Source of the DNA: Ranitomeya imitator
Taxonomy: Eukaryota
Direction of reading: 5' to 3'
Length of the DNA: 64,000 nt
Assembly: GCF_032444005.1 (NCBI RefSeq)
Contig: NC_091290.1
Coordinates: 32,860,001 to 32,924,000 of the forward strand
Part shown: one piece after another, positions 1 to 64,000 of the stretch
How the letters are laid out: each line of letters starts with the position of its first letter
Numbering within the stretch: position 1 is the first letter of the stretch
Position numbers and translations under genes: made by a program
The notes under the pieces: generated by a model
Databases searched by the model: none
What the model saw: only the letters and a program-made list of their open reading frames with translations
What the model was told of the DNA's origin: nothing

Positions 1-429
1 GAACTTGTGAACAAAAGTACAAATACAAAAACTATAGGCCGCCCCTGATAACCAATGAAAACCATTAGATCACCCATACACATTAGCATAAGGTCAGCTG
101 CCACTTTCTTCATTTTTCACCAAATGGGTAACATGGTATACTATTTTTTCTGTGAAAGCGACGGACTCCTTTACAGTTGGAGTCTGTCTGTCTGGCCTGG
201 CACCGTTTCTGCCCGTGATGTGATGGGCCCTTTCCTTTAAAGAGTTTTGTTATTCTGTTCCCAGTTTACACTCCCTTCAAAAATAACGTTAAGAGGACAG
301 GATCCTACTTATTGAAAGTCAACACCCAATCTTTTCGTTCCGGCTGGAGATAGGCCGCCATCAAAGGCTTGGCAGCGGCTTACTTCACTCTACCTTTTCG
401 GGCACACGGCTAACCAATGCGTTACTTAC

Positions 430-492
430 TTGCTCCCCAGTCTCCGGGTTGATAATATTTTCTTTGTCAAAATTGAATGTTCCTTTCTCATC
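430..492 (-). CDS. DPP3: DPP3 coding exon 12
   Basis: [21 protein letters not shown]|gtaagt. Confidence 0.93.
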
Positions 493-3400
493 CTGGAAAA
501 CATGAAGAAAGACCAGTCCAATAACAAGTAACACGTTGTTCATATGTTGTAACTGGACAGCATTGCACATAACGAGGAAATATAGGTTACCTGGACGAAA
601 AGCTTTCCACTGCCGTGTCCCAATAACTCGTGTAGGCCGACCTGAACTTCAAAAGATGGGCCCCGACACTTTATAAAGACGTCCTAAAGGATGGGAACAG
701 CTGCTATAACGGTCGTGTTCATGGATGCACAAAAGGCGTCGTATATTGTTCAAATTCATTTTAGGTTTTGGGGCAATGATTTTTACTTTTTTATTATAAT
801 ATTTATGTTAAAAAAATATATAAAACTATTACAGAAGTGATTCCTTAAATTAAACTTGGAAAAAAATAAAATTTGATATCCGAGCGCACAGGCCGCTTCA
901 TCAAGCAAGTTACCAAATGAATGTCCAAGAGAAGAGCGCGACATGTAAGGTGCTCCACTAAGATACGAGAACTGGATCATTAAGAAACTGAAGTATCACA
1001 GCTCAGGTTCTTGTTTCAGATGGAAAGGTCAGAGATCTGGAGTCAAGTGGATTCTGATCACGGGTCACAAATCCAAGTAAACACAAAAAGTGTTTAGTTC
1101 CAACCTCTTATATATAATTCCAATGTTTTATTTAGACAATTCTAAAAATTTCTGGGCACCTGAAGGAAAAGAAAAAATCAACACAGAGGAGAGAAAAGCA
1201 ACAAGTTTCGATAGCAGATAGCTCCGATTAACACCGAAACCCTCTTTGTAGATTTTTTTTGGCCTTTGAGACCCATGGATTTTTTTTTTATAATTGTTTA
1301 AATAAAACATTGGAATTTTATCCACCCCAAAGTTTCATCATCCTGTGGACTTAAAATTACCTTTACCAGCCCATGTACAACGTCTTGGTGTAATAACGTC
1401 TTATTCATTTGTTACCTTGCTGGACAATGAGGCCTCTGTTCTCGAAAAGCTAGGATGCGAGTGTGAATGAACACGTACAATATTACAATATACCGAATAC
1501 AGGACCGCTGCTTATGCAGCATCAGCACAGTCTGCGGCACTTCTCAGGTATTCATTACAGCAGTCATAAGTCCCTGTATACGGTATATACTGTACCTTGT
1601 CTTCTTCGGATAGGAAGGTCAGCTTATCGCGCTCCGTCGCATAACCGACCGATAAAACATTCCCCAATGAAACATTCTTAAATCCAACGCTCTGTCTGAT
1701 GTCATCATCTGCGAAAATACAGACACAGAGAGCATTTTATATCCCCTAGAATTAAAGGTCAATGTACTATTTTTTCCAAAAATAACCCAGTGATACACAA
1801 GTAGATCAGTTTAGGTCCTCCAGTCTATTCCTCCAGTGAAGTCGGACATACAGCAGGCGAAATAAGTATTGAACACATCAACCAATATATTTCTAAAGGT
1901 GCTACTGAGATAAAATTCTCACCAGACGTCAGTAACAACCCATCCAATCCACACAGTCAAAGAAATCGAACCACAGGTGTCCATAAATTCTTTGCAAACA
2001 GAACGATCATTAATAAGACGGCTCTGTGAACAAAGCATTCTCGGCAGCACGTGTTCTGTTTACACAGGAGGATGTGCTGTCGATGATGATCGTTAAGCTG
2101 GTTTAGTAAGCATCGCAGCAGATATTTGGAAACAAGAATTCCTTAGAAAGCACTTTCCATGATCATCAGCCCATGTAAACGGACCTCAAGCTGGTTTTAT
2201 ATGTTCACTGCACTTGGATTTTAATACTTGTCCCCCCACTCCAAACCTGACCTAACTGTCTCATATACGTCCAGTTGGAACAGGTATTATAATCCAAGAA
2301 TTGTCCATGTTTCATGGTCGTGTGAGAAATTTTCATGTACACTTGCGCGCCTACATTCTCACTTTGCAAGATATGCACTATTTTTATAGAAACGGTGACA
2401 AACTCCACTAAATCCCATTCATTAAAGGGGATATCTGGGACTTTACAAAAAAACAAAACATTTATCTAAGCACTAATAGGCAGGTAATTACAGCTTACTT
2501 GCCTGTTGTGCACGGCGCCATTCTTCCCCGGTACAGAGCAATCACAGACCGCTCCTGTCGTGGATTCAGCTGCTTCTAATGACGTAACGTCTACAGAGCG
2601 CAAGCTTCTTTTCCAGTCCACTCTGTCGACAGGGTGGGATTTCTGAGCTCATCCTGATTGACAGCTTTATTCCCGCTGCCTAACTGGGGGAGCCGACTGT
2701 CAATCAAAATGACTTGGAAGTGCCGCCCTGTGAAGACACCAGAGGCAGCGAAATCCCCGGCAGGAGTGGTCTGTTACCGCTCTGTGACGGGGAGGAGAGG
2801 CGCCGTGAACAACAGGAAGGCAAGTTGCAATTACCTGCCTGTTAATGCTTAGATACATTTTGTTTTTTTGTAAAGTCTCGGATATACCTTTTAAGAATGT
2901 TGCTCAGGTGAAGTCAATAAGTATACAATTCAGCAGATTCCTGCATAAACAAGAGTGTATGGATTGTTTAAATATTAAAGGGGTTGTCCAGGCTTGGGAT
3001 GAAAGTCTGAATCATGGCAGCATGTGGCGCAAGCTATGAGGATTCTCCGATATTGCTGATGAGCGCAGGTATGCAATTTGTAGATTTCCAGTTACGTTCA
3101 GACTAGACGTGGGCGTTTTCTCTCAGTGCACTTCTATAGGGAGAGAGGACGAGCACGTCTAGTTGGCATGTGGCCACAGGTATGCTTCTGCACACAGGGC
3201 AGGACAGGGCTGCACCGTAACGGTTCAACACCTGGCCGGTTTCATTCTCAGGTCCTACTATCTCATGATTTTACACAACTATGCACCAACTGCATGTAGT
3301 TCTGAATCAGATTGAAGCATATTATGGGCCCAAATCTGGTCTTGTGACCTAAACTAACAGCCTTAGAGCCATATGTGAGAGTAACAGTAAGGATCAAGAG

Positions 3401-6400
3401 ACCCGCAATGAAAGGTTAAATATAACCAGCACGCGTCTTATTCAGCAGGTATCAATAACCCAAAATCACATACTAATAGGCAAGTAACCCGGTGTAACCT
3501 TACAGTTTGGGATGTTGATGCCAGCAGGGATGCCACTGCCACTAAATGTAACTACATCCAATGAGGTGAAGTCAGGCCGGAGGAAAGTGTCCTTCTCATA
3601 CGTAGACGGCCATGGAAGCGATGCAACTAGCCGTTCTGCTGCAGAGACTAGCTGAGCAAAGCGAGCACTCACTAGCTTGTTAACCACAGCCACAAAGCCT
3701 GAAAAACAAAACAGAACAGCTAGTTACAAGACAATAAAGCAAGATGGTCGTAATGAATAAAGTTTGAAAAAAACCACGAAAATGCCATTATTCTCTTCTG
3801 CTCTCCTGTCACGAACCCCTAGAAGACCTGGAGTTAGACAGTCAAGTCGGGTAATGAATCACAGGTCTTCTTTAGAGATGGTGTGATTCATGTCCTGTTT
3901 TAAATGGATTTGGTTTCCTTTGGTGCTGAGAGGGTTAAGGACTCTTTCCATGCTAGCTGAGACCATACAGCCTTGTTGTTGTTAGCTGCAACTGCTTATC
4001 ATTTACTCCATCTATATATCCTGGCTCTGGACAGTTAGTCCCTGCTGGTGAAAGATTTGTCTTTCTGTGCAGAGTGCTAATGCTAACTGGTTGGAGCGGA
4101 GTTGCAGTAGTAGTGATATGAAGTTCATGTGTGTTTATCTCCTATTCCCTTTTCCCCATTTAGTCTATTCCTCCCTGTCCCTATTCTCTTCCCTACTGCT
4201 GGTTAGTGCTTTTGCATGATAGAGGTTTTCTGTTATCCCTGTTTTGTCTTTGTGTCTTGTTTACCTTACTTTTCTGTCCCATGCCTCATGGTGTGAGCAT
4301 AGTAAGGTCGGAGACTGGGGCCTCTCTACCATCAAGAGTACCCCGGGATGTGGATAGTTAGGGTCCCATTTCCATGGACAGTTTGGGGCCCCTCTCCCTT
4401 ACCGAAGACCGTCACAGTGTGACACCTTCTTATAATACATTGCCTCCGTTGCTCCGTTCAGCTACTTCTGGCCACAATGGGTGACGCTCACTAATTTCTG
4501 CTTTGAATGGAGCAGCAGAGCACATGCAATTGTAATGTCCCCCATACCAGTCTGTTACCCCCCATTCACTAGATAGGAGATAATTTGTTTAAACCCAAAT
4601 ATTCCTTTAAAAGTGAAAACAAAATTATATAAAATTCCTAAAAAGTGGTTCCAATTTTATAATTCTCTGGATCTCACCTTCAAATTCTCCACGGGAACCA
4701 AAAGGGTCTCTATAACTTTCAATGAATCCAATGTAGCTGTAATGAAAGGTCGACTGTTAAACATGTGCTCCTCGTATATTCTTACTCTCCCCACCTCCCT
4801 CGTCTTTTCCGACCTCTCCACTATTGGTCCTTTGTCCTGCACCCAGTATTTGGAGCCCTCTTTATGAGCTTGGATGGACCCTTCCTGAAAGCTGCGTCCA
4901 TACTCCTCCAGCATTTTCCTTTGGTTTTCATTGGAAGCGTAGACCTATAATAATGGAGGAAAATAAAAGTATGGTCACAAAGGAGATTTATTTCAGAAGC
5001 CAGGAGCAGCAGGGTGGTGACCACTAAAGGAGCGCATGTGTAGAGAGCAATTCAGAGGCAATTTTCACTTGTTTCTTTCTCAAACCGTCCTTTAAAAGTG
5101 TTTTCTGATGAAAACAAAGTGATCACCTATATACAGGATAAGTGATAATTTATTGATTAGTAGAGGCAGACCTTTGGCACTCGCACTCTGTGCATTCCCT
5201 ATGGGGGCACCCCATGCATTCCATATAGGGGCACCCCATGCATTCCCTATAGAACTGGTCAGCTCTTTCCAGCAACTCCTTAGGGAATGGACCAGCAGTG
5301 CACATGCATTCCTTGGGGGGGCACTCAACGCATTCCCTATGGGGGGCACTCAACGCATTCCCTATGGGTCTACTCAGCTCTTTCCAGCATCTCCTTAGGG
5401 AATGGACCAGCAGTTGATCATGTGCACTGCCTCTCCATTCTCACCAGGACAATAGATCCCTGAATAGCTCCCTGTTCTGCCGATCTGTATTGATTCCAGA
5501 GGTTGGATCCCACCAATCAGTAAGTTATCATCTCTCCTGTAGATAGGTGATAACTTGTTTTCATTAGACAACCCCTATAATTGCAGAAAATTCCTTTAAT
5601 GATTGCTGGGGGGGTCCAGTTTCTGAGATCACCGATCCTGAGAACCAAGAGGTCACTGCCCTGAAGCACCTGCCCCATTTTCCATTGCACTAAGGCACTC
5701 CTGGCTATGAGGATACTGCAATGGACAGCACTGCATTACGTGGGCTGGAAAAATGTCCTTCTGAAGAGGAAAAGCTGAAGATCGTGCATCCTAATTTTAA
5801 AGGCTCATGGAGGGGTACTAAAGGTTGGACCCCAGTAACCATTTACCGAGGTCATTCTGGCCACATACTATCACTTACTGAGATGCAAATACCCGCTTTA
5901 ACTCTTCTGAATTATCCACAAAACCAAGCTTGTGATAAAATACACATTATATATTTTCCTTTAAGTGCAGGCTATAAGGTACATAGACCCTGGAGTCCGA
6001 AGCAGCGTTCTGTAGAGAAGGACATACCTTGGCTTTCTCCAGGTTTTCCCTCACCCTGAGTAGTAAGGGAGAGTAATCCCCCCTTGTGACTTGTATTTCG
6101 TGGCCTTCAAACTCAAATTGTCCCAAGAGCTTTGACAGATCAGACGATACATCCTCAGATCCTACAGAGATGAAAGGAAGGCCTATAAATAAAGGCAATG
6201 TCAGGTGTAGACGTCACTTTCCTGCTCACCACCCCTTTTAATCGCTCACCTTCTTTGCTGACCGATGCCAGACGAACTTCATACTTGGTTCTGCCACCGT
6301 CGTCCTCAGTTTTGAATAGTCGCGTGTTGTAGGCACTAAGGCTCTACGACAAGAGGAGAATCAGCGGACCTGACAGGCATGGAATCCCAGGAGATGAGTG

Positions 6401-9381
6401 AGCAGAACAACGTGATGCATTTACCTTTGAGTCGAGGAACTTCTGAATCAGTTCGGCATCTTCCAATGTGCAATTTGCAGAAAAATAAGTGCTAATCCCC
6501 TACGAGAACATAAGTATAAAAAAATTATATAAATAGTGATGTTTTAGCAAAGAAGCGCCAACAATCTGAAACAGTCATAGAATTAGTATTTTCAGATTTA
6601 TAATCCAAAAAAAGAGTGCACTGAAAGGGGACGTCCGGAACTTAATGGGGTATTCCCATCTCCAAGATCCTATCCCAATAAGTAGTAGGTGTCATAATAA
6701 TAATATTAGCAAATACTTCCAATTACAAATATAGTATAGTTTTGTTTTTTATCTCTTTCCTCATGTGCAGGCATTGCAGGACCTCAAGTATAAAGGGTTA
6801 CGACCAAGTGGTCGTAACCATGGATACATAAGGTCCTGCAATGCCTGCACATGAGGAAAGTGAGACTGTCAGTACAGAATGACTGTTCAAACCAAGCTCA
6901 GGTGCTATGTGCACCCTTGGAATGGCCAGGCATTAAAGTACACCTTCCCATCTGCTTATTTTCCCTTTATCTCCACCCTCCCTACTTTGAATGACAGCTC
7001 TGGTTTTATAGATGAAGAGTAAGGAAAGAAATGGAAATCAAGTCGGTGGGAAGGTGTATGTAAATGTATAGCCAATGGGTACACTGAGCGCTAGTGCTTG
7101 GTTTGAACAGTCATTCTGTGCTCCTTTTCATACGTACGCAATGCTTTGTTACATTGCGCCGTTCCTAAATGACTCCTCCTGGAAATGTTAGCCTGAATAA
7201 CGTTACCCTTACTCATGTCTCAGATCCGGCCACTTACATGGTCCCCTAGGCCCAGCTGTTTCTCCTGCGGCTCCAGTGAGTACATGCCGCCTTCCACCAT
7301 CTTCCACAGGGCTTCCATCCCTTCTGGATCTTTAGTGAAGGCCTCACTTGCGCGCAGCAGCTTCTCCAGCTTCTCCTGCACAGAGAACAGTCAGCAATGA
7401 CAACATCTATACAAAAACTTTCTCTTCACCACTGGAAAGACCTTACCTTAGGAACATTAGGAACAAACTTTGTATCTCCAAAGGATTTGTAGTTTCCCAT
7501 ATTGGCAAAAAATCCAGCAGTGTAAACTAGGAGGGCCTGCAAGAATAAGAGGGGATACAGGATGTCCATGCGTCCTTACCATCACCGCACCGTAGACCCC
7601 ACAGCTCGCGTCACTACAGGGCACGGTGCTATACATCATTTGTACATAGTGTGCAGATCTGCACTGGATAGAGAGACTGCACAATATGATATATTCTGTC
7701 ATGAGACTCCGGCAATTATTTGCTCAGGTTGTGAAAACATGAATGATCAATTCGCAGTCGTAGATGTCATCTTCACCATTACAATCTCCAGCGAAGGGAA
7801 GGAACGTCTACAACTCAAATTTATGGAACTCCCTCTTCTTTTGCCATTAAAGGCGTTATCTGGGACTGTTTAATTTTTTAACCAAGGGCCTGAGAACTAA
7901 CATGCAGGTAGTTGCTTCCAATCTGCCTGCCTGTTGTGCCCGACACCAATCTCTACCAACTCAGAGTGGTCACAGACCGCTCCTGCCGGCGATTCAGCGG
8001 ATTTTGTTGACGAAACTTTGACAGAGCAGCGGTTTCTTTTCCGCTCTGCTCTGTTGACGGGGTGTGACTGCGGACGTCATGCTGATTGACAGCCAGATCT
8101 CCACTGCCTAACTGCGGGGAGCCGGCTGTCAATCAGCATGATGGCAGTCACGCCCAGTTGCTACCCATCTGCCTGCCTGTTGTGCCCGACACCAATCTCT
8201 ACCATCTCATAGTGGTCACAGACCGCTCCTGCCGGCGATTCAGCGGATTTTGTTGACGAAACTTTGACAGAGCAGCGGCTTCTTTTCCGCTCTGCTCTGT
8301 TTACGGGGTGTGACTGCTGACGTCATGCTGATTGACAGCCAGATCTCCACTGCCTAACTGCGGGGAGCCGGCTGTCAATCAGCATGACGATGGCAGTCAC
8401 GCCCAGTCGATAGAGCAGACCGGAAGAACAGCTGGTCTGTTGATGTGTAGCAGCTGACTTGCCGGTGACCTCTCTGTACCGGCTGGTAGTTGCCACTCTT
8501 AGCAGCTACACACCTGTTAATTTTTAAGTCCATAGTAAAAATTAAAATTGTCCTTGACAAAATGTATCCCCTATCCACAGGTTAAGTATAAAATGTATGA
8601 TTGGTGTGAGTTCCACTGCTGGGACAAGAATGGTGGTCACATGATCACGTGTGGAGAAGTGGTCCGCACATCTAGTCTATGGGACCTCTGCTCACACATG
8701 CACAGAACCGCTGGATTCACATGGATCCCAGTAGTCAGACCCTCACCGATCCTGTGGTTAGATAATTGTTTGTGGGACAACACCTTCTAACAGGATATAG
8801 GTGCTTAAACCGTGCTTTTACTCACACCGTACCCCCAAGGTAGAGAGTCCATTGACTATTCTGGCTCTGCTCACTTCCATGGAGGTAAATGGAGTAAGTA
8901 ACGCCACGTCTGCAGATATCTGTTGGGCCATGTGTTCGATCGGCACATATCAATCTCATGAGTTAGTACTTGTAAGGGCAGGTGCATGGGAACAGCCGCT
9001 CGTGACCATTCAGATACCTGTATAAGTGACAATACCTGCCCCACTCGCCTCCCGATACAGAAGGGAGTGGAGCCGGAATCCCCCTTTAATAAGTTTACAC
9101 ACACATACCTGGTAGTCCTCATCGGTCATCCCCTGGGCCTGGGCCACTCCATGCAGCACAGAGGGCTCCTGCGCCCGGAAGAGCCTGTTAAGCAGAATGT
9201 ATATGGCTGGAGATTCAGGCGAGGTCTGGAAGAGAACGATCAGTCCTCCGTAAAATGATGCTCGAGACAAATAATGGGTGTAAAGCTTCTCCTCCGCCGA
9301 TAGAAGTGAAAAGGCCTCTTCACAATCAAGTAAAGCAACGGGAAGGTCATTGGGGAGGACGTACTGAGACGTGGCGGCCAT
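430..9381 (-). CDS. DPP3: Dipeptidyl peptidase 3 (M49 zinc metallopeptidase), 5' part; gene continues past the left edge
   Basis: Coding exons: 9381-9109, 7536-7447, 7375-7238, 6499-6425, 6343-6250, 6161-6028, 4944-4814, 4736-4678, 3698-3504, 1708-1596, 683-591, 492-430. Total 1458 nt = 486 codons, all GT-AG, phases consistent. Starts [24 protein letters not shown]; contains the HELLGH zinc motif (615-632). Confidence 0.97.
591..683 (-). CDS. DPP3: DPP3 coding exon 11 (HELLGH zinc-binding motif)
   Basis: [31 protein letters not shown]. Confidence 0.97.
1596..1708 (-). CDS. DPP3: DPP3 coding exon 10
   Basis: [38 protein letters not shown]. Confidence 0.95.
1851..1990 (+). mobile_element. Tc1-like transposon terminal fragment
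   Basis: TA|CAGCAGGCGAAATAAGTATTGAACAC resembles a Tc1 TIR end; no transposase. Confidence 0.5.
2426..2890. mobile_element. TTAA-flanked MITE (T2/Kolobok-like)
   Basis: TTAA at 2422-2425 and 2891-2894; imperfect TIRs of about 50 bp; interior similar to 7851-8560. Confidence 0.75.
3504..3698 (-). CDS. DPP3: DPP3 coding exon 9
   Basis: [13 protein letters not shown]...[24 protein letters not shown]. Confidence 0.95.
3807..4424. mobile_element. Possible solo LTR (Gypsy-like)
   Basis: TGTCACG...GTGTGACA ends, 618 bp; no matching TSD seen. Confidence 0.45.
4678..4736 (-). CDS. DPP3: DPP3 coding exon 8
   Basis: [19 protein letters not shown]. Confidence 0.95.
4814..4944 (-). CDS. DPP3: DPP3 coding exon 7
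   Basis: [43 protein letters not shown]; weak donor gtcgga. Confidence 0.92.
5190..5412. repeat. Composite tandem repeat
   Basis: Units of 22-23 bp (GCATTCCCTATGGGGGCAC...) plus a duplicated CAGCTCTTTCCAGCA...GGAATGGACCAGCAGT block. Confidence 0.7.
6028..6161 (-). CDS. DPP3: DPP3 coding exon 6
   Basis: [30 protein letters not shown]|gtatgt. Confidence 0.93.
6250..6343 (-). CDS. DPP3: DPP3 coding exon 5
   Basis: [28 protein letters not shown]. Confidence 0.93.
6425..6499 (-). CDS. DPP3: DPP3 coding exon 4
   Basis: [25 protein letters not shown]. Confidence 0.93.
7238..7375 (-). CDS. DPP3: DPP3 coding exon 3
   Basis: [13 protein letters not shown]...QLGLGDH|gtaagt. Confidence 0.93.
7447..7536 (-). 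CDS. DPP3: DPP3 coding exon 2
   Basis: [30 protein letters not shown], cag|...|gtaagg. Confidence 0.95.
7851..8560. mobile_element. TTAA-type MITE with an internal 246 bp tandem duplication
   Basis: 7921 and 8167 begin near-identical 240 bp blocks; same family as 2426-2890; right boundary approximate. Confidence 0.65.
9109..9381 (-). CDS. DPP3: DPP3 first coding exon
   Basis: ATG at 9381, acceptor before 9400, ends EDYQ|gtatgt; 273 nt. Confidence 0.95.
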
Positions 9382-10089
9382 GATTCCAACAACGGTGTCC
9401 CTGAAAGATACAAAGAGGAGATTTGTCTTATTCCAACCACAGCCGGCGAGAAGACAGCGGAGCGATGACCGGTGGCCATTGTCCTTTAGGCCATTCTCTA
9501 TGCTAGAGAGACTAGAAAAGGGACCCAACACTCTGCATTAATGTTGATTCTATGGAACTTGTTTCACAATTAAAGGGGGTTTCCAGGGCATAAGATATTT
9601 ATGACCCATGCGCATTTAGGAAATCTCCAGTGATAAATATCCGTAGCGTAGGATTGACCAAGACTGGATGACTCATGAGTAATAGACATAAGGGACATCA
9701 CACTAGGGCAGTCCCACAACGCCTCCCTGTATACAGCAGAAGGTTTATAAGCAGGACCTATATACCGGTGCCTCACATTCACCATATACTGCTTTGGTTG
9801 ATCGTGACCAGGAAAATGCCATTATCCAGACTATGTGGGGTCTCCAGCACCGCCGTGGTCGGCTACGACGCCTGGCCCTTCTGATAACTTTATGTCACAG
9901 AAGTAAATTGATGTCATCAAGGGTCAACAGAACGTGACGGATTAATGCTCCTCGAACCTCAGACAGGAGGAATTAGTGACAGGCTCCATTATTACTGCCA
10001 TGTGCAATGATCACGGCTGCAAAGCACTGGGGAATATGGAGGTGCTATAGACGGAAATTGTATGTTTTACTCTAAAAATTTAATATTGC

Positions 10090-10934
10090 CCTCCATCCTC
10101 TACTAATGCTACCTATCCTGGGCTCTTTGCGGTAATAATGCCCAACGTCCCGTGCCCCTTTCGGTAAGAATGTTTCCAATCCTGGGTCCCCTCCTGGTAT
10201 ATTGTCCCCCAAGCTTGGCAACCTTCCTAATATGTCCCCATCCTGCAACCCTTCCTGTATAAAATCCCCCATTCTGGGCCACTCCCTGGTATAAAGTTCT
10301 CCATCCAAAGCCCCTTCCTGGTATAATATCCCTCATCCCAGGCCCCTTCCTGCATAATATCCCCCATCCTAGGCCCCTTCCTGGCATAATATCCCCCATC
10401 CTAGGCCCCTTCCTGGCATAATATCCCTCATCCTAGGCCCCTTCCTGGCATAATATCCCTCATCCTAGGCCCCTTCCTGGCATAATATCCCTCATCCTAG
10501 GTCCCTTCCTGGCATAATATCCCTCATCCTAGGCCCCTTCCTGCATAATATCCCCCATCCTAGGCCCCTTCCTGGCATAATATCCCCCATCCTAGGCCCC
10601 TTCCTGGCATAATATCCCTCATCCTAGGCCCCTTACTGGCATAATATCCCTCATCCTAGGCCCCTTCCTGGCATAATATCCCTCATCCTAGGCCCCTTCC
10701 TGGCATAATATCCCTCATCCCAGGCCCCTTCCTGCATAATATCCCCCATCCTAGGCCCCTTCCTGGCATAATATCCCCCATCCTAGGCCCCTTCCTGGCA
10801 TAATATCCCTCATCCTAGGCCCCTTCCTGGCATAATATCCCTCATCCCAGGCCCCTTCCTGCATAATATCCCCCATCCTAGGCCCCTTCCTGGCATAATA
10901 TCCCCCATCCTAGGCCCCTTCCTGGCATAATATC
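10090..10934. repeat. 32 bp minisatellite in DPP3 intron 1
   Basis: ATATCCC(C/T)CATCCTAGGCCCCTTCCTGGCATA; about 19 clean copies from ~10320 plus degenerate copies to the left. Confidence 0.95.
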
Positions 10935-11445
10935 CAGCAAAACGAGGCAGAGCTTCTTACCTGCCAAGGCCTCTAAACAAATGCACTATCAGGATGCAGT
11001 GGACCCATGTGGTTAAGATGGAGACAGCACAGGTGCAGCATAACCGATGAGGCAGCCACTCTCAACCTACCAAACTAATGGAGGGGGTGGCTGCTTGGCA
11101 CATTGCTGCACATAAAAGACTTGTATGTGGCGCTGTTCACACAATGGAGATGCACAGCATCCAGGCAGGCCTAGTAGTGACACCCTTCTATTAGATCAGG
11201 CGGGCTGACCAGCGCTATCCAAATGCACCCCATGTGCACAGACACCACAGTTTACAAGACAAAAATGGGCCCAACTGCATCCCGAAAAAAAGTGCAAAAA
11301 ACACAAAAAAATATAAAAAAAAATTTTGTGAGGTATTAGTTTATACTTTGGCCAAAATACGCAAGCTCGTAACCCGCGACAAGGGTCCTCACGCTTACGA
11401 GTCCTAATTCTAAACAGCAAGAGCACAAGAAGAGATCTCTGAATC
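10935..11445 (-). mobile_element. Single copy of the ~530 nt non-coding repeat also found at 61858-63061
   Basis: Shares long near-identical blocks (e.g. CAAACTAATGGAGGGGGTGGCTGCTTGGCACA, GGAGATGCACAGCATCCAGGC) with the 62 kb copies. Confidence 0.85.
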
Positions 11446-11947
11446 CTTAGACAGGGAACAGCAATGGACCAGGGGAGGGTGAGTTTTTTTTTTTTTTAAA
11501 CAAACTGCAGCCTGGAACAGGACTTTTCCAAAACCCCTTTAAGGCGATCATCCTTCTCAATCAATCCCAATCAATCTTCTCAATCAATCCCTCATCTCTT
11601 CGGCTGCATGGAAAGCAGTGTAATGCCTCATGTGCCCTGTGGGGGCGCTGCAGGGAAACTAAACATTTGCAGCCAGATTGTGCCACAAATCACTGCAGGA
11701 CAAATAGGTGGATTGTGCTAATTGGCTGGAACCCTCGCCTCCTGTAGCACTATTAATTAGTTAATTATACAGGGGCGTGTCTAAGTTTTTGGTACAAGTC
11801 TCCCTTAAAGGGGTTGTCGGCGTGCAGCATATGTGAATGCCAGACTGGTGAGGCACCATTGTGCACACACAGCTCAGCCCCGTCCACACATTACGTCATT
11901 CTCATTCATACGCTCCTCAGACACCGTCTTTTTGGCTGAGCTCGTGA

Positions 11948-12255
11948 TGACGTCACGCCACGGACACACTGCCATTGTGGAGTCACACGCTCCGCTCACC
12001 TGCTGCGGCTCCAAGGAACAGAGGGGCAAGAAAAAGCCACTTCCGGGATACAGCACGCGTCGCCTCAATACCCCGCCCACAAAGCGCTCGAACCAATCAA
12101 CAGCGCAGATACAGCAGAAGAGGGCGTGACTGAACGGCATAAAGCGGAGACGACATTCTGCGCTCAACCAATGAGGGCTACACATTTAAAAGATTGACAG
12201 CTACTTCGACCTATGAGAGATAAGAAAGGATTGACGCCGGTCTCGATTAACCAAT
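11948..12255 (-). promoter_or_regulatory. DPP3 TATA-less housekeeping-type promoter
   Basis: ETS site ACTTCCGG 12049-12056, GC box CCCCGCCCAC 12071-12080, CCAAT boxes at 12093, 12168, 12251, full CRE TGACGTCA 11948-11955; local CpG enrichment. Confidence 0.6.
12000..12060 (-). other. DPP3: Probable non-coding first exon of DPP3
   Basis: CAG|GTGAGC donor at 12000/11999 in a CpG-rich patch; the ATG exon has an acceptor only 20 nt upstream of the ATG; the TSS is a guess. Confidence 0.6.
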
Positions 12256-12466
12256 CATAACTGTTTAGACAATGAAATGGGTTTGTGGTGGATGCTATTT
12301 ACTGGCCATAGGTGTAATAATGGCTGCCGCCATTGCGTCCAGGACTCCATTAAAAGCTATGAGAATTCCAGTAATCGGCATGTTCTGCTTGTTTTTCTCC
12401 TTTCCTGCAGCTCTTATAGGCTATTGCCAGCTATAAACCCCTTTTACGTCTTAAAACTGGTTTTAA

Positions 12467-12655
12467 AGGGGTATTCCTATCTTGAGAACGGGGCCCTGTC
12501 TCGTGGCCTTGTGGCTGGAGAGATGCCTGTACCTGTTCCATTCACTTCTATGGGAGCTGAGGAAAAATATGCCGCATTGTCGAACGTCCTAGAGGAGCGA
12601 GCTTTATACTGTATATAGCCATTTATGGCTGATTTCTTGTATACAGAACACCCCT
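12467..12655. mobile_element. TTAA-flanked MITE
   Basis: TTAA|AGGGGTATTC...GAACACCCCT|TTAA. Confidence 0.7.
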
Positions 12656-13231
12656 TTAAATTTAAAACATGTAGGCAAAGGCAAAACCGTGTCTTCAAGT
12701 TGCAGGGTGACGTGGCAGATGATTGTCGATGAGGTCGCAACCCACGACCACTAAAAAAAAAAGTAAACCGTTGGCGTTTATGGTTTGGGAGCAGAGTGTT
12801 TTTTAAAGGCGGTCAGAAACTATTAGTTTTGTTGAGGAAACTTTGGGGAGTTTTCACAGGAGTTTTTTGTTTCGTGAAGTGTATTTTTCTAAGCTTTTTT
12901 TTAATTTTTGCAGTCTTCTAATATTACGATGCCTAGATGGGAGCGTTTTCCATCAGCAGCCGCTTCATTGAAGTGACATGAACGCTCTTTCCTCCTACCG
13001 GAAATGTTCAAACCTTAATGATTGAACATATGAACCTTAGAAATTAATAGGAAGAGTGTTGAAAGCATTTTATATGTTATTTTCAGGCCTTTGCACATAG
13101 ACTTAAGTCGTAGGTTGGACCGCTTGTAGGTTTAATTTCGTTGAATGGTCCAAAATCATTTACGACTTACACACTTTACGCCGGTCCTAGTAAAAAAGCG
13201 TGCTGGAGTAAAATTCTCCTTAATTAAGAAC

Positions 13232-14270
13232 TCATAGAATCCTAGAATGTTATAGTGGGAAGGGACCTCCAGGGTCATCGTGTCCAACCCCCTGCTCCAT
13301 GCAGGATTCACTAAATCATCTCAGACAGATGTCTGTCCAGCCTCTGTTTAAAGACTTCCATTGAAGGAGAACTCACCACCTCTCCTGGCCGCCTGTTCCA
13401 CTCATTGTTCACCCTCACTGGTCTTCCTCGTCTTGTAATCCAAAATTTGAGGATAGCATGATCTCTGCCTCCTAAATTCCCGGCCACCCTTACTTCCTCA
13501 ACCATTTCCTTCCTGTTGGTAAGAATCAGGTCCAGGACTGCAGATCCTCTTGTTCTGTCTTCTACCTTTTGAAAGATAAAATTGTCAGCAAGAGAAGATA
13601 AGAATTTTCTGGAGCCATTGCTTTTGCCTCAGAGAGATTCCCAACAAATATCAGGATAGTTAAAATTACCCATGATCATTATGTACAGTAGTAGTCTTTT
13701 GAGAACAGAGACATCTGATGTAAAAAGAGTTCATCCATATCTTCATTCTGTCCAGGTGGCCTATAGTAAATATCTACAATAGTGTCCTTTCTGTTCTTCT
13801 CTCCTTACATTATTACCGAAACAGTTTTTGCAGAGCTACCAGTCTCTGAAGCTTGGATCTCTGTGGAGATGTACGTTTTCCTAACATACAATGTAACACA
13901 TCCTCCCATTTTGTTAATCCTGTTTCTAATAAATAAATTGTAGCCTTCAAGGTATGTATTCCAATCATGTGTATCATCCCATAAAGTTTCAGTGATGCCT
14001 ATCATATCTCTTTTCCCGTGTTAACAGCTCTACTTCTCCTTGTTTGTTCCCATGCTCTGTGCATTTGTATAGACACATTTTAATGTGTAGTCGGTTTCCC
14101 TGGCTCCTCTATTTTCACTCAAAATTCATTTTTTTTAATTTTATTCCCACTTAAGAGCTATAAGTCTCTTAATAAACTAGGCACATCTCTTGGTGTAAGC
14201 CACATTACATTTGCCAGGCCACACGTGGTCCCACACCCTTCCACTAAGCTTCATCTACTTGTAAGAAAAG
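13232..14270 (-). mobile_element. CR1 LINE relic: endonuclease joined to the 3' end, RT deleted
   Basis: APE motifs ([33 protein letters not shown]) fused at ~13407 to the CR1 C-terminus/3' tail ([15 protein letters not shown], ...TTCTAGGATTCTATGA). Confidence 0.8.
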
Positions 14271-15368
14271 TGAAATTACTGATGGGGAAAGTTAGATCAG
14301 CCGTATAGTATGACATAGACATGCACCATAATTTGCGACTTCTGTGCAGCAGAAGTTTTGGGAAATAAACGTCTTAAAAAAGAGCCTTTCTATGAAGTTG
14401 TTTTTCCCGTGAATTTTTCCTTTTTTCATAAAATTCCATGCAGACCCAGCCATATAAATGTCCTGAAGTGTACAGAAGCTACAGTCAGTAAAATTCACAT
14501 CAGGTGCAAACTACCTATACAGCACACTGTAGTGTCCGACTGAGGTGCCAGGGGCCCACCAGTAACATCAACTCCAGGGCCCCACTTTTCAGTTACACGC
14601 AAATATGACCATATCCTCATTCACAAATTTCTATAGGAATAAACTGGGCTGATCGTTAAATTAATAAGATGCCGCCTTTGTCTGTATATGGTGAATTAAG
14701 TATATTGTGCCCAGTACTGGTCATATAAGAGGGTGGAGGGCCCACCAGAGGATTGTCCTGCTCTCCTGTGGGCCAGTCCAAGCCGGAGTACACACATAAC
14801 CATCTCAGGGAAAGGTGTTGGACAAATACAAGTGCTGCAAAACCATCGCACAAAATAACTGTGACCGCTTGGACACGTTAAGCTGAGAACCAACGCTTTT
14901 TATTAATGGGGATTGTAGTAAAAACAAGTTATAACTAATCCACAGGATAGGCGATAACTCACCGATCGGTGTCAGTCCGACCGCTGGGTCCTGTAGCAAT
15001 CGGCACTTCTGTCATGGTTAGCACGGAGCGGCAGTGCGCACGATAGACCTCCGCTCCGTTCATTTATTCCCAATGGGGCTGCTGAGCACAGTGCTCGGCT
15101 TTTTCCAACAGCCACAAAGAGAATGAAAGGAGGAGCGCTGGAGCATACGCACTGCCGCGCCATTCCAAAAAGGCTAAAAGTGGCCGGATCTGCAGCGCCC
15201 ATCGGTCGGACCCCCACTGATCAGTAACTTATCACCTATCCTGCAGATAGGCCTTTTACTAATTCTTTTTTTTTTTCAGTGTGGGTCCATACAATTCCTA
15301 TATTTCCATATGTAGTATATTGATTTTTTTTTTTCTACTTTTGCCCCATAAAACCAGTTCCTTATTAA

Positions 15369-16001
15369 CCCTATCCCATCTGGACTAGTTTTACTTTTTG
15401 CACTTTTGTGGGTTTTTTCTCTCACTTTTTCATTTCTTATTATATACTTTTGTCCTTCTAGTACAAGTTTCAGTTCTGAATGACACCATTCAATGTACTA
15501 AAAAAAAATGTAAAAAAAATATTTTAAGTGAGGTGAAAACGTGACCCCTTCCCATCAGTGCGCAATTTCACTATTTTTTTTTTAAATTATGCTTACAATA
15601 TTCAATGTGTGGCATAAATAATGATACATGTGTATAAGTTTGGTATCGCCATAATCGTACTGTCTTAAAGATTCACATTACTGGGTGAGTTTTACTACAA
15701 AGTAAATACTGTAAAAATTAAACCCCTCCTCCCCCCCCCCCCCGAAAAAAAAAATGCAGAATTGCATTTATTTTTAGTTATTTTACATCACTAAGAAACT
15801 TTTGTAAAGAAAATTTTATGGTAAAGTCATTAGTGGCATTCAAAACTTTAAACTGTCTTACAAAAAAAAAAAAAAAAAAAGCCCTGGTACAGCTATGTCA
15901 ACAGAAAAAAAATGATGGACCTTAGAAGAAGCCTTCTTCCAAAACACATAACTTTTTTCAAGAAGGGGAGGGGGGGAAAAAAGGACCCAATCATGAAGGG
16001 G
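15369..16001. mobile_element. piggyBac-like non-autonomous element
   Basis: TTAA|CCC...GGGG|TTAA ends, AT-rich interior, no ORF. Confidence 0.55.
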
Positions 16002-16169
16002 TTAAGTATCTATTCTACAATTCTGGGAGAAGGCTCTATGCTCTTCTTTATACAGTCGCCTCTATGTTTCATCCCGGTGACCACAGATGGACTACAACAA
16101 AATGTCTCCTTTCCGGGGACACTTTTATCCAACGTTAGTTCCACACAATGCTCACTCTACTTTCCAATC

Positions 16170-16330
16170 TCACCAATCACTATTCTGACCAATAGGAAGT
16201 GGAGGCGGGATTTGTCTTAGACACGATTGTCCAATGAGAAGCGAGTATTCTACGACGTCCTCGACGCTCGATTTGATAGGTGCAACAGGATTATTGCGGT
16301 TCCGCCCACTTTTCTTTGCAGCCAATAATG
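16170..16330 (+). promoter_or_regulatory. MRPL11 promoter
   Basis: Four CCAAT boxes (16173, 16189, 16231, 16322), GC boxes at 16201-16210 and 16301-16310, CpG-rich. Confidence 0.6.
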
Positions 16331-16380
16331 GTTGTCTGTCTGTAGAGCTGTCTGTCACATGTGTTTGAAGGTCGGAAGGT
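16330..16380 (+). other. MRPL11: Probable non-coding first exon of MRPL11
   Basis: Consensus donor GTAAGT at 16381; the ATG exon starts with an acceptor only 2 nt before the ATG (17750); the TSS is a guess. Confidence 0.55.
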
Positions 16381-16716
16381 GTAAGTGCGGGCTGCAATAC
16401 ACAGGCGGCGCAGACGGGGTAATTGAGGCCCCGGCTTCTGGTAGTCAGGTAGGCCTGAGGGAACTTATTGTAAGCTGGTAGTTGGGTGGTGCTGGGGACA
16501 GTGGTAGGAGCAGAGGTGTTACACTGCCGACATTACTGCGCAGCTAGGGGGGCATGGAGAGGCGTGCAGGGTGCAGCCTGGGATCAGACCCTCAGTAATC
16601 TGCAAATGATCCCTCTCCCACCCCAATCCTTTGGCTAGGGGTACAATTGGTGCAAATCGTTTCATAGACCCAGTACAATGGGCCAAGACAGTGATGTGTG
16701 ACCACCGGATGAGAAC

Positions 16717-17210
16717 CGCATCCTCCCTGACGACGGCATCCTCCCAGACGGCGGCATCCTCCCAGACGGCGGCATCCTCCCAGACGACGGCATCCTCCCT
16801 GACGACGGCATCCTCCCTGACGACGGCATCCTCCCAGACGGCGGCATCCTCCCAGACGGCGGCATCCTCCCAGACGACGGCATCCTCCCTGACGACGGCA
16901 TCCTCCCTGACGGCGGCATCCTCCCAGACGGCGGCATCCTCCCTGACGGCGGCATCCTCCCAGACGGCGGCATCCTCCCAGACGGCGGCATCCTCCCAGA
17001 CGGCGGCATCCTCCCTGACGGCGGCATCCTCCCTGACGGCGGCATCCTCCCTGACGGCGGCATCCTCCCTGACGGCGGCATCCTCCCAGACGGCGGCATC
17101 CTCCCAGACGGCGGCATCCTCCCAGACGGCGGCATCCTCCCAGACGGCGGCATCCTCCCAGACGGCGGCATCCTCCCAGACGGCGGCATCCTCCCTGACG
17201 GCGGCATCCT
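16717..17210. repeat. 18 bp CpG-rich minisatellite
   Basis: GGCGGCATCCTCCC(A/T)GAC, about 27 copies with three variants; source of four repetitive ORFs. Confidence 0.95.
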
Positions 17211-17751
17211 CGGCGCTCTTGATTAGCTGCCATGGTGTCACTGCACATGTGCGTCATGCTGCAATCAAAAGTAAAGCTGCTGATGGCCTCGGCAGGAGAC
17301 TATTATTACGGCCTCAGTACAGTGGCCACAGGTCACTGTTGTGGCCAATGGATATTATAATTTGAATCATTTTGCACTGCCTAGAATGGGGGGGGGGGCG
17401 GGGGGTACATACGATTTTGGAAACACTTTTTGAAAGGTATTTACTATCTTTAGGGTCTTATGTTTAATCTCATCTACCTGGTATCATAGAAGCCTCTTAG
17501 TCCTTCTACAGCTAACCCCACTTATGTGACCGCCTCTGAACCAAGCCAGAGGGACACAGAACTCAGCTGAGCGCTCCTGTCCTAGTGGGGGCCTTATCGC
17601 ACAGACACCCAACTCTCAAGACATGAAATGCCAACGTTTTTTCTGAATGTTCAAAAAAAAAAAAAAAGTACATCTGCGTGAGATTTCTTCCAACTTCCTT
17701 GTCGGGATCTCAATACAATTGAATTTGTGTGCAATCTTCTTTCTTTCAGAT

Positions 17752-17874
17752 ATGTCTAAGGCTTCCCGCGCAGTGAAAGCTGTGAAGAAAACTGATGTGG
17801 CTGGTGTGATTCGAGCACTGGTGGGAGCCGGGCAGGCGGTACCAGGACCCCCTTTGGGACCCACCTTGGGACAG
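17752..17874 (+). CDS. MRPL11: MRPL11 coding exon 1
   Basis: [41 protein letters not shown]. Confidence 0.95.
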
Positions 17875-20800
17875 GTCTGCAGGTCTCCTGTATATACCTT
17901 GTGTGGCCATTGTTTAGTTAATATGTTCTGAATGTAATTGTGAATTCAGTAGATGGGCCGGGCTCTATCATTTGCCACACGTTGGCATTTCCATGATGGC
18001 TACTCGAGAACATTAAATGTTCAGAGAAGCTTTGTCCTTCTCCACCTGCTCTTTGGTATATGGTTTGGGCAGCATGACAGGTTCCCGTCTATGGGAGTTG
18101 CACCTACAGAGTAGCACAGCTGTCCTCGGTTGTAGTCACAAAGTTTTCTGTGTGGCCGGGACCTAGGATCAGTTATTCCCATCTTGGCAGTAAAAGGCAG
18201 AAGTGTAAATAATCTGAAGACTTGTCCCACACTCGACAGAAAAATCCACTCTAAATCCACCTGTAAATTTGTGCTTAACACAGACTGAAAGGGAATCTGT
18301 CACCAGGTTTTTGCTATGTAACCTGAAAGTAGAATGATGTATGGATTGAGACCCTGATTCCAGTGATGTCACTTACTGTGCTGTTTTTAAAAAAAAAAAA
18401 AAAAAAAAATGACATCAGTGTTTTATCACCAGGAGATTATCACTACAGGACTAGGTGTCTCACACCTCCTGGTACAATGTACAATGCAGACAGAAAGCAG
18501 CCAATCAGTAGTATGGGTGGGGTTATATAGGGCTCGGCATTCTGGGCTCTGCTAGATCCGCAGCAGAGAAAACTGTAATTGTATTACAACAGCTGCACCC
18601 AGGAAACAAAGTGATGGTTCGCTGGCATCGAGGTCTCTGCCCCTACATCATGCTGATCTTGGATTACGTAGCAAAACCTTCTGACCCCTTAACACCTCCA
18701 TTGAAAGGGGGGAAACTTTGGTGATTTTAGCAATTTCGCCAAGGAAGTTACAGCTAGCATTTAGGAAGGATGGATGAATGATGTGATAGGCTGCACCCAT
18801 ATACAGTACATCAGATCTTTCTTTCTCTTTGAAGGAAAATGTACAGATTTGGAGGCTTTGGCTCAACGAGTATTTGGCCATCATTGGATGGTCTAATGGG
18901 CCAGCTGTAGTGGTCCTGTGTCATTTCTTATCATGTGTTGTGTGTGGGTGTGTTTTTTTTTTTTTTTTTTTTTTTGTTCATATAAATGCATTGTGTTAAT
19001 TGGAAAATTTTCAGACAATTTAAAAAAAGTTTCTTTGATACAGAGAGGTATCCCGATCGGTCAGTTTTGTAAGGAGTTCAATGAGAGGACCAAAGACATC
19101 ATTGATGGAGTACCCTTGAGAGTGAAGATTCATGTTAATGTGAGTGTCTATAACAATCGTTGCCTTCCATTTCCCATTCTTCCTCTAGCTATATTATACT
19201 TGCTTTTGAGTCCAAATCTGATTCTGTATTACATTCTCTTGCTATGCTGGGTTCAGCCAACTTTCATCGAATGTGTATAGGACCCTTTTGGAAACAAAGT
19301 TGGCTGAACCTGCAGATCAATCGATCATCTGACCTGTATGGGGGGGTGTCTCCCAAATCTCTTTCAACAGATGATGTTGGTGGGGTGGGGGTGGAAAGAA
19401 GGATCAGGCAGTTGAAGTTATTAGCAATGAGTGAACGTGCTGGGATAAGGTGTTATCTGAGCATGCTCGGGTGCTAACCGAGTGTCTTTGGCGTGCTCAA
19501 AAAATGTGTTCGAGTCCTCACGGCTGCATGTGTTGGCCTAAATTTCTTGTAATGGACTCGCTGACCTAAAGGTGTGTACTTAGATGCTTTTATATTTATC
19601 AATTTACAGTATAGGCTGCTTTGGTGACCCTTAGTATAATTTCCTAAAGTGAGTTAATATTCGAAGGATATGCAATATCAATGAATATTATAAATAAATC
19701 TTGTCGTTTTTTTTTTTTTTTTTTTTGTTTGTTTTTTTTAAAGCAATGGACCCTTTAAGTAATGACAAATGGAATGTCAAAGAAATTCCAATTCCCTGCA
19801 ATTGGCTTACAGGTTTTCCTGCAAAATGCAGAGATTTTGCAAAAAATAAATAAATAAAAATACATTTTTTAAATTTTTTTTTTTTTTTTTTTTTTTTTTT
19901 AGTTCTTTTCATAATATCAGTCAATAGGCAATGTAGCCAGCTTTATGACATACCTGTATAGTTGCACACGTTGTATCTCTACCTCTTATATGTGTGAAAT
20001 TATGCTGTATTTTTTCCAAGTACAATGAAGGGCGATGCAAGAAGTAGCTTAGGAAAAGTGGAGAGCACAAAAATGAAAATTTGCTGCAGTTTTCAAGGGT
20101 TAATTCTGTTGCAATGTTAAAATAGTAAAGTGAACCTGTGTGCTTTGGGACTAGGCTTTTGCCTAGTGCTCCCGCTCCTCCAGGGAGGCCCCCAGCCAGT
20201 GGCCACTATGGGGCCTGTGAGTCAGGGAGGCCGATGCCAGCACTGGCTACACCCCTCCCCCGCATTGCACATTCAACTGTATCGGCATCATAGATGCCGA
20301 TACAGTTGAAAGCAATGATGGAGGAGAGAGTCATGTGACGCTCCCTCTCCCATCATGCTCCCTGTGTCCATTCTGACACAGCGGGTGCAATGACGTCACG
20401 TCATCACATGCCACGCTGCTGAGGAGATGCATTGCAAAGACCGGAACAGTGGGGGAATTGGGAGAGGTGAGAATTGTATTTATTTATTTTTATTTATTTA
20501 TTTTAAATGAGTACAATGTGGTGGCCCTAATACTGGAGGACTATGGGGCTGTGTATTATACTGTATGTACTATATGGGGTGTGTATTACTATGTGGGGGA
20601 CTATGCGGTGCATTATACTATGTGGAGGACTATGCGGTGCATAAACGAGCAAAATGCTGCATATTCATCGAGTGATTGGATTGTTTATGCCGGAACAGAA
20701 ATCCTTCTCAGCAGCACATCGCCGGTGTAAACTGCAGATGTGCTGCTGATAACATGATACTGTATGGGGACAGATTGATCTATTAGTGATTGTTCTGTCT

Positions 20801-23800
20801 CCATCATTCTTTCTCAGTTGGTGTAAAGAGGCCGGAAACAAGCATCAAACGACTTCAATATTGTCGATCACTCTCATTTAACGGCCTGAACTCAGCACAT
20901 GTGAATGCAACCGGAATGTTTGTCTGATGGTACAGTATGTTAGAATTGAGGCCCCACTTTAACCTTTTTCCCAAGGCCATGTTTTGTCTAAAACCAGCCC
21001 TGCTGCTGCCCAGACCATGCACAGCATGATTCCTAGCCTGGCTGCACGATGGAAGCCAAGTGTATTTTTCTCTGAAATGCTGGCCATGTAGTTGGAAGCT
21101 CCGGCCATGGACCATAGCCAGAGATGAGACTAGTTCGATGCCTACTCTTTACACTATATTTTCCCTGAAATGCCGGAGATAAAGACCATACCTGTTTCAA
21201 TTGTGCAGCCAGGCTTCGTTTCATGCTTTCTGTTTTGGGCAATATGAATCTTCTGACAGATTCCCTTTTAAAGGACTTTGGAAACATCTCACTATTCAGT
21301 TTGTAATTGACAATGCAGTGCCTTGAATGAACTAATGACAAATTTAGCTTTATTTATCTTTTTTTTTTTTTTTTTTTGTGTGTGTGTAGCCCGACAGAAC
21401 CTATGAAATGAAGATCGGACAACCGCCTGTGTCTTACTACTTAAAAGCTGCTGCAGGAATTGAAAAAGGGGCATCAAAGACAGGTCTGTAGTAATAAATA
21501 CGTGTGGAATACTGTAATGAGGATTGAGTGGATGAGGCCGCTGTCTGTGACCTTCTGGAGGACCGACTATAGGCCCCCATACACATGAGATCGCTGTGGG
21601 CTGAACACTTGTCCAGCTGCTCCACATAAATGCATGAAATGTAGCCTGCCCAACCTTCTCTCCCCAACATCATCGGGTTGTCTGTGCCCCTAATATTGGC
21701 TTGTTCGGATGACTTTTTAATCTAATGTGTTTAGGGAGAAATGGCCAAAAAGTGATCGGCTTCCCAGCAGATCAACCACAGTAGAACCAGTGCACAGGAC
21801 GTCAAAAATGGACTTCTGAACTCTTAAGTCAGTAAAACATGAGACCTTCAGTAAGAAATGCCTTGCGTGCCTGTCTGAATAATGTCTCGCGTAATACTGC
21901 CGCAGAAAGCTGTGCCATGATCTCGGGCACAGAATACCCCTGTAAATAGGTTTTCAATTAGTTCTTTTAACTCTATCCTTCAAGTAAAAATGGTCTAACC
22001 AGCTGCTTCATGGAATTCTCTCCACCATCTCCTGGTCTTTAACAGGCTGCAGCAGACACGTCACACCTAGAGTGCATGTGACCGCTGCAGCCAATTATTG
22101 AGCATCAAAGCTGAGCCTTATGGTTAGAAGAAGCAGTCACTTGTGCTTTAGTTGTGGTGTCATGGCTACAGCCTGTCAACAAAGACTGAAGCAGTGGCTG
22201 AGAGGCATCCCTTGCATTTGGTCCTTTTTGGAGTGCATAAAGTGTGAGCAACAAGAGAGGGTAGCCAGCTTGGAGTTCCATCTAGTGAAAGACTACTAAA
22301 AAGAGGCCACTTTCCAAGAGAGAAGCTGCAAGGAAGCTTCCTTGAGGTGCTCGAACAGAAATGACAGGCCCTCCGTACCAGGTTGGGGTCCTCACTAGGC
22401 ATCGAAGGTCAGTAAAAAGGAACAGAGTGAGCTTTGTAGGAAGGTTTTTGACCTGAGATTTCGATGCCAGGTTCCTTTTGAAAAAGGTTGAGCAGTGTCA
22501 AATGAGAGAGAAGAATTGAGAGAAGGAAGTGTGAGCAATCTGGTTCCATTCACACCATCAGAAAAAGGCTTTCCAAGTGAGATGGTATATACTAAATAAG
22601 GAGGACTTCCATTCCTCTCTCGTGGTCTAGACCAGTGTTTCCCAAACTCCAGTCCTCACGGACCCCACGGGTCATGTTCTCAGGATTTCCTTAGTATTGC
22701 ACAGGTGGTGAAAGATTCTTCAAGCCCTTAGGAATGCTCTCACCTGTGCAAAACTATGGAAATCCTGAAAACATGACCTGTGGGGTCCATGAGGACTGGA
22801 GTTTGTGAAACACTGGTATATACTAACTGATCAGAGAGGCCAGAAGCCTTTAGAACAGTGCTCCCCAACTCCGGTCCTCAAGAGCCGCCAACAGGTCAGG
22901 TATTCAGGATTTCCTTAGTATTACCCTGGTGATGGAATTCTTGCCTTTCCAAGTAATGCAATTATCACCTGGGCAATGCTAAGGAAATCCTGAATACCTG
23001 ACCTGTTGGTGGCTCTTGAGGACTGGAGTTGGGGTACACTGTTTTAGAACATTGGCTGCAACAACCATGCTATTGAATTTGGTGACCATGAATTCAGGTG
23101 GAAGAGAGGACCCTGTGAAGGGTTTAGGGAGGAACCACAGGATGCCTGCAAAAAGGTTCCTCAGCTCCACGTACCATGACCTTCTGAGCCAATTTGGAGC
23201 CACAAAGAAAACTGGAAGTCCTACTGCTTTGATTTTCTTGAGAAGCCTCAAGCAGATGAAAGAGAATAAAAAATGTAGGTAAGGACTAATTGCAACCATG
23301 GGATCACCATAGAGTTACACAATGATTAGAGAATCGCAGATTCTGGCCTCAAATTGTGGGACATTGTGATTTGTCCTGTATGCCACCAGGGCAATATCAG
23401 GGGTGCCCCATCTCAAATCAGTCTGGTGAAGACATCTGGATGAAGGGTCCAGTGTCCTGTGGATAGTTGATAGTTGTAGTCATCAGGCCAGTTATCTATT
23501 CCAGGAATGTGAATTGCTGAAATCTGCAGGACTCCTTGTTCCACCTATGCTAGGATTGGAGAGGCCTCTGACATGGTCAGCCGGCTGTATGTTGGTGGTG
23601 TTGGTTTGGATGCAAATTGGGAGACCCAGAAGCTTGTGCTGCAATTTGAGAAGAGACAGAAAGATGGCTCTGAGCTGCAGGATGTTGATGGGCAAGCATG
23701 TTTCTGATGATTCCAGCATCCCTGAAAAATGAGATGGAGAAATATTCCTCCCCAACCCAAGTGACTGCAATCTTTGGTCACTACTTGCCAGTGGATGGGG

Positions 23801-26800
23801 ATAAAGGAGTATCCCTGCCCAACTGGAGGTGTAGAGAGCCACCATAAGAAGGGCTGTCTAACCAGTGGAGGGAGGAGGACAAGGGGCATCCAGACAGAGA
23901 GAAGACTTGTTCCTTATTGAAAGGAGAACCAGCTAGTGTCCTGCATCTGAACAAAGGGGTTGTCTTCTAGAGAGGCTACGAAGTGGAGAGGGTGAGGTGA
24001 AAGGCTCCTCTGGATCAGAACAACTGTCTGGACTGTCCTTTCCTAATGCTTGTGAAGGAATATTTTCAGCATGGCGGTATGTAATATCCCTAGTAAGATA
24101 AGATGCTGAGATAGGATCAGGGAGTTTGTGTCTGTTATTTTATCCAACCAAAACAAGATGGTATCTTTGGGGGACCCGTAACCACTTCAGGTTCTCAGCC
24201 AGAGAGGAAGCCTTTGAGTATGTTGTCCGGGTAGGGGATGAGCACAATTCCCTTGGCATACAGATGGCCCAGGATTGCAGCTACGACCTTCATGAATAGA
24301 TTGGGCGCTGTGGCTAGCCAGAAGAGAAAAGTAACACATTGAAAATGGAAATTGTAGACCACAAACCAGAGAAGCCTCTGGTCAGGGGGTAAACATGGGG
24401 ATGCAGGAACACAGGTCATGGATATCCTCAGAGGAGAGGAACTTGCTGTGTTCCATAGATCTTGAAGCGCTAAGTAGCACCCGTTTGAGAAAGTTCAGAT
24501 GCAAGATGGCTCTGCTGGACCAATCTTTCATGCGAATCAAAGTGGTTTCAATAAAACCTTGTAAATCTTTCCTGAGAATGGATGAACACTGTGCCTCCCA
24601 ATTGAAGAAGTGGGAAGATAGCCTGAAAGAAATTGGAATCCAGTGGGTAGGATGGGCTGTGACAAAACTATCGCAGAGGTAGGTGGAGAACGGTCTTGTA
24701 TCCTAATGAGATGACCATCCTATTCCAGGTATGTTTTACCAAAAAACCAAGGAGAGAGTTTCGACCCAATTTTCTCTTGTTTCAAGTAGACATATGAACA
24801 TGTAACCAAAACAAACTACTTGAAAATCTAGCCAATAACACAAAGAAAATATGATAAAACATAATATTTTATTAAATATAAAGACACTGACAAACAATAG
24901 CGGGGTTGAGGCACATCATGAGCACTGGTAAGGTCAGCCACATTTATAATGCACCTTATTTTTCTTGTACTTTATAGATACTAATATATGGAGAAGTTAT
25001 AGGTCACTACTATTGCTATTAGCATCATGCACAGTGCACTTTACTATACATCTTTCTCTATTTGATAGTGGTTCTTTGCCGTGTCTCATACATACCTGTT
25101 GAGCAAAAAAAGAAAGGACATAATATTACTATACTTTATATACACGGTTATCAGTGGTCCTTATATAGAAACTTTTATATCTTTATTTGTGTATTTTTGT
25201 GCCTCCTCCGACTGTCTGTGTTATTGTTTGTGTCTTTATATTTAATAAAATATTATGTTTTATCATATTTTCTTTGTGTTATTGGCTAGATTTTCAAGTA
25301 GTTTGTTTTGGTTACCTATTCCAGGTATGTGTCTGTGAAGAGCCAAACGTCCCAGAAAATATCACTCGCTTGAAAGGAGATTCCAGGTGGGGGGTGCCAG
25401 CAAGAAGGGGAGAAAAACTAATGTTTCAAGCCAAAGAACTTCTGTCTTCTCCTGATTTAGACATGGCTTACTAAGTCCAGAGAACTTGGGCTCCCCCTTG
25501 GAGAGCTGAGTGTTCAGTGAGCAGGCTGTTTATGTTGGCTGTCCTGCAAAGATACCAGGGGAGATGAAAGTGTGCTGTGTTCTTTTTGTGCCATAGAGCG
25601 AACATGTGCTGTATTCCTCTACAGTGAGAACCTGGGCTCTTTTCCCCTGCAGTGCAAAGAGATGTTGGTGCCTGGAGGATGGGGCGGGCAACATGAGGAG
25701 AGCTAACGGTGGAGAAAACAGAACAAAGACCCACTCTTACATGATAGACCTATCGAAGTCTGTGGGACCAGAAAAGAGCACAATAGAATTCATGGGCTAA
25801 ATTAGAGAAGATACCAGTAGCGCACCCACAAGAGTGTAACGGAAGAGAAAGGAGCCTGCTCTGCGTTGGTGGACTGAGAAGTGTAGACTGAGCAGGGCAC
25901 AGAGAAGAAAGCAGAAGAACAGGGAGACATACCTGTCTTGAAGCTCTGAATGCTGACTGCATCTTCATTTTTACTCACAGCTACGTGCCATGTTCTGGGA
26001 GGCGGGCGAACAGCAACAGACAAGGACCGACCGTCTTGGGAGATGTGAAGCCGGCAATGCAGTTGATATGGTCTTAAGCAGAACAGGGGAAACTATTTCA
26101 GCATTGTTCCCTCTATCTAAAGTGGGGTAACCATATCCTGTCTTATTGTTTTCCAGCCTTAAAGGATGGCGAGAAAAAAAACACACTAGGGAGACCCTGA
26201 TCAGTTGACAAAGACCTGGCAGAATTAATATTTCTGCTACGCCTCATTGGGGGACACAGGACCATGGGTTTTATGCTGCTTGCCACTAGGAGGACACTAA
26301 CTAAACACATAAAAAATTAACTCCTCCTTTGCAGTATACACCTTTTGACTGGCCAGTAATGACCCAGTTCTGGCTTAGTGTCTGTAGGAGGCACTTGGGT
26401 CTGTTTACAGACCCCACCGTTTTTATTTTCTGTAAATTTTTATTTTTTAATGGAGTGAAGGGGGCAACGGATTCCTTTCTAGGGTCCGCTCTCCCCCGAA
26501 CCATCAACAGGCAAGCACGGCGAGTATACCTCCCCGTACCTCTCCTGCGACGAATGGGGCACGCCTAATCTAGGCCAGGGCGACTGTTCCTATACTGTCC
26601 CGATCTTCCCCCTGTAAGATGGCGAGCACATAGAGTATAGCTCTAATGTGCATCTCCCGGGCTCCTCCGCAATCAAGCCCTCACCTCGGCGTCATGAAGT
26701 CCCCTGCGGCAGGCACATCCGTAAGTCCCCTGCGGCAGGCACATCCGTAAGTCCCCTGCGGCAGGCACATCCGTAAGTCCCCTGCGGCAGGCACATCCGT

Positions 26801-29800
26801 AAGTCCCCTGCGGCAGGCACATCCGTAAGTCCCCTGCGGCAGGCACATCCGTAAGTCCCCTGCGGCAGGCACATCCGTAAGTCCCCTGCGGCAGGCACAT
26901 CCGTAAGTCCCCTGCGGCAGGCACATCCGTAAGTCCCCTGCGGCAGGCACATCCGTAAGTCCCCTGCGGCAGGCACATCCGTAAGTCCCCTGCGGCAGGC
27001 ACATCTCAAGACGCACAGACGCTCTCCATCCCCCGGCATAGGGAGGATCGATTGAGCTGGAGGCTGCATCTCTACTCTGTGACTAGTACCTTCCTCACGC
27101 TGCCTGCGTGGGAAGGTGCGGTACTAGTCCCTGGGGAGAGGTGCCGCTGGCTAGACGCCAGCGGCGATCATTAGGCGCTACATCGCGGCCGCTGGCGTGT
27201 TCCGCTGGCAAGCGCCATAAATTTAGTCCCTGACTTCTTCAGCCGGACTAGGCCGCAGTTGAAATTTCTGCCCACCGCCGGAGTCCCGCCCACTACTCTG
27301 GCGCTTGGGAAATCAGCCGAAAACGCTAGTTTTCCTCTCTTCTTCCCTGGGGACACCAGTACAGGACTGTGGGTAAGCTGCTCCACTCTATAGCGAAAAG
27401 CTTAACCCCTTCTCTGCACCCATAGCCCTGCTATCGCAGTTTATTGGAGAATAGATATACACTGTCTCAATCTAAGGAGGCAAAAAGGGGCACTAAAAAG
27501 CACACTGGTTTTTTTTTTTTTTTTTTTTTTTTACTTCATGTGCCATTTGCAATTCTGCTTTGTCACATGCCCACAATACTCCTTTGTGCCAGAACTGTGA
27601 CCCGGCCTGTGCGCAGCCGCCTTCTGCCTCCACCTCCAATGTTTCCACCGACCCCCGTCGAGCCTAACCCTCCTGAGTGGGCCGCTTCCTTGTCACGTTC
27701 TATGGATTCTTTGGCCAAGGCATTGGACTCTTTCCGGGGATCCTCTCTAAGCCAGAACTCGCCTCTGTTGACCGCGACGGAATCTGGCGCCGGTACGGGG
27801 CCGTCCGACCACAGGGGGTGTACTGTACTACGGGAATCTCGGGGTTCCAGGAAAAGAACCCATTCCTCGTCCCCCGTACACACTCGAGCTTAAGCATCTG
27901 CAAGCTTAACTTCTCGCTCCCCTTTTCCCGAGGGTCGCAGCGTACATGACTCGGAATACGAGTCAGGGGAATCTTTAACCCAAGACTCTTCGATCTGTCA
28001 GGAGACACGTGACTCCCTTATTGAGGCAGTCAACAAAACACTAATAGTGGACGAGGAATCTGTATCCACTCAGGAACACGTTGTGTCTTTTAAAAAGACT
28101 AAACGTGTCCAAAAGATATTTTCTAATCACCCTGAGTTTCAGGACATTGTCCAAAAACACAGGGAACACCCGGATAAGCGATTTACGGCTCAAAAGACCA
28201 CGGAAGCTAAATATTCTTTCTCGAAGGACCTAATGAAGGAGTTGCTTCTCTCTCCTACTGTGGATCCTGCCGTATCGCGACTCGCATCCAAAACAATCCT
28301 ATCTCTGTCCGACGGTTCATCGGTCAAAAACCCTTCTGACCGAAAAAATGACTACCTGGCTCGCTCAGTCTTTGAGGCCTCAGGAGCAGCACTCCTTCCA
28401 TCTTTTGCTGCTACCTGGGTGGTTAAGGCAATGGTTGCCTGGGCAGAGGTGTTAACCTCTACCGTCCACAGCAGTAATCTTCCCCCAGAGGCGGCCAGAC
28501 TCGCTAACCAGATAGCTTAGGCCGGAGACTTCGTAGTTAATGCTTCCATAGATGCGGCTAATTGCGCAGCGCAAGCGGCTGCAAGCGTAATCTCCATCAG
28601 GAGGGCCTTGTGGCTCTGCGATTGGTGAGCAGATTCTGCTTCTAAAAAGTCGCTGACTTCTTTACCTTACCATGCTGGCTGTTTATTTGGGGAGAAACTA
28701 GACCAAATCATTTCTGACGCTACCGGAGGGAAGAGTAAATTTCTTCCGCAGCAAAAACCTACCCGGCCCTTTCGGAATCAACAACTGTTTAGATTCCGGT
28801 CATTTCGTAACAACTCCAGTTGGTCATCCACTTCCCCTGGTTCGGGACGGCGGGGAGACAGAAATCCCCAGGTCTCATGCAGATCTAACCGTTCCTGGAA
28901 ACCCAGACCGAGACCTTCTGGCCCTAAGGCATAAGCATCCATTAAACCTTCTACACAATGATTCATCGACGTGTCCGACGGACGACGACAAAGTAGGCGG
29001 ACGTCTTCTTTCGTTCCGTCAAAATTGGCTCTCGGTCGTCCACGACGAGTGGGTCAGAGAGCTCGTGTCCTCTGGATACAAAATCGAGTTTTCTTCCATT
29101 GCCCCCCACGCTTCTTCCAGTCCTCTCCCCCCAAATCAAGAGCGTCACATCTTTTTCAGGCCATACTGGCGCTTCGAAGGGACGGTGTCATCGTTCCGGT
29201 CCCTCGAAACCAAAGGTTCGGGGGTTTTACTCAAACCTATTTGTGGTCCCAAAGAAGGACGGGACTCTACGGCTCATACTGGACCTCAAGGTGCTAAACA
29301 AGTTTGTACGGGTTCGACACTTCAGGATGGACTCGCTCCGTTCCATTGTCGCGTCCCTGGAAAAAGGGAGAGTTCCTTGCATCCATAGACATCAAGGATG
29401 CTTATCTCCACATCCTGATTTTTCCCTCTCATCAGCTGTTCCTGCGCTTCGCAGTCCAGGACAAACACTTGCAGTTTGTGGCCTTGACCTTCGGACTCGC
29501 CACTGCCCCCAGAGTCTTCACGAAGGTCATGGCAGCTGTCATGGCCATTCTTCACACTCGGGGAGTGGTAGTTCTTCCGTATCTGGATGACCTGTTGATC
29601 AAGGGTCCGTCCCATTCTGCCTGCGAGGAGTCTGTAAGTATCATCGTGGATTCTCTTTCTCGCCTGGGTTGGAAAATCAACTTCGAGAAATCATCTCCAG
29701 TGTCGGCTCAGCAAATCTGCTTCCTGGGTATGATTTTGGACTCTTCCCGCGGGTTAGTCATTCTCCCTCCAGAGAAGGTCTTGTCCTTACAACAGGGAGC

Positions 29801-31834
29801 GCACAAGCTCCCCCGCCCAGTCCCTCATTCCATTTGCTTCACGATGCGCATCCTCTGGAAAATGGTTGCGGCAATGGAAGCCGTTCCGTTTGCGTAGTTC
29901 GATCTCCGTCCCCTGCAACAAGCGCTGCTGTTAGCCTGGGACAGGAGTCCGTTTTCCCTCGACCGTCGTTTTCACCTATCCCCAGAGGTCGGGAAAACCC
30001 TCGTGCTGGACGCTACAGTCCTCCCTGAACCAAGGGAAGTCCTTTCTCCTGGTGTGCTGGTTAGTGGTGACTACCGATGCCAGCCTTTTGGGCTGGGGCG
30101 CAATTTTCAATCACCACACGGCACCGGGTCGTTGGTCCACGCGAGAGTCGCATATCCCAATCAATATCTTGGAGATTCGAGCGATCACACTTGCCTTAAG
30201 CAATTTTCACCACCTTCTCGCAGGCCATCCCATCAGAATCCAATCCGACAACGCCACGGCCGTGGTGTATATCAACCGGCAAGGGGGAACCCGCAGCAGG
30301 GCGGCCATGCGTGAAGTCACCCACATTCTACGCTGGGCCGAGACCAATCATTCGCTCATCTCGGCGATCCACATACCGGGTGTGGAGAATTGAGAAGCGG
30401 ACTTCCTCAGTCGCCAAGGTCTTGCCTTGGGCGAGTGGTCCATCCATCCGGAAGTCTTCTAGCAGATTTGTCTTCACTGGGGGACGCCGGATGTGGATCT
30501 CATGGCCTCAAAGCTAAACAACCAGGTTCCCCAGTTCATTACTCAATCCCGCGATCCTTGCGCCATCGGAGCAGATGCTCTGGTTCTGTCGTGGCATCGG
30601 TTCCAGCTGCCGTACACACTGTATTTTTTGCTGCATGTACCTCTTGTAAGGTCTCATTACTCCGGGGTCACAATACTGCATTGTGCACAGCTTGTGAACC
30701 GGTGACTGTTCAGGAACCACCTGTTACTGATACCGAACCTAGTGGGCCTAGTCCCCCTGAGTGGGCTACCTCCCTTACCTGGTCTATGGCATGCCTGGCA
30801 AAAGCGTTAGAATCATTCCAAGACCCCTCCTCTAACCAGGGCACTCTTACGGACGACGCTTCCGATCCTCAAAACCCCTCGTACACAGGGGTCATACCTT
30901 GCCAAGGGGCTCTCGCCCTTCCAGAAAAAGGACTCATGCCATATCCCCAGTCCATCACCGGGATTCGGGTTCTGAGAGCTCCATTTCTTTCTCCCCTTCC
31001 ATTGGGGCTAGCAGAGCACCTGTTTCAGAGGACGATTCTGACACGTCCCTAGATCAGGAATTTCATCACGATCAGGAGACTCTCGACACCAAGTCAGTGA
31101 ATAAGGCATTGAAACTTGAGGAGGAACCTTTATCTAAAACGGATCATGCCGTGTCCTTTTAAGAGGACTAAGCGAGCTCACAAGGTATTCGCTACTCATC
31201 CTTAATTTAAGGAAATCGTTGAAGCTCACTGGATCCGTCCCGATAAACGATTCACAGGGCAGAAGCCCATGGAATCAAAATATCCCTTTGCCCAGGATCT
31301 AAGAAAAGATTGGTCTCAATCTCCCCTGGTAGATCCTGCGGTATCATGCCTGCCTACTAAATCTATTTTATCCTCTTCGGAGGGCGCCTCTATTAAAAAC
31401 CCAACCGATCGTCAGATCGACAATATGGCGCGTTCAGCCTTTTAAGCCTCAGCGGCCGCACTCTTCCCTTCTTTTTCTGCTACGTGGGTGGCTAAGGCTA
31501 TGACCCACAGGGCTGAGGTCTTGTCTGCAGCGGTGCTGGATACCGATCTTTCCTCCCTCCCCCTCAAACCCCCCCCCCCCCCCCCCCCGAGATAGCCAGA
31601 CCTGGAGATTTTGTAGTTACCACGACCCTGGACGCTGCTAACTGTGCTTCGCAAGCAGCAGCAAATGCCATTCGGCTTCCAAAAAGTAATTGACTTCTCT
31701 TCCATATCAGAGCGGTCGCCTTTTTGGCAAAAAGCTCAACCAATTCATTTCCGACGCCACTGGAGGGAAGAGTAAATTTCCACAACAGAGACCCTTTCGG
31801 CCCTTTTGGAACCAGCAGCAGCAGGCTCGGTCCC

Positions 31835-31877
<43 letters not shown>

Positions 31878-34800
31878 TTTTTTCTTCTCCCCGCTTCAAC
31901 TCAAATTGGTCCTCTACTTCCACATCTTCCGGACCTGCCCGGGCACAACTTAGGGATAGAGGTTCTCAGACCTTTTACAAACCTTCCCCTTCTTGGAGAG
32001 GCAGGGCTAGGCAGTCAGGGTCCAGACTGGGCAGGTCTCCCACACAATGACTCCCTGCGGTATCCGGAGGACACCCTCAAAGTAGGCGGCTGCCTGATTT
32101 CCTTCAGCGACGCATGGCTCTCGGTCGTTCACGACGAATGGGTCCGCGACCTAGTGTCCTCCGGATACAAGATGGCATTCTCCTCTCTTCCACCAAATCG
32201 CTTCTTCCTGTCTTCTTCTCCCAGGGCAAAGGCATCAGTTCTTCCAGGCCATAAGCTCTCTAAAAGAAGACGGGGTTATTATCCCAGTCCCTCAAAGCAA
32301 AAGGTTTCAAGGTTTTTATTCAAACCTGTTCATTGTTCCAAAGAAGGACGGTACAGTACGGCCCATACTGGACCTAAAACTGCTGAACAAGTTTGTCAGG
32401 GTGTGACTGTTCCGGATGGAATCGCTTCGTTCTGTCATCGCCTCCATGGAAAAAGGCGAGTTCCTGACGTCTATAGACATCCAGGACGCTTACCTCCACA
32501 TTCCTATTTTACCTTCTCACCAAAGGTTGCTTCGCAGTTCAGGAAGATCACTTTCAATTTGCTGCTCTGCCCTTCGGCCTCGCCACCGCTGCCAGGGTAT
32601 TCACCAAGGTCATGGCGGCCGCCGTGGCCATCCTTCATACACGGGGTGTGGTGTTACCGTATGTAGACGACATCCTCATCAGAGGCCCCTCTTTCCTGCA
32701 AGGAGGCCGTGAACATCACAATAGATACTCTTTCTCGCCTGGGTTGGAAGATAAACTTCAAAAAGTCTTCCCCAGTACTGGCTCAGTGAATTTCCTTTCT
32801 AGGAATGATACTGGACTCATCCCAGGGGTTAGTACTTCTTCCCCTGGAAAAGATCTCAGTCTTACAGCGGGAAGCTCTCCCAACCTCATTCTCACTCGCT
32901 ACGTTTCAGTATGAGAGTCCTCGGCAGGATGGTCGCAGCTATGGAGGCGGTTCCATTCGCTCAACTACACCTCCGCTTCTTACAACATGCTCTCCTGGCT
33001 GTGTGGGACAGTAACCCGTTATCTCTCGATCGTCGTTTTTTTCCTTCCCCAGCGAGTCAGTCTCTCAGGTGGTGGACTTTGAAGTCCTCCCTGAATCAAG
33101 GGAAGTCTTTTCTCCCAGTACATTGGCTAGTTGTGACAACAGATGCCAGTCTTCTGGGCTGGGGAGCAGTGTTCCACCATCACACTGCTCAGGGCTGCTG
33201 GTCTCTTCAGGAAACTCGCCTGCCCATCAACATCCTGGAAATACGGGCAATCAGGTTGGCTCTTCTTCAATTCCACCCCTTCCTGACGGGTCGTCCCATC
33301 AGGATTCAGTCCGACAATGCCACGGCAGTGGCATACATCAACTGGCAGGGGGGAACACGCAGCAAGGCAGCCATGACCGAGGTAGGCTACATTCTTCGTT
33401 GGGCTGAGGGAAAACCGCTCAATGATATTAGCTGTTCAGATCCCGGGAGTGGAAAATTGGGAGGCAGATTTCCTCAGCCGTCAAGGTCTCGACTCCGGAG
33501 AGTGGTCTCTCCATCCGGAGATCTTCCACCAGATCTGCTGTCATTTGGGAACCCCGGATGTGGATCTGATGGCCTCACGGCTAAATTCCAAGGTTCTCAA
33601 CTTCATAGCTCGGTCCCACGATCCGGCAGCCATCGGGGCAGATGCACTCGTTCACTCGTGGCATCAGTTCCAGCTTCCGTACATATTTCCCACGCTTCCC
33701 TTGCTGCCGAGAGTCATCAAAGAGAGCGGAGGGGATACCAGTAATCCTGATTGCGCCAGATTGGCCGTGCAGGGCCTCGTACGCCGAACTAGTTCAACTA
33801 GTCGCCGATGTCCCCTGGCGATTACCGAATCGCACAGACCTGTTGTCCCAGGGCCCCATTTACCGCCAGAACTCCGAGGCCCTGTGTTTGACAGTGTGGC
33901 CGTTGAGTCCTGTGTGCTGACATAGGCAGGCTTCTCTCAGAAAGTCATTTCTACCATGATCAGTGCTAGAAAGCCTACGTCTATACGTATATATCATCGC
34001 ATTTGGAAGACCTTCTTCTCATGGTGCAAGGACCGAGGACGCTCTCCTCTTGAATTTTCCATTCCTTCAGTCGGGTTTGGACTTGGGTCTCGCCCTTAGT
34101 TCTCTCAAAGGGCAGATTTCAGCCTTGTCAGTCCTGTTCCAACGTAAAATTGCCAACAGATTACAGGTGAAGACGTTTATTCAGGGAGTCTGCCATGTGG
34201 TGCCGCCCTATAAGATGCAGTTGGAACCATGGGACCTTAATTTGGTCCACGGAGTCTTGCAGGAGGCTCCTTTCGAACCTCTGCAGGACGTTTCCCTGTC
34301 TTTTCTGTCATAGAAAGTTGCCGTCATGGTTGAGGTCACATCCATCCGACGAGTTTCAGAACTGGTGGCTTTGTCTTGCCAAGTTCCTTTCCTCATTTTT
34401 CATCAAGATAAGGTGGCTCTGAGAACATCCCAGTCTTTTCTGCCGAAATTTGTCTCATCTTTCCACCTCACTGAGGAAATTGTCTTGCCTTCACTTTGCC
34501 CGGCACCAGTACATCGCACCGAGAAGGCTCTTCACACACTGGACTTGGTGAGGGCTCTTAGGAGATACGTCTCGAGGACGGCGTCTTTCTGTAGGTCAGA
34601 TGCTGTGTTTGTGCTCCCGGAAGGGCCAAGGAAAGGTCTAGCCGCTTCCAAAGCTACGATAGCCAAGTGGATTCGTTCCGCTATCCAGGAGTCCTACCGA
34701 GTCAGAGGTCACTCCGTCCCAGCAGGGATTAAGGCTCATTCTACTCGGTCAGTGGGTGCGTCTTTGGCCATCCGGCACCAAGCATAGGCAGCAAAAGTCT

Positions 34801-37800
34801 GCAGAGCTGCAACTTGGTAATGTTTCGTAAACGTATGCAGGCTGGACCATGTCCATTCTCAGGCCTCGGCAGATGCGTCCTGCGGCAGACTAATTTTGCA
34901 GATGGCAGTGCCGCATCTTTAATTTTTGGGTACAAGGAGCAATTGAAGTGGATTGTTACCCACCCAGGGACTGCTTTACGACGTCCCATGGTCCTGTGTC
35001 CCCCAGTGAGGCGTAGGAGAAATAGGGATTTTTGTGTACTCATCGTAAAATCCTTTTCTCCGAGCCAATCATTGGGGGGCACAGCACCCACCCTGTTAGC
35101 CTATTGGCTTTGGTTTTTCTGTGTTGACTTGGTTTTGACATGGTTCATTCTTGTTAAATGGTAAGCTCCTACTGCTTTGTTACCGAACTGGTTTACTTGG
35201 AGCCAGCAGGGAGGGTGTATACTGCAGGGGAGGAGCTATTCTTTCTGTATTACTTAATGTCTTCCTAGTGGCAGCAGCATAACACCCATGGTCCTGTGTC
35301 CCCCAATGATTGGCTCGGAGAAGAGGATTTTACGGTGAGTACACAAAAATCCTTATTTTCATATTCCGTCCCAAATGTTTTTAAGTTATGGCTCCTGGAA
35401 TCTGACAGTAGAAAATGGTATGTCATAAAGGCCAAAGCTTGCAACAGGGGTATTTTTAGTGTGAACCCACCACCACAAGTGACCCCATTTTGGAAAATAG
35501 ACCCCTTAAGGAATGCATCTAGATGTGTGGTGAGCACCTTGAACCCCACCTCCACCCAAAAGGTGCGTCTCACAAGTTTCTAACATAGAGCCGTGAAAAG
35601 TTATAAAAAAAAAAAAAAAAAAAATCACATTTCTCAAATGGTTTTTAGCCCAATTTTTTTTTATTTGCACAAGGGTAATAGGAGAAAATGGACCCCAAAA
35701 TTTGTTGTACAATTTCCCGTGAGTATGCTGATACCCCTTATGTGGTTGAAAACTACTTTTGAGGCTCAGTGAAAATCTCGGGAAGAAACACCACATTGGA
35801 GTTAGCATTTTGCTGGACTGGTTTGAGTGGGCCATATCACATTGGCAGAGCCCGAGGTCAGAACAGTAGAACCTACCCATAAGAAACACCATTTTACAAA
35901 CTAACACCTCTCACTGAATTAATCTAGGGGTGCAGTGATCATATTGACACCACGGGTGGGTGACAACATTTTATACCATTGGGCAGCGAAGAAAAAAATA
36001 ATTATTTTTACCCCCAAAAAATTTGTTTTGGCCACAGATTTTACATTTTCACACTGGAAAATGGGTAAAAATGGCACCAAAATTTGTCCCGCAATTTCTG
36101 CTGAATATGGAAATACCCCAGTGGCTGTACAGTACTGCTTAGCCAGACACTCAAGAAGGACAGAGCACTATTGACCTGGAGTGCAGATTTTCCTAGAATA
36201 GTTTTCGGACTCCATATACAGAGCCACCAAGTGCAAAAAAAAGCAGAATTCTCCCTCTGTTAATTGACAAAATTTTGAAAATTATACCCCTTTTGGTCAT
36301 TTATCTAGTGGTGATTTTGACTGCATGGGTGTTTTCCAGAAACAAGCAGCAGTGGATGTTGCTGAGTGAAAAAACTGCAAACTGCCATTAGTGACCAGTA
36401 CAGTGTAGTGCCCAGTAACTTATAGTGCCCAGCTCATGCTTCTGGGGGCACGCACCTGTAAATTCATCACCAAACAAGTGGATGCTAACTGCGGTGTAGG
36501 CACACTGTGGGGTCAGGAGGGAATTAGCTGGAAGTTCAGAAGTAACTGGATTTCTTTGGGGGCTGTGGAGCCATAGCGCTTTACCAGATCCTTTGTGCTT
36601 CCTTTAACGTGGAAGCCTCTATATTTCCATTGACAGAGGATGGACCTGAATGAGGACTTGCTTCTATTGCGAACATTTTACATAACGTATGGGATCACAT
36701 TTATCCTGCGCTCTACGCTGAGCACTTTGGGATTTCCATCTAAATCTTCAAGTGACGTGATTCAGATGAAACCCCCCGAGGGATCCATTCACTATAATGT
36801 GGCAGCAGAGATACTCTGGACTCCGTCTGGCCTCTCTTCAGCGTTGTCCTTTTCAGAAGTGCACAAAACTGTCTGACCACACTTTCATGTATACCTAAAA
36901 AAAAAAAACGGATACTGCCGAATCGCATGTCAGACGGCTTCCACAGTGCCTTCATCTGCCTCATTATAGGGAATCTTCTGCTGAGGGTTCCGTCTGAATC
37001 ACATATTTTAGTGATTTACACGGAATCCCCCCCCAGTGTAAGAGCTCAGCGTAGAGTACAGAATAAATGTGAGCTGAGCCTCACTGCAAGATTTGGGATG
37101 CAGAATGAACAAAAATTTCAATTCAGGATTTTTTTTTTCCCCGATTCCGCATGTGGTAAAATTGATAAGGCCGCTTTATTCTTTGTGTCAGTGCTATCAC
37201 AGCAATACCTTATTTATATTGCGTTTGAGAGCTATGCTTTTTTAATATATAATTTTTCCTCTGAGTAGATGGTTTTTTTTTTTTTTTTTTCCCAGCAGTA
37301 CGATTTTCATTTACTTTCATCTTTTTCTTCAGCAGTATGATGGTAAAGCGTGGTCTGAGTGTGTTGGGTGGTTTTTGTTTGTTTGTTTGTTTGTTTGTTT
37401 TTTTTTTTTTTGTTTCTTTGTATATGGTGGTAAGGAGGGGTAACTAGTGGGACAATTTGACAGGTTGTATTGTTCCAGAAGCGGCAATACCAAATTATTA
37501 TTATTTTTTTTTTTTTTTTTGTATACTTTGTCCCACTATTTGACTTTCACTTTTTGCAGGCTGATGCGCTTACAAAGCCTAGGAATGCAGGAGCTTTCCT
37601 ATGCTGTACAAACTGTCAGCGCTGCACTGACAAACTTGTTAGATCATGCACTGGTCATGGTCTAGCTAGTTTGCTGGCTCTGGTGCCCCGGATGTCGTTA
37701 TGACTACATCGGGTCACCATAGCACAAAGGGGGCTTCCTCCCTCTGCCTGCTCTCTAAATGCTGTGATCTATTTCGATCGCAGAATTTAGGGGGTTAAAG

Positions 37801-39938
37801 TGCCTGGGATGGTGCCGCACGGCTCCTGGACCTGAGTGCCAGAATCTGGTGACGCCCAGTGGCGATCTCGTCTATGCGGGTGATCACCATGGCGTATCCG
37901 TACGTCCAAGGTTAAGTACCAGCTGACCTGGATGTATGGATAGGGCCATGGTCGTTAAAGGGAGGGTGGTGCTCACAGGTTAATTATGCAGCTCATCCAA
38001 AAGACACGCCCCCATAAAATCCAAGCTCCGCCCACTCGTTAGAGACTAAGTAGCTCTAAATAAAAAGGTTCATATCTCTTCAGCCGTATCATAGATTTAA
38101 GAAAAACAAAAAATTGCATAGTTCAGAGAGCAGCTGGAGTAAAGTGACAAAAACTGGCCATTTTTGTACCTGGTGACAGGTCTTCTTCTTTTTTTAACGT
38201 TCTTTTCATCTCGCTGTGGAATGATGAGTCCTGATTTATTTTCAACTCTATTGAAATGTATCCTTTCTTATTTTGCTATATAGTTTGCGTCCTCTGATGT
38301 CAGACGAGCTGAACGGTTGTTTTTCATTGATATTTATTATCATGTTAATCGCTGACCTTCTTTAGTAAAAATCCGTATCCATGGGAACAAACTTATATGC
38401 ATTCGTTTTCTCCATGGTAACTGGTGCTCCCTAGCAACATTATAATTCATATTGTATCTCGGATTGCATCAACACATTTGTAGTTTGTGCCAATTGTTTT
38501 GTTAAATCGTTGGATCCCCACTGATCTTAGATTTATTACCTGCATCCTAAAAGCTGAAATGCTAATACCCCAAGATTGTACTCCCTTTTTATTTATTTTT
38601 TTTCTCTTTGCAGGTCAGGAGGTGGCAGGAATGGTGACACTGAAGCAAGTGTATGAGATTGCTGTTGTGAAGTCTCAAGATGAAGCGTTCATTCTTCGCG
38701 ATATGCCACTGATTGAAGTGGTGAAATCAATTATTGGCAGCGCTCGCTCACTGGGGATCAAAGTTGTTAAAGAGTAAGACATTTTTGTCCCTCAGCTGTT
38801 ACGACTGTGATGAAGGATGAGCTAGAGTGTTAACCATGACAATGTACTGTGCGGTGTTGCTGTGCAACCTGCAGCTCTCCAGCTTTCAACATGTCATGGC
38901 ATCCAGTACCTGTGAGGTTTTGGCTTCACTGCAGAAACATAGTTTTTAGCCCAGTACGGCTGGTTAGCCACACGTATTTAGCCTGCTACAGTCTCTGTTT
39001 AAACTCAATCAAAACTGATCGCTGCATCTAAAGTGTCACACCATCATTTGTGTCAATTTTCCCAAACACGAATATACATTCCTCTAAGTGATCGCTAATA
39101 TATAATTATTTACTCTCCTTTCCCGTTCTATAAATAAACAAAAAAGCATATTTGGTATTGCCTCGTCACTAAAAATCTTATCTTTCACAGAATGGTAAAT
39201 GTATTCTGTACGGTACAGAATTTATTTTATTTTTTTTAAGCACATGCTCAATTAAAGGTCTTGTTTAACACTACGTGTTTGTCCTACAAACTAAAGAAAT
39301 AAAAATTTTCTCGATGTGAAAAATATTTAGAATTGAGAGTCCTCAGTGGTTGATACCCTGTAATGGCTAACTGAAAAGATGGTAACAAATTGCAAGCTTT
39401 CGAGACTACACAGGTCTCTTCATCAGGCAAAGACTAATACAAATTCTGAAGAATCACATATTTATGCACAACATAGCACAGAAATAATGCAATAGATAAG
39501 ACAAGTGAAGTGAAGCAGAATTACCATTATAAACAGTTATGTCCATAAATATTGGAACAGTTCATAGATGAGGAGTATGAAAGTTTTATTGTCCTCTGAT
39601 TGGGGTCTGGTTCAGTGTTGTGATGCTCCCACAAGGTCCGAAGAGCAAATTCCATAATTGAGTTATGACTCGTGCAAGAAAGGAACAAATAATGAAAAGT
39701 GGTGGGAAGAGGTTAGTGTAGCTTGTCATTGTGTAGCAATTTAGCTTTTTTTCGGTATTAAAGTAAAATCATTGTGTGTGGCGGTATATTTTACCTCTCG
39801 TGGTTGACTGGTTCATGCTTTTGTCCTTACAGTCTGTCTGCAGAGGACTATGGAAAGTTCCTAGAAGAGCGAAAGGCTTTCCTTCAGGCTGCCGCAGAAG
39901 CTCGATTAGCAGAAGAAGCTGCCGCTAAGAAGAAATGA
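17752..39938 (+). CDS. MRPL11: Mitochondrial ribosomal protein L11 (uL11m), complete, 192 aa
   Basis: Exons 17752-17874, 19044-19139, 21390-21483, 38614-38773, 39833-39938 = 579 nt, all [17 protein letters not shown]...[27 protein letters not shown]...EEAAAKKK*. Confidence 0.97.
18290..18688. mobile_element. T2-like MITE
   Basis: AGGGAATCTGTCACCAGGTTTTTGCTATGTAA...TTACGTAGCAAAACC..CCCT|TTAA; a related copy lies near 41150-41550. Confidence 0.6.
19044..19139 (+). CDS. MRPL11: MRPL11 coding exon 2
   Basis: [32 protein letters not shown]|gtgagt. Confidence 0.95.
21390..21483 (+). CDS. MRPL11: MRPL11 coding exon 3
   Basis: [31 protein letters not shown]. Confidence 0.95.
22633..22815. mobile_element. 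hAT-type palindromic MITE
   Basis: CAGTG...CACTG TIRs; 8 bp flanks GTCTAGAC / GTATATAC. Confidence 0.75.
22856..23041. mobile_element. hAT-type palindromic MITE
   Basis: CAGTG...CACTG TIRs; 8 bp TSD CTTTAGAA / TTTTAGAA. Confidence 0.8.
24802..25315. repeat. 86 bp perfect inverted repeat with 342 bp spacer
   Basis: 24802-24887 is the reverse complement of 25230-25315. Confidence 0.9.
26697..27004. repeat. 26 bp tandem array in the DIRS B1 leader
   Basis: AAGTCCCCTGCGGCAGGCACATCCGT, about 12 identical copies. Confidence 0.97.
29099..30615 (+). pseudogene. DIRS B1 RT/RNase H/partial methyltransferase-like region
   Basis: [63 protein letters not shown]; frameshifted. Confidence 0.9.
32240..34790 (+). 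pseudogene. DIRS B2 RT/RNase H/MT/tyrosine recombinase region
   Basis: [49 protein letters not shown]; disrupted by stops and frameshifts. Confidence 0.9.
35361..36640. mobile_element. Interspersed AT-rich repeat, probably a non-autonomous DNA transposon
   Basis: Internally duplicated blocks (CCAAAATTTGT..CAATTTC..GAGTATG..ATACCCC); family assigned from recollection only. Confidence 0.4.
38614..38773 (+). CDS. MRPL11: MRPL11 coding exon 4
   Basis: [25 protein letters not shown]...[14 protein letters not shown]. Confidence 0.95.
39315..39665 (-). mobile_element. Penelope-like element terminal fragment
   Basis: Carries a minimal hammerhead in AT-rich non-coding sequence, as PLE termini do; limits approximate. 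Confidence 0.55.
39390..39430 (-). ncRNA. Minimal type I hammerhead ribozyme
   Basis: UUGC CUGAUGA A GAGAC-CUGUGUA-GUCUC GAAA GC UU GCAA: stem I 4 bp, stem II 5 bp, palindromic AAGCUU helix III. Confidence 0.7.
39833..39938 (+). CDS. MRPL11: MRPL11 coding exon 5 (stop)
   Basis: [34 protein letters not shown]. Confidence 0.93.
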
Positions 39939-40071
39939 TGTCCCTAGAAAGAGGGGAGATTATGAACATTTTAGGAACTTTAGATACATTTTGAAGAATT
40001 TAAGATCCTGGGGGGAAAAAAATTCAGCCTTTTGTGCATCACTGGCCACTTTTTTTTTTTTTTGTCTCTAA

Positions 40072-40642
40072 TGGGAACCTGACGCCCCAAAATTGAAGGT
40101 AAGCTAAGCCCACCAGCATCGGGGGCTTATCTACAGCATCCTGAAAAATGAGAAAAAGAGGTTAGATTATACTCACCCAGGGGCGGTCCCGCTGCTGTCC
40201 GATTCCGATGGGCGTCGCAGTCCGGGGCCTCCCATCTTCATCGGATGACGTCCTCTTCTTGTCTTCACGCTGCGGCTCCGGTGCAGGCGTACTTTATCTT
40301 TCCTGTTGAGGGCAGAGCAAAGTACTGCAGTGCGCAGGTGCCGAGCCTCTCTGACCTTTCCCGGCGCCTGCGCACTGCAGTACTTTGCTCTGCCCTCAAC
40401 AGGGCAAATTACACCTGTGCCGGAGCCGCGGCGTGAAGACAAGAGGAGGACATCATCATATGAAGATGGGAGGCGCTGGACCGCGACGCCCATCGGACCA
40501 GAACCGGATCGGACTGCCCCTGGGTGAGTATAATCTAACCTTTTTATCATCTTTCAGGATACATCGGGGGCTTATCAACAGCATTACAGAATGATGTTGG
40601 TGGGCTTAGCTCGCCTTCGATTTTGGGGGTGACAGGTTCCCT
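40072..40642. mobile_element. 571 bp whole-length palindromic T2-like MITE
   Basis: GGGAACCTG...CAGGTTCCCT|TTAA; arms pair imperfectly throughout; central 42 bp arms (40302-40343 / 40362-40403) have one G-U difference. Confidence 0.85.
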
Positions 40643-40958
40643 TTAATAGCCATTCAAGAAAATGTTTTATATACCAAAGTAATGACCTGGTAAAAGATGT
40701 CAGGGGTGCCTGTTATATGGTGTACAGTTACCATAGGGAACTGACTTTTATATTTTTTGCTTTATTACAACAAAATTCAAAAGTAATGTCACTACACAAA
40801 GCAACTTATCTACAATTACCTCAAGAATCTTTTTCATATTTTTACAAAAATAGTAGGATTTCTGGTTACTTTCCCATAAACAGATAATCTGCCACACCCT
40901 CACTAACTATTCTGCCCATTCTGGTGATTTTTTTCTTACCTCCCCCAAACTCACTGAA

Positions 40959-40964
40959 AATAAA
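40959..40964 (+). terminator. Candidate MRPL11 polyadenylation signal
   Basis: First AATAAA I could find after the stop codon; usage not shown. Confidence 0.35.
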
Positions 40965-41769
40965 GCGACTTTCACACCTGTGTTCTGATCCGTTGCATAA
41001 CTGATACAAACAGATTCTGGGAGACCCCATTTATTATTATTGGGTTTGTTCTGTTATATGTCTTCTTCTTTCTTTTTTTTTTTTTAACAGAAAAAAAAAT
41101 GCAACAAGTAGAACTTTTTTTTTTTCCATTGATATTAAAAGAGAACATATAGAATCTGTCAGCCGGTTTATGCTATTCAATCAGAACATATAGAATCTGT
41201 CAGCCGGTTTATGCTATTCAATCAGAGAGCAGCATATAGTTGGGGCAGAGAGCCTGATTGAAGGGATATGTCAATTGCTCAGCAGCTTGCTATAGTTTCA
41301 ACACAAACGGTGTTTTATCAGCAGGAGATGATCACTGAAGACTGTGTCCTGTGCAAGTCAGTCCAGCTTTTGTGTGCATCCCCGCCACCACCACTGATGG
41401 ACAGTGTACACAGAAAGCTGCCAATCAGTGTTGGTGGGGCTATACACAGCTCAGCATTCATAGCACTACTGCAGTTTGCAATGGATAAGGTTAGCACATT
41501 AATTCCATCTGTTTTGTTTCTTAAAATGAAAAGTGTGACTGTAGCCTAATAATAAAATATGTTTACAAATGAAAACTGTTGAATGTTGGGGGATGGGAGT
41601 GCCAGGCCTATACATGCACCTGCCTCTAGGAGACTTAAACCAGGCCTAAAATGTGTGAAGAGGTCACATACAAATTACCTCTTCAGAGAGGAAGAAGACT
41701 TGCACTCTAGTGCCACCTAATGGAAGTAGCAATTCTAAAAATCAATATTGAGGCTTACTACATAACTTA

Positions 41770-41952
41770 GGATAAAAGCCAAACCAGAATCGTTATTTGC
41801 AGAAACATGTTTTGAGGCGTTGCCCCTCCTCAGTGCAAAGCAAGACCATTGCACCATGGTCAGAAACCTCTCATAGAACCAAATCCGATTTCCTGCTTTG
41901 CACTGAGGAGGTACCAACACCGTGAAACACGTGTCTGGGCTTGGCTTTTATT
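41770..41952. ncRNA. Inverted pair of decayed hammerhead motifs (PLE-type)
   Basis: Minus 41798-41837: UGCA CUGAGGA GGGGCAACGCCUC AAAA CAUGUUUC UGCA. Plus 41899-41939: UGCA CUGAGGA GGUACCAACACCGU GAAACACGUGUC UGGG. Confidence 0.55.
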
Positions 41953-42280
41953 CCAGGTCATGTGGCAAGGCTCGATAAAGGGTTGATTTTGAGATTGCTA
42001 CTACAAATAGATGACAATTTGCATATTTAATTACCACAATAGAGCATTGCACGGCCTATAAGTCTCATTACATCGGCATCTCGGCCATGTCACTCTCCAC
42101 TAGGAGAGATGTTACTCCATAGACCACAATGAAGAGGTGATAAGTAGCAGAGCCATCCTGTTTGTAGGTATGGTCAAGAAAAGGTGTAACTATTCAAAAA
42201 GGGAAAATTATTGCATTGTTTCTTGGCTGGTAGTTCGTGGAGGGGGGGTGGTGGAAATTGAAGTTCTGGGTACAACTAGG

Positions 42281-45200
42281 TTTTATCTATCGCCTCTCAT
42301 TGGGGGACACAGGAACCATGGGTGTATGCTGCTTCCACTAGGAGGCTGACACTATGCACAAAAAAGTTAGCGCCTCCTCTGCAGTGTACACCCCACCGAG
42401 AGGAAGTAGGATATTCAGATTAGCTTAGTGTCAGTAGGAGGTAGACACAGGTCTTTCATTAGACCCTTATCTACCTCAATGTGCGTCGTTTCTTTTCAGG
42501 TTTTCCGGAGGGATACAGGGTGAGCAGTCACACCTGTACTCCCACAATGCGGACTATGAGTACGGCGTGTACTGCCACCCCGTATCCTCATAGATCCGAC
42601 AGCAAGACCATGATCCTAGCACACAAGCGTGCTCAGAAGTCTGGTCCTAGCTCCGTCCCCCACCCAATCGCCCACCAGAGCCTGTCGGTTGGAGGAGACG
42701 AGGATGTCCACCAGCAAGTTCTGGATGTCTTTTTTTGCATTCCGGAATAATGAGGCATATTTCTCCTTTTCCTCAGGTCTTTCCGGAAGAAGATATACAG
42801 ATGAAGAAGGTGAGTATTTAGAAGGTGCCCCATCTATTTCCCTCAGGACCTTTAGGTTAGGGTTTCCCTTTAGGGAGGTGGGGGGCCTTTTCCTAGGGGA
42901 AATACCAGGGCTTTCTGCAGGACTTTTAGCCCAGTTCAGGCCCCCTCTATACCCCCCCCCCCCCCAGTCTGGACGCGGGCATCGGCGCTTGAGGGGCTAC
43001 CTTTTCAGAGGCACAGGTGTGACGTTCGCTGCGGGAAGACTTATTCGCCTCCTCCTATCATTCAGGCGGTCGCCGGTTTCTCATTTAGGCCCCGGCTTCT
43101 CGGGTCTACTCCGGCGCGATGGCTGCCGGGTTCCAATCTAGGCCCCGGCTTCTCGGGCCTACTTCGGCGCGGCGGTCGCCGGTTTCTAATTTAGGCCCCG
43201 GCTTCTCGGGCCTACTCCGGGGCAGTAACTCCGCCCCCCATTTGCTGAACTCCTTCCTGCAGCGGTGCCTAGCTCCGCCCCATAGCAGTGCTTGCATCTG
43301 GCGCCATATTGGTTCCCCTGGTGTGCGTGCTTGTCTCCTCCCACTTCCCAGCCACCGCTCTCTCTACAGCCGGCGCCATCTTCCTGCCTGAGGCTTGCGC
43401 TGTCGGCCCCGTTCCTCTTCCGGCTTTAATGAGCGGGCCTTTTGCCCTCCCGCCCTTTTCCCTGCAGCACGCCTTTTTTGTTTCCTCTGGCGTCGCCATG
43501 GGTCGTCGCATCCAGCGGTGCATCTGTCTGCAGGACCTGCTCCTCTACAGCCTGGAAGCTACAGGACATCTGCTGTGAGTATATCTGCACAAGAGACTGA
43601 CACTCCCCTCTGCTTCCATCCCCTAAGCCTCTGGAACTATGTCTAATTCTAAGGGAGAACGCTCCCGTCCTCCTGCTTCTTCTATCTTGGTCCGTCACTT
43701 TGTACGTTCGCCCTACATAGCAGACTTCCCTCCCTCTGTCAGGACTGCAACAGCGCCACGGTGTCCACTGCCCTCGACACCCCTGCTGTCCGAGGGAGTG
43801 AGTTCCCTATCCCAGGGTGGGTCTCCTCTCTGTCCCAATCCCTGCGATCTCACCCGAGTGCCTCAGACCCTAGTATCTGTGCTTGATAGGTTGCCCCTGA
43901 CGACTTCCGCTGTGGCTAGCGGGTCACAGGAAGCTCCGTCCGAGCCTACCAATATTGGCCGCATAGGATCTAGACAGGAACGCCGGTCTGAGTTGTTTTT
44001 TTCAGTTTTTCTCCCCCGAGTCAGGTGAAGCGTTCTCTGATGCGCCTTCGGAAAATGTTTTGAAGCTGGATTCTAACCAAATCGCTAGCATGAGGGATAT
44101 GGTTCAGAATCTCATTGCTGCAGTTAACCAGACCTGTGGCATCAAAGACTCCACTATGGAACCCGCAGATCAGGCGGTTTTGTTTAGACGGTCCAAGCCA
44201 CCTTCCAAAGTTTTCGCCCCTCATTCTGAATATGAGGAGCTAATGGCCAGAGAAAGAGAGAATCTGACCAGACGCTTTCAAAGAGGACAGCGCCTCGGCG
44301 TGTTATAACTTTTTTTTTCCCCGGAGCACCGCCAACTGGACAGCTCCCTCCGTGGACCCGCCAGTCTCCAGACTATCTACCTACACAGTCCGGCCCTCTT
44401 CCTGGAGCGGCATCTTTGAAGGAATCTAATGGTAGCCTTTAGAATCCTTTGTGAAGTCAGCCTTCGAAGCGGCTGAGTCCACTTTTTGCCCGGCTTTTTC
44501 CTCCTCATGGGTTTCAAAGTCTGTGGCCAAATGGTCAAAGCAACTCCGTCAAGGCATTCTGGCTGGGCCCAACCAGAACAGCTAGCTGAGCTTGCCAACC
44601 AGATTTCTCACGTAGTGAGTATTTGGTCTCTGCCTCCCAGGATGCCGTGTCTCGTGCAGCTCAGGCATCCAGCAATGTCGTTGCCATCCGCCGAACAGTT
44701 TGGCTTAAGGCCTGGCAAGCGGACCTGTTTCTAAGAAGTCCCTTACCACCTTGCCCTTTCAGGGATCGCGTCCTTTGGTTCTAGACCGGACCAAATTATT
44801 AAGGACGCGACTGGGGGGGACAAGTTCCCTTTTCCCCAATCCAAACCTCGTCGACCTCTTCCTCTACAGCAGAGGTCGCAAGCGCGCCAAGATCGGAAGA
44901 AGTTTTCCTTTAGGCCCACTTCTTCCTGGCTCTCCCGCTATGGAGGATGCATGGGTCAGGGAAGTGGTATCCTCGGGATACAAAATCGATTTCGTTTTAG
45001 CCCTGGGATCGCTTTCTTCGAATCTCGCCCTCCAAAAGACCCGACTTTGCTTCCGGGTTTCCTTGCAGTCATCGTCTCTCTCCTCAGCGCGGGGGTAATT
45101 GTTCCTGTTCCAGAAAGAGAAGGATTTTCAGGCTTCTACTCGGACCAATTCCGGATCTCAAGTTACTGAATAAAAGGGTTCGCCTGCGACTTTCAGAATG

Positions 45201-47218
45201 GTATCCCTTCGTTCGGTAATCACTTCCATGGAGGCATAGGAATTTCTGTACTCCATAGACATTCTGGACGCCTATTTTCATGTCCCTATATTTCCAGGAC
45301 TTCACAGATTCCTGCGTTTTGCGGTACATCCGGAGCATTCCCAGTTTGTCGCCCTGCCTTTCGGTCTCGCAACCACTCCCAGGGTCTTTACAAAGATCAG
45401 GGCAGCCTCGCTGGCCATCTGGAGGGTCAGAGGTCTGGTACTTGTTCCATACCTCGATGATATTCTCTTCAAGACTCCATCCTTTTCTCAGGTCCAGGAA
45501 AGCTTGTCCATCGTTCTCGACACCCTGTCCCGTTTCGGGCGGCTTGTCAACAAGAAGTCTTGCCTTATTCCGACTCAGCACCTCGTGTTCCTAGGCATGC
45601 GGTCCGACACCTGTCGAACCAGGAATTTTCTTTCCGAGGCGAAGTGAGCTTCGCTCTGCCGGAAAATTCGCTTGTTTCAGGGTACCCAGCTTCCATCCTT
45701 CAGAACGGCCATTAAGGCCCTGGGAAGAATGGTGGCAACATCACAGCGATCCCCTTTGCTCAATTCTACTCACAACCTCTTCAGCAAGCGATCCTTTGGC
45801 AGTGGGATAAGTCTGTCCTTTCTCTGGATCGTCCAACTCGTCTTTCGCCCTGAGCCAAACAGTCCCTCAATTGGTGTCTGACGTCTCCTCTCATCTTCCT
45901 AGGTCGGTCCTTCCTTCCGTTCCTGGCAGGTTGTGACGACTGATTCCAGCCTTCCCGGCTGGGGGGGCGGGTTTTCGTCCCCGGACTTTCCGGGGACGTT
46001 GGCCGGCGCTGGAGTCTTCGCTGCCGGTCAACGTCCTTGGAATACAGGCCTTTTTACCTGTCCCTCCTTCACTAGGAGAGACTTATCATGGGTCTACCAG
46101 TCCGAATTCAGACGGATAATGCCACGGCTGTGGCATATGTCAAACACCAAGGAGGGATTCGGAGTTCCTTGGCGTTTTCCGAGGTCTCCAAGATCCTCCT
46201 TGGGTGAGGTGACTGTTTTCCAGCGACATCCGCGGTGCATATTCCCGGTGTAGACAATTGGTCCGCCAACTTCCTCAGCCGCAAGGGCCTTGCGGCAGGG
46301 AAATGGTCCCTGCGTCAGGTGGTCTTCCAGCAAATTTGCCTTCTATGGACGCCGGATGTGGACCTCATGGCGTCCCGCCTGTATAGGAAGGTCCCTCGTT
46401 TTCGTCTCCAGATCCCGCGATTCTCTCGCGGTGGGTGCCGACGGATTTCAAGGCGACTATTGCTCGCTGGATCAGAACGGCAATTTTGGAGGCTTATCGG
46501 GTCAAGAACAGAGTGCCCCCTCCTGGGATAAAGGCTCATTCTACCCGGGTAGTCGGCGCTTCCTGTGCGGTACGCCACAGGTCTTTGTTTTGCAAAGCAG
46601 CAACCTGGTTTTCCATCCACACGTTCGCCAAATTTTACGAGGTCCATACCTATGCTTCGGGGGACGCTAGCCTGGTCAAAAGGATCCTGCAGGCGGCAGT
46701 GGTGGGTCCTCTGACCTGATGGAAGTCTGTTTTTCCCACCCCAGGGACTGCTCTGGGACGTCCCATGGTTCCTGTGTCCCCCAATGAGAGGCGATAGAGA
46801 AAACAGGATTTTTGGTTGCTTACCGTAAAATCTGTTTCTCGGAGCCTTCATTGGGGGATACAGCACCCTCCCAAGTTGAACAGCCCTGTTTAGTGTGTTA
46901 TACTGTTAAAGAGTGTTCAAAGAACTCAAAGTTGAGTGTTTGAAACTGTTAATCGGTGGAGCGCTGTGGAATTTGTTGGCGCTATATAAATAAAGATTAT
47001 TATATTCTTCTTTTACACGTTGCTTCTCCTACTGCTTTCTCACTAACTGAATATCCTACTTCCTGTCGGTGGGGTGTACACTGCAGAGGAGGAGCTAACT
47101 TTTTTATTTGCATAGTGTCAGCCTCCTAGTGGCAGCAGCATACACCATGGTTTCCTGTGTCCCACAATGAAGGCTCCAAGAAACAGATTTTACGGTAAGC
47201 AACCAAAAATCCTGTTTT
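42281..47218 (+). mobile_element. DIRS1 retrotransposon C, 4.9 kb, internally deleted
   Basis: Matching ITRs, ICR 46762-46864, GTTTT at both ends, gag/RT/RH relics; jumps from MT to the YR C-terminus (KAHSTR) at ~46440. Confidence 0.9.
43065..43225. repeat. 53 bp tandem repeat, three copies, in the DIRS C leader
   Basis: TAGGCCCCGGCTTCTCGGG recurs at 43086, 43139 and 43192. Confidence 0.85.
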
Positions 47219-50200
47219 GACAGATTAGAAGCTGACTCTTAAGTACATAGAAAAATATTAATCGGTAATATATGATCCATTTTATAGGCTCTTATCAAGT
47301 AAAATTGGGCTGTGCCCACTTAGTCATGAGTGTGGTGTTCACCTCTTTAGCCAGACATTAATTCAACTCCAAAGATAAGCAGCTGACACATCCTATTACT
47401 TGCACCCCAATCTTGGTGCATCTTTTGTACCTTGACCTTCATTTTTCTCCTTGCCTGAATCTGGCCCGTATTCCATTTTTTGCTGGCTCAATGTCTGTTC
47501 TGAGCTTGCTATGGTGATTTGGTTGTCTTCCTTACACCATACAGTTCTTCCTGATGTAGGTGAGACTGGCTAGGTGCTTAGTACCATCGTCTTAAATCAC
47601 TGGGATCATTTTTATCTGATCAGGAGCCCCAGATAAATTTTAGGATTTATGTTCTCCCTTTCTCGCTTGTGAATTTCTTTTCCCACTGCTAATAACGTAA
47701 TGATGATTTTGTTTTCCTACAAATTTGCCTTTAGTGCGGATCAGATCTGTGAATGGCGCTGCATTATCCAATGTCAGCTGTTAAGTGTTTCCAATAACAA
47801 CCTGAAGAAATGAGTTATAATTTGTTTCTCCTATCAATAGTGGACATCCACCTTGGGCATAGGATCCTGCCTCTAGAAGGTTGACACAAGGCACACAAGT
47901 TTTAGATCCTCCTCTGGCACTGAGCTAAAATTGTAGATTCTGCTATTATTTATTTATTTTTATTCTTTCTTCAGTTCGTTTTCTTCCTTTGCCCACTTGG
48001 GGGACAATGCTGTTTTTCTGCTACTCTGACACCATTAGGGCAAACATAATCAACTTCACTGCCCTGTTAAGACCCTAATCAAAGACAAGTGGGTCCAAAG
48101 CACCAGAGCCCAATGGTCCTTCATTTCCCAGCCTACACTTTCTCCATTGCACCCTTAAAAGAGCCCTCCCTTTTCCTTGCTGTTGTATGACTCTGGCTTT
48201 TCTATGTCTCTGCCTGCTCCGGCCTTTTCCTTTTTTTACTTCTCTACCTTGTTCTTCTCACTCTTCGTGATGTCCTGCTGCACTTTGGGTTTTTCCCCCT
48301 CAAAGGCCAAATTTTTTTTGCACGGCGAGGTAACTGCTAGTACTTAACACAAGTCACCCAACTCTCCTCTTCAATCTAAGGTGGGGTACATGACCTCGTC
48401 TATTGCTATAACCGACCCCAGAGGTAAATCTTCCAGTAAGAAGTTGATTGATGTCTTTCTATCATACTTGCACATGATGCAGCACTAAATTCCATACTGG
48501 TTAACCACTCTGCCCTACATTACTGGGGCCTTGCATGGTGTTTTTGAGACTAGTGAATGAGTCTGTGTGGCTGGTGAGGTCAACCACGGCAAGGTCAAAG
48601 AGCTCCCATTCTTGGACACAACACATTGTACTGGAGCAATGAGGGCTTTCTCAGCTATGAAGCCCAACCTTTATGCTCTCCCGGTCTGAAAAGCATCCAT
48701 CTGATCATTCCTGCACACCTTCATCAAGATTTACAGGCTGTTCATATTTTTTGTTGTTGTCTGAAGCTTCTTTGGACAGCAAGATCCTGCCATGCTGGAT
48801 TAGCGAACTTTGATCACTCTTTCTGCTGTTGTTTATCCCAAGGACTGCTTTGGGTATCCGTGTACCCCTAAATGCCATGAGCAGAAAAAATAGATTTTTG
48901 GAGACCTCATGGTAAAATTTTGTAATCCTGTTCTAACACTATAGGTTAATATTCAAGCCTTGCAACATAACTAGGGCTATCATCCAAGCCAGAAACTCAA
49001 CTACAGATACCTGTTTCATTCAGTCTTTTTGTCCCTCATTAGTGTAGTGTAGTGTTTGGCTACCTGAATGTGATTCCCATTGAAGCAGCTTTTGGGGTGT
49101 ACTGTTTTGATTCTAGAGCAGTTCTGCTTTGATGATGTCTGACAGTCGTGATATTTCAAGATGTGTAATGTACTGACGGCAAGAAAATAAAATCTATGTG
49201 ATGTGTGTGTAATGAAGATGCTTTAGTAACAAGACGTACACGTTTTATCTTTTCATTTCTTTCTTTATCATATCAATAAAAAAAGCACTTTGTACAAGAC
49301 CAGGACTTAACATCACCAGCCCAACACAATGCAATTTGCCATACACATTAGAAAAATTATACTAATAAATATGTATAACTGTACAAGTCATAGTTTATAT
49401 TGTCGTCACCGTTACTCTCAAACTTTTGAAAAAACAGCAGTTCAGGAAAAAATATCCTTATACTTAAATCGTAGCAAAATCCTACGTCATCTTTTATGGC
49501 ACGCCGCCGCACCATAATTTTGATACATGTATTTATTTTTTTTTATTTGATGCTTCTCAGTAAGCATTATCCCTTTTTTTTTTCTTTTTTTTTTTCACAC
49601 AGAGGTCCGTTTTACATCAAACACTTCCTCATCTCAAGGTGCAATTATCCAAAATATAAATATTTCATGAAAAAGGCACAAGTAATTGTGTACCAGAATT
49701 TTAACACTTCAGGTCAATGAGCCCAATACAAGAAATTCAACTTTATAACTTGGCCGATTTGTTAAGGCCAAATATATTGGATAAAGAAATTGAAACACTG
49801 GAAATCCATATTGTTCTATACCTCTCTGAAATATACTGCTAGGAATTGCGTATTGGGGAGGGGGGGGTGTTTGTCGCCAAAATTGCACCTTAAATGTAAG
49901 GAAGAGAATATTTTCTGGAAATACCTGTCTAGGATTAATGTAACCCCAGTCCTTACTACATTTTGTGAATTACATTTTAGCTTTTTGTGAAACTTTTTTT
50001 TTTTTACTTTTAAAATGTAAATACTTTAAAGCCCAAAACAATAACAACAGAAAAAAATAGGTGCAAATGATGTACCTAAAGTAGGATCAGAAGGTCTAAG
50101 ATTTGTTGGGTAGGAAATAATACAAGCCACCAACCAAGTGGTGATTTTAATTTTTTTTTTCCTCATTTGGAGGCTCTACAGTAAAATTTTACAAAATTTC

Positions 50201-51061
50201 AGCCAATTAACTCCCCATTTTCAATTTTTGTTTTTCACCCACTTATTGAATCTCAATAACCTTACATGGATCAAATCATACCAGTGATCTCACAAAGCTT
50301 GTATATGATTGTTTTTTTTTAGAAATCTTTAGACCTTCTGCCAACATTACTACAGTATGAGATAGAATGTTCTCCGAAAGAGTTGATAAAATCAAAATTG
50401 GACAGTCATAGGAATAGGGTAAAATAAAAATAATAAATTGTTATAATATCGGCAAGTATACCATATATCTCTTTTTTTGTTTCACTACGAGTGAATACTT
50501 CTTTTTAGTTATGTAAGACTACTTACAACTTCCTTCGCAATATACACCTTTTTGTTCTCTTTCCTACCAATTCTTTAAAAATCCTTTGTTTTATAAATTG
50601 ACGTGTCGTATAAAATGTTTTAAAACAATGGCCCGTCAACGTTTGTAAGGTTTGAACAAATGTTTCCCATGCGGGAAATTTATATATAATATTTTACAGG
50701 TAGAATGTGTAATGTATTTATAGATGATGTCAAATATTTAGATGATGTCATACATTCTGCAATCAGAACGTAAGCTGGTAATGATGGGCCATTGTTTTAG
50801 TTTTTTTTTTAACCATTATTTTCGAATTAAAACAAAAGACATCTCTTGTAAACGTGCACAAAATTCAGAGAAAGAGACTAGAGGAATGAAAGAGAAAAAG
50901 GGAACAAAACAGTTTTGCGATGAAAGGGAGAGTCGTACGACGCAGAAAGTCGTTCTTTCTCTCCCACGTTGTGCGTCTTGATTTGTTCTTAATTAGGCAG
51001 GAAAAATCTGCTCAGAATATGACAATATGCCATACATAGCGAAGTAAGTCACAGACTTATT

Positions 51062-51087
51062 TCAAAACGAAGGTTTTCCACTTCCAT
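51062..51087 (-). CDS. NPAS4: NPAS4 exon 8 (terminal coding micro-segment)
   Basis: ttttacag|AT GGA AGT GGA AAA CCT TCG TTT TGA = DGSGKPSF*. Confidence 0.9.
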
Positions 51088-54000
51088 CTGTAAAACAAAA
51101 ATATAGAAAGGGAATTAGTACATATTTTTCACCAATGATTTTGGATAGTAAAATGGCTCATTTTTCAGTATTCTGTATTGGTGACTAATTCTTAAACTAG
51201 TAAGTCACAAACTATGTAATCCTGTTCTATTCATTATAGCTTTGCAATACGCAGTCATATACTTTTTTTTTAATAAATATAACTTTGAAGGCTTGAACTA
51301 ATAACGTACCATGCTGGAAGCCGTCTTGTAGCTCAATCTGGAGTTGATACAACTCATCGTTAAACCGGTCACATTGAATCTCTGAGGCACCTGCCTCAAG
51401 GTCTGTTTTGTAGGACATCAGTTCCTCTAAGAAGTTACATTCTTCTGGCGACAGATCAGTCGTCACGTTCGAAGTCCTGGATGGAGATGTGGAGAGGTCC
51501 CCTCCTACTTCATCCTCCTCCAGGGGACTGCAAGGAGACCCCATGGCTGCAAAGGGTGGAGAATCAGGGAAGTCCTTGAAAAGGCTGCAAACCGGATGGC
51601 TACCGGTGGGGAGAGATTGTTCTTGACATGTCAGGAAAACAGAAAAGTCAATACTCTTCCAGGATCGAGAAAAGTTAGGATTGATATCTGCATCTGGAAG
51701 ACTGGCAGGGAGGGAAACACTTCGACATGCCAGTCCATGGCCACTCATAACCACACTCTCAGAGCATGGAATATCTTTAGTAGCCACATTATTGAAGACG
51801 TTGGCCAAAGAGCCAATCTGTTTCACTAAGAGATCAATTTCATTCTTCTCTTGCTCTGAATACCTGAAGATTACTTGGTTGATGGGTGATGTCTCTGGGG
51901 TCACTAACCCCTCAGGAAGCATTGGTAGATCCACAAAGAGAGGACTTGGTATTTCTGGAACTGTCATGATTGTGCAGTCTCCTCCATCTCCAGGACTATC
52001 AGGGGTTGGTGGCAGCTTCTCATAGAGGGAACTGCAGTAGGAGTAATAAAGTTCTGGATTTAGGGTAGTACTGTCCTGATCAGCAGATGTCTGTGGGACA
52101 CTTTCTGAAGCCCCAAAGAGGAAAGTACAGCTTTGGTGTGGAGTGTATGGAGGAGTGCAAGTAAAATCTTTGGGTGGTGCAGTCCCGGCTTGATCTATCC
52201 TGAAGCTCTGATCATATGATGTTGGTTGGTAAAGGGAAAATATAGATTGATTTTCTAATTGTCCTTCAGTGACAACAACATCGTCCATAATTGGTGTAGT
52301 ATTCTGACACAGGATGGGATCTTCTGGACTGACGGCCACAGGCTCTGAAAACTCGAAGGACTGGCTGATACTTGTAGGTGTGTTTGCAAGAGGAGTGAAC
52401 ACTTGATCTGGGCTGGAAACATCTGCTGGGGAGAGAAGGGTCTCCTGGTAGGAAGGAGCCCCAACTGGGAAAGGAAGTGGAGACTCTTCTGAAGTCAGCT
52501 GTTGCCTCAGGCACCAGGCTTCCGAATCACTGAGAATAATTAAAAAATGTTGTTTTAGAAAATGCAATAAGTATAATTAACATATATAAGTATATCATTA
52601 TATGTGTTAATGAAAAGGAAAAATATTTATGAGATTTTACCTTATTATATAGTTGTAAGATATGATTGGAGCATCGGCGTTTTCCAGTAACATTAGCGAA
52701 TACACCCATATCCACTGCTGATCTCTTGTCTGCAGACGTAAAACCACTTCTGCTCTGCATTCACCAGATTCACTTACTGCAGAAAAAAAGCAAGACGTCA
52801 GATTGATACAGGGTGGAAAATAATTTACTTCTAAGTCCCCTGTATTCCTTCTGATTATATATCTTACACTTGGGCTTTTAATTTGCTATGCCCCTCCCAC
52901 CCAATATACCTTTGCCCTTCTCAGTCTTTATAGTGTTATTATAATGCCTACTTCATCCTCACTTTGTCTAATCTTCATTGAAATAGATATTGTACTACTA
53001 GTATAATGTGATGACGCCCTACATGTAGTACCCCATTTTTATTGCCTAATTATATAAACTTACATAGTCTGTAATGCTGGGTAGACATTTGTGTCACGTC
53101 TTCAGGATGTATCAGATTGTACCACGACTTGCAGGCTAAGTCATTTTTCTCAAAACCCAAGTGCAAGAAGGAGCTGCAGAAAAGTGGAAATAAATATGTA
53201 AATTAACTCTATTTAACTAAGAAGGCTATAAAAAAATAGGTAGTTGTGCAAAATTATTATTTACCTTTCTGAAACATCCAGAACAGAAAGATCCTTGGCA
53301 TGGTGGCTCTCAAAGAAGTCCATCAAGAAATGGTTATGAGTGACTTTGGGTTTGGGGTCAAGAGGAATGCAGAAAGCGGTGAAGACTGGATTGGATGACC
53401 AATAGGTTCCAGATGGAGCCTGCTGAAACCTTCCCCTTATAAGGACCAACTTGTTGCCTGCGCTCTGCCTTCGCGCGGTCTTTGATGTATTGAACCTGCA
53501 TCTGAACATTCTCTCTAAAACAACAAAATAAAAGTTGTATGGTATGATTAGTTGGGTAATAGATTAGTCATTATATCAGACCTATAAACTATTCCTATAA
53601 ACTATTCAATTTTTTTTAAAAAAGGGTACAAAAATACAAGTGCTTTAGATACTTACCACTATCAAGTGATGATGGGAGAGACAACTGGTTCCTCATAACA
53701 AAGTGATCAGTGGGGTCAATGATGTCATAAACACTGTCTCCTTGAGCCACCAAATCCACCTGTTAGAGTAAACGCAATGACATGATGAGGCACAGATCCA
53801 TTGCTTCAATGTCATTTCAACAATGAATAATATCTGAGATTGGATTCTTACCATAGAATGTCCGAGATGATCGGTCACATTTTCAGACACGTATATCAGT
53901 TTCCCTTCACTTGTGAAAGTTAACAGGAAGCCAGGAAGGTTGTGTATGAAATCTTGTAAATCTTGACTCGACAGTAGACTTTCCAATTCATTCATCTGTT

Positions 54001-54616
54001 GACCTGTTGGGCAAAACAGAAATATAGAACATCTTAAAAACCACAATTTCCATACATTCATTGTTACACATTCACAATGGCTTCAACATTCAGGACCTCG
54101 GAGAGTGACAAGTGAAGTCTTCTATAATTCAGCACCAAGGACAGCTGCAGCATGATTACGAATGCCCTAGTTCTTGACCATTTTAGTAGGATTGGGCATT
54201 GACCAGTTCTTATTGCAATGATTTGATCACACGAGTAATAGGTTTTACCAGCAAATGCAACAGGTATAAATAGGGTCCGGGAAAAGTAGACGCTACAAGA
54301 AGTCTGATTCTTTAAGGACTGTCAATGCCACAAAGTTTATGCATTAAACATTCATCTTAAACTAGTGATAAGATAACAATCTATATCTATATAATATACA
54401 TTTGCAAAAGATCCCCAAATAGTTTCCAAGTAGCGTCTTACCTCTTGAGAAGAAAACAGACTTCCTTGTGTAGATACAAGCAAGTGACATGATGTGCAGG
54501 TAGGATAGCCGTACTTTGTCTCCTTCCGAGATAGGAAGAAGATCCTTCAAGTTTCGAATCTCCGCATTAATTTGATCCCTTCTGGCTTTTGATGCACCTT
54601 TCGTAGATCTATACAT
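51062..54616 (-). CDS. NPAS4: Neuronal PAS domain protein 4 (bHLH-PAS immediate-early transcription factor), complete, 723 aa
   Basis: Exons 54616-54442, 54003-53852, 53759-53657, 53514-53265, 53173-53064, 52776-52641, 52529-51310, 51087-51062 = 2172 nt, GT-AG, in phase. Starts [24 protein letters not shown]; PAS-A and PAS-B; ends DGSGKPSF*. Confidence 0.97.
51310..52529 (-). CDS. NPAS4: NPAS4 exon 7 (transactivation region)
   Basis: 1220 nt, [12 protein letters not shown]...[10 protein letters not shown]...[13 protein letters not shown]|gtacgt. Confidence 0.94.
52641..52776 (-). CDS. NPAS4: NPAS4 exon 6
   Basis: [28 protein letters not shown]...YNYII. Confidence 0.93.
53064..53173 (-). CDS. 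NPAS4: NPAS4 exon 5 (PAS-B)
   Basis: [34 protein letters not shown]. Confidence 0.94.
53265..53514 (-). CDS. NPAS4: NPAS4 exon 4
   Basis: [29 protein letters not shown]...[16 protein letters not shown]. Confidence 0.95.
53657..53759 (-). CDS. NPAS4: NPAS4 exon 3
   Basis: [26 protein letters not shown]. Confidence 0.95.
53852..54003 (-). CDS. NPAS4: NPAS4 exon 2 (PAS-A)
   Basis: [29 protein letters not shown]|gtaaga. Confidence 0.95.
54128..54148 (+). promoter_or_regulatory. RE1/NRSE (REST site) in NPAS4 intron 1
   Basis: TTCAGCACCAAGGACAGCTGC against the consensus TTCAGCACCNCGGACAGNGCC. Confidence 0.8.
54442..54616 (-). CDS. NPAS4: NPAS4 exon 1 (bHLH)
   Basis: [56 protein letters not shown]. 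Confidence 0.97.
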
Positions 54617-54794
54617 TTTGGATGGGGTCTCTGGGTTGCTGGGTAAGAGTCAGTCCAGAGAGCCCCCTTTCTTCTTGTCTTCGTTTTTTCGTTCTTCTGT
54701 TCGTCTTCTCTTCCCGAATATAGTGGTATTCCTGATCAGATTTCCCGATGCTTGTCTCTGGGTTCTGGTTTAAAGAACTGTAGCTCATGTTCTC

Positions 54795-54802
54795 TTTATA
54801 TA
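54795..54802 (-). promoter_or_regulatory. NPAS4 TATA box
   Basis: TATATAAA on the minus strand about 180 nt upstream of the ATG. Confidence 0.7.
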
Positions 54803-54918
54803 GTAACTGAGGAGTGTGTGGGCAGGTGAGACGCAATGGGAGGTGGGGGGAGAAGAGTGGAGTTTATCATCAATGGGTTGCATGGTTAGGGAGCTGCCTT
54901 TCTCTGCTATTACAGGCG

Positions 54919-54946
54919 AGCGTCATCAACTCATACAGATGACGCT
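54919..54946. promoter_or_regulatory. Inverted pair of half-CRE sites in the NPAS4 proximal promoter
   Basis: AGCGTCATC-N10-GATGACGCT, a perfect 9 bp inverted repeat with TGACG in each arm. Confidence 0.55.
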
Positions 54947-55705
54947 GAACAACGGGAGAGAAGAAAAAGGAGGGGGTTGAGAAAAAGGAGAGAGGTGGCG
55001 GTGGTGGTTGGAGGGGGGGGAGGCTGGAGAGAGCGATTTCTGCAAAGAGCCAAATATCACATTCTGTACCCAATTTGGACAGAAACTGACGACTATGTTG
55101 AAAATGCTACATTTCCATCCTATACCAAAACACATTATCTATAACCAGAGGCTTTTAGAATCTCGGTAATCTCATGTCTTTTCCATATACGGACTCTCCA
55201 TAATACATACAGCCATTGCCTTTACTAGGATGTTCCATTGCATTGAATAATATAAGGATTTACGAACAAAAAAAAGACTACATCTGTATCACTAATTGTG
55301 AATGTGGCGGCGAGGATCAGCACTGAATCTTACGTGGACAGACCTTTCCTATTTATGGGAGCTGCAAGGTATTTCAACCATATCAAGCCTAAAATAAATC
55401 TAAACCCAATGACGATTGACCGTGGGGTCGGAATAAGAAGAAGGTGTTGTGTGTCACTGTCTATTGATAGAACTGCAGAATATTCTTTCTTCTTGGCAAG
55501 AATGATTAATCCTTATTTAAATCTCTCTTTCTCTTTCCTTTTATCTTTCAACCCACGCGTTCCACATTTGGTTATAGAGGGGGAAAAAAAGCATATTTTC
55601 ATAGGACATGATTAATTCAGCTGCGTTTTTCCACCCCTGCATTTCCTCTTTAGCAGCTGTAAATAGGTATCTGATCCTGATTTTCCTGCCTTTCTATATA
55701 TTTAT

Positions 55706-55740
55706 GTCTCTCTCTCCCTCTCTCTCTCTCTTTCTCTCTC
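55706..55740. repeat. (TC)n microsatellite
   Basis: Interrupted TC run. Confidence 0.8.
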
Positions 55741-55838
55741 CCCTTTTATTGTTGAAAGGATAATTAGATGTAGGTTGGAGTGACGACACTGTGTTTTGTG
55801 AATGACGGCTTCTTCTTTGCATACTCGCTGTGTTTTAT

Positions 55839-55848
55839 CCATATTTGG
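55839..55848. promoter_or_regulatory. CArG box (SRF) upstream of NPAS4
   Basis: CCATATTTGG fits CC(A/T)6GG exactly. Confidence 0.6.
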
Positions 55849-56268
55849 TAAGAGCTTAGTATACAGCAGAATTAACCGTATACTGGCCCGGCTTGCAGGG
55901 AGCCGCGTTCTGAAATGCTTCAAAGCGGAGCTATTTTTATACACCGCGGCTTTGGCGTGTATCTTGTTGATAAACTGCTCACAGCTTTAAAGGTTTTCGA
56001 GCTCAAGATAAGAGACTCTTGATATGGGCCATAGCCATTGTGCTGTATAAGCCCATTATTCCTAGCGGGGGCTTTATAAAAATAGGTTGAAAAGAAGAAG
56101 AAATATGAATGAATACGCTCAATGTTTTATCAAAAATACTAAGATAATTTTACGGCTCCTCTATTATAATATTTTTGCCTTTTTTCCTTCTTCGTCAACT
56201 ATTCTCTAAACTTGGAGTTCACAATATATTCCACTTTCGCAATAAAATGATCATAGCACCGGACATTG

Positions 56269-56278
56269 CCATATTAGG
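56269..56278. promoter_or_regulatory. CArG box identical to the c-fos SRE core
   Basis: CCATATTAGG. Confidence 0.6.
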
Positions 56279-57116
56279 GTTTTTCTAAATCATCCTATTA
56301 GCATTTAGTCTGTGCAACAGGATACACTTAAAGGGATTGCCCATTACTTTTTTTTTTTTAAATTAATGGCCTATCTGATTTATCTGATTGGTGGAGGTGC
56401 AACACTCAACACCCCCCACCGATCAACTGTTACCAGCAGTGGCAGCTGGAATGCTACCGGAACAGAGGAGTTCCGCCATTTCTATAGTAACCGCGACTTG
56501 GCACTGCAGGTCAACCAATACTCCAATGAATAGGGGTGGGTCTGTAGTACCCAGCCACTATAGTTTTGATGGAGCTGTTGTGTTCCTGCAGCATCCGAGA
56601 ACTTCCGGAAGGTGACAGTAACAGCTGATCACTATAAAATATTGGCCACAGGTACATTAGCAAAGGAATAAGGGCTAATGTGACATCTGAATCCGTTATT
56701 TGCATAAAATAGAAAGGTAATTTCCCAAAATATTGTATGAAAATTTAGCCCAGATATCCTGTTGGTAGGGCACAAGTTCCTTAAAACATTTTTTTTTTTT
56801 TGTAGTTTGAGAAAGGTGCCGGTACAACGCTGAAACGCGCTGGTAAATAAATAAACATTTTGGAACACAAAGGCTTCACATTTAGTACAGCGCAGCCCAT
56901 TCAATATAATATCGTCCTCCTCTACTAAAGTTCCTTTAAAACATACCAGTGATGTGTCAGCTGATTAGAGTAGTTTTAACTTGTTACTTTTCCATCTGGT
57001 CAGTTCTTCTTGTTGACATCTTCCGGCCGTGACTTGTCTCTCTACAGAGTTTGCTGCAGAGATCACTGAAAATAACATGTTCACATATATACTATATGTA
57101 AAGTTATGGCCTAAAG

Positions 57117-57278
57117 CGGAGGTCCCCAACTCCAGTCCTCAAGGCCCACCAACAGGTCATGTTTTCAGGATTTCCTTTGCAATGCACAGGTGATGCAATT
57201 ATTACCTGGGCAAGACTAAGGAAATCCTGAAAACATGACCTGTTGGTGGGCCTTGAGGACTGGAGTTGGGGACCTCTG
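57117..57278. mobile_element. hAT-type palindromic MITE
   Basis: Perfect 8 bp TSD GCCTAAAG (57109-57116, 57279-57286); same family as 22856-23041. Confidence 0.88.
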
Positions 57279-57460
57279 GCCTAAAGTGTTGGCACTCTTG
57301 AAATTATTGCAGAAAACAAAGTATTTTTGTCAGAAAAATATTGCAATTGCACATGTTTTGTTATACATGCGTTTACTTCCTTTGTGTGTATTGGAACAAC
57401 ACAAAAAAAGAAACGGGAAAAACAGGCAAATTGGACATAATTTCACACAAAACTCCAAAA

Positions 57461-58660
<1,200 letters not shown>

Positions 58661-59289
58661 TATGTACCACACCATCAAATAAACTATTAACCACAGTGCA
58701 ACCCACCATTCAAAATGTACATTTGTAAGCCAACACTGTTCCCCCCACTAACTATAATTAGCCTCTTTTCCCCATCCAATAAAAATATAAAATAATTAGC
58801 TACTGTACTCCTCCTGCCAATTCATTACCAGTCACTCTCTTGTTTCCTAACTACAATCACGTCCGTCCAATTCATTACAATAAAATGCCCACCCTCCCCC
58901 AATTCATTACAATCACATGTCCTGTTGTCTCTAATTCATTACCATTACATGTATTCTCTCCCACCCCACCCGTGTTATAATCACCTCCACTATGTTCAAA
59001 AACCACCAACTTACTTCTCTAGATGTTCCCCATGGCGTCACTTCCTTGAGCGGCATAGACCTCTTGAAGGCAGCCGAGCTGCAGGAAGGCTCTCTGCCCA
59101 TCGATACCTGTAGCACAAAAGATTGTGATAAGGGCAATAATTACCCTTACTACAATCCGTCCCTGGCTGCAGCAGTATGGCAGCAGCGTGGGCTTCCTGG
59201 GGTCATTGGAGGATTCTCCGATCCTTCCATGCACCACTCCAATGCTGGGCATAAATATGGACTTGGTCCCCACACTGCAGCTGTAACAG

Positions 59290-60354
59290 CTTCCACTCTT
59301 CTGGGAATGATTTTTTACAAGATTTTGGAGGTGTCTGGGGGAATTTTTACTTGTTCTTCCAAAAGAGCCTTTGTGAGGTCATACGGTGATGGTGGATGGG
59401 CAGGCAGGCGGCCATGGCTCACAATCTCCGGTTTTCTTCATCCCAAGATTGTTCTTTGTGGTTGAGGTCAGGGCTCAGTGTGGCCAGTTTACTCACCCAA
59501 CCATGCCTTTATGGACCTTGCTTTGTGCACAGGACACAGTCATGGAGAACAAAATAGGGCCTACCCTAAGTTCTTCTCGCAAAGTTGGAAACAAATAATT
59601 TGTCCAAAATGTCTTAGTATGCTTAAGCATTCAATTTTTTTTTCAATAAAACTAAGGGGCCTAAGATAACTTTAAATTACGACACCATATTATCATTCCT
59701 CCACCAAGTATTACAGCCAGGACAATGCAGAAGGTAGTATTCTCACATTTTCCAAACCCAAACTCATCAGATGCCAGAGAAGTGTGACCTGTTACTCCAC
59801 AGAACATATATGCACTGTTCCAGGGTCGAGTGGTGGTGGCATTACATCACTTTTCCCCACACTTGACATTGTGCTTGGTGATGTACGGATGAATGCAGCT
59901 GCTAGACCATGGAGACCCATACCATGAAGTCACAGTGCACTGTTTTGGTGTTGTTGTTAAGAGCAGAGGTGGTCTGGCAATTGATGATAAGTCAGCAGAG
60001 GCTTATCAACTTTTATTCCTTTTGTTCCTCAGCCCTTGGACGTTGCTCTACAATTATACATTGTCTTCACTTTGTGGCTGAGCTCCTACATTTCCTTTTA
60101 TTTTTCGATAATACAAATCACAATTGATAATAAGTATTAAGTACAAGGAATACTGACGTGTTACACCGGTGGCTCCTATTACAAGACCCTCTTGGTATCA
60201 ATGAGTTCTCTAGAACTAGCCATTTTATCGGGAATGTTTCGGGCATGGCGAGGGGCCAGCAATTAATATTTTACACCTCTGGCAATGGGACTGAATGTAA
60301 AAACTAAATTCAATGAGTAAGATGTATGTCCCAATACTTTTTTTCCATAGAGTG
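59290..60354 (-). mobile_element. Second, degenerate Tc1-like element
   Basis: TIR-like end CCAATACTTTT..CCATAGAGTG|TA at 60354; antisense transposase relics near 59700. Confidence 0.6.
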
Positions 60355-61857
60355 TATGTTGAGTCATTCGCAGGTACTACACAAAGGAGAATTCTAAAAA
60401 GCTTCAACTACAAAGATCATGCCAGAAACATAATTAGTACACCTCTTCAGAAACATTAAGTCCATCTTAATAAAAAAAAAATATGCTGTATGAAATGTGA
60501 GGTCAATTTGACATCAGAAGGTAGACCTCTGAGCGGTATTTAATGTGTCATCTTGGAAAATCTGCCCATCAACACACAGATGTCAGAAGAGTTAGATGAT
60601 TCAGGCAAGTCTGTAATGAAATCCGAGGAATCAAAGATACAGGGACTATCGGGAATTATAATATACCATTGGTTATTTTGGGTATTTATTGTTTGGGGGT
60701 CATCTAATATGGTTTGATATGTCTATAACTGGCTTATGCGTTACCTAAAATGGCTTGATATGTCTGTTTTGTACTTATGTGTCAGCATGGATTTCAACAT
60801 CAATCTAAATTTGTTCTGTTGTGATTATGACCATATTTGAAGATCTCGTTACCCATCGCTTGACCGTTGCAATTAATATTATTTATATTGATTATAAGAG
60901 AGATACGATAGTTGGCCTACTTTAATGTGACCGTACACATTAGACTAATGTCGGTTGAGCTGACATCGATTGAATAGCCGACACTCATATCTATGGGGGC
61001 ATCGGTCAACTGATCGTGGGTGTAGATGTCTACCGAGTATGTCTGATTTTGGACTGCCAATTGCTTCATTCTCCCAGAGATGATTTGCCAACAGAGCTGT
61101 CTATCGGCGGCTTTCTCATAGAGAACACAGAGGTTCTCGGCCGAGCAAGTGTTCCTGTGTATGGGAGAGACGGCCAAGATGGCTGTTGGCCAACATATAG
61201 TATTTTCGTCACGCACTTACTGTATACACTTTATTTTCTTTTTGAGTGTTTACTTTTTAAGTGTTTGCAGTTGAGTTGATCCCGATATCCTATCGGACTG
61301 TGCCGGTTCTCCTTATATACAGGTATTTTATTATAGACTGTGATATGAAAAAGAAAATTGCCCCCAAAATTGTATTTAACACAAAAAATGATTTAAACAA
61401 AGATAATCTTCTGATCACACTTTCACTTTTCAAGAGTTGTCCATTTTTGATAACACCCTAAACTATTCTGGAAGGTTCGGCAATCAGCTGTTATCAGGAC
61501 TGGTACATATTTGGTGCATTATCTTATTTTATCCATAGTATTTAAAATAGATATTTCTCCTATGAAATCTAATATCTACAGTCAGGGTCAGAATGGGGAG
61601 TCTGGGGCCCACAGTGGGAATTGACCCTGGGGACCCACCCTACAGCTATATGCAAATATCTGTTAGCCATTATCCTCGATACAGTGGAGCGTCGACTGTA
61701 AAACACAGGCGTCTCCTGCACATCTATTGTGCGCCACCATAACTGGGATGTACAATTACGGTAGTTTGCAGTAAAGGTCTTCTTGATGAAAACAATTTAT
61801 CACCGATTCATAGGTTAGGTAACATAACTTATTGATCTGTGGAATCCGACCAATGGA

Positions 61858-63061
61858 GCAAAAGCACAAAGAGAGGATTCAGAGATCCTCCAAAAATTAG
61901 AAAAAAACAGCAGCAAAACACGGCAGAGGTTCTTACCTGCCTAGGCCCCCAAACAAATGCACTAACAGGATGCAGTGGAACCATGTGGTAAAATAGAAAC
62001 ACAGGTGCAGCATAACCGATGACGCAGCCACTCACCAGCTACCAAACTAATGGAGGGGGTGGCTGCTTGGCACATAGCTGCACATAAAAACTTGTATGTG
62101 GTGCTGTTCACACAATGGAGATGCACAGCATCCAGGCAAGCCTAGTAGTGACACCCTTCTATTAGATCAGGCGGGCCTGCCCAGCGCTATCCAAATGCAC
62201 CCCATGTGCACAGACACCACAGTTTACAAGCAGAAAATGGGCCCAACTGCACCCCGAAAAAAAGTGCAAAAAACACATAAAAAAAATAAATAAATAACCC
62301 ACGTCAAGGGTCCTCACGCTTATGAGTCCTATCTCTAAACAGCAAAAGCACAAAAAGAGGATTCAGAGATCCTCCAAAAATTAGAAAAATATGGATAGCG
62401 CTGGGCAGGCCCGCCTGATCTAATAGAAGGGTGTGCATCTCCATTGTGTGAACAGCGCCGCATCCTGTTAGTGCATTTGTTTGGAGGCCTAGGCAGGTAA
62501 GAACCTCTGCCGTGTTTTGCTGCTGTTTTTTCTAATTTTTGGAGGATCTCTGAATCCTCTTTTTGTGCTTTTGCTGTTTAGAGATAGGACTCATAAGCGT
62601 GAGGACCCTTGACGTGGGTTATGAGCTTGTGTATTTTGGCCAGAATATAAACCAATACCTCACATAATATATATTTTTTTTTTATGTGTTTTTTGCACTT
62701 TTTTTCGGGGTGCAGTTGGGCCCATTTTCTGCTTGTAAACTGTGGTGTCTGTGCACATGGGGTGCATTTGGATAGCGCTGGGCAGGCCCGCCTGATCTAA
62801 TAGAAGGGTGTCACTACTAGGCCTGCCTGGATGCTGTGCATCTCCATTGTGTGAACAGCGCCACATACAAGTTTTTATGTGCAGCTATGTGCCAAGCAGC
62901 CACCCCCTCCATTAGTTTGGTAGCTGGTGAGTGGCTGCGTCATCGGTTATGCTGCACCTGTGTTTCTATTTTACCACATGGGTCCACTGCATCCTGTTAG
63001 TGCATTTGTTTGGAGGCCTAGGCAGGTAAGAACCTCTGCCGTGTTTTGCTGCTGTTTTTTC
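61858..63061. mobile_element. Tandem-plus-inverted array of a ~530 nt non-coding monomer (Penelope-like architecture)
   Basis: Arm 1 is 61858-62389 and arm 2 (inverted) is 62392-63060; period 529 in arm 2; flanked by GAATCCGACCA(A/T)TGGA. Confidence 0.8.
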
Positions 63062-63346
63062 GAATCCGACCATTGGAAAAATGGGGAACTTTTATCCTTG
63101 GCAGGGAACTTTTATCCCCATTTTAAAATGAAGTGGCAGATGGGATGTGTGACTGCAGCTCCATTCATCCTCTTTGGAGGCTTCCAAAAAAGCCAAGTGC
63201 AGCCATTTAGGGAATGAATGGATCAGTGGTCGAGTCGTACATACTGCTCCATATTAAGGGGGATAAAAGTTGCACATTCTGCAGATCGATGCAGGTCCCA
63301 GCAGTCGGACCCTCACCAATCAATAACTTATTATCATTTATCCTTT

Positions 63347-63540
63347 GGCCATGTTCACACGTTCAGTATTTGGTCAGTATTTTACATCAGTATTTGTAAG
63401 CTAAAACCAGGAGTGGAACAATCGGAGGAAAAGTATAATAGAAACACGTCACCACTTCTGCATTTTTCACCCACTCCTGGTTTTGGCTTACAAATACTGA
63501 TGTAAAATACTGACCAAAAACTGATTGTGTGAACATGGCC
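63347..63540. mobile_element. PIF/Harbinger-type palindromic MITE
   Basis: GGCCATGTTCACAC...GTGTGAACATGGCC; flanks TTT/TTA (TWA-type TSD with one change). Confidence 0.75.
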
Positions 63541-63759
63541 TTAGGATAGGCGATTACTTGTTTTCACCATAGAATCCCTGTAAGTGCATAGTTGCTACTG
63601 TGTAATAGTCATAGGAGAGGGAAGGGTTAAATGTCCAAGCATTTAATCTCTGTTGGAAATCAAGAATCTTCCCCTTATTGATATCAGAGAGAACAAGTGA
63701 CCTCCAAACACAACACAATCCTCTATACCAAGACCAATAATACCTCATAAAAGGACTAG

Positions 63760-64000
63760 GTCACATATTACCACCACATAGTGACCGAAAAATACCACAT
63801 ACAAAGGACAAATACAGTCACACAATCATCCCCAGATCACATATTACCACCACATAGTGACCGAATAATACCACATAAAAGGGACAAATACAGTCATACC
63901 ATCACCAGATCACATATTACCACTACATAGTGACCAAATAATACCACATACCATGCTCCTCCTCCTCCACATACCATGCTCCTCCTCCTCCACATACCAT
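63760..64000. repeat. Tandem repeats at the window edge
   Basis: ~77 bp CACATATTACCACCACATAGTGACC... units, then CCACATACCATGCTCCTCCTCCT units. Confidence 0.75.

Follow-up and report, generated by a model that had tools for sequence, protein, structure and literature searches.

Animal retrozymes have been found only through hammerhead searches. For those of axolotl and mussel, circle ligation with RtcB is described (PMC7229834). Traits general to Penelope-like elements, among which non-autonomous MRC1-type elements are included, are incomplete tandem copies, a neighbouring copy in inverted orientation and a tail on one side (PMC8557442). The reverse transcriptase (RT) of the anole element Poseidon is reported to initiate at two adjacent internal sites that define the genomic tail, with both target strands cut and extended, while in vitro hammerhead cleavage is dispensable for insertion and unprocessed RNA is the main substrate (PMC11167929). 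In the ribozymes of hepatitis delta virus (HDV) and CPEB3 a G1-U pair is conserved and changes of G1 usually lower activity; L3 of CPEB3 reads U20-U21-C22-A23-C24-G25-U26, and its P1.1 consists of one G-C and one U-U pair (bioRxiv 10.1101/2022.09.22.508989, PMC9901934, PMC8233481). A search of the full-text literature, with subscription journals, Repbase and Dfam outside its range, returned no HDV-type ribozyme in an element that is tandem or mobilised by Penelope, although supplements of the retrozyme preprint may carry the present family under another label.

The window, the whole stretch of 64,000 nucleotides from Ranitomeya imitator that we analysed, holds an insert for which the original prediction gave a two-arm inverted array of an ORF-less monomer with periods of 484 and 529. 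We found tail-out arms of a 529-nt unit (unit coordinates, mono, run from 1 at window position 62532 to 529 at 63060) and a longest ATG ORF of 79 aa. The insert is without the RT and GIY-YIG endonuclease ORF of autonomous Penelope-like elements and has the retrozyme organisation of non-coding tandem units and long target duplications with no LTR, PBS or PPT. Arm 1 (61858-62389, minus strand, 1.1 units) extends from an inner end at 62389 (mono 525) to an outer 3' end at 61857/8 (mono 44), which lies in the distal initiation cluster described below, 15 nt before the predicted cut. Its unit (61902-62384, period 484) contains one extra T and lacks the 46 nt of mono 92-137, the deletion previously sized at about 45 bp. 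Arm 2 (62460-63061, plus strand, period 529) is a partial unit plus one full unit with its outer 3' end in the proximal initiation cluster (T6-C). Including the inner (5') piece at 62390-62459 (plus strand), the order is mono 238-280, 304-335, 458-529, the full unit at 62532-63060 and the single base C63061. The inversion joint is at 62389/62392, and deletions of mono 281-303 and 336-457 lie just after it, in agreement with an inversion at ~62390 followed by two short deletions. The two outer ends, at mono 44 and 529/530, are ~44 nt apart, within the ~50 nt first estimated.

The insert is flanked by 16-mers at 61842-61857 (plus strand, one substitution relative to the host-repeat form) and 63062-63077 (plus strand) that differ from each other by one base, and both flanks are part of an older repeat. 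A second GAATCC-type 16-mer was present in 0 of 24 paralogs of this host repeat (compared by eye, and paralogs rather than the orthologous site), and 22 of the 24 have, after the 16-mer, a different, degenerate 16-nt segment that is absent at the window locus. Because the paralogs have the 16-mer once, the 16-bp repeat is a true target duplication, as originally proposed. The target itself lies within a dispersed, MITE-like repeat with inverted segments (about 61760-61857 and 63062-63550). Tandem repeats of 76 bp and 23 bp at the end of the window (63758-64000) have no relation to the insert.

Processing of the RNA had been left unexplained for lack of a canonical ribozyme. The absence of a hammerhead was upheld, since neither CYGANGA..GAAA nor CTGANGA occurred on either strand of five subfamily units and Rfam reported no hammerhead there, but the wider claim was not, as a predicted HDV/CPEB3-type fold is present at 62590-62663 (plus strand). 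Lying just downstream of the fixed ends, and directly downstream of the distal cluster, this fold is a candidate for the processing step, and from its model the unit is predicted to carry a self-cutting RNA of the hepatitis delta/CPEB3 type rather than a hammerhead. An antisense CCGATGA was rejected as a hammerhead core as it is not conserved across subfamilies. The fold is a nested double pseudoknot in HDV order (P1-P2-P3-L3-P3'-P1'-P1.1-P4-J4/2-P2'), with, all on the plus strand, P1 at 62590-62596/62619-62625, P2 at 62599-62605/62656,62658-62663, P3 at 62606-62608/62616-62618, L3 (UUGACGU) at 62609-62615, P1.1 as G62611-C62626, P4 at 62631-62637/62642-62648 together with U62628-A62651, and J4/2 reading C-C-A-A from C62652, the candidate catalytic C. 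An invariant UAGGA (62585-62589, plus strand), whose AG is a possible splice acceptor, directly precedes the predicted cleavage site at 62589/62590. Arm 1 retains only the 5' half of the fold (62294-62326, minus strand; scoring 31 bits where the intact copy scores 102) and is predicted to be dead because the end of the P1 3' strand, P4, J4/2 and the P2 3' strand are deleted.

Across 16 distinct copies, 95.7% of cells were paired (P1 99%, P2 94%, P3 100%, P4 92%), and five pairs had changed on both sides, three in P1 and one each in P2 and P4. The pairing or covariation score was reached by 0 of 500 shuffles and the count of two-sided pairs by 39 of 500, a control inflated by the relatedness of the 16 sequences, and slid controls paired at 32-45%. 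P3 and P1.1 are without covariation support because they never vary. Positions equivalent to U20 and G25 are present in L3, and the C at the catalytic position of J4/2 is followed by N-A-A, with this C and both A in all 16 rows and either C or U at the position between them. P1.1 is an invariant G-C pair (16 of 16), reversed relative to CPEB3 and followed by U-U. At the first P1 pair, 15 rows have C-G and one has U-G, not the purine-pyrimidine G-U, and since the fold fails this one conserved feature its activity is only a prediction. An A-C wobble one position upstream of that pair would require an 8-bp P1, and an upstream GG could, by eye, extend P1 and sequester the P1.1 strand. Among five subfamily representatives, identity was 82% in the ribozyme and 64% in the rest of the unit. 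A descriptor, written with prior knowledge of the motif, matched four of these five, missing the young G subfamily (top P2 pair broken, U to G); in the 64-kb window it hit the two intact copies alone, none of the 50 GIY-YIG loci contained a match, and one shuffle in 1000 did.

Downstream of the fold, the unit has a long self-paired body (approximately 62690-63010, plus strand). Folding of 62590-63060 gave z = -6.1, with an equally good fold in 0 of 100 shuffles; the five representatives folded as circles gave z of -2.3 to -6.9 (15 shuffles each) and were no more stable than as linear molecules. A hairpin at 63021-63040 (plus strand), 30-35 nt before the proximal end cluster, displays the invariant 5' splice-site-like CAGGTAAG (63023-63030), found in 283 of 283 extracted units. 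Together with acceptor-like AG sites (62578-62587), CAGGTAAG flanks both initiation sites in the manner of a retained Penelope intron.

The insert belongs to a large, young family of non-coding mobile repeats of about 500 bases. The 5.96-Gb genome contains many near-identical copies of the unit, mostly in head-to-tail arrays, which form at least five abundant subfamilies with units of 484-535 nt. Two non-overlapping conserved-core patterns located at least 1,674 motif copies (274 + 1400; reversed controls, 0), a lower bound because the main B form and some C forms were excluded. A second independent copy in the window, of subfamily B (10935-11434, minus strand, 91% identical), has an intact fold at 11328-11401 with a compensatory P1 change. 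It is older, abuts a 32-bp minisatellite (10249-10935), and no duplication was found around it. The young G subfamily (L245-L247, L223-L228), with the U-to-G change in the top P2 pair, forms arrays of 6-18 units. Contigs of sequencing runs under five organism labels contain relatives at 80-99% identity, and in some of them the match is confined to the ribozyme stretch 62585-62666, with both flanks unlike; therefore more distant subfamilies exist. No splice joint was seen among the listed matches in contigs of runs presumed to be RNA. A long ORF beside one copy was discarded as a family partner: it is the long open gag-pol frame of an unrelated Gypsy-type LTR element (L241:1-4800) that lies directly after the ribozyme and was inserted after the copy.

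We tabulated ends and duplications genome-wide, as the original prediction had proposed, for 104 insertions with both ends visible, counting identical flanks once and dropping 13 more that were cut by the fetched stretch. Loci were chosen as the best matches to the full unit, which biases the set toward young, greater-than-unit copies, and end positions are BLAST edges with an uncertainty of a few bases at T runs. Target duplications of at least 10 bp flanked 75 insertions, 65 of these being 13-18 bp, and 67 of the 104 were tail-out inversions like the window copy. Most 3' ends (154 of 171) lay a short way upstream of the predicted cut in two clusters separated by ~50 nt, 79 at -25 to +2 and 75 at -76 to -37 relative to it, while only 3 of 37 5' ends lay in these two intervals. 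Ten 3' ends were beyond +2, only one of them duplication-flanked, and most of those near the cut stopped 4-15 nt short of it, not at it. One end of each cluster was present in 49 of the 67 inversions and in 44 of the 50 with a duplication of 12 bp or more. Inspection of 40 loci by eye revealed no poly(A) or repeat tail, no T-rich target preference and no target consensus. Pol III termination at the T6 tract was rejected in view of longer T runs upstream in the unit. Duplications of 13-18 bp and 5' inversions are also made by L1, which counts for mobilisation by an L1- or RTE-type machinery. By analogy, tail-out geometry, the end clusters and 13-18 bp duplications without poly(A) read as the two-site initiation signature of Penelope-like elements, whose combination of incomplete tandem units, a neighbouring inverted copy and a one-end tail recurs in this family.

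Local Penelope-like GIY-YIG loci with frames of 800-930 aa were also arranged tail-out: of nine end pairs tested, three had duplications of 13-19 bp and tails of about 65-105 nt, and the other six showed no duplication, several since the boundaries were not element ends. The genome has several Penelope-like families (L149-L163) whose open frames measure 750-930 aa and in which some copies form mirrored pairs with 99% identity; hammerhead-like cores are visible by eye in these families and in several of the GIY-YIG loci. The partner search covered 50 GIY-YIG loci of 3742 first-look candidates and recovered no sequence or fold in common with the unit, whether by BLAST, by profile (lowest E 2.3) or by covariance model (lowest E 3.7). 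In this small sample the monomer also had no similarity to the terminal regions of the loci, so that no sign of its being the pLTR or UTR of an autonomous Penelope family was seen there.

Divergence within and between arrays was 0.0037 and 0.0143 in subfamily A, 0.0012 and 0.0137 in G, and 0.0114 and 0.0257 in C. The older subfamily D (0.0128 and 0.0145) has accumulated single-unit changes without being homogenised, so later gene conversion is weak. In 45 A arrays we found 12 fixed variants that were private relative to the sampled arrays, eight of them across both arms and five at CpG. A private CpG transition was fixed over 19 of 19 pieces and both arms in L105, and other private variants were fixed over 7/7 and 8/8 (L108) and, in a G array, 7/7 (L225). 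Because a change from one genomic unit is fixed over many units and both arms, a one-unit intermediate is needed. Among 26 inverted A arrays there were 111 single-unit variants and just one variant common to part of both arms. Partly shared variants were missing from the long arrays L105, L107, L245 and L246, and there were four in seven duplicated-block arrays; in L045, variants were common to alternating units. Of 283 extracted units, a count into which loci that overlap enter more than once, 279 had a seamless junction at the predicted cut. These patterns make a monomer template likely, with a circle as the simplest one-unit intermediate.

One insertion is present in at least seven duplicated blocks (L035, L036, L040, L041, L042, L044 and L050) with 2-6 units each, and hence unit number can change after insertion. 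These blocks also suit a reading that we regard as unlikely, in which the Penelope enzyme copies the same element from a linear multimer left partly uncut, the role of the ribozyme is limited to making the 3' end or freeing the 5' end, and long homogeneous arrays result from young parents and later unequal exchange. Distal ends that stop just before the predicted cut, with the single duplication-flanked end beyond it, would agree with such a template, the atypical C-G first pair could slow cutting, and Poseidon mainly uses unprocessed RNA in vitro (PMC11167929). The CpG-type change of L105, however, requires passage through one unit, variants of single units hardly ever recur in mirrored form in the other arm (1 vs 111), the four long arrays, in contrast to the duplicated blocks, are free of partly shared variants, and the ends mostly fall short of the cut instead of at it.

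Decidedly unlikely is that the pseudoknot is real but does not cleave, serving instead to bind a protein or to position initiation, perhaps as an HDV-type ribozyme that is dead, while circles or multimers arise otherwise, for example via the splice-site-like motifs. The invariant C-G at +1, the swapped P1.1, the prolific subfamily with a broken top P2 pair and the invariance of CAGGTAAG would all fit such an element. Rfam, HDV-type models included, gave no ribozyme match at E up to 10 for the insert and four other subfamily loci, which points the same way. (MicroRNA matches on these loci were below threshold and palindrome-driven, and were rejected.) Genome patterns located no subfamily with conventional pairs: a pyrimidine opposite +1 gave 13 matches (control, 1), decayed copies or chance with no compensating subfamily, and a CPEB3-type C-G P1.1 gave one match against four in the control, nothing beyond chance. 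Against a non-cleaving role, the invariant residues are those of the HDV active site (U20, C24, G25, C-N-A-A of J4/2 and the A-U at the top of P2), no spliced, intron-less unit was found among the fetched loci, and back-splicing would delete both initiation sites.

Mobilisation as a SINE-like element by L1 or RTE with ordinary twin priming is highly improbable, even though HDV-like ribozymes are described at LINE and SINE 5' ends (PMC6765202) and the inner end of window arm 1 (525) meets the outer end of arm 2 (529), because the 40 loci inspected by eye showed neither a poly(A) or repeat tail nor a T-rich target preference, the start of the second arm is fixed and is met by the inner end of the first in only 4 of 18 inversions, window copy included, although twin priming would prime the second arm where the first stops, and the ribozyme lies inside tandem units, not at a 5' end.

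From the insertion structure, end clusters, covarying fold and array homogeneity we infer an enzyme, a cleavage and a circle, and find it reasonably probable that this is a tandem retroelement of ~500 nt whose predicted HDV/CPEB3-type ribozyme releases monomers that become circles, a Penelope-like protein with RT and GIY-YIG domains then copying them. The original proposal of a non-autonomous retroelement with Penelope-type insertion and a circular or multimeric template is supported by the ends and duplications mapped across the genome and by the homogeneity within arrays. Arrays would be transcribed by read-through on the plus strand of the unit, a polarity suggested by which end is fixed, and the ribozyme would cut at UAGGA|C once per unit, as predicted from the fold. 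A host RtcB-type ligase may close the monomer to a circle, by analogy with the retrozymes of PMC7229834. A Penelope protein would then nick both target strands about 14-15 nt apart, a spacing taken from the duplications, and start cDNA at two internal sites, ~5-15 and ~55-65 nt before the cut, as a rule using one for each strand. Each cDNA would represent 0.2 to 10 turns, and joining of the two 5' ends would give the tail-out mirrored arrays that are observed. In the window copy, the arm from the distal site probably lost half its ribozyme by a skip across the pseudoknot.

Whether a vertebrate genome thereby holds thousands of copies of a circular-RNA retroelement, with an active non-standard HDV/CPEB3-type ribozyme (C-G pair, reversed P1.1) and rolling-circle Penelope reverse transcription from two fixed sites, is in our view evenly balanced. 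If so, a delta-type ribozyme would for the first time underlie a class of retrozymes, the host would encode a circle similar to a minimal deltavirus-like RNA, and CPEB3-like ribozymes could be seeded into vertebrate genes from a mobile source. Ribozyme classes would then appear as interchangeable modules in such elements, and since a prolific family with an HDV-type fold is missed by Rfam, a whole unseen class is implied. The family also supplies, from a vertebrate, a naturally occurring variant of the HDV type that has an atypical active-site pair and is apparently under selection, and the G subfamily, with its broken top P2 pair, is a natural test of the activity level needed. The circle-plus-Penelope mechanism, long a proposal, is directly testable with an existing in vitro system, because the copies record the transposition step as two fixed starts, one per strand, and private mutations over many turns.

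Among described systems, animal non-LTR retrozymes (PMC7229834; bioRxiv 10.64898/2026.07.22.740005) are, as presented in these sources, likewise ORF-less, below 50% GC and built of tandem units of a few hundred bases, with one ribozyme motif per unit, long duplications and a self-paired fold, and Penelope mobilisation with a circle template has been proposed for them. They are defined and searched by a type I hammerhead, whereas the present family has an HDV-type fold and no hammerhead core, and circles and cleavage are reported for some of them (PMC7229834), while here both are predicted. The Penelope-like elements, including Poseidon (PAc), likewise form incomplete tandems with a neighbouring 5'-truncated copy in inverted orientation, and have a tail confined to one end, a pair of initiation sites and retained intron-like signals (PMC11167929; PMC8557442). 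They differ in their RT/GIY-YIG ORF and a tail of 30-40 nt, compared with no ORF and a tail of about 45-55 nt here, and their terminal repeats are described with hammerheads in reviews, while the present unit has no sequence match to the 50 local GIY-YIG loci.

With regard to the ribozyme, the fold resembles those of CPEB3 and HDV in the order of P1, P2, P3, P1.1 and P4, a 7-bp P1 and a 3-bp P3 (bioRxiv 10.1101/2022.09.22.508989, PMC9901934, PMC8233481), and that of CPEB3 also in a 7-nt L3 with one base different, a one-pair P1.1 plus U-U, and C-N-A-A in J4/2. It departs from them in a C-G instead of a G-U pair at the cleavage site, the reversed P1.1 pair and one bulged A in P2, and CPEB3 is a single intron copy, whereas the present fold, of predicted activity, is multicopy in a mobile tandem unit. 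The HDV-like ribozymes of R2, RTE, Baggins, L1Tc and derived SINEs, as described in PMC6765202, similarly place an HDV-type fold in a retroelement for release from a longer transcript. There the ribozyme occurs once, at the 5' end, with variable sequence upstream, whereas here the motif is in every unit, the upstream sequence is conserved and copies end just upstream of the motif.
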